Origin: an uncultured archaeon
Lineage (GTDB): Archaea > Altiarchaeota > Altiarchaeia > IMC4 > QMZM01
Length of the DNA stretch: 33,544 nucleotides
Direction: 5' to 3'
Assembly: GCA_964549685.1 (NCBI GenBank)
Contig: CAZJVE010000013.1
Span: 1-33,544 of the forward strand
Shown here piece after piece: positions 1 through 33,544 of this stretch. The notes beneath the pieces are model-generated. The model saw only the letters and a program-made list of their open reading frames with translations, did not search any database and was not told the DNA's origin. Position 1 is the first letter of the stretch. The number at the start of each line of letters is the position of its first letter. The translations under genes were made by a program, and so were the position numbers.

Positions 1-51
1 TACTAATTCTATTAGTTATCTGAATTCGGTAGTGCTATATTTTATTTGTAT

Positions 52-76
52 GGGGCTTGCTTTGCCCCTGATTTTT
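52..76 (+). terminator. Possible terminator-like hairpin upstream of the DUF371 gene
   Basis: GGGGC-7 nt loop-GCCCC (52-68) followed by TGATTTTT in AT-rich intergenic DNA. The stem is short. Confidence 0.25.
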
Positions 77-101
77 ATTCTTATTAATTTTAATTCTCAA
101 T

Positions 102-527
102 ATGCCGAAGGAAATTATCAGAGCCAAAGGGCATGAGAGCGTTACTGCTAGGCACAGGACGACTATTGAATTTACCAGGGAGAAACATCTCACGCCGAGG
201 GGCGACTGCATCGTTGCTGTCGGGGCCGATAGAGGACTGCAGGAATTCTCAGAGGAATTCAAGAATTTGCTGAGAGATGATGATGCTATTCTTGAGATTA
301 TAATAGAATGTGGTGGAATCTCCGAGACGGTCAGGGCAAAGGGCCATCACAATCTCACCTTAACCCACCCCACGGACATGGTTGTGAGGAAGAGCGACTT
401 TGTCTGCGGCAGGACTCTTGCTGTTAAGGCTGACAAGGCATCCATCGATCTGGACAGGGAACTGGTTGAGAGGCTGAAGCATGGCAGCGAGGCGATAATC
501 GAATTAAAAGTACTCAAACCAAAATAG
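102..527 (+). CDS. DUF371 family protein (conserved archaeal, function unknown)
   Basis: Motifs AKGHESVTARHRTTIEFTRE, LTPRGDCIVAV, DMVVRKSDF and RTLAVKADKAS are typical of DUF371. Confidence 0.85.
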   Translation: MPKEIIRAKGHESVTARHRTTIEFTREKHLTPRGDCIVAVGADRGLQEFSEEFKNLLRDDDAILEIIIECGGISETVRAKGHHNLTLTHPTDMVVRKSDFVCGRTLAVKADKASIDLDRELVERLKHGSEAIIELKVLKPK

Positions 528-532
528 TAAGG

Positions 533-1411
533 ATGGTCGAGATTGATGATACATATGCGGAGGCCTTTTCCGGCTACTACTCAGAGATTCTGGTTACTGC
601 AAGGGACGAGAAGTGGTTGATGGCAGCAGTGAATTCTGCTACTGGATTCGCCACCTCAGGGATTGGATGCAGCTGCGAGGCTGGAATAGGCCGGGTCCTG
701 AGAGAGGGAACTCCCGATGGGAGAATAGGGGCGACCCTGCAGTTCTGGGTCCCGGCCTTCAAGAAGGACGCGGTGAAGGTGCTGGAGAACGAGCTGCTGA
801 ACAGGATAGGGCAGTCTATACTGACCGCGCCGACTACCGCCGTCTGGAATTCAACGGATGGCGAGAAATTCGACATTGGAAAGAAGCTCGGTTTCTTTGG
901 TGATGGATTCCAGAAGAAGGATAAAATTCATGATAGAAATGTTATTAGAATTCCCCGAATGATGGGGGAGTTCCTGATTGAGGAGGGGATTGGCTATGCC
1001 AGGGGAGTCATGGGCGGCAACCTCTGGTTCTTCGGCGATTCCGAGGACTCGGCGCTTGAGGCGGCAGAGAAGGCTGTCAAGGCGATAAAGGGTGTGAACG
1101 GAGTCGTCACAACGTTTCCGGGAGGGGTGTGTGCCTCGGGCTCACAGGTTGGCTCGAAGTATAAGTTCCTTATTGCTTCTACTAACTGCAAATTATGTCC
1201 AACTTTGAAATGCAACATGGAGGAGAGCTGCGTTCCGGACGGAGTGGAGTCCGTCTCGGAGGTTGTCTTTAATGGCGTGAGCGAGGACAAGGTCAATGAG
1301 GCGATGGCAAGGGCCATAGATGCCGCTGAATCCACCACGGGCCTTATGAAGATTTCAGCAGGCAACTACGGAGGAAAGCTGGGCAAGTACAAAATCAATC
1401 TGAAGAGATGA
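533..1411 (+). CDS. ftr: Formylmethanofuran--tetrahydromethanopterin N-formyltransferase
   Basis: N-terminal IDDTYAEAF, TGFATSGIGCSCEAGI, TPDGR, RIGQSILTAPTT, FPGGVCASGS and C-terminal ISAGNYGGKLG; 292 aa. Confidence 0.95.
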   Translation: MVEIDDTYAEAFSGYYSEILVTARDEKWLMAAVNSATGFATSGIGCSCEAGIGRVLREGTPDGRIGATLQFWVPAFKKDAVKVLENELLNRIGQSILTAPTTAVWNSTDGEKFDIGKKLGFFGDGFQKKDKIHDRNVIRIPRMMGEFLIEEGIGYARGVMGGNLWFFGDSEDSALEAAEKAVKAIKGVNGVVTTFPGGVCASGSQVGSKYKFLIASTNCKLCPTLKCNMEESCVPDGVESVSEVVFNGVSEDKVNEAMARAIDAAESTTGLMKISAGNYGGKLGKYKINLKR

Positions 1412-2292
1412 TAAAGAGAATCGCTGACCTGGCGCGGCTGGCTGCCGTGCTTGAGGTTTCTTCGAGAAAGCCGGGTAATGTGGGGCCGGAGCATGACTTT
1501 CCTGACACGACCTATGAGAACTTTGTTGCGGGGTCTATAGCTATTGGTGGAGGGATTGGAATTTCTGCCAAGGATGGATTCAGGGCAGGAAAGAGTGAGA
1601 TTGGGATTGATGAGATTGGGATTGGGAATTCTATTCTAAAATGTATTACTGATATAAAGGAATCCCACGGCGGGGGGAACACCCACCTCGGGATTGTGAT
1701 GCTTTTCGTGCCGATAGCTGCCGGGGCGGGGCTGTGTCTCGGGAGGGGCAACAACAGCCTGAAGGACGGGCTTAGGAATTCTATAATTGAGGTGCTGGGG
1801 AATTCTACGATGGATGATTCCAGCAGACTGTATGATGCCATCGAGCTTTCCGGGGTTGGCGGCCTGGGCAAGCTGCTTAGAAAGGAGCTGCCCTTCCATG
1901 AGCTGATGAAGAATTCACTAGAGAAGGATACCATAGCAGATGAGCTGAGCAAGGGGATGCCGATAGTCTTTGAGAAGGGCATTCCGGCGCTGGAGAGACA
2001 TTACAAGAAGACCGGTAGAATCAGGGATGCGGTAACCCAGACATATCTTGAGCTTCTTGCGGAATTCCCCGATACCTTCATAGCGAGGAAGCTGTCTATG
2101 GAAGATGCTGAAGAGGTTTCGAAGAAGGCTAGAGAAGTGGTTGAGAAAGGGGGAATTTTCACTGACGATGGAATTAAAGCCATCGATGAATTCGATGATT
2201 TCCTGAGGAATTCCGAAAAGAAATTGAATCCAGGGACTACTGCTGACCTGGTTGCTGCTTCTCTTTTTGTCTGGCTTCTTTTCCATTCATAG
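1408..2292 (+). CDS. citG: CitG/MdcB family triphosphoribosyl-dephospho-CoA synthase-like protein (archaeal type)
   Basis: LEVSSRKPGNV, GNTHLG, PDTFIARK and LNPGTTADLVAA motifs; ATGA overlap with the ftr stop codon. Confidence 0.88.
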   Translation: MIKRIADLARLAAVLEVSSRKPGNVGPEHDFPDTTYENFVAGSIAIGGGIGISAKDGFRAGKSEIGIDEIGIGNSILKCITDIKESHGGGNTHLGIVMLFVPIAAGAGLCLGRGNNSLKDGLRNSIIEVLGNSTMDDSSRLYDAIELSGVGGLGKLLRKELPFHELMKNSLEKDTIADELSKGMPIVFEKGIPALERHYKKTGRIRDAVTQTYLELLAEFPDTFIARKLSMEDAEEVSKKAREVVEKGGIFTDDGIKAIDEFDDFLRNSEKKLNPGTTADLVAASLFVWLLFHS

Positions 2293-3304
2293 CGCCCTGT
2301 ACATCCAGAATTCCTCTTACGCCGATTCTGAGGGAGAGGGCTGCAAACAGACCTATGAACGTGGGCAGGAGGTAGAAGAAGATTCTGTTCAGGATTGTTC
2401 CCGCCATTGCTATTTCCGCCCCTATGCCTAGGGCAACGAAAATTGCGACTGACGTTCCCTCCCAGATTCCTACCGCTCCCGGAATGGCAGGGAAGAACGA
2501 GATGACTGAGGTTGTCGTTTCCGTTATCAGGGCGTAGTGGATTGGGATTTCGGAGCCCAGAGCCTTGAATGCCAGCCATAGCCTGAGAATTCTTAGAACC
2601 CAGACGGTAATCGATATCAGGGTTGCCGATATTATGATATCCCTGTCGAGCATGTGCTTCCTCATGGCCCGGTTGAATTTTGATGAGAGGGTGTCTATCT
2701 CGGATTTGAGTTTCGGGTACTTTCTTCTCAGGACAGGTATCTTTGAGATTAATCCAACGAAGAGGCAGACTATTCTGCCCGAAACCTCCTTGTGCAGGGC
2801 GGCGGAGAGGGCGATTACGAAGGCGATAAGAAGAACCAGGGCGATTATTCCCAGGGCGATTCCGAGCTCTATTGGGATTCCCATCATGAATACCAGTACA
2901 ATTGCTGTCGCGCTCAGGATGAATAGGGGGAATATCTCCAGGAATAGGTCGGCGATTACGCTTGAAGCCGCAGTGGTTATTGGAATCTTCTCTGTCTTTG
3001 AGAGGATGTAGGCCTTAACAGGCTCTCCCCCCGCCAGGCCGACGGGAGTTATGTTGTTTATGAGAAAGCCGGTAAAGACCGCCGGAACCAGGTTCCTCAT
3101 CGAGACCTTCGAGTGTTTTAGGATCATGCGCCATTTTAGTGCAGCAAGAAGCATGGTCGAGAGCTGGACTATGAAAAGGAGGATTAGGTATTCAATGGAG
3201 ATGGACTGGAGCATTGAAAGAACTCTGTCGAAATCCACAGAGTAGAAGAGGGCTGCCAGAATCCCAATTCCAATCAAAAACAATACCGATAACTTGCGGT
3301 GCAT
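2237..3304 (-). CDS. UPF0104 / lysylphosphatidylglycerol synthase TM-like flippase (AglD flippase domain-like)
   Basis: Multiple hydrophobic helices; KWRMIL, GFLINNITPVGLAGGEPVKAY and PGAVGIWE motifs. The 3' end overlaps citG by 56 nt. Confidence 0.85.
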   Translation of the reverse strand: MHRKLSVLFLIGIGILAALFYSVDFDRVLSMLQSISIEYLILLFIVQLSTMLLAALKWRMILKHSKVSMRNLVPAVFTGFLINNITPVGLAGGEPVKAYILSKTEKIPITTAASSVIADLFLEIFPLFILSATAIVLVFMMGIPIELGIALGIIALVLLIAFVIALSAALHKEVSGRIVCLFVGLISKIPVLRRKYPKLKSEIDTLSSKFNRAMRKHMLDRDIIISATLISITVWVLRILRLWLAFKALGSEIPIHYALITETTTSVISFFPAIPGAVGIWEGTSVAIFVALGIGAEIAMAGTILNRIFFYLLPTFIGLFAALSLRIGVRGILDVQGAMNGKEARQKEKQQPGQQ

Positions 3305-3353
3305 CTTTGTGATATATGTATTTTAATGTGAACTGGGTAAAATACTTAACAGT

Positions 3354-4061
3354 ATGCTAAGGATTTCTGCAATTGTGGCGGCACTCAACGAGGAGAAGGA
3401 CATAGAGCACTGCCTCAGGTTCATACGGGCTCAGAAGTACCCCAATTTCGACATAATTCTCGTGGATTCCGGTTCAAATGACAGAACCGTTGAGATAGCA
3501 AGGAAATACGTTGATAAGATTCTTATTAAGAAGGTTAAGGGGCCAGGTCCAGCGAGAAATCTCGGTGCCAGAGATACTACAGCCGATGTTGTCGCTTTTA
3601 CTGATGCCGATACGCAAGTTGCTCCGAACTGGATTGAGAGGATAGCGAAGGACTTTGCTGACCCGGAGATTGTAGGGGTAGGCGGGGTACTGAGGCCCAG
3701 GAACCCAAGGCTCCTGGACAGGATTATGTTCAAGATAAACTCCGACTGGTGGTACCGGCTTACTGCAAGGGTTGGCTTCTACCAGCTCGGGACTCCGAAC
3801 TGCGCCTACAGAAGAGATGCATTCCTCAAGGCAGGGGGTTTTGACGAATCGCTATCCATGCTTGAGGATACGGAGCTCTCCATCAGGATGAAAAAATATG
3901 GGAAAATGATAATTGACAAGGACTTGTGGGTTTATAATTCTGCAAGGAGGTTCAAACAGGAGGGTTACCTCAGGGTTTTTATCAGATATCTGAGGGCCTA
4001 CTTCACCATGTTCATAGGGAAGGGTGTGAAAGAGGGGCACTTCGATACCATCGAGCATTAG
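3354..4061 (+). CDS. Glycosyltransferase family 2
   Basis: ISAIVAALNEE, ILVDSGSNDRT, ARNLG, FTDAD (DxD), GGFDE and EDTEL motifs. Confidence 0.92.
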   Translation: MLRISAIVAALNEEKDIEHCLRFIRAQKYPNFDIILVDSGSNDRTVEIARKYVDKILIKKVKGPGPARNLGARDTTADVVAFTDADTQVAPNWIERIAKDFADPEIVGVGGVLRPRNPRLLDRIMFKINSDWWYRLTARVGFYQLGTPNCAYRRDAFLKAGGFDESLSMLEDTELSIRMKKYGKMIIDKDLWVYNSARRFKQEGYLRVFIRYLRAYFTMFIGKGVKEGHFDTIEH

Positions 4062-4063
4062 AA

Positions 4064-4933
4064 TCAGGCGGCACCCATAATTCTGACAAATGCATTGAAG
4101 AGTGGCTCGTTGCTCCTTACCGAATGGAAATCCACTCCCGCGTCGTCGCAGATGCTGTGGAGCTGTAGTATGTGCTCCTCCAGCCTCTTCCGGTAGTCTC
4201 TCCTGAAGCCGGGGCTGAGGAAGGTCTTTATGGTTTCTGTGCCCTCCATGTCCTCGAATTCCACGTCGTCTCTCCATTTTAGGGTTATCTCGCCAGGGTC
4301 GAGGACCTGTACTATCTTGGCGTCCTTTGAGCTCTTTGCTATCCTGTAGATTCCGTCGCGGAGTGATTGCATGGGCTCCAGAAAGTCTGAGATAACTATC
4401 ATGAATGCCTTGGACTTTATCATCGAAGAGTATTGTTCTATGCATCTCTTGAGATTGGTTTCCCCCGACTGGTCTGCCCTGTTCAGCATCTCTATGGCCC
4501 TGAAGAAATTCCTCTTGCCCTTCTTCGGCTGCATCAGGCGGCCTATGCCCTCCCTGTAGAGGGTCGTCGTGAATTTCTCGTAGTTCCTCATGGCAACAAA
4601 AGCAAAGCCCGCGGCAAGGCTTCCTGCATAGTCGAATTTTCTCATTCCATCGACAGAGAAGTCCATGCTGGCTGAGGAATCCACCAAGAGATGTAATATC
4701 TGCTTCTTCTCCTCTTCGAATCTCCGAATGTATAATTTCTCGGTTCTTCCATAGAGCTTCCAGTCTATGGCCCTGAAATCATCTCCCGGATAATATTCCC
4801 TGTGGTCGACTATTTCTATTCCCCGGCCCATCATAACGCTCTTCCTGCCACCCATATAGAGAGAGGAAACCTTCTTCCTGGCAAGAAAGTTCATCTGCTT
4901 CAACTGGTCCAGAAAGGTGGGGTCTATGGGCAT
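4064..4933 (-). CDS. DUF58 domain protein (vWA-like, MoxR-associated)
   Basis: GRGIEIVDHREYYPGDDFRAIDWKLYGR, MIDAS-like DSSAS and VISDF; 1 nt from the moxR stop. Confidence 0.92.
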   Translation of the reverse strand: MPIDPTFLDQLKQMNFLARKKVSSLYMGGRKSVMMGRGIEIVDHREYYPGDDFRAIDWKLYGRTEKLYIRRFEEEKKQILHLLVDSSASMDFSVDGMRKFDYAGSLAAGFAFVAMRNYEKFTTTLYREGIGRLMQPKKGKRNFFRAIEMLNRADQSGETNLKRCIEQYSSMIKSKAFMIVISDFLEPMQSLRDGIYRIAKSSKDAKIVQVLDPGEITLKWRDDVEFEDMEGTETIKTFLSPGFRRDYRKRLEEHILQLHSICDDAGVDFHSVRSNEPLFNAFVRIMGAA

Positions 4934-4934
4934 T

Positions 4935-6017
4935 TTACCAGGATTCCTTTATAATCTTCTCGATTACGTCGTCTGGTTTGACTCCCTTCCTCTCCGACTC
5001 GAAATTCAGAATTATCCTGTGCCTCAGAATCGGATAGGCCATCGCCTCAATGTCCTCCTTGCTCACGTAGTCCCTTCCTTTTATCAGGGCCCTTGCCTTT
5101 GAAGCCAATACAAGCCCGATGGAGGCTCTGGGAGAGGCTCCATAGTCGAGGAATTCGCTGGCTATGCCATTATCCGCTGGCCTCGTGTTTCTGACTATAT
5201 TCAGGGCATACTTCCTTATGACCGCCGCTATGGGCATCTTCCTTATTAGCTCCTGTATGTTGAGCAGTTCGTTCTTGCTTATTACTCTCCTTGGCTCGGG
5301 CACCTTCTCGCCGCTGTAGAGGTCCATAATCTTCTCCTCGTGCTCCTCGCCGGGGTAATCGACAAGAATCTTTAACAGGAACCTGTCCACCTGCGCCTCC
5401 GGGAGGGGGTACGTCCCTTCCATCTCTATCGGGTTCTGGGTAGCGAGGACGAAGAAGGGAGGGTCCAAGGGATATGTTGAGGTTCCCACGGAGACCTGCC
5501 TCTCCTGCATTGCCTCGAGTAAGGCTGACTGGGTCTTTGGAGTCGCCCTGTTGATTTCGTCCGCCAGGAGTATGTTCGTAAAGACAGGGCCTCTCTCGAA
5601 CCTGAAGCTCTTCTTACCCTCCTTCTCCTCCACAACATAGGTCCCGGTAATGTCAGAGGGCATCAGGTCAGGAGTGCACTGGACTCTCTTGAACTTGAGG
5701 TCCATTATGTTGGAGAGGGTCCTGACTATAAGCGTCTTTCCAAGCCCCGGGAATCCCTCAAGAAGTGCATGGCTCCTTGTAAATACGGCTATCAGGATGT
5801 TCTCCATGACCTCCTCCTGGCCCAGTACGGTTTTACCCATCTGCGAGAGTATTCCCTTGTATGTCTTTCCAATCTCGGAATATGTCCTCTCGAGGTCCTT
5901 TTCCAGGTGCGGTTTTTCAATCCTCTTTGAATCGATTCCCTTTTTAACTTTACCTAAATCGGACGTCTTCTTTTTTGCCTTTTGGGTGCTTTCCCATAAA
6001 CTTCCGCCTGCCTTCAA
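4935..6017 (-). CDS. moxR: MoxR family AAA+ ATPase (copy 1)
   Basis: Walker A GFPGLGKT, RVQCTPDLMPSD, Walker B LLADEINR, ATQNPIE-GTYPLPEAQVDRF and GASPR. TTG start is preceded by an AGGTG Shine-Dalgarno-like sequence; the start is uncertain. Confidence 0.95.
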   Translation of the reverse strand: MKAGGSLWESTQKAKKKTSDLGKVKKGIDSKRIEKPHLEKDLERTYSEIGKTYKGILSQMGKTVLGQEEVMENILIAVFTRSHALLEGFPGLGKTLIVRTLSNIMDLKFKRVQCTPDLMPSDITGTYVVEEKEGKKSFRFERGPVFTNILLADEINRATPKTQSALLEAMQERQVSVGTSTYPLDPPFFVLATQNPIEMEGTYPLPEAQVDRFLLKILVDYPGEEHEEKIMDLYSGEKVPEPRRVISKNELLNIQELIRKMPIAAVIRKYALNIVRNTRPADNGIASEFLDYGASPRASIGLVLASKARALIKGRDYVSKEDIEAMAYPILRHRIILNFESERKGVKPDDVIEKIIKESW

Positions 6018-6059
6018 TTTTACACCTTTTGTTTTAGTTAATATTAGATATAGATAAAT

Positions 6060-6968
6060 TTATTCCGATTCCTCGATGAGCTTCTCGAAATAGTTCTTGA
6101 TTATCTGTTCATACTTAAGGGGCTCCTCCTCAGGAGCTCTTGAGCCCTGAACGCCGGAGAGGGAGAACTCGTCGCTCTCCAGTGAGTCGTCCCCTACGTC
6201 CTTTATCTCAATCTCCCCGCCGTATTCCGGATGGATTTCAATGTTTACGTTCTCGCCCTCTATCTTTGCTGATGATGGGTTGCCGAATATATCCTGCTCC
6301 CCGGTATATCCTGTACCTCCGCCCTGGCCTGGTACCGGACCCTCGTTTATTCCTGGCTGCTGCCCTCCCGCCCTGCCGCCGAGTCTCTCCTGCTCCTCCT
6401 CGTTGCTGTAGTTACTGGACTCCCATGCGCCGGGTTCGCTGGGCGATGACAACCCTATGTTGATTCCAAGGGCCTCCCCAACGGTATTGAGCTCACCGAG
6501 GAATTCATCGCCGAAGGGAAGAATCTGGCTGAGGTTTATGAAGTTTATCGAGAGGAACACAAACGCAAGGATGACTGCAAATATCGTCCTGGAGGTCAGC
6601 TTTTTTACGTTGGTGAACGAGGAGCAGCATACGTCATCCATCCTCCTTGAGACATCGTTGTTCAGCCTCCTCATGATGAAGTTGTCCCTGTCCTTGTTGT
6701 CATAGGCCGTCTGCAGCCTCTCGTCCAGCGTTGGATACTCCTGAGTAACGAGGTTTATCGTATCTGTCCTCATCTTCTTCCAGATGAGAGCGACTGGTAG
6801 ATAGAACAGGGGGATGATAACCACGAGCCTCAGGTCGATTCCGAACAGTGTGAAGACCGTTGCAAATAACAGGAAGAGTATGACCGAATTGATGAGGAGA
6901 ATGAATACCATAATGTTGCTGATTGCCTTATCGACCTCCGTAAGTTTTGTTACAATCTCGTTTTTCAT
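6060..6968 (-). CDS. Membrane-anchored hypothetical protein of a MoxR/vWA locus
   Basis: About three TM segments, YPTLDERLQTAYD motif, Gly/acidic low-complexity region and C-terminal PLKYEQIIKNYFEKL. These resemble DUF4175-like proteins found near MoxR loci (recalled, not searched). Confidence 0.7.
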   Translation of the reverse strand: MKNEIVTKLTEVDKAISNIMVFILLINSVILFLLFATVFTLFGIDLRLVVIIPLFYLPVALIWKKMRTDTINLVTQEYPTLDERLQTAYDNKDRDNFIMRRLNNDVSRRMDDVCCSSFTNVKKLTSRTIFAVILAFVFLSINFINLSQILPFGDEFLGELNTVGEALGINIGLSSPSEPGAWESSNYSNEEEQERLGGRAGGQQPGINEGPVPGQGGGTGYTGEQDIFGNPSSAKIEGENVNIEIHPEYGGEIEIKDVGDDSLESDEFSLSGVQGSRAPEEEPLKYEQIIKNYFEKLIEESE

Positions 6969-6969
6969 C

Positions 6970-7707
6970 CTATGTTGCCCGGTCTTTTATCCGTTCGAGC
7001 ACCCTCGCGAGCTCCACGGCTATTTCATCTATGTCGTTAACTGCCTTGAATATGTCCTCCTTGTCCTCGTCCAGGTCATCCTCCACTTCGTCTATCGTGC
7101 CGTTCTCGCATGCCTGCTCCATCATATCTATATGGTTCGACAGTGCAGTTATGTAGCCTTTTATCTCAGTTATCTTTACGTCGTTTATGTCGTTCACATA
7201 GCCCTTGCCCTCGTTCGCATATCCTATTATTTCATCGCCCATCTCCTGGAACCTTGATAGGGATGAATTCACGTTGCTGAATTGAACCTGCATTGCACCG
7301 TAGCTCCTCTCGCAGTATTCAAGATCCACACTCGCCGAGGTATATTCGGATTTCCATGTGTCCCTTTCACCCTTTATGTCGTCTATGTTGGCTTCAATGC
7401 TCTCTTTTTCACCCTTGAGGTCCGTGTAGTATTCCCCCAGGGAGGTGACCTGCTGCTTTGATAGATTGAGCTCGTTTATTATATCTATGAGGTCTTTCTC
7501 CTTCTTTATCAGCTCCTCGTTCTTTAGGAGCATCTCCTCCGCAGTTCTGTTCAGTTCGTCCTTTGTTTTACTCACGTCACCAATGGCTGATTGATAGTCG
7601 GAATTCAGCCGCTGATAGGTAAGGTTGTAGTAGATGGTTATTCCCACTATCGAAATTAGAAGAAGTGCTATTATTCCAAACAGGGTGAAATTTACATCTT
7701 TTTTCAT
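6970..7707 (-). CDS. Single N-terminal TM anchor plus long coiled-coil protein
   Basis: Hydrophobic residues ~7-29, then a heptad-like E/K/L/I-rich helix; 1 nt gap to the next gene. Confidence 0.75.
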   Translation of the reverse strand: MKKDVNFTLFGIIALLLISIVGITIYYNLTYQRLNSDYQSAIGDVSKTKDELNRTAEEMLLKNEELIKKEKDLIDIINELNLSKQQVTSLGEYYTDLKGEKESIEANIDDIKGERDTWKSEYTSASVDLEYCERSYGAMQVQFSNVNSSLSRFQEMGDEIIGYANEGKGYVNDINDVKITEIKGYITALSNHIDMMEQACENGTIDEVEDDLDEDKEDIFKAVNDIDEIAVELARVLERIKDRAT

Positions 7708-7744
7708 TATTATTAATATCCTCTTTCAGGTATAATAATTTAGC

Positions 7745-8551
7745 ATGACCAAAAAAGCGCAGGTCAAGGACTACATGATCAAGGACGTTGACTACCTCAC
7801 CCATAGAATGACGGTGAAGGAGGCGATTGACTTCTTTCTAAAATCGGGGCATGAGAAGTTTCCCGTGGTGAAGAACGGCACCCTTGTGGGAATTATAACG
7901 GCAAGGGATTTACTAAAGAACTCCAAGACGCTGGACAAACAGGTGAGAGATATCCTGCCCGCCGGCAAGGTCGTGGTTGCAACTCCCGATTTGTATCTCG
8001 ATGACGTAGCAAGGATTCTCTTCCGGCACGGGTTCAACAAGCTGCCCGTAGTTAATAGCGGCGGCAAGCTGGTGGGGATTATTGCCAACACAGACATCCT
8101 GAGGTCTCACATAGAGAGGGCAACGCCACAGAAGGTGGACATGGTGAAGAACCTCATCGAGTCTGGGCACAATCTGAAGGTCGATACCAGGAGGTATATA
8201 GTGCCAGTAGACAAGTTGCATCCGACGCAAAGGGAGGTGTATGCCGACGAGCTAGGGGGAAGAGAATATGAACTGAAGAAAGGGCTTGCCGAGCCCCTAA
8301 TCGTTGTAAAGAAGAGGGGCTACTTCGTCCTCGTGGACGGGCATCACAGGGCCGTTGCTGCCCTGCATCTCAAGATTCCCGAACTCATGGCCCATGTCCT
8401 TGAGTTGAGCGAGGACATAGAATTGGGGATGGAGAAGACCGCCAGGGGAAAGAACCTCATGAGCCTTCACGACATCAAGGTCATCGGGAACGCCCAGCAC
8501 CCATTGCTTGAGATTACAACAAAAAAGATTAGGAGAAGGGATTTGGAGTAA
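7745..8551 (+). CDS. CBS-pair plus ParB/Sulfiredoxin-like domain protein
   Basis: Two CBS repeats (VKDYMIKDV, FPVV..GTLVGIITARDLL; LPVVN..GKLVGIIANTDIL), then LHPTQ and EPLIVV...VLVDGHHRAVAA (ParB/Srx motif). Confidence 0.9.
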   Translation: MTKKAQVKDYMIKDVDYLTHRMTVKEAIDFFLKSGHEKFPVVKNGTLVGIITARDLLKNSKTLDKQVRDILPAGKVVVATPDLYLDDVARILFRHGFNKLPVVNSGGKLVGIIANTDILRSHIERATPQKVDMVKNLIESGHNLKVDTRRYIVPVDKLHPTQREVYADELGGREYELKKGLAEPLIVVKKRGYFVLVDGHHRAVAALHLKIPELMAHVLELSEDIELGMEKTARGKNLMSLHDIKVIGNAQHPLLEITTKKIRRRDLE

Positions 8552-8640
8552 TTTTGGTGGAATTAAAACCGATAAGTGGGGAGGCACCACTCCAGATCTA
8601 AATTCCAAAAGAGGCATACTGCGCTGAAATTTTCGAGGTT

Positions 8641-8680
8641 TTTATAGTAAGAAATTTAAGGATTAATCCTCCAAATTTTC
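8641..8680 (+). promoter_or_regulatory. TATA-like box followed by the palindrome AGGATTAATCCT
   Basis: TTTATA at 8641-8646; perfect 12-bp palindrome at 8659-8670 flanked by imperfect GAAATTT/AAATTTTC arms; ATG at 8689. Confidence 0.35.
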
Positions 8681-8688
8681 TGCTAAGA

Positions 8689-9099
8689 ATGGACATTCTA
8701 AGATTCAAAGAAGGGTTCAAGAACTGGAAAACAAGCTATGATGTCGAGTTCGAGTTCGGCTATGACAGCAGTCTGAGGAAGAGAATCAGCGCCATCGTAT
8801 TCCACCTGCCGAAGGCCGGGAAGAGGCTGGCAGTCCCCTGGAAGATATTCCAGGACTATATCCATAACGAGTCGGAGCTCTCCTATGCCGACTCCACGGG
8901 GCTGTGCATAAAGAGGGCGGTTAACGGCCTTTATATATCCGACTCGAAATTCTTCAGCCTTGTGGTTCAGAAGGACCAGCTCGATGCCATAGGTATCGCC
9001 GCAAGGAGAACGTTGGAGAACGTCTCTGTCTCTGTCGAGAACATCCTGAAGGAATTTACCTCTGATAATTCTGTACACAAAGAGGGGCTTCGGGTGTAG
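8689..9099 (+). CDS. Hypothetical protein
   Basis: 136-aa ORF with an ATG start after an AT-rich promoter-like region; abuts the VanZ-like gene; no family recognised. Confidence 0.65.
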   Translation: MDILRFKEGFKNWKTSYDVEFEFGYDSSLRKRISAIVFHLPKAGKRLAVPWKIFQDYIHNESELSYADSTGLCIKRAVNGLYISDSKFFSLVVQKDQLDAIGIAARRTLENVSVSVENILKEFTSDNSVHKEGLRV

Positions 9100-9111
9100 G
9101 TGTGCCCCATT

Positions 9112-9498
9112 ATGATTTCCAAGGTCGTGAGATGGCTTGAAAAGAATTCTAGAATCGCCTGGACTCTTACAGTATGCTATATGATAGTGATATTCATCAT
9201 TTCCTCCATTCCATTCGTGGTGAAGGGCGGTCCTCTGGGAGGCAAGGAGGCACCGATAGTCGAGCACATAATCGAGTATTCGGTCCTTGGTTTTCTCCTC
9301 TTTTGCTCTTTTAGCAGCACTGGAAGGGTCAGGAAACGGGTTATATTTCTCGCTGTTTCAGTAGCTATTCTATACGGCATCTCTGATGAGATTCATCAGT
9401 TCTTCGTGCAGGGTAGACAGTGCGATGTTCTTGACGTGATTGCTAATTCAGTCGGCTCTGTTATCGGCGTTATGGTCGGGGATTACAAGAGGGAGTGA
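9112..9498 (+). CDS. VanZ-like membrane protein
   Basis: YMIVIFIISS, HIIEYSVLG, YGISDEIHQFFVQGR and DVIANSVG motifs. ATG at 9112 preferred over GTG at 9100 because AGGTG lies upstream. Confidence 0.88.
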   Translation: MISKVVRWLEKNSRIAWTLTVCYMIVIFIISSIPFVVKGGPLGGKEAPIVEHIIEYSVLGFLLFCSFSSTGRVRKRVIFLAVSVAILYGISDEIHQFFVQGRQCDVLDVIANSVGSVIGVMVGDYKRE

Positions 9499-10389
9499 TT
9501 ACATCTCCACCAGGCACAGGTCGAGTTCTTTGGCCAGATTCAGTGCATGCTGGAATTCGTTCCAGGTGAGTCTCCTTGTCAGTTCCTCGTAGTCCATCGC
9601 CTTGTGCTCGGGCCTGTACTGAGCCATCACGTTCACCTTTACCGTCCTGCCGAGGTTCTCTGAAATCCATTCCAGAATAGGTCGGGTGCAGCAGTCCAGA
9701 TGCTCTGGTAAGACAAGGTGCCTTATTATGACCTCAGCCTGCTTCTGTGCCAAGAGATGGTTCCTTTGAGTGACTGCCATGTAGTTCTTCACCCCGGACA
9801 ACCTTTCGGCGCATCTGTCGTTGCCGTACTTGAAGTCGGTCAGGTAGATGTCGATGACTCCGTCGAGGAGCTGCATGGACTCCTTGGTCAGGTACATGTT
9901 GGAATTCCATACCTGGGGGATGTTCCTTTCCAGCTTTGTAAGGACCTTGAGGATGTAAGGCAGGTTCGGGGTCGGGTCCCCTCCGACCCAGTTGACGTTC
10001 TTTGCGTTCGCTCTGGAAATCATGTCTGCCATGGTCTCCGGCTTTATCTCGATGCCACGGTTCGGGAACTGGCTGATGTCCCAGTTCTGGCAATAGACGC
10101 ATGAAAAGGTGCAGCCCGAGAAGAATATCGTGTAGGAAGGGACGAGCTCTGATTCTTCTCCGAGATGGCTGAATTCGGAGGCGATTCTTGGTTCAAGGAC
10201 TCTGCAGAATCCCTTCTCTCCCTCAAGCCTGTTGGCTCCGCACCTTCTCTCGCAGAGGTGGCAGCTCTCCAGAATCTCCCCGGCCTTGTTAAGCTTCCCG
10301 TCCAGATTCCTGCAGAGAAGGAAGCTGGCCTTCTCCTTGCCGTCGAGAATTGAGAGGTATCTGTCGAGCGGCTTTTTAGCACTCATCAT
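9499..10389 (-). CDS. pflX: PflX-like radical SAM protein
   Basis: CHLCERRC, HLGEESEL, TIFFSGCTFSCVYCQNWDISQ (CxxxCxxC), NVNWVGGDPTP, IIRHLVLP and NVMAQYRP. Confidence 0.9.
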   Translation of the reverse strand: MMSAKKPLDRYLSILDGKEKASFLLCRNLDGKLNKAGEILESCHLCERRCGANRLEGEKGFCRVLEPRIASEFSHLGEESELVPSYTIFFSGCTFSCVYCQNWDISQFPNRGIEIKPETMADMISRANAKNVNWVGGDPTPNLPYILKVLTKLERNIPQVWNSNMYLTKESMQLLDGVIDIYLTDFKYGNDRCAERLSGVKNYMAVTQRNHLLAQKQAEVIIRHLVLPEHLDCCTRPILEWISENLGRTVKVNVMAQYRPEHKAMDYEELTRRLTWNEFQHALNLAKELDLCLVEM

Positions 10390-10419
10390 AAATATATACT
10401 ATCCACTCCAATTAGCAAA

Positions 10420-11187
10420 ATGGAAGACGCGGTCCTTAAAATCATGAAGAAGCCCAAGCTGAAGAACACCGTTCTTATAGAGGGCCTGCCGGGAATCGGA
10501 CTGGTAGGTAAGCTTGCCGGCGACCAGTTGCTTGATGAATTGAAGGCAAAAAAGTTTGCCGAACTTTATTCTCCCTATCTGCCTCCGCAGGTTAATATAC
10601 AGGAGGACAACACCGTAAGGCTGGTGAGTATGGAGTTCTACTACGCAAAGGGGAAGAAGAACGACATAATTATCCTTGTCGGGGAATTCCAAGGAATCAC
10701 GCCCGACAGCCAGTACAGGATTGCTGAAAAGGCTCTCGACCTTGCGGAAGAATTCAACGTCAATAAAATCTTCACTCTCGGCGGGCTTGGGACAGGGAAT
10801 ATAACGAATAAACCAAGGGTGTTTGGTGCTGTAACCCATAAGGGGCTGGTGGGCGACCTGGAAAAGGCGGGGGTTGTTTTCAGGGGTACTGGAGCTATTT
10901 TTGGCGCAAGCGGCCTTCTGCTAGGGCTTGGGATGTATAGGGGAGTGGATGCCATATGTTTAATGGGAGAGACACACGGTCAGATAATAGACGCAAAGGC
11001 AGCAGAGGCTGTACTCACGGTCCTTACCAAGCTTCTCGAAATAAAAATAGACATGACGGAGCTCGAGAAGAAGGCCAAGGAGACCGAAAAGCAGCTCAGC
11101 AAGATGAGCAAGATGATGGAGGAGCAGAAAAAGGCCCAGGAAAGGCAGCAGAGGTTTTCTGAAGAGGTTCCCACCTACATAAGGTGA
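10420..11187 (+). CDS. PAC2 family proteasome assembly chaperone-like protein
   Basis: LIEGLPGIGLVGKLA, LYSPYLPPQV, IFTLGG, GASGLLLG and CLMGETHG; C-terminus TYIR. Confidence 0.9.
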   Translation: MEDAVLKIMKKPKLKNTVLIEGLPGIGLVGKLAGDQLLDELKAKKFAELYSPYLPPQVNIQEDNTVRLVSMEFYYAKGKKNDIIILVGEFQGITPDSQYRIAEKALDLAEEFNVNKIFTLGGLGTGNITNKPRVFGAVTHKGLVGDLEKAGVVFRGTGAIFGASGLLLGLGMYRGVDAICLMGETHGQIIDAKAAEAVLTVLTKLLEIKIDMTELEKKAKETEKQLSKMSKMMEEQKKAQERQQRFSEEVPTYIR

Positions 11188-11238
11188 GAAGCTGTTTCTG
11201 TTATTTTTCTTTATGAGTAAAGAATAAGGGATTTGAAT

Positions 11239-12465
11239 ATGAAGCGATACGATGTAGACTTCCATATACACTCGAAGTATTCGGGGGGGACTTCAAGTAG
11301 CATGGAGCTGCCCCTTATAGCAAGGGAGGCAGAACTCAAGGGGCTTCATCTTGTCGGCACGGGAGATGCACTGGACCCAAGATGGCTAAAGCATCTGAAG
11401 GAGAATCTGATTGAGGACAGCTATGGAATCTACTTTACAAAAGATGCGAAGACCCACTTCATGATTACTGCCGAGGTGGAGGATTCGAGGAGGGTTCATC
11501 ATCTCCTTCTTCTTCCCTCAAGGTCAGCCGCGGAATCCCTGATTGACAGGTTCAGGAAATACTCCAACGACATAGGCAAAGACGGAAGGCCCAGTATCAG
11601 ACTTACTGGCGAAGAGATAGTGGACTATGCCAGGGAGGTCGATGCCATGGTAGGCCCTGCGCATGCATTCACACCATGGACTGCTATCTACAAGGAATAC
11701 GACTCAATAGAGGGGTGTTATGGCTCGAATTCCAAGAGAGTGAAATTCCTGGAGCTTGGCCTTTCCGCAGATTCGTATCTCGCTGACAGAATCCCCGAGC
11801 TGAATGGGGTTACATTCCTCAGCAATTCCGACACACATTCTCCGTGGCCCCATCGCCTCGGGAGAGAATTTAATCGCTTGGAGTTAAAGAACCTGGACTT
11901 CGACGATATAAAGGATGTCATAGAGAGAAAAAAGGGGCGAAAGTTTGTCCTTAATGTCGGATTGAATCCAAAGGAGGGTAAATACCATCTGTCGGCGTGC
12001 TCAAGATGCTATCAGAGGTTCATGTTAAAGGACGCGCTGATGATGAAGTGGAAGTGTCCCGAATGCAATGGAAGGATAAAGAAGGGCGTGTTTGACAGGA
12101 TTGAAGAGCTTGCGAAATTCAAGGAGCCGAAGCATCCCTGGCACAGGCCCCCATATCTTCACATAATCCCTCTCGCAGAGGTAATATCCGTCGTTACCGG
12201 AATCAGGACGATAACAAGTAAAACCATACAGGAAAGATGGAAGTCCCTGGTCGATTTATTCGGGACCGAGATAAACGTGCTTGTTGATTCTGAGATAGCA
12301 GATGTCAAGAGAGCCGACCTTGAAGTGGGCAGGGTCATAGAAAAATTCCGGCAGGGTAAGATTCAGTACGTTGGTGGTGGCGGAGGACAGTACGGCAGGC
12401 CAACCCTCAAGGGAGAAGGGGACGAATTCTGGGGCTCCGGGCAGAGGTCGCTTACAGATTTCTAG
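11239..12465 (+). CDS. endoQ: Endonuclease Q (TIGR00375 family PHP-domain DNA repair nuclease)
   Basis: DFHIHSKYS, GTGD, GPAHAFTPW, ELGLSAD, SNSDTHS, GREFN, Zn finger CSRC...CPEC, GGGGQYG and C-terminal PIP-like QRSLTDF. ATG 11239 preferred to TTG 11233. Confidence 0.9.
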   Translation: MKRYDVDFHIHSKYSGGTSSSMELPLIAREAELKGLHLVGTGDALDPRWLKHLKENLIEDSYGIYFTKDAKTHFMITAEVEDSRRVHHLLLLPSRSAAESLIDRFRKYSNDIGKDGRPSIRLTGEEIVDYAREVDAMVGPAHAFTPWTAIYKEYDSIEGCYGSNSKRVKFLELGLSADSYLADRIPELNGVTFLSNSDTHSPWPHRLGREFNRLELKNLDFDDIKDVIERKKGRKFVLNVGLNPKEGKYHLSACSRCYQRFMLKDALMMKWKCPECNGRIKKGVFDRIEELAKFKEPKHPWHRPPYLHIIPLAEVISVVTGIRTITSKTIQERWKSLVDLFGTEINVLVDSEIADVKRADLEVGRVIEKFRQGKIQYVGGGGGQYGRPTLKGEGDEFWGSGQRSLTDF

Positions 12466-13197
12466 TTAGCAGTCCGGGTCAGAACAGCTTACACCGTAGT
12501 CTGTGGGGCATATGCTGTCGCTATCGCCGCAATCATAGACGGTCGAACATATCATAACGCTTGATGAGGGTATGGTCGTGGTTGTAGGGGCTACTGACGT
12601 CGTTGAGGTTGATGTCGTTGAGGTTGATGTCGTTGAGGTTGTTGATATTGAGGTTGTTGATGTAGTAGATATTGACGTGGTCGTTGTCACAGAGGTTGTT
12701 GTTATCTGCAGATGGAACTCATAAAAGCCGTGGATGACTCCTCTTTCCCAGCGCGATATTTCAGTACTGCCCACCCTCCCGGAGTAGGACAGGTTGACGT
12801 AAAGAGTATATGGGGTTCCCCTTGGCTTTAGCCCGTCCACACAATCAGTGGCACGAATCCAGAACTGCTCGTCCCTTCTTTTATTCCCGGTCCCGTTGGT
12901 TATGTTGCATTCCTTGGCGGGCGGCCCGATCATATTCATTATCGTGATATTGCTGACGTTGATAACATAGCCCGCACCATTAACAAAGATTCCCGAGAAG
13001 TTCCCGTCAGGGGTTAATAGTATGCTTGTTTCAAGGGGCTTAATCTTTGAGAACCCGGACACTGTGACTCCCGTCTGCTCCACGTTGAAGACTCCAAGAT
13101 ACCAGAGGGTCGCCCCTATTATCAGCAGGACTATGATTGCCCATCCATAGGCCATCACGTATTCAAATGCCCCCTGACCTCTCTTGCTTGGATTCAT
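12466..13197 (-). CDS. Class III signal peptide (pilin-like) protein with Thr/Ser stalk and Cys/Asp-rich C-terminus
   Basis: The true start appears to be MNPSKRG/QGAFEYVMAYGWAIIVLLIIG (prepilin-peptidase motif with +5 Glu), 1 nt after the upstream stop. The ORF track's N-terminal 82 aa overlap another gene. Confidence 0.82.
   Translation of the reverse strand: MNPSKRGQGAFEYVMAYGWAIIVLLIIGATLWYLGVFNVEQTGVTVSGFSKIKPLETSILLTPDGNFSGIFVNGAGYVINVSNITIMNMIGPPAKECNITNGTGNKRRDEQFWIRATDCVDGLKPRGTPYTLYVNLSYSGRVGSTEISRWERGVIHGFYEFHLQITTTSVTTTTSISTTSTTSISTTSTTSTSTTSTSTTSVAPTTTTIPSSSVMICSTVYDCGDSDSICPTDYGVSCSDPDC
12575..12705 (-). repeat. Thr/Ser low-complexity coding repeat, including a 15-bp unit CGTTGAGGTTGATGT x2 plus a degenerate third copy
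   Basis: Direct repeats at 12601-12615 and 12616-12630, degenerate at 12631-12645; encodes TTSTS-like units. Confidence 0.85.
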
Positions 13198-13198
13198 T

Positions 13199-13762
13199 CT
13201 AAAAGGTTGATATCTGGTCGATTGTCCCGCCGCAGCAGGCCCATTCGTAATTTGCTCCTCCGTTTTTCCTGACGCAGCCACTAACGGGTGGGTCGCAATT
13301 TGAATGCCCCGTATCTGCTGTCTTCCAGTCGCTACACCCGGTGCATGGTGCTCCAAGGTTGCATCCGCTTGGAGGCGATGCGGTGCTTGCATAAAGGTGA
13401 AGCAGGGTGCTGTCCCCTGAGTTGTATGTGTCTGTTCCGCCAAGGTACGAAACGGTAGGCTCTCCCGAGGGGGTTACATTGAGCCTTATGGCCTTGCCTT
13501 CATCAACTCCGGTGCCGGGAATATTGAAACTGTACCAGGCCTCTCCCTGGTCTTCGACTGCTGTCGTCTCATCTCTATATTCATAATTGCCCGGGCTCAC
13601 CTCGACGTAGGCCTTGACTGTCGCATCAATAGCCGGGGAACCATCGATTGTAACCTTCCCCCAGAAATTCGGATATATGACCGGCTGTGCATATACCATG
13701 ATGAGCAGTATCGCAGCTATCAGGAGGGCCGAACCCAAGACGATTATGTTCCTTCCTTTCAT
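13199..13762 (-). CDS. Secreted beta-rich protein with Cys-rich C-terminal module
   Basis: Signal peptide MKGRNIIVLGSALLIAAILLIMVYA; PNFWGKVTIDG...TYNSG domain; seven Cys in the last ~55 aa. Confidence 0.78.
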   Translation of the reverse strand: MKGRNIIVLGSALLIAAILLIMVYAQPVIYPNFWGKVTIDGSPAIDATVKAYVEVSPGNYEYRDETTAVEDQGEAWYSFNIPGTGVDEGKAIRLNVTPSGEPTVSYLGGTDTYNSGDSTLLHLYASTASPPSGCNLGAPCTGCSDWKTADTGHSNCDPPVSGCVRKNGGANYEWACCGGTIDQISTF

Positions 13763-13788
13763 TTTTATTAATATTAGATTTTCTTAGA

Positions 13789-14562
13789 TTAAACTGGCTC
13801 GAACGGTAATGATATCAGGTTCCAGCCCTGGTTGAGGTTTATGGTGGAGCGGTCATAGACCGTCGGTCCCTGTAGTGTTGCACTTGATGTAGCAACAAAG
13901 CCATCAGAGCCGCTGAACTTGTAAGTATGCGTTCCTACAGAGAGTCCGGAGACCTGGACCGAATACTGATTCACGTCCTTGTATTGGCTCTGCGTCGTTG
14001 CGTCGGAGAAGTCCCCGGTTATGTCATAGGGAGTGCCGCTCACATCGACGTTCAGCCAGCTTGGAGCATCATTATCCTGGTCGCTATAGTAAACCGTAAA
14101 GGTGAATGTGGTATCTGTATATCCGATGGAGGGGCTAACGCTTCCGTTCAATACGGGCGGATTGTCACAATTTGTACAGGTAAGGTTAAGTCCCTCGATA
14201 TTGCCTGAGTTCCATGTTGCTGTCTGGTCGGCAGTAAAGCCATTTATCTTGAAGACAATGGTATCGCCGCTTACGCCGCCGTCTTTCTCCGGGGTGTCTC
14301 CGTTGTCCGGCGGTATTGTGAGATATGAGGCCTCGGGGTCCAGACTTATATGCGGACCGTATATTCCCTTCACCCGGGTGAGATATGCGGAATATGTTAT
14401 CTCCTCCCCGTCAATCCATATCGTTATCTCTGTGCCCATGGGCGCCTCGACACTGTCTCTTATTATGCCTCCATAGTATGATGCAGGCATGAGCTGTGAC
14501 GTTGCAGCGTAGATCCCGATGATGATTAGGATTCCTGCAAGGTAACGGCTATGTTTTCTCAT
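13789..14562 (-). CDS. Secreted two-domain Ig-like/beta-sandwich surface protein
   Basis: Signal peptide; PASYYG...GDTIVFKING...TWNSG domain; NPPVL...VSPSIG...FTFTVYYSDQDNDAP domain; ends in INLNQGWNLISLPFEPV. Confidence 0.8.
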   Translation of the reverse strand: MRKHSRYLAGILIIIGIYAATSQLMPASYYGGIIRDSVEAPMGTEITIWIDGEEITYSAYLTRVKGIYGPHISLDPEASYLTIPPDNGDTPEKDGGVSGDTIVFKINGFTADQTATWNSGNIEGLNLTCTNCDNPPVLNGSVSPSIGYTDTTFTFTVYYSDQDNDAPSWLNVDVSGTPYDITGDFSDATTQSQYKDVNQYSVQVSGLSVGTHTYKFSGSDGFVATSSATLQGPTVYDRSTINLNQGWNLISLPFEPV

Positions 14563-14568
14563 TTTGTT

Positions 14569-15471
14569 TCAATATGGTCTTGTGGTTTCCAGTATTACAA
14601 GCGTATCGTCTTCGGTCATCTTTATGAAATACCCCGTTGTAGGAGTTACGTTCTTGAGTGACCATAATTCGTCTCTCAGGGGTTCGGGGATAGATTCTAT
14701 CGCATCCATCCATTCCCCATTCTCATAGGCCCGGAGCTGGGCCCAGTTGCTGCCAAGCGAGGCATCAAGGAAATTTTCAACAGAGATTGTCGCGTTCCTT
14801 GGATAGCCAATCATGTTCCATCCATCCCAGTTATCCTGCGAATAGGTGGAGTTATATAACTGCATCTCGATTTCCTTGTAGTAATGGATTCCTGTCGCGG
14901 TGATATTGTCATCATTGGTTAGGGTGTCACTTACGTTAACCCAATAGCTGTTTAGATTGCTTATCTTACCTATCTGGTCTGGAACCGGAATCCCTACCTT
15001 ATTCTTGCACCAAAACCATTCAGCAGACCTGCAGTCATCCTTGCTGTGGGTCTGTATGATGTTCCACTTTCCGTCAACCTGCTCCAGGAATGAGTCAAGC
15101 GTTTCATTTACGAGCTGATATGGAGTCGATATCAGATTCCAGCCGGTGTAGAGGGATATGTTGTACTCCTCCACGGGAACCACCTCGAATTCTCTTACCT
15201 CTCTCGTTTCGTGGTAGGGGAGGGATGTTGTTGTCCCTTCCTGGGTGGCTATCCCCGAACCGCTGATTTGGTCCCCCTCTCTTGATTCCATGAGTGGCGG
15301 GGTTTCGATGGTTTCGGTTGTTTCATCGGCAGTATCGGTGCCGGTAATGGATTCCCATATCTGGGTGAGCGTGTCCATCAAATCGGAGTTTTCGGGCTGT
15401 GCAATAGCGAAACTAGGCAACAGAACCAGAATCAGTGCAACAACGCCAATGAAAGCAAACCGTTTATCCAT
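14569..15471 (-). CDS. Secreted protein with GWNLIS/GWNMIG repeat domain
   Basis: Signal peptide ending AIA; acidic Thr-rich linker; LYTGWNLISTP...YWVNV and GWNMIGYP...GYFIKM half-repeats; several N-x-S/T sequons. Confidence 0.8.
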   Translation of the reverse strand: MDKRFAFIGVVALILVLLPSFAIAQPENSDLMDTLTQIWESITGTDTADETTETIETPPLMESREGDQISGSGIATQEGTTTSLPYHETREVREFEVVPVEEYNISLYTGWNLISTPYQLVNETLDSFLEQVDGKWNIIQTHSKDDCRSAEWFWCKNKVGIPVPDQIGKISNLNSYWVNVSDTLTNDDNITATGIHYYKEIEMQLYNSTYSQDNWDGWNMIGYPRNATISVENFLDASLGSNWAQLRAYENGEWMDAIESIPEPLRDELWSLKNVTPTTGYFIKMTEDDTLVILETTRPY

Positions 15472-15505
15472 CTCTATTTAAGATTTAATTTTTATGCATA
15501 AATAT

Positions 15506-16759
15506 TTATGCTTTTTGCCACCTATCGTCCCATTCCACCTTTACCTTATGCTTAGATTCACGCAGCGAATTCTCGATTGAATTCCTTGCCGCCAGAATCC
15601 TTTCCCTGACCTGAGCTTTTTTCCTTTCTATCTTCTCAGGCTCCCTTTTGAGTTCGTCCAGTTTTGTGCCAAGGTGCTCTATCTCCGCCATCAGCTCCCT
15701 GCCCCTTCCGCTTTTCTTGAAGGATGCAAGCTTCTTGGATACCTGGACCAATTCTGATTCGATTGATGCATGAAGTTCTCTCAGCCCCAGGAGCTCCTCA
15801 AGGTTCTTCTCGACTCTTGCTATTTTATCGAGTTCGCTCTTCTTTATTTTGAGTTTCCCGGAGTCGATTGCCTTCTTTATGTCCTTAACGATGGAGTCCA
15901 GGTCCGGGCCCCTGGATATGAACTCCTGCAGTGGGTTTTTGATGTAGGCGTCGATGTCCTTCCTGTCCAGTTCCTTTTTGAGTTTCTTCAGGGGTCGTTT
16001 AATTGGTGATAGGTAACCGTGAATCTTTGTTTCTATGCCCCTCTTTTTCTCGCCAAGCTCGTTCAGCTTTTCCTGGAGGGAGTGAAACTCCCTGAACTCG
16101 GGACTTTTCTCGAAGTCTGCCCGCTCCTGGATAAGTTTTTTCTTATCCTCCAGCGTCTTTTTCAGTTCCTTCTCAATCTCCTTTTCCCTGGAAGCAAGCT
16201 CCTTCAGCCTTCCGGATTCCTTCTCGATTTCGCTGATGTTATCGAGTATGGACTCATAGGTGCTCTCTGGGATGAACTCCTTCAACTCCTTTCCCTTCGC
16301 GACAATGGACTTCAGCTCCTTGGCCATGTCCTGGATTACGTCGCCAAAGGCCACTGGGAGATATCTGCCCTGCCCTCCAATCACCTTTCCCATGCTGAGG
16401 ATTGTAGCATTGAGATTACGGTGGAATTCCCCGATGTCCTCCCTGCTGGAATTCTCGATGTCCCTGAGATAATCGTGAACCCCCCTGACGAACTCCGGCT
16501 TTGAAGCAATGACTATCTTCTTGGCCCGTTTAGGGATGTTCTTTGGGCAGTCGGTCATTTCAAGCTTGTCTGCATATTCATTTATCCTCCCAACGGATTT
16601 TAGAATATCATCAACTATCGGCTTGGCATTCCTGTAGCTTTCCTTGCTTTCCTTCTCTATTCTTTCCCGCAGCCAGTCATCTAGTTCTGAGAATTTGATA
16701 CTCTTTATTTTTTCAGATGGCTTCTCTCCTTTGCCGAAGAATCTATCGAGGAATCTCAT
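15506..16759 (-). CDS. Long coiled-coil protein with N-terminal amphipathic helix
   Basis: 417 aa, K/E/L-rich heptads, starts MRFLDRFFGK; ATGA overlap with the fni stop. Confidence 0.78.
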   Translation of the reverse strand: MRFLDRFFGKGEKPSEKIKSIKFSELDDWLRERIEKESKESYRNAKPIVDDILKSVGRINEYADKLEMTDCPKNIPKRAKKIVIASKPEFVRGVHDYLRDIENSSREDIGEFHRNLNATILSMGKVIGGQGRYLPVAFGDVIQDMAKELKSIVAKGKELKEFIPESTYESILDNISEIEKESGRLKELASREKEIEKELKKTLEDKKKLIQERADFEKSPEFREFHSLQEKLNELGEKKRGIETKIHGYLSPIKRPLKKLKKELDRKDIDAYIKNPLQEFISRGPDLDSIVKDIKKAIDSGKLKIKKSELDKIARVEKNLEELLGLRELHASIESELVQVSKKLASFKKSGRGRELMAEIEHLGTKLDELKREPEKIERKKAQVRERILAARNSIENSLRESKHKVKVEWDDRWQKA

Positions 16760-17733
16760 TCCCGTACCCTGCCCCTGAGCTCACCAACCGCCCCGGAGCC
16801 CGTAAGGAACATCGCTATCCTCAGCTCGGTAAGGAACCTGTTCAGGAATTTCATGGCTCCCTTCTTTCCGTCTGCAGAGTATGCCTTCAGGACGGGGAGT
16901 GCTATTCCAACGCAGTCGGCTCCCAGGGCTATTGCCTTCGCAGCGTCCAGGCCGCTTCTTATCCCGCCGGACCCTATGACCGGTACGTTGCCTGAGACCT
17001 CCCTTATGCAATCAGCTGTTGGAATTCCCCAGCCGGCGAAGGTTTTGCCTATTTCTTCCTGGTTGGCCCTGTAGCCTTCCACAAGACTCCATGAAGTGCC
17101 TCCTGCTCCTCCAACATCTATTGCATCCACCTTGAGCTGGGCTGCAATCTCATGGGAAATTCCGGAGCCGACCTCCTTTGCTATTACTGGCTTGTCGAGC
17201 TTTGAGGATATCTCATTTACCTTTTCGATTAAGCCTGAGAAGTTTCTCTCTCCCTCGGGCTGAATTGCCTCCTGCAATGGGTTCAGATGGAGAGCAAGAG
17301 CGTCTGCATCAATCATCTCGATTGCCCTCTTGCATTCATCAAGGCCGTATTCGTTGTTCAGCTGTATTGCACCAAGGTTGGCTATGAGCAGTATGTCCGG
17401 GGCAATGTCTCTCACCTTGAATGTCAATTCCAGAGCCTTGTCCTCTATTGCGATGCGCTGACTCCCTACTCCAAAGCCGATTCCGAGTTCCTGGGAGATT
17501 TCAGCCAGCTCCCTGTTTATCTTTTCCGCCTCCTTCGTTCCCCCGGTTATACCCTCGATGATTAACGGGTATTCCAGAGTCTTGCCGAGGAATTCTATTT
17601 CGGTATTGACCTCGTCCAGGTTCAGCTCGGGGAGAGCCCTGTGAACCAGCCTCACCCTCTCGAATCCCGTGCTTCCGGCCTCGACGTCCTTTTCGAGGCA
17701 TATCCTTATGTGGTCGAGTTTTCTATCCTTCAT
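16756..17733 (-). CDS. fni: Type 2 isopentenyl-diphosphate delta-isomerase (FMN-dependent)
   Basis: RKLDHI, ITGG, GVGSQR, HLNPLQEAIQPEG, KEVGSG, GAGGTSW and SGGIRSGLD. Confidence 0.96.
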   Translation of the reverse strand: MKDRKLDHIRICLEKDVEAGSTGFERVRLVHRALPELNLDEVNTEIEFLGKTLEYPLIIEGITGGTKEAEKINRELAEISQELGIGFGVGSQRIAIEDKALELTFKVRDIAPDILLIANLGAIQLNNEYGLDECKRAIEMIDADALALHLNPLQEAIQPEGERNFSGLIEKVNEISSKLDKPVIAKEVGSGISHEIAAQLKVDAIDVGGAGGTSWSLVEGYRANQEEIGKTFAGWGIPTADCIREVSGNVPVIGSGGIRSGLDAAKAIALGADCVGIALPVLKAYSADGKKGAMKFLNRFLTELRIAMFLTGSGAVGELRGRVRE

Positions 17734-17748
17734 TGTTATCTATTTGGC

Positions 17749-18537
17749 TTACTTTCTTATTACGGTCCCTAGATTTCTTTCACCGAGGAGGGCCTTCTTC
17801 ACAAGCCCCGGCTCCAGTGCGCTTATTATCTCCGATTCAATCTCCAGGTTCAGGAGCTCCCGGACCTTTCTTTGCATGCCCCCGGTTACGTCGGTGGAGG
17901 TCGAGCTGCCAATGCTCAGCGAGTCGATGTTCCCGGAATTTATCTCCGGAATAAGCTTTGCGTTTTCGTTCTCCTTCGGGTTTGAGTCGAATATGCCTGC
18001 GACATCGGTTGTTATTATTACTCTGGAGGCGTTGAGGTTCTTTGCGAGATATGGGACGAGGTGATCGCCGGATAGGATTGCTATCCCCTTCTCCTCGTCG
18101 ATGAGGACGTCGCCATATGCGACAGGGATTAAACCGAGGTTGAGGATTCCTTCAAGTGCTTCAGTAGGGAATTGAACCAGTTTTTCATCCTTCAGAATCC
18201 CGCCCGCCGAGGGCTGGAACTCGATTGCGTTGAGGTCGGCTTTCCTCAGGGCCTCGACGACAAGGAAATTCAATTTTTCCATTGAGTGATGAGTGATGGA
18301 GAAGCCCTCTACTTGCCTGTCACCCTTGAGGCCCTCGTTTAGCTGGTATTCCTTCGCAGGCACATGGCCGAATGGCCCTGCGCCGTGCACTATCAGGAGG
18401 GAGAATTCCCCTTCTTTCTTGGCCTCGGATATTTCAGTGGCCAGTCTCTGCAGAATCTCCTGGTTTACCTCGGCCTTGCCCTCGCCCTTCTTGGTTATCA
18501 CGGAGCCGCCCAGCTTCAGGATTATGAGTTCAGCCAT
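17749..18537 (-). CDS. ipk: Isopentenyl phosphate kinase
   Basis: Amino-acid kinase fold: KLGGSVIT, HGAGPFGH (IPK His), YGDV, ILSGD and DVTGGM; next to fni. ATG at 18537. Confidence 0.92.
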   Translation of the reverse strand: MAELIILKLGGSVITKKGEGKAEVNQEILQRLATEISEAKKEGEFSLLIVHGAGPFGHVPAKEYQLNEGLKGDRQVEGFSITHHSMEKLNFLVVEALRKADLNAIEFQPSAGGILKDEKLVQFPTEALEGILNLGLIPVAYGDVLIDEEKGIAILSGDHLVPYLAKNLNASRVIITTDVAGIFDSNPKENENAKLIPEINSGNIDSLSIGSSTSTDVTGGMQRKVRELLNLEIESEIISALEPGLVKKALLGERNLGTVIRK

Positions 18538-18919
18538 CTTCAATAATAATTGAGTCGTTGTCGATAATTAATTTGTCGCCATTCTTTATCTTGCCGATAT
18601 CCACCCTGTCAATGCACGGGATGTCGGAGATTATTGCCCCGACAGCGACTATCGGCTCGCATTCCTGGTTTATGATGGCTGCCGGGGCAGCATCGTTCTT
18701 CTTGAGCCTGTAGAGGGAATATGAGCCAACTGTTGAGCCCTTCCCGTGAGGAAAGATTAAAATTTTATTTTTTATTGAAATTCCCTGCAATTCGTGACCC
18801 TCTTCCGTTATCATTCCTGTCTCTGAGTCGATACAACCAAAAAATGAGAGCGGTGAATTCGACTTGAGGGCTTCTCCCTCTACCTTCCCGGCCCGTATTA
18901 TTCTGCCCTTCAGCTCCAT
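18530..18919 (-). CDS. DUF126 aconitase X swivel subunit (phosphomevalonate dehydratase small subunit)
   Basis: PLSFFGCID..TG, KILIFPHGKGSTVGSY, APAAIIN and IVAVGAIISDIP. The start is likely MELKGR at 18919. Confidence 0.9.
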   Translation of the reverse strand: MELKGRIIRAGKVEGEALKSNSPLSFFGCIDSETGMITEEGHELQGISIKNKILIFPHGKGSTVGSYSLYRLKKNDAAPAAIINQECEPIVAVGAIISDIPCIDRVDIGKIKNGDKLIIDNDSIIIEDG

Positions 18920-20091
18920 TTTCCTGTTACTGCTGCGTTGATGCACTGCTCCAGGTTTCCAAACCTGACGCTCAGGTTGCAGTGCGAGGGGGCATAGAAC
19001 GCTGCCTTTCCTGCGTTGGTTGCCATGGTCTTGAAGCCCAGCTCTTCGACTGGAGCCACAACCATGCAGGTGTCGGCAACGACCTTCGCGCCTGAGGATT
19101 CTATCTTTTTGGTGTCTGCAGCATCCATGATTTTTCTCGAGGTGGTTATCCAGAGCTCTGATTTGACCGTCTTTCCGTCCAGGAGATTTGAAATCTTCTT
19201 CAATTCGTTCAGCGAGGCGTGGGGGCAGCCAATCGCGACGAGGTCTATTTCGTTTGTATCTGAGTTGAGGGCGTCGTAGCCGTCCAGGAGGGTTTCGATG
19301 GTGAGGGTTTCTGCAGTTGTAGTGCCTAACTCTCTAGCCGGTGTGATTCCCTCAATGTAGTAGAGCGCCACAGCCCCGGATGCTGCCATCGCAGCACCCA
19401 GTGACTTGAGCTGGTCGGAGTCTGTTTTCCTTATCCCTTTGAAATAAGGAATGGAATTCCCTGCACTTTTTCCAACAGTATAACCTAGAGCGCCGAAGTC
19501 GGATATGCTGTTGAGCTCGCACTTAACCTCAACCAGGAGATTCGGCTTCCTGTTTTCATCGAGATGGAGGCCGTATTCTGGGGTCCTTCCAACTATCGCT
19601 GCTGCAAGGGCTGAGGGACCTCCCTCCCTGTTCGTCCTTGCGCCAATGACTGAATTTGCGTAGCTGACTGCCGAGGACTCGCTCCATGCGACATGCTCGC
19701 CCTGCTTTGGGACGTTGCCTGCCAGGTAGGGGGTGCACGTACAACTTGGTTGAATTCCCATCTTCTTGTAGGCTTCAATAACACGAGTTTGCTTTTCAGC
19801 GAATTCCTCGGAAATTCCCAGCTTTTTCCAGTTGTTAATGTCAATTCCAGCTGGATTAAGAGTAGTTGGAATTCTCACCCTTGCCCCTTTGTTAGCCCAA
19901 TCCTCCAGGAATTCCAGCCCTGCCTGGCCGAGATTCTTGTAGCTGACTCCTGCGACCTGTGCGCTGCTAACGGGGATGAATCTCCCGGCACCATAGATTT
20001 TGCCGAGCGCGAGAAGGATTTCCATGGCCTTCTGGACTCCTTCGCCCTGCCCTCCGTCCAGCATCGATTGCTCTTCCTTTGTCAGTTCCAT
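18910..20091 (-). CDS. DUF521 aconitase X catalytic subunit (phosphomevalonate dehydratase large subunit)
   Basis: MELTKEEQSMLDG..G, GVSYKN, CTCTPY, WSESSAV.YANSV.GARTNREG, GCPHAS, DTCMVV and TNAGKAAFY. The start is likely 20091. Confidence 0.92.
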   Translation of the reverse strand: MELTKEEQSMLDGGQGEGVQKAMEILLALGKIYGAGRFIPVSSAQVAGVSYKNLGQAGLEFLEDWANKGARVRIPTTLNPAGIDINNWKKLGISEEFAEKQTRVIEAYKKMGIQPSCTCTPYLAGNVPKQGEHVAWSESSAVSYANSVIGARTNREGGPSALAAAIVGRTPEYGLHLDENRKPNLLVEVKCELNSISDFGALGYTVGKSAGNSIPYFKGIRKTDSDQLKSLGAAMAASGAVALYYIEGITPARELGTTTAETLTIETLLDGYDALNSDTNEIDLVAIGCPHASLNELKKISNLLDGKTVKSELWITTSRKIMDAADTKKIESSGAKVVADTCMVVAPVEELGFKTMATNAGKAAFYAPSHCNLSVRFGNLEQCINAAVTGKWS

Positions 20092-20095
20092 TGCG

Positions 20096-21346
20096 TTAGA
20101 ATTCAATCCTGCTGAATTTCCCCCTCTCCCCGTCGGAGGGGATTGTTGCGTCCAGTCCTACTTTACAAGTGCTCCTGTCTTCCTCGGCCGAGGGGTCCAA
20201 TGAACTGCCCGGCTCCCTGAAAGATATTATGTCCTTGTCAGCCTGGAATCTGGTTGCAACTGCCCATTCTATATCCTCCGAGTCGTGGATGTCTATGTCA
20301 GAGTCAACCACTATGAGATGCTTCAGGCTCTTGTGGGTCTTGAATGCGGCTTCAATCGCCTTCTTCCCATCGTCGGAGTTCTTCTTGTCTATCTGGATAA
20401 CTGCGTGGAGCCATGAACATCCGCCATGAGTAAGGAGGACGTTTTTGCACTTACAGACCTCATTGACTGCATTAAATATTACGGGCTCTTTAGGCATGCC
20501 CATCAGGAGCTCGTGTTCTTCTGAGGCAGGGAGAAGGGCCTGGTAGATTGCGTCCTTCCTGTGCGTTATGAGATTAATCTCAATGACCGGCTCCTCCCTG
20601 ACGATGTCGTAGGTCCTCGTTATGTCGGGGAACGGCCCCTCGGCATGCCTCTCCTTCGTTATCTTTCCCTCAAGGACTATCTCTGAATCAGCAGGGACAA
20701 GGATGTCGTTAGTCTTGCACTTTACGAGCTCGAGGGGATGGAGGGAATTCGCAATCTCGAATTCATTGGTTTCAATCCCTGTCGAGATTGCTGCCGCAAG
20801 GAGGACAGATGGATGCAGGCCAATGCAGATTGCAATGTCCAGTTCGCCGCCGGCCCTCTTCAGGTACTCCATAAGATGCCGGCTGCAGATTCTTGCAACC
20901 AGCCTGTTCTTGGAGATGGGGCTCGCGCGGTGGAAGCTGAGGTTGAGACCAAATTCCGGGTCGTTGGAGACAAAGACTCCTGCTGTGATGTATGGTCCCA
21001 TGTCTCCTTTTGTATGTGTCAGGATTGGCAAGGTAGCAAGGTCAACTTCTTTCTCAACGACCTCCTGACAGGGGGCGTTATCGGCTGTCTTGGGCTTGGT
21101 GGGACTGTCTATGGCCCTGCTTATCCTCTGAATCAACTCCTCCCTCTTCACGCCGAGGGCTTTGGCGAAATTCTCTCTGGAGGAGCATACTCCTCCGACG
21201 ACTTGATAGGAGGAATTCCTTACTTTTTCAAATTGAATTAGTTTACCAGAATTTTCATTTAGAATTTTCGCAATCTCCAGGTTTGGGTCGGCTTCCTTTA
21301 ATATTTTTTCTACAGCCACTCCTGAGATAAATTCCCTCATGCTCAT
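20096..21346 (-). CDS. ubiD: UbiD family prFMN-dependent decarboxylase, probably anhydromevalonate phosphate decarboxylase
   Basis: GPYITAG, NLSFHR, VPADSEIVLEG, EGPFPDITRTYD, GGCSWLH, VDSDIDI, WAVATRFQ and SSLDPS; sits in the mevalonate cluster. Confidence 0.9.
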   Translation of the reverse strand: MSMREFISGVAVEKILKEADPNLEIAKILNENSGKLIQFEKVRNSSYQVVGGVCSSRENFAKALGVKREELIQRISRAIDSPTKPKTADNAPCQEVVEKEVDLATLPILTHTKGDMGPYITAGVFVSNDPEFGLNLSFHRASPISKNRLVARICSRHLMEYLKRAGGELDIAICIGLHPSVLLAAAISTGIETNEFEIANSLHPLELVKCKTNDILVPADSEIVLEGKITKERHAEGPFPDITRTYDIVREEPVIEINLITHRKDAIYQALLPASEEHELLMGMPKEPVIFNAVNEVCKCKNVLLTHGGCSWLHAVIQIDKKNSDDGKKAIEAAFKTHKSLKHLIVVDSDIDIHDSEDIEWAVATRFQADKDIISFREPGSSLDPSAEEDRSTCKVGLDATIPSDGERGKFSRIEF

Positions 21347-21411
21347 TTTATAGAACCTGGTAGTTGTTAATTAATATTCGGCAGAGGAAAAATAGGACTA
21401 TCGTCGATTTT

Positions 21412-22002
21412 TCAGTCTCCTGGAAGGTTGATGACGGGGCTGGCCTCGTCATACTTTACCCACTTCCTGTAGACGCTGTGCTCGACACCAATGGAGTCGA
21501 GAATCTTTCCTGCAAAGAAGTCCGTTACATCATCGACGGTCTTCGGCTTGTAGTAGTAGGCCATGTTGGGGGGCAGGATTATTGCTCCAGAAAGCTTCAG
21601 CTTGCGCATGTTCTCGATTGCGGCGAGGCTGAGCGGGGTGTCCCTTGGAACCACCACCAGCTTCCGGTTGAGCTTGAGCATGTTCTCTGCACAGCGAGTT
21701 ATCAGGTTGTCGCAGAAGCCGTTTGCTGCTGCTGACATGGTTTTCAGCGAGCAGGGGACTATGACCATCGCATCGACGGGGTTTGAGGAGCTCGCAATTC
21801 CCGCGTCGATTTCATTCTCATCGTAATGGAACGTGGAGAAGCTGCGAATCTCATCGGAATTCCCCAGTTCATACCCCATCACCTTCTTTCCTGCATCGGA
21901 TATAATGAGGTGGGTCTCAATCCTCTTCTCCTTCAGGACCTCCAGCAGCCTCGTGGCGATTGCCGCTCCGGAGGCTCCGGTTACTGCGACTATTACGCCC
22001 AT
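21412..22002 (-). CDS. ubiX: UbiX flavin prenyltransferase
   Basis: VAVTGASGA, VPCSLKTMSA, NLITR, PRDTPL and YYYKP..VDD motifs. Confidence 0.93.
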   Translation of the reverse strand: MGVIVAVTGASGAAIATRLLEVLKEKRIETHLIISDAGKKVMGYELGNSDEIRSFSTFHYDENEIDAGIASSSNPVDAMVIVPCSLKTMSAAANGFCDNLITRCAENMLKLNRKLVVVPRDTPLSLAAIENMRKLKLSGAIILPPNMAYYYKPKTVDDVTDFFAGKILDSIGVEHSVYRKWVKYDEASPVINLPGD

Positions 22003-22034
22003 AAGATTAAATTAGTTCATTCCAATATTTAAAG
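22003..22034. promoter_or_regulatory. Overlapping divergent TATA promoters for ubiX and trm1 in 32 bp
   Basis: ATTAAATT (22006-22013) is ~22-29 nt before the trm1 ATG. Minus-strand TTTAAATA (22026-22033) is ~24-31 nt before the ubiX ATG. Confidence 0.5.
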
Positions 22035-23132
22035 ATGCGCATTATAGAAGTCGTTGAAGGACGAACAAAGCTTCTCGTGCCAAAGGAGGAGAAGCTGACG
22101 AAGAGGAACGAGGTTTTCTATAATCCTGAGATGGAGCTGGCTAGAGACATCTCGGTTGCGGTTGTGAAAATTCTGAATCCCGGGGAATTCTGCGACCTTC
22201 TTGCAGGGAGCGGAGCAAGGGGCGTAAGGATAGCAAATGAGGTGGGGATTCCCACCATAATGAATGATTTGAATCCAAGTGCTGTAAAGCTTATTGAAAA
22301 AAACTGCAAGTTGAACAAGGTTAGGTGTACAATCACCCAGCAGAGCGCAAACCAGCTCCTCGCAAGCGAGAGATTCGAATTTATAGACATAGACCCCTTC
22401 GGCCCGCCTGTAAGCTTTGTTGATTCCGCAATTCAGTCAGTAAAAAATAAAGGAATTCTCGCAGTTACCGCAACCGACACCTCGGCTTTGTGCGGGACCT
22501 ATCCGAAGGCGTGTAAGAGAAAGTACGACTCCGTCTCTGTCAGGACGGACTACTACAACGAGCTGGGGCTGAGGACTCTCATCGGCTTCGTTGCGAGGAA
22601 TGCGCTGAGGCACGAGGCAGGAATTCTCCCTCTCTTCTCGCACTGCACGAGGCACTACTTCAGGACCTATGTGAGGGTGGTGAAGGGCAGGCGGGCAGTC
22701 AATGAGACTCTCGACAATGTAAGATTCCTGCAGCACTGTTTCTCATGCCTTTGGCGGGGCTACGCAGACATGAAAGAGCTGAAGCCAGTCTGCAAATGCG
22801 GCGGTAAGCTGGAGACTGCCGGGCCGCTATGGGCTGGGGGCTTTGCTGACAGGGAATTTTGTGGTAAATTAAAAAAAACACTGGTGAATTCCGACTTCAA
22901 TAAGAGGGCTGAGGCCGTAAAACTCGCCAATCTCATCGGTTCGGAGCAAAAAATCACCCTGCCATACTATAATATCCACAAAATCTTCAAGAAATTGCAC
23001 AAACCAGCTATTCCAATGCCCGAAATAATGGAAAATCTGGGGAAAAGGGGCTTCAATGTGGAGAGAACACACTTTTCAGGGCTCGGATTGAGGGTTTCTG
23101 GTGATGTTTCTGAGATTATTAATGTTCTCTGA
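22035..23132 (+). CDS. trm1: tRNA (guanine26-N2)-dimethyltransferase
   Basis: VFYNPEMELARD, AGSGARGVR, NDLNP, IDIDPFG, TATDT..LCG, ELGLR, HYFR, CxxC/CxC and GPLWAG. Confidence 0.95.
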   Translation: MRIIEVVEGRTKLLVPKEEKLTKRNEVFYNPEMELARDISVAVVKILNPGEFCDLLAGSGARGVRIANEVGIPTIMNDLNPSAVKLIEKNCKLNKVRCTITQQSANQLLASERFEFIDIDPFGPPVSFVDSAIQSVKNKGILAVTATDTSALCGTYPKACKRKYDSVSVRTDYYNELGLRTLIGFVARNALRHEAGILPLFSHCTRHYFRTYVRVVKGRRAVNETLDNVRFLQHCFSCLWRGYADMKELKPVCKCGGKLETAGPLWAGGFADREFCGKLKKTLVNSDFNKRAEAVKLANLIGSEQKITLPYYNIHKIFKKLHKPAIPMPEIMENLGKRGFNVERTHFSGLGLRVSGDVSEIINVL

Positions 23133-23137
23133 GTTAT

Positions 23138-23222
23138 TATTTTACATAATGTAAAATAGTATGTTTTTTATGTGAGTTTTTACTATTTGATATTTAAAAG
23201 ATAAATACATAATGTAAAATAG
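23138..23222. promoter_or_regulatory. Duplicated palindromic operator flanking a TATA box upstream of the wHTH gene
   Basis: Perfect inverted repeat TATTTTACAT-A-ATGTAAAATA (23138-23158); 17-bp TACATAATGTAAAATAG at 23143-23159 and 23206-23222; TTTAAAA at 23193-23199. Confidence 0.7.
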
Positions 23223-23224
23223 AA

Positions 23225-23605
23225 ATGAAAAAAAGAAGGTCCAAAGTTCCGCTAAAGGTCGAACTGGAGCCGGAAAAGCCCATGGAAAAGGTAGAGGACC
23301 TTCTTGACCTCATCTTCTGGAAGGAACCATCCCTGACGGACGAAGCCATCGAATTCTTGAGACATGTGAAGGAGTGGGGCAGGACCGACTCCCCTTACAA
23401 GGCTGAAGACTGGGACAACTACTGCACAAGGGCAGGCATGAGCCAGGGCAAGTACCACAACATACTCAGAAGGTTGAAAAAGGCAGGGATGATCGAAAAG
23501 ACCTACAACGAAAGCATAAAGGAGCACGAGATAAGAATCTCCGATAAGTTTTCATTCTACCTCTCGAGGATGAGCAGGCTGTGGGACGAGTTCTGCAGCA
23601 GGTAA
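23225..23605 (+). CDS. Putative winged-HTH DNA-binding protein
   Basis: AGMSQGKYHNILRRLKKAGMIEK followed by a beta-wing-like segment and a C-terminal helix; family not identified. Confidence 0.65.
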   Translation: MKKRRSKVPLKVELEPEKPMEKVEDLLDLIFWKEPSLTDEAIEFLRHVKEWGRTDSPYKAEDWDNYCTRAGMSQGKYHNILRRLKKAGMIEKTYNESIKEHEIRISDKFSFYLSRMSRLWDEFCSR

Positions 23606-23612
23606 TCTACAA

Positions 23613-23693
23613 CTAACGGGTCAGGTGCTCGGAGAGCGACCCTCCAAACACAATCAATACAAAAAGCATAAATGATATCTCCACTATTCCCAT
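23613..23693 (-). CDS. Possible 26-aa hydrophobic small protein MGIVEISFMLFVLIVFGGSLSEHLTR
   Basis: Manual translation (below the ORF track cutoff). It lies in an otherwise empty 162-bp gap, has an AT-rich upstream region and one TM-like stretch. Confidence 0.3.
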   Translation of the reverse strand: MGIVEISFMLFVLIVFGGSLSEHLTR

Positions 23694-23767
23694 TTTTCGT
23701 TTATTACCTAAATATCGTACAATAAATGCTTAAAAATAGCTAAATTCAAGAAGATAAAGGAGTAGAA

Positions 23768-24646
23768 TTAGAGAAGCTTCATGTCCTGCAGGACCTTTCT
23801 TATCCTTTCCTTGCTGTCCTCGCTCACTGGCACGAGAGGAAGCCTCGGGTTCCCTGCGGCCAGCCCCATCATGTTCATCGCTGCTTTGGCTGGAGAGGGG
23901 TTGGTCTCTATGAACAGAATCTTTGATAGGGGATAAAGCTGATAGTGCACCTCCCTGGCACGCTGCATGTTTCCGTCAATGGTTGCATGGACCATCTCGG
24001 ACATGAGCTTCGGGGCAACGTTGCTTACGACAGAGATTGCTCCCTTTCCACCAAGCGCAACTATCGGGAGATTAAGGGAATCGTCCCCTGAGATTACTGC
24101 AAACTTCTCGCCGCAGTCGAGAATTTCCTGGGATACCTGATTCAGATTCCCTGTCGCATCCTTAATTCCAATTATATTTGGAATCTCCGTTAACCTCTTC
24201 GTCGTTGCGGGCTCGATGTTCACCATCGTCCTGCTCGGGACGGTGTAGAGGATTATCGGGATGTCTACTGTTTCGGCGACCTTCTTGAAGTGCTGATAGA
24301 CTCCCTCCTGCGTAGGCTTGTTGTAGTATGGAGAAATCATCAGGGCCGCATCGGCTCCTGCGTCCTTCGCGTGCTTGGTATATTCAAGGGATTCTGTGGT
24401 GCTGTTGCTTCCCGTTCCTGCAATCACCGGCACCTTGCCCTTGGCCTGGTCTATCGCAATCTCAATGACCTTTTTGTGCTCTTCACTATTGAGAGTGGCA
24501 GACTCTCCAGTCGTTCCAACAGGCACAATACCGTCAATTCCCTCTGAAATCTGGAAGTCGATGTTCTTCCTAAATCCCTCCTCGTCCAGCTCGCCGTTCT
24601 CCTTGAATGGAGTAACGAGAGCAGTAAATAGACCCCTGAATTCCAT
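23768..24646 (-). CDS. dapA: 4-hydroxy-tetrahydrodipicolinate synthase
   Basis: TALVTPF, GTTGES, AGTGSN, PYYNKP, ILYTVPSRT, Schiff-base Lys in GIKDATG, SGDD and ETNP. The start is likely MEFRG at 24646 (alternative 24655). Confidence 0.95.
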   Translation of the reverse strand: MEFRGLFTALVTPFKENGELDEEGFRKNIDFQISEGIDGIVPVGTTGESATLNSEEHKKVIEIAIDQAKGKVPVIAGTGSNSTTESLEYTKHAKDAGADAALMISPYYNKPTQEGVYQHFKKVAETVDIPIILYTVPSRTMVNIEPATTKRLTEIPNIIGIKDATGNLNQVSQEILDCGEKFAVISGDDSLNLPIVALGGKGAISVVSNVAPKLMSEMVHATIDGNMQRAREVHYQLYPLSKILFIETNPSPAKAAMNMMGLAAGNPRLPLVPVSEDSKERIRKVLQDMKLL

Positions 24647-24691
24647 TTTTACCATAAAGTTACTAATCATTATACTATTCACCCATTAAAA

Positions 24692-25345
24692 ATGCGACCA
24701 AAGCAAATATTTCCAGGGGTTTACAGTGTTGGCAGGGACATTGCAACGGAAAATTCAACCCCTGGATTCAGGGTCTATGACGAAAGGCTCTTGAAATCAA
24801 AGGGGAGTGAGTACAGGCTCTGGGACCCCCACCGCAGCAAGCTTGCTGCAGGGATTGCCAAAGGGCTAAAAAGGTTTCCGTTCAAGCCGAATTCGAATGT
24901 ACTGTATCTTGGCGCTTCATCGGGAACGACTGCAAGCCATCTGGCCGATATTTGCCCCAATGGACTGATTTATTGCGTCGAGTTCTCGAAGAGGATGATG
25001 CAGGATTTATTGCAGGTTACAATGAGGAAGAGAAACATGGTCCCGGTTCTTGCGGATGCAAATTTGCCAGCAAATTATCTGCACCAGATTGCGAAGGTTG
25101 ATGTAATCTATCAGGATGTTGCACAGAAGAATCAGGCCGAAATTTTGTTGAAGAATTCCGAACTGTTCAGGCCAAAATTCGCAATGCTCTCGATAAAGTC
25201 CAGAAGCATAAATGCAATCGAAAGCCCGAAGAAGGTTTTCAAGAGGGAGATAGAGGAGCTGAGAAATGATTTCTCTGTTCTTGAGAAGATTGACCTCAGG
25301 CCTTATGACAAGGATCATGTCCTTGTGAATCTTGAGAGGAAGTAA
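24692..25345 (+). CDS. flpA: Fibrillarin-like rRNA/tRNA 2'-O-methyltransferase
   Basis: YRLWDPHRSKLAA, VLYLGASSGTTASH, VEFS, YQDVAQ, IKSRSI and LRPYDKDH. Confidence 0.95.
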   Translation: MRPKQIFPGVYSVGRDIATENSTPGFRVYDERLLKSKGSEYRLWDPHRSKLAAGIAKGLKRFPFKPNSNVLYLGASSGTTASHLADICPNGLIYCVEFSKRMMQDLLQVTMRKRNMVPVLADANLPANYLHQIAKVDVIYQDVAQKNQAEILLKNSELFRPKFAMLSIKSRSINAIESPKKVFKREIEELRNDFSVLEKIDLRPYDKDHVLVNLERK

Positions 25346-25347
25346 AA

Positions 25348-25728
25348 ATGTATTCAATGTTGCTTATAGGTATTGGCGGTTTCCTGGGTGCGATTCTCAG
25401 ATATCTGGTCTCGGGATGGATACAGAATATGAATTCCGGTTTCCCGGTCGGAACACTGGGTGTCAATTTCATCGGGAGTTTCTTTATAAGTTTGGTTATG
25501 TATCTCTCAGAGTACAGAGGTCTGTTCAGTGATGAAACAAGAATATTTCTGACAATAGGATTGCTCGGTGCATTCACAACAATGTCGACATTCAGCTACG
25601 AATCGTTCAGGTTATTAGAGCAAAGGGAGATATCCTTATTAGCGATAAATGTAATCGGAACAATTATGCTAACATTGCTTGCAGTATATTTGGGAAGGGC
25701 CGTTGTCCTAAACCTAGAGGGAATCTAA
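25348..25728 (+). CDS. crcB: Fluoride channel CrcB/Fluc
   Basis: GGFLGAILRY, GTLGVNFIGSF and GLLGAFTTMSTFSYE; four TM helices. Confidence 0.95.
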   Translation: MYSMLLIGIGGFLGAILRYLVSGWIQNMNSGFPVGTLGVNFIGSFFISLVMYLSEYRGLFSDETRIFLTIGLLGAFTTMSTFSYESFRLLEQREISLLAINVIGTIMLTLLAVYLGRAVVLNLEGI

Positions 25729-25729
25729 A

Positions 25730-26071
25730 ATGGAAAAAGAATCTGAGGCTGTTTTGTTAAGGATTTTCATCGGCGAGTCAGACACGTATGATGGAAAACC
25801 ACTATACAAATATCTTGTGGAAACGTTCAGGAAAGAAGGATTGGCGGGTGCTACTGTTTTAAGGGGCATGGAGGGTTTCGGAAAAACGAGCGGGATCCAT
25901 ACGACATCGATACTCAGGCTCTCGACAGACCTTCCGATAGTGATAGAGGTCGTGGATAAAAAGGAGAAGATAGACGGAATTAAACCACGACTGGAGGGGA
26001 TTATAAAGGGGGGCCTCATAACCGAAGAGAAGGTCGGGATAATTCTTTACGGCGGCGGCGATAAGGAATAG
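25730..26071 (+). CDS. DUF190 PII-like protein (commonly paired with crcB)
   Basis: LLRIFIGESD, GLAGATVLRGMEGFG, LRLSTDLPIVIEVVD and GLITEEKV. Confidence 0.92.
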   Translation: MEKESEAVLLRIFIGESDTYDGKPLYKYLVETFRKEGLAGATVLRGMEGFGKTSGIHTTSILRLSTDLPIVIEVVDKKEKIDGIKPRLEGIIKGGLITEEKVGIILYGGGDKE

Positions 26072-26114
26072 CTCCGTGAGGCCATTTATATTACTCCAAA
26101 CCAATTATAATCCT

Positions 26115-26204
26115 ATGCCCTGTGGAAGAAAGCGTAAACTCCAGAAGATGCGCAAGCACAAGCAGAAGAAGCGCAAGAGGAAGATGCGATATAAGAGGAA
26201 GTAG
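26115..26204 (+). CDS. 29-aa highly basic protein resembling ribosomal protein bS22/mS38 (AURKAIP1/COX24-like)
   Basis: Manual translation MPCGRKRKLQKMRKHKQKKRKRKMRYKRK*; KM-x-KHK-x-KK-R motif; TTTATA box at 26085-26090, ~25-30 nt upstream. Absent from the ORF track. Confidence 0.72.
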   Translation: MPCGRKRKLQKMRKHKQKKRKRKMRYKRK

Positions 26205-26218
26205 TTCTGGGTCTGATT

Positions 26219-27718
26219 CTATTTTACAACATCATAAGCAAGCCTCACAATCCTGTTGAAGTCCTCGTCCTTTGGTTTGTACTTTGCGAATTTTACGAGG
26301 TTGCAGAGGTTGAGACACTCCTTTGTAGTGCCTAGCTTTTTATGCTTCTCCTTCTTCAGCAGCTGTACGACTTCATAGTCCGTTAATTCCTCTTTTTGCT
26401 TAAGCGCGTATCTGAAGTATAATCTGACGGCTTCCGAGACCTTGGTGTATGCCTCCCGCTTCTCTCCCCGGGAATACATGCCCTTGGCTTCGTTTATCAT
26501 TCTCAGTGCAAGGTTCCTAAAGTCGGCGGGCTTCTTCTCCTTTGGGGGTTCAGGAACCGGTTCCTTCCCCCTTATTTTCTTCACGATGAAGTAGAGGATT
26601 ACTAACAGAGCCAAGAGAGCGGGAAGCCATGCGGGGTCGAGCTTGTCGCTCTCCTTTTTCTCCCTCGTAATCTCTATCTCGGTTATGTTCCCATCGGTTT
26701 TAATCTCCCCGGTTATGTTTGCATTGCGGTTTTCAGAATCGGAATACTGATAGTTGAATTTGCTGAGGTTGTTCTGAATCGGAGAAAGATTTCCTTCCTC
26801 GAGAGAGTAGCCCTCCTCCTGCAATATCTCCTGCATCCGTTGGAATTGCGGATTATTCTCAAGCTTTTCCTGCAGCTCCTTCAGCTCCTTGCTCGTGTGC
26901 TTCTCGAGTTCTTTAATCTCGCCGTCCTCCATCCTTCCGCTAATCTCTGCAGTTTCATCGCCCTTTGAATACTCATAGTTGAATTCACCGGTGCCATTAG
27001 ATTCGGGGTTTATTTCTTTATTCTGGAGCTCATAGCCCTGTTCCTGTAATTCATTCTGTAAATTCTGAAAATCCTCATTGCTCTCTATCATCTCCTGCAT
27101 CTCCTGTTCCATCTCCTTTTGTTGCTGCATCTGCTGCTCGAGCTGCTGCTTGAGGGAGTTCATGTCCTGGTTCTGCTGCTGCATCTCGTTGACTCTCTGC
27201 TGGAGGTCCTGTTGCTGCTGTTGCTGTTGTTGTTGCTGCTGCTGCTGGCTGTAGGTAGTGCTCCTCCTGTTTACGCCGTCGCACTGATAGACCGTAGTGA
27301 TGCCAGACTGTTGCAGATTCTGGTCTGGCTTCCCCTTGACCTCGATCTCCAGGTCATTAGAAACAATTTCCTCTTCCTGTCCCGTGAGGGGGTTGGTATA
27401 GGTTATCTTCGCAGGGTCAATGCTGTAGTTCCCTGGGGAATATGCGACTATCGGTTCGTACTCCAGAGCGATTAGGGGGTCGGAGGGAAGGCTCCTGTCA
27501 AGGCACTCTATATCCAGACCATTGTCGGCGAAGACGTTCCTGTCCACTATCTGTATATCAATCTCCTGGTTGAATGGGTTGGTGAATTCAAGACTCATTA
27601 TCACCTCATCGCCGACTGAGATGTCGGCTGGTTCTACTGTCTTCCTTACCTCTAGCTGCTCTCCGGCTGCTATGCCCAGGAGTGCTGCAACCAGCAGAAT
27701 AACTAAACTTTTTCTCAT
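26219..27718 (-). CDS. BatD-like exported protein with polyQ linker, internal duplication, TM helix and cytoplasmic helical tail
   Basis: Signal peptide, Ig-like N-domain (PGNYSIDPAKITY...SNDLEIEV), Q13 tract, two ~64-aa repeats, TM AWLPALLALLVILYFIV, and tail LTDYEV...CNLVKFAKY. Confidence 0.75.
   Translation of the reverse strand: MRKSLVILLVAALLGIAAGEQLEVRKTVEPADISVGDEVIMSLEFTNPFNQEIDIQIVDRNVFADNGLDIECLDRSLPSDPLIALEYEPIVAYSPGNYSIDPAKITYTNPLTGQEEEIVSNDLEIEVKGKPDQNLQQSGITTVYQCDGVNRRSTTYSQQQQQQQQQQQQQDLQQRVNEMQQQNQDMNSLKQQLEQQMQQQKEMEQEMQEMIESNEDFQNLQNELQEQGYELQNKEINPESNGTGEFNYEYSKGDETAEISGRMEDGEIKELEKHTSKELKELQEKLENNPQFQRMQEILQEEGYSLEEGNLSPIQNNLSKFNYQYSDSENRNANITGEIKTDGNITEIEITREKKESDKLDPAWLPALLALLVILYFIVKKIRGKEPVPEPPKEKKPADFRNLALRMINEAKGMYSRGEKREAYTKVSEAVRLYFRYALKQKEELTDYEVVQLLKKEKHKKLGTTKECLNLCNLVKFAKYKPKDEDFNRIVRLAYDVVK
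27209..27247 (-). repeat. (CAG/CAA)13 trinucleotide repeat encoding polyglutamine
   Basis: Thirteen consecutive Gln codons, mixed CAG and CAA. Confidence 0.95.
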
Positions 27719-28665
27719 TGCAAAATCCTCTTCCCAAAGTATCTCAGATAAAAGCCAATCAACATGAATAGCGCTGCAAGAACAACGAAGTAGTCCTTTA
27801 CCGATGTGAATTCCTCCTCTCTCTTTATGGTCTCGGGGATGTTCTTGTAGATTTCCTGCAGTGTGTTCTCATCAACTGCTTTAAAGTACTGGCCCTCCGT
27901 CTGCTGGGCTATTCTCCGGAGGGTTTCCTCGTCCAGGTTTGCGTACTGCGGCCTTCCAAAGAAGTCATAGCCCAGGACTACCGGCTCCTCAGAGCCTATC
28001 CCTATCGTATAGACCTGAATCTCGTTCGTCTTTGCGAACTCTATCGATTCTATGGGGGATATCACTCCCGCATTATTCTCTCCATCACTAAGGAGGATGA
28101 CGATTCTCTTCTTGTTCGGGATGGAGGTGGCCATGTCTATCGCGAGTGAAAGACCGTCCCCTATCGCGGTCTGCCCGTTAGGTGGCCTTATCGTCTTCAG
28201 CTTCTCGATTGCCTTATCCTTGAAGGGAGTGAGATACGATGATGTGGTGGCTCCGTCGGAGAATATGACTATTCCAACATTGTCCTTGATGTCAAGGCTC
28301 TCTATCAAAACCCCGGCGCTGGATTTAGCGGCTTCAAGCCTGTTTGGCTTGTAATCCGATGCCTGCATGCTCCCGGAAACATCGATTGCAAGGACGACGT
28401 TGACTCCCTCCTTTGTCTGCTCCAATGGCAGATGGGGATCAGAAAGGGCAATAATCAATGAGGTAATTGCAAGTAGACTAATTAAGAGGAGAATTCTCTC
28501 CCGGTTTACCGCCTTCTTTCCCCCGGCCCTCTTTATGAGATCCAGGTTGCTGAATTTTATCGCTACCTTCCTGCCCCTGCGCATGGCCCAGAGGTAGAGA
28601 TAGAGTATTACTGGTATTAACAGCAGAACAATCAGCCACTCAGGCTCCATGAATCTCAGCTCCAT
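27715..28665 (-). CDS. BatA-like von Willebrand factor A membrane protein
   Basis: N-terminal F..PEWL..LLLIP segment, MIDAS DVSGSM, PNRLEAAK, TAIGDGL, LLSDGENN, IGIG, LDEETLRRIA and a C-terminal TM. TGATG overlap with DUF58. Confidence 0.92.
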   Translation of the reverse strand: MELRFMEPEWLIVLLLIPVILYLYLWAMRRGRKVAIKFSNLDLIKRAGGKKAVNRERILLLISLLAITSLIIALSDPHLPLEQTKEGVNVVLAIDVSGSMQASDYKPNRLEAAKSSAGVLIESLDIKDNVGIVIFSDGATTSSYLTPFKDKAIEKLKTIRPPNGQTAIGDGLSLAIDMATSIPNKKRIVILLSDGENNAGVISPIESIEFAKTNEIQVYTIGIGSEEPVVLGYDFFGRPQYANLDEETLRRIAQQTEGQYFKAVDENTLQEIYKNIPETIKREEEFTSVKDYFVVLAALFMLIGFYLRYFGKRILQ

Positions 28666-29567
28666 CACCTTATCCTCCTCCTTCTTATCCCGAAGAATTT
28701 AATCATTGCTTTGGTCCAGTCATCATCGGTCCTTATATCAATAAGGTCGATGCCGTTGGAGCGGTGGAATCGCATTGTTTTCTCCCTCTGCTCATTGGCA
28801 AGCTCCAGAAAATTCCGCCTGAATTCCTCATCCGATGTATCGACCAGGATTTGTTCTCCTGTCTCTCCGTCTTCCAAGGATATGAGGCCCACGTCGGGAA
28901 TCTCCTCCTCCCTCAAATCCCTGATATTAACGGAGATGAGGTCGTGCTTTTTCCCGAGGATTCTCATCGACTTTGCATAGTTCTCCACGGGCTCGCCAAA
29001 GTCGGAGATGAAGAACACTATCGCCTTCTTTCTCGTAATCCTGCTGATGAATTCAAGTCCCTGGTTGAGGTCCGTTGCCTTTTCCTCCGGCTCGTGGTAA
29101 ATCGTTTCCCTTATGACTCTCATGACCTGCTTCCTGCCCTTTCGGGGGGGGAGGTACTTCTCGACCCTGTCGCTGAAGAGAATCAGACCGACCCGGTCAT
29201 TATTTCTTAGGGCGGAGAAAGCGATGCTTGCAATCAGCTCCGTTGCAGTATCCTTCTTCAGGTTGCTTTGGGTCCCAAAATCCAGGGAGCCAGAAATGTC
29301 GAAAGCAATCAGGATGGTGAGGTCCCTCTCCTCGATGAATTCCTTCACGTAGGGATGGCCGAATCTGGCCGTTACGTTCCAGTCTATTGTCCTTATGTCA
29401 TCTCCTGGTTGATATTCTCTCACCTCTGAGAATTCTATGCCTCTGCCCTTGAAGGTGCTCTTGTATGCTCCCTGGAATATAGAGTCGACAAACCTCTTGG
29501 TTCTTAGTTCGACCTGCCTCACGTTGCTCAGAATCTCCCTTATCCTTTCGCGCTCAAGCTGCTCCAT
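28665..29567 (-). CDS. DUF58 domain protein (copy 2)
   Basis: GAYKSTFKGRGIEFSEVREYQPGDDIRTIDWNVTAR, DISGS and FISDF. Confidence 0.93.
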   Translation of the reverse strand: MEQLERERIREILSNVRQVELRTKRFVDSIFQGAYKSTFKGRGIEFSEVREYQPGDDIRTIDWNVTARFGHPYVKEFIEERDLTILIAFDISGSLDFGTQSNLKKDTATELIASIAFSALRNNDRVGLILFSDRVEKYLPPRKGRKQVMRVIRETIYHEPEEKATDLNQGLEFISRITRKKAIVFFISDFGEPVENYAKSMRILGKKHDLISVNIRDLREEEIPDVGLISLEDGETGEQILVDTSDEEFRRNFLELANEQREKTMRFHRSNGIDLIDIRTDDDWTKAMIKFFGIRRRRIR

Positions 29568-29570
29568 CTT

Positions 29571-30557
29571 TTATGGAGTCTCGGTCTCTTCGAGAATCCT
29601 CTTTATGATATCCTCAACAGTAATTTCCTCGGCCTCGGCCTCGTAGGAGAGGATTAGCCTGTGCCTCAAAACATCATATGCTATCTCCTTGATGTCGTCG
29701 GGGACAACATAGCCCCTTCCGTCCAGAAGTGCGTTGGCCTTTGCCCCATGGATGAGATAGATTGAGGCCCTGGGCGAAGCCCCGTAGTTTATCAGGTTCT
29801 CAAGGTCGGGGAATTTCTCCGATTGCTCTCTTGTTGCAAAGATTAAATCAGCGACGTAGTCCTTTATCTTGTCATCGACGTAGATTCTGTGGGTGAATTT
29901 CTGGAATTCGAGGATTTCCATCGGGTTCAGGATGGAATCGACCTTCAGCTCCTGCCCAGTCGTCATCCTGTTCATTATCTCTATCTCCTCCTTTCTTGAT
30001 GGATGTTTTACAATGACCTTGAACATGAACCGGTCGAGCTGTGCCTCCGGCAATGGATAAGTGCCTTCCGTCTCAATCGGATTTTGCGTTGCGAGAACCA
30101 GGAACGGCTTCGGCAGCTTCAGCGTATCCCCGGATATCGAGACCTGCCTCTCCTGCATGGCCTCCAGCAAGGCAGACTGGACCTTTGGCGGAGCCCTGTT
30201 TATCTCATCTGCGAGAATGAAATTCGCGAAGATGGGGCCCTCTTTTGTTGTAAAGGTTGCGGTCTTCTGATTGTAGATTTTTGTGCCGGTAATGTCAGCA
30301 GGTAGCAGGTCGGGCGTGAATTGAATCCTCCTGAAGCTGCAGTGCGTTATGTCGGCAAGGGTATGGACCATCAGCGTCTTTGCAAGGCCAGGAACGCCTT
30401 CGAGAAGTATGTGGGCATTGCACAGCAGACCGATAAGGAGCCGTTTTACGGCGTAATCCTGGCCCACTATAATCTTGCGAATCTCCTTCTCAAGAGAATC
30501 TATCGTCTTGCCCAGTTCCTTTGCCTCGTTAGATAGTTTCTCTATCTCTTTGTCCAT
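29571..30557 (-). CDS. moxR: MoxR family AAA+ ATPase (copy 2)
   Basis: GVPGLAKT, RIQFTPDLLPAD, LADEINRAPPKVQSALLEAMQE, GTYPLPEAQLDRF and GASPR. Confidence 0.95.
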   Translation of the reverse strand: MDKEIEKLSNEAKELGKTIDSLEKEIRKIIVGQDYAVKRLLIGLLCNAHILLEGVPGLAKTLMVHTLADITHCSFRRIQFTPDLLPADITGTKIYNQKTATFTTKEGPIFANFILADEINRAPPKVQSALLEAMQERQVSISGDTLKLPKPFLVLATQNPIETEGTYPLPEAQLDRFMFKVIVKHPSRKEEIEIMNRMTTGQELKVDSILNPMEILEFQKFTHRIYVDDKIKDYVADLIFATREQSEKFPDLENLINYGASPRASIYLIHGAKANALLDGRGYVVPDDIKEIAYDVLRHRLILSYEAEAEEITVEDIIKRILEETETP

Positions 30558-30601
30558 AGTACTCTAATAGAAACAAAAATTAAAAATCAGTCTTGAAAAA
30601 T

Positions 30602-31330
30602 CTATTTCTTATCCTTAACCTTCTTCTCAAGGAGATCTCCCGCCCTTTCAATCGCTCTGAGAAGCTCTATTGGAATCGCATAAACCTTTGTGAGAGACTT
30701 GTCCGATGACAGGTCGTTTATGGAGTGCAGGGTCCTAAGATGCAAGGCACCCGGAACGGAGTATAGCTTCTTCGCTGCCGTGGTTATGTTCTTTGCGGCA
30801 GTTACCTCACCCATGGCCTTTATTATGACTCCTCTCTTTTCCCTCTCTGCCTCGGCCTGCTTTGCCATGGTCCTCTTCATGGTCTCCGGAAGCTCGATGT
30901 CCTGCAGCTCTATCGCAGTCACCTCTATGCCCCAGGGGTCGGTGGCTTCATCAACTATCTTTCTAAGCTTTTCTGCAATCTGCTGTCTCTCCGAGAGGAG
31001 CTCATCAAGGGAGACCTCCCCCGCAACGTTCCTGAGGGACGTCTGCCCGTACTTGCTGGTGGCATAGATGTAATTCCTTACGTTCAAAATGGCCTTCTCA
31101 GGGTCCCTGACCTTGAAGTAGATTACCGCGTTGATATTAACAGGGACATTATCCTTCGTCATGACCTCCTGCTTCGGAATGTCAACTGCCTTTATCCTTG
31201 TGTCTATCGTGAGCAGGTTGTGGTAGATAGGGATTATGAAATTCAGCCCCGGCTTGCGAAGCCCTCTGTACTTGCCGAAGGCAAACAAAACCCCTTTCTC
31301 ATACTGATTGATTACCTTGAAGAAAAGCAT
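30602..31330 (-). CDS. SPFH/stomatin (slipin) family protein lacking an N-terminal TM helix
   Basis: QYEKGVLFAFG, QEVMTKDNVPV, QTSLRNV.G..LDELLSER, WGIEV and MAKQAEAERE; begins directly at the SPFH core. Confidence 0.92.
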   Translation of the reverse strand: MLFFKVINQYEKGVLFAFGKYRGLRKPGLNFIIPIYHNLLTIDTRIKAVDIPKQEVMTKDNVPVNINAVIYFKVRDPEKAILNVRNYIYATSKYGQTSLRNVAGEVSLDELLSERQQIAEKLRKIVDEATDPWGIEVTAIELQDIELPETMKRTMAKQAEAEREKRGVIIKAMGEVTAAKNITTAAKKLYSVPGALHLRTLHSINDLSSDKSLTKVYAIPIELLRAIERAGDLLEKKVKDKK

Positions 31331-31331
31331 C

Positions 31332-32102
31332 CTAGTCCACCGCCTCCACCGCTTTCAGGATTTCCAGGGGAACGACAACTACGACTTCGTTCGACTGGTC
31401 CGATGACATGTCATTTAATGCATGCAGGGTTCTGAGATGGAGGGCGCCCTTTTCCCCTCCCAGAATTCCGGCGGCCTTGACGAGATTATCGGCTGCTGCT
31501 GCCTCACCTTTGGCCTTTATGATAACGGCTCTCCTCTCCCTCTCTGCCTCCGCCTGCTTGGCCATGGTCCTCTTCATCGTATCAGGGAGCTCGATGTCCT
31601 GTAGCTCTATCATCTCAACGTCTATGCCCCAGGGGTCGGTGGCTTTGTCGACTATCTCTCTCAGGTTCTCGGCAATCTTCTGTCTCTCAGAGAGAAGTTC
31701 GTCCAACGAAGCTTCGCCGGCAACGTTCCTGAGTGACGTCTGCCCGTACTTGGAGACGGCATATCTGTAATCCTCTACGTTAAGGATTGCCTTCTCAGGG
31801 TCGATTACCTTGAAGTAGATGACTGCATTGATGTTAACAGGGACATTATCCTTCGTCATGACCTCCTGCTTTGGAATATCGACTGTATTGACTCTTAGGT
31901 CTATCTTATCGAGCCTGTGATAGAAGGGTAGTATGAAATTCAGCCCCGGCTTTCTAATGCCTGACAGCCTCCCGAATGCAAAGAGAACTCCCTTCTCGTA
32001 CTGGTAGATGATACGGAAGAACATGCCAAGTATTGACAATATGATAAACCCATAGAACATAAACGAAAAGAGATTCCCTATGATAAATCCTAGTAAACTC
32101 AT
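31332..32102 (-). CDS. SPFH/stomatin (slipin) family protein with N-terminal TM helix
   Basis: Same motifs as the downstream paralog plus a hydrophobic N-terminus. ATG 32102 is preceded by GGTG (the ORF track starts at TTG 32114). Confidence 0.92.
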   Translation of the reverse strand: MSLLGFIIGNLFSFMFYGFIILSILGMFFRIIYQYEKGVLFAFGRLSGIRKPGLNFILPFYHRLDKIDLRVNTVDIPKQEVMTKDNVPVNINAVIYFKVIDPEKAILNVEDYRYAVSKYGQTSLRNVAGEASLDELLSERQKIAENLREIVDKATDPWGIDVEMIELQDIELPDTMKRTMAKQAEAERERRAVIIKAKGEAAAADNLVKAAGILGGEKGALHLRTLHALNDMSSDQSNEVVVVVPLEILKAVEAVD

Positions 32103-32155
32103 GGTGAACACCAACTACTAATAATCTAAATTCAAATAATAAATAGCAAATAGCG

Positions 32156-32938
32156 ATGGAACTCATCGAACTTCTCAAGGACTCCCTGAAACTGCTGAGA
32201 ACGAAGCCGAAGGTCTTCATCCCGAAATTTGTGACTACGGCTTTGTACACCATATGCATCCTTGTCCTGATGAAGATTACCCTGGAGCTGAATGAGTTTG
32301 CCACGGGTTTTACGTTTGTGGATAGAGCAACGATAATCCAGCTGGCCGGCTATGCCCTGATGACCCTAATAGCTCTTATATTTGTCTACTTCATCGACCT
32401 CCTGACATATGCGATGTATCCCTCAATAGTGAGTGACTATCATAACAAAAAGAAGATAAGTCTGAGAAAGGCCTTGCGCAAGGCCTTGGGTTCGTGGCTT
32501 GTCCTCATAGTCCTTGGAATCGCAATCTCCGTAATGGCGTTCTTCATCATAATCCCCTTTGCAATATTCATGACGCTCGTGCGGGAGAATCTCTATCTCA
32601 TGCTCTTCCTCCTGTTACTCGCACTTGCGATAACTCTCGTCTTTGCAATGCTCGTCTTCTTTGTGATTCCTGTTGCAGTTATTGAAAAAAAGGGTTTCAC
32701 CAAGACGTTCAGGGATAGCTTTAAGCTTAGTTTCAAGCACAGATGGAACGTCCTTGGGATAAACTTGGTATTCTTATTCCTCACGCTCCTGACTCTTGCA
32801 GTTGGAATGCTCTCGGGGTTTCAGGGCTCTGCTGGATACCTGGCCATTGTCCTCTTCGTACTTGCCAGATTTGTCCAGGCCACAATATACACATATATAT
32901 CGGTTATAAACCCATATTTTTATGTTAAGGTAAGATGA
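32156..32938 (+). CDS. Multi-pass membrane protein of unknown function
   Basis: About six TM helices; FVIPVAVIEKKG..KTFRDSFKL motif is reminiscent of GDPD-membrane-domain-like proteins. Confidence 0.75.
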   Translation: MELIELLKDSLKLLRTKPKVFIPKFVTTALYTICILVLMKITLELNEFATGFTFVDRATIIQLAGYALMTLIALIFVYFIDLLTYAMYPSIVSDYHNKKKISLRKALRKALGSWLVLIVLGIAISVMAFFIIIPFAIFMTLVRENLYLMLFLLLLALAITLVFAMLVFFVIPVAVIEKKGFTKTFRDSFKLSFKHRWNVLGINLVFLFLTLLTLAVGMLSGFQGSAGYLAIVLFVLARFVQATIYTYISVINPYFYVKVR

Positions 32939-33544
32939 GTGTCATCGATTATGAGGACGGGGAGGAGGTGCAGAAGCTCCTGAACCGTTCGGCCCTGAGC
33001 CTGGAGAATGCCGTTGGGACTGTAAAGCCGATTCTAAACGACGTCAGGGAGAACGGAGACTATGCTCTCTCCACGTATACGAAAAAGTTTGACGAATTTG
33101 AGCTCAATTTAGATAACATTAGAATCTCCTCCAAAGAAATTGATTCTGCCTACTCAAAAGTCAATAAAGAATTAATCTCTGCCCTCAAGCATGCAAAGAG
33201 GAATATAGAAAAATTCCACACAGAGCAGCTGAATCAGATTAAGAAAGAGTGGAAAACCGAGGTAGAGAGGGGAGTTTCCATCTCCGAGAAAACGAGTCCG
33301 ATGGATAGCGTGGGCTGCTACGTTCCTGGAGGCAGGGCGCCGTATCCATCCACTGTTCTCATGACAGTAATTCCTGCGAGGATTGCCGGCGTCGAGAGAA
33401 TTGCAGTCTGCTCTCCTCCTAAGATATCAGATGGTATTCTTGCAGCGTGCAAAATCGCAGGGGTTGATGAGATCTACAGGGTTGGAGGCGCGCAGTCAAT
33501 TGCTGCCATGGCCTACGGAACGGAGACCATAAATCCAGTCAGCA
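32935..33544 (+). CDS. hisD: Histidinol dehydrogenase, partial (runs off the window end)
   Basis: Manual translation: V..ILNDVRENGDYAL..YTKKFD, NIEKFH, SVGCYVPGGRAPYPSTVLM..IPARIAGV and YRVGGAQSIAAMAYGTETI. ATGA overlap with the previous stop; absent from the ORF track because it has no stop. Confidence 0.95.
   Translation, partial: MSVIDYEDGEEVQKLLNRSALSLENAVGTVKPILNDVRENGDYALSTYTKKFDEFELNLDNIRISSKEIDSAYSKVNKELISALKHAKRNIEKFHTEQLNQIKKEWKTEVERGVSISEKTSPMDSVGCYVPGGRAPYPSTVLMTVIPARIAGVERIAVCSPPKISDGILAACKIAGVDEIYRVGGAQSIAAMAYGTETINPVS

Follow-up and report, generated by a model that had tools for sequence, protein, structure and literature searches.

We analyzed a window of 33,544 nucleotides, that is, the whole stretch of DNA presented here, and found within it a gene for a small basic peptide, whose position and surroundings are listed in Table 1. 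The contig is archaeal as judged from its content, because fibrillarin, Trm1, and a TATA element are present. Upstream of the peptide gene, the plus strand encodes Trm1, a 126-codon ORF, fibrillarin, CrcB, and DUF190, with DapA lying on the minus strand between the 126-codon ORF and fibrillarin. A first-pass annotation, which was made from the letters alone, had picked out this ORF, and it was confirmed at the same place with the start codon and length given in the table.

Table 1. Features in and around the peptide locus (positions in the window).
Feature	Position	Strand	Remarks
bS22-type peptide gene	26115..26204	+	29 aa; ATG at 26115, TAG at 26202-26204; product MPCGRKRKLQKMRKHKQKKRKRKMRYKRK
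TATA box of the peptide gene's putative own promoter	26085..26092	+	TTTATATT; read from sequence
Intergenic spacer, DUF190 gene to peptide gene	26072..26114	+	43 nt; contains the putative promoter
DUF190 gene	25730-26071	+	stop at 26071
CrcB fluoride channel and DUF190 pair	25348-26071	+	between fibrillarin and the peptide gene
Predicted membrane protein	26219-27718	-	499 aa; Gln-rich; no Pfam family
BatA-vWA / DUF58 / MoxR cluster	27715-30557	-	downstream of the peptide gene

Archaeal TATA boxes are located approximately 26-27 nt 5′ of the transcription start. In the window, TTTATAT(T) starts 30 nt 5′ of the A of the peptide gene's ATG. The gene is probably transcribed from this TATA promoter of its own, and its mRNA is probably leaderless, because the center of the TATA box is located ~26-27 nt 5′ of that A; no Shine-Dalgarno motif was observed before the ATG in the 43-nt spacer. 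The TATA box at leaderless spacing, which had also been pointed out in the first-pass annotation, was likewise confirmed (TTTATAT, 30 nt upstream) and has counterparts in related genomes, since a TATA-like heptamer starting at −28 to −31 from the ATG was found in 15 of 20 Altiarchaeota loci. On visual inspection, TTTATA near −30 is also present in L011, L014, and L016, and L010 and L015 carry a Shine-Dalgarno-like GGAGG/AGGTGA in place of TATA.

Comparison of the neighboring genes among Altiarchaeota loci showed that no ribosomal or translation genes adjoin the peptide gene and that conservation of the neighbors stops at the genus or family level; therefore, the peptide gene stands alone. As detected by tblastn, the congeneric locus L002 has fibrillarin and the peptide without CrcB and DUF190, so that the CrcB/DUF190 pair looks like an insertion. 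The 499-aa membrane protein, which heads the BatA-vWA/DUF58/MoxR cluster, contains 12 consecutive Gln residues as well as extended Gln/Glu-rich repeats and is conserved within the genus only. An Rfam search at the peptide locus gave no family (one chance lncRNA match with an E-value of 0.25 lies well downstream), and a bacterial-type scan, which carries little weight in archaea, found no hairpin terminator. A search of sequencing runs for the locus listed no RNA run. A 42-aa frame starting with GTG at 26076 was rejected as the gene, because conservation starts at MPCG and the open frame comprises just 30-31 codons in several relatives.

It had been suggested that the gene was overlooked because of its size, and gene callers indeed miss nearly all copies. 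The exact window peptide is absent from approximately 15 billion predicted proteins. One of four Altiarchaeota variants looked up was present in this collection, under the name "hypothetical protein", and none of ten further archaeal variants was found there. An exhaustive profile search over 1.84 billion representatives returned just 15 proteins at E ≤ 0.001, most of which were over-extended ORF calls with the peptide at the end. The peptides are thus seldom called, and protein databases are therefore poor for mapping them. When the 42-aa frame from the natural GTG start was used as a query, a protein homolog search returned no candidates. Similarly, hmmscan against Pfam and NCBIfam returned nothing for the 29-aa and 42-aa forms, and NCBIfam matched none of 20 relatives' peptides.

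At the genome level, the single peptide used as a query gave a match in 39 of 41 related genomes, and an intact ORF of 28-30 aa beginning with MPCG was observed in all 20 of the relatives' loci that were fetched. Profile A2, an Altiarchaeota alignment of 15 sequences with a match threshold of E ≤ 0.01, matched 48 of 61 Altiarchaeota genomes at full length with one match each, and matched all 13 high-quality genomes (completeness ≥ 90%, contamination ≤ 5%). The misses, 13 in total, were all eight genomes of family f9, which belongs to another order, and five scattered MAGs with a completeness of 70-83%. A variant N-terminus, MGVSRKKKR, was found in five Altiarchaeota genomes of genera g19 and g23 (L251-L255). 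Among the 20 loci, third codon positions were variable in 25 of 28 cases, first positions in 12 of 28, and second positions in 10 of 28, and 1627 synonymous versus 878 non-synonymous codon differences were counted. Within the ORF, the mean pairwise nucleotide identity of the same loci was 0.79, compared with 0.32 and 0.28 for the 60-nt flanks on the two sides, which are unalignable among relatives. The ORF is a conserved gene under protein-level selection, and it behaves as a near-core gene of the phylum. The possibility, raised at the outset, that related archaea hold no homologs is contradicted by the 48 matching genomes.

We then compared the peptide with the chains of known structures, using a PDB set of 177,635 distinct chain sequences with hits listed at E ≤ 10. 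With phmmer, the window peptide matched 8FMW_V (2.8e-5), 7JIL_5 (0.021), and 9I5V_10 (0.054) and nothing else. A2 also matched these three chains and nothing else, with E-values of 4.7e-8, 2.4e-4, and 9.7e-5, respectively. Profile A4, a broader alignment of archaeal plus bacterial sequences, gave 1.4e-11, 2.7e-10, and 3.1e-9, and its remaining match at E ≤ 10 was one mS38 chain (0.26). According to the structure reports, the three bS22 chains were modeled into the density of cryo-EM maps of the Borrelia ribosome, the Flavobacterium ribosome, and related ribosomes. The PDB contains hundreds of eL41 chains as well as other basic peptides, and neither the peptide nor A2 matched any of them. No chain of the actinobacterial bS22 (33 aa, Mycobacterium/Cutibacterium) was among the PDB matches at E ≤ 10, whether the query was the peptide, A2, or A4.

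The bS22 alignments run end to end, from residue 1 to 28/29. As shown by these alignments, the peptide and the bS22 chains share an N-terminal MP-x-G-[KR]-KRK and a central HK-x-KK, positions at which 20 archaeal and bacterial sequences show no variation. With 62% Lys plus Arg over 29 aa, the peptide also falls within the size and composition of bS22, i.e., 28-33 residues, of which more than half are Lys or Arg. Because E-values are fragile for low-complexity peptides of 29 residues, the case rests on the specificity of the matches and on the full-length register. The first-pass annotation had asked whether the likeness to bS22 exceeds that of shuffled K/R-rich peptides; the shuffled peptide reached the real score against nine bacterial homologs in 0 of 5000 trials each, a test that is partly circular because the nine were fetched by query-derived patterns. 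From the end-to-end alignments, the peptide is a full-length homolog of Bacteroidota/spirochaete-type bS22, and the bS22-like reading proposed at first is borne out by PDB matches to bS22 chains only. We consider, with a probability of approximately 0.85, that the gene at positions 26115-26204 of the window belongs to the bS22 family and specifies an archaeal small-subunit pocket peptide.

The kinship proposed earlier had also included mS38 (AURKAIP1/COX24). The bS22 part of it held, and the tie to mS38 stayed below threshold, with an mS38 chain at E 0.26 and no Pfam hit. The Pfam model COX24_C (PF08213), whose gathering cut-off is 23 bits, had been named as the model to search with; it gave no hit with the window peptide at E ≤ 10 and did not flag the peptide locus in a scan of its own genome. 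Weak PF08213 matches were obtained in 12 of 20 relatives, all of which were below the cut-off (best E-value, 0.0067; 13.1 bits for the one relative whose score was given), and PF08213 was the sole recurrent Pfam match among these 20. The same genome scan gave no match in a Bacteroides control genome either, and PF08213 is thus insensitive to the bS22 subtype. Among the ESM-Atlas neighbors of a natural 30-aa variant, 22 of the 30 nearest clusters were PF08213 COX24_C, which we take as a lead only. The record of 9I5V chain 10 bears the name "AURKAIP1/COX24 domain-containing protein".

The occurrence of the bS22-type peptide in other archaea was analyzed with A4 in genome samples in which each phylum is named by the title of one record and for which positive controls were run. 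Matches were obtained in 39 of 121 genomes of the Aenigmatarchaeota phylum and 23 of 151 genomes of the "Methanosarcinales archaeon" phylum (ANME/Methanocellales). Five phyla, amounting to 564 sampled genomes, gave no credible match: Woesearchaeota (0/151), Methanocaldococcus (0/40), Micrarchaeota (0/101), Bathyarchaeota (0/151), and Thermoplasmata (1/121), where the single match lies inside a 1069-codon ORF and was taken as spurious. The search across archaeal genomes that had been recommended thus extended the bS22 type to ANME-1/Syntrophoarchaeum, Methanocellales, and Aenigmatarchaeota.

The 23 matches of the "Methanosarcinales archaeon" phylum fall into three types. The ANME-1 type reads IPCGKKRK[LIV][AQ]KMRKHKLKKRRKKMRYKK, and the Methanocellales type reads [M/V]G[IT][PSA]KK[RK]KRKK[IM][RS]KHKLKKRR[RG]KM[RK][YH]KK[RK]; the third type, MPCGRKRKRAKMRKHKQKKLRDKMRHRKK, was found in two genomes. 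Records of the Methanocellales type comprise six of Methanocellales/Methanocellaceae and one "Halobacteriota archaeon", and the loci of this type (L241-L247, L257, L258, L262, L263, L269, L270, and L273) have an N-terminus of MGI[PS]KK.... Methanocella has cultured members, and the Methanocella-related carriers found here are MAG and single-cell records only. The Aenigmatarchaeota loci are L264, L266, and L271. In L271, which comes from a contig of 1.1 Mb, the conserved N-terminal codons are shifted by one base relative to the reading frame of the remainder, which is probably due to an assembly error or a frameshift.

The first codon of the ANME-1/Syntrophoarchaeum gene is ATT, with the near-perfect Shine-Dalgarno sequence AGGTGGTGA located 5-6 nt upstream (L180-L240; e.g., L180:1498-1584:+). 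Scanning 185,579 species genomes with a pattern that itself required ATT yielded 53 ATT-started ANME-1-type loci, nearly all of them in ANME-1/Methanophagales, Syntrophoarchaeum, or generic Methanosarcinales/Halobacteria records. A stop codon is located 0-2 codons upstream of ATT in 49 of the 53 loci, and no canonical in-frame start lies upstream in 50 of them. Furthermore, all 14 profile matches of the ANME-1 type in the 151-genome sample align from position 2 only. Read from these loci, ANME-1 has conserved ATT as a non-canonical start codon, which would present a rare and clean case of its kind among archaea.

Weak start codons (ATT, GTG, GUG, TTG, and ATA) recur among the genes for pocket peptides. 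The Methanocellales type mostly starts with GTG behind GGGAGGA. For eL41, a TTG start behind GAGGTG was observed in 17 of 30 long-form loci examined, Thermoplasmata or related (including L059, L062, L070, L074, L076, L086, and L088), and an apparent ATA start in one Methanocaldococcus MAG (L132). The start of the Borrelia bS22 gene is reported as GUG. We speculate that a pocket peptide located near the P site may tune the stringency of start-codon selection together with its own translation, in a manner similar to infC. IF3 controls infC through an AUU start.

The first-pass annotation had noted that the eL41 core W-x-KKR-x-RRLKR is absent here, and the W, KKR, and RRLKR elements are indeed missing from the window peptide. 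No eL41-like motif or ORF was found in its own genome, which is 85% complete. The Pfam eL41 model (PF05162) gave no match over the cut-off in 61 Altiarchaeota genomes. This model was judged uninformative, because none of 14 control genomes passed the cut-off either, and it was replaced by our own archaeal eL41 alignment, A3, whose loci were gathered with the eL41 signature from the first-pass annotation. Against the PDB, A3 matched 30 sequences, all of which were eL41/eS32/aL41 and none bS22, and it detected eL41 in all five control genomes. A3 does not match the window peptide locus.

In the 61 Altiarchaeota genomes, A3 gave one significant match (G052; E-value, 1.8e-6) and another at E 0.45. 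The eL41 of G052 (MKRSSRRWKKK..., L176:39-137:+) was rejected as an Altiarchaeota gene. It is located on an AT-rich contig of 1.6 kb, directly 5′ of a 16S rRNA gene (L176:~375-1637:+). The contig was read as foreign, because this 16S is only 70-72% identical to those of three Altiarchaeota genomes and to the other 16S of G052, and because G052 is 6% contaminated; it probably entered the bin as contamination from a different archaeal lineage. No credible eL41 is present in Altiarchaeota as sampled by the 61 genomes. In the comparison with eL41 models that had been proposed, A3 thus separates the two types, with no eL41 at the locus or credibly in the phylum.

A3 found no eL41 in the 151-genome sample of the ANME/Methanocellales phylum, in five genomes carrying the bS22 type (including three Aenigmatarchaeota), or in five bS22-negative Aenigmatarchaeota, and none of the genomes searched holds both a bS22-type peptide and eL41. 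By A4 and A3, neither type was found in 128 of the 151 genomes of the ANME/Methanocellales sample or in any of the five bS22-negative Aenigmatarchaeota tested. In family f9 (G053-G060, 63-87% complete), the bS22 type was found in 0 of 8 genomes at E ≤ 0.01 and 0 of 5 at E ≤ 10, and eL41 in 0 of 8 by A3. Because f9 has neither type, a peptide in this pocket may be dispensable, or both probes may miss a third form. It had been proposed that this archaeon uses a bS22-type peptide instead of eL41. The absence of any genome with both agrees with this proposal; however, many genomes have neither, so that the result is one of non-co-occurrence rather than of strict replacement.

Bacterial MPCG/MPNG peptides were found in Omnitrophota, Planctomycetales, Marinimicrobia, Fermentibacteria/Aegiribacteria, and "Hydrothermus" records, with each gene located behind a Shine-Dalgarno sequence. 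An unrooted maximum-likelihood tree was built from 57 distinct peptides over 30 columns, with 42 archaeal and 15 bacterial rows; the patterns used to fetch the bacterial rows were archaeal-like, and these rows comprise no Bacteroidota, Spirochaetota, or Actinomycetota. One branch split the archaeal from the bacterial rows (support of 90/96, and 86% of bootstrap trees), and the archaeal lineages interleave on the archaeal side. The tree, which is unrooted, biased in its bacterial sample, and built on few columns, does not discriminate between a single ancient origin and a transfer with later spread. In Lomakin et al. 2023, bS22 and eL41 are argued to form one universal group. A wider reading is that bS22, eL41/eS32, and mS38 constitute a "uS22" of LUCA age, of which the archaeal bS22 types in Altiarchaeota, Aenigmatarchaeota, ANME-1/Syntrophoarchaeum, and Methanocellales would be vertical survivors, with eL41 having arisen within Archaea and the weak starts being perhaps autoregulatory; we regard this as doubtful and put it forward tentatively.

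Three other explanations of the window peptide were weighed. Since AAG/AGA-rich stretches readily yield Lys/Arg ORFs and bacterial homologs exist, purine-rich DNA might have produced the ORF by chance, or the DNA might be that of a bacterial contaminant in an archaeal bin. This is already contradicted, and its probability is practically nil: the ORF is located on a 33.5-kb contig among fibrillarin, Trm1, CrcB, and DUF190 behind an archaeal TATA box, it is conserved with synonymous variation on different contigs in the 48 of 61 genomes, and the archaeal sequences cluster apart from the sampled bacterial ones. We also consider it extremely unlikely that the peptide is a diverged ortholog of archaeal eL41/eS32 whose resemblance to bS22 arose by convergence from the same rRNA pocket. 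Both kinds are described in the literature as Lys/Arg-rich helical peptides of ~25-37 aa in the same pocket, the single universal group of Lomakin et al. 2023 would accommodate such an origin, and hhalign pairs KMRKHKLKKRRKKM with RMRWKWIKKRIRRL in a weak M-R-x-x-x-[IL]-K-K-R resemblance. However, the probability that hhalign assigned to this pairing of A2 with A3 was 1.2%, the eL41 profile finds the peptide gene in none of the 61 genomes, and the invariant eL41 core is missing. Moreover, the matches of the peptide and A2 to bS22 chains only (A4 adding the mS38 chain) cover the full length including MP-x-G-[KR]KRK, with no eL41 among them.

A further reading keeps the common ancestry with bS22 and assigns the conserved basic micropeptide a function outside the ribosome, e.g., in binding nucleic acids or chromatin, at membranes, or in regulation. 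The genomic neighborhood of the gene is not ribosomal, and extra-ribosomal activities of eL41 and bS22-like peptides are reported in the literature; this role nevertheless appears very unlikely, because solved structures show three independent bacterial homologs, equal in length and register, bound to the ribosome, the gene has a core-like distribution with one detected match per genome across the phylum, and eL41 is undetected in the lineages that carry the bS22 type.

On the preferred reading as an archaeal bS22, and by analogy with the bacterial homologs in solved ribosomes, the peptide would occupy the pocket that h44, h45, and h27 of the 16S rRNA form in the small subunit, adjoining the decoding center and the P site, and its C-terminal end would reach the large subunit. 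The same pocket would correspond to the eL41/eS32 site in other archaea and eukaryotes and the mS38 site in mitochondria. Its Lys and Arg residues would neutralize rRNA phosphates and stiffen h44/h45; thus placed, the peptide would stabilize h44/h45 and the subunit interface and may influence initiation. We infer the ribosomal location, the mechanism, and the leaderless transcript. The literature consulted includes PMC7005279, PMC12123416, 10.1101/2023.04.16.537070, PMC10085706, PMC12718117, and PMC11724365. In the bacterial structures, bS22 is located between h44 and h45, also at h2 and h27, reaches H68/H70 of the large subunit, and lies near the aminoglycoside site; in Bacteroidota, it lies between h44 and h45 and touches H70 of the large subunit.

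In the full-text literature, with subscription journals and supplements lying outside the search, we found no report of a bS22-type protein in an archaeon. The "b" of bS22 stands for presumed bacterial, and a conserved archaeal gene of this type would cross domains. The matches to bS22 chains support the archaeal peptide as a new, domain-crossing addition to the known bS22 family. The catalog of archaeal ribosomal proteins would change accordingly in its contents, by a member that is near-core in one phylum and present in parts of two others, and a ribosomal protein gene of this kind would be one that gene callers miss almost entirely. Two profiles, A4 for the bS22 type and A3 for the eL41 type, now separate the two kinds of pocket peptide. 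The bS22-type archaeal genes also give material to the proposal of a universal peptide.

Among known systems, the best match is bS22 of Borreliella burgdorferi (8FMW chain V), which has 28 aa compared with 29 aa in the archaeal peptide. It has the same MPCGRKRKL start, HK-x-KK center, and RK-x-R-x-K tail. It is reported to have been unannotated as well and to have a non-canonical GUG start, similar to the archaeal ATT and GTG versions. The B. burgdorferi protein is a bacterial one, observed in cryo-EM density. The archaeal peptide differs from it by Q-K-M-R-K at positions 10-14, most archaeal copies have L at 17 and M at 24, and the window gene has a putative TATA promoter and no Shine-Dalgarno sequence.

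The bS22 of Bacteroidota (Flavobacterium johnsoniae, 7JIL chain 5; 9I5V chain 10; Porphyromonas gingivalis) has 29-30 aa in the same register, MP-x-G-K-KRK...HKRKKR...RHKKK. In contrast to the archaeal peptides, Ser or Asn replaces Cys3, a residue also found in the bS22-type peptides of Borrelia, Omnitrophota, Planctomycetota, and Marinimicrobia, and the match is weaker than that of Borrelia (E-values of 0.02-0.05 with the single peptide). Archaeal eL41/eS32, such as that of Pyrococcus abyssi (6SW9 chain 0), is a peptide of the same kind for presumably the same pocket and shares non-ATG starts with the archaeal bS22 type; it differs in its 35-37 aa and its MRWKW-x-KKR-x-RRLKR core and was a separate sequence family by every test. 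Finally, mS38 (AURKAIP1/COX24) is a much longer protein, and all of its sequence matches to the archaeal peptide are below threshold; in mitoribosomes, its C-terminal part is reported to fill the same pocket.
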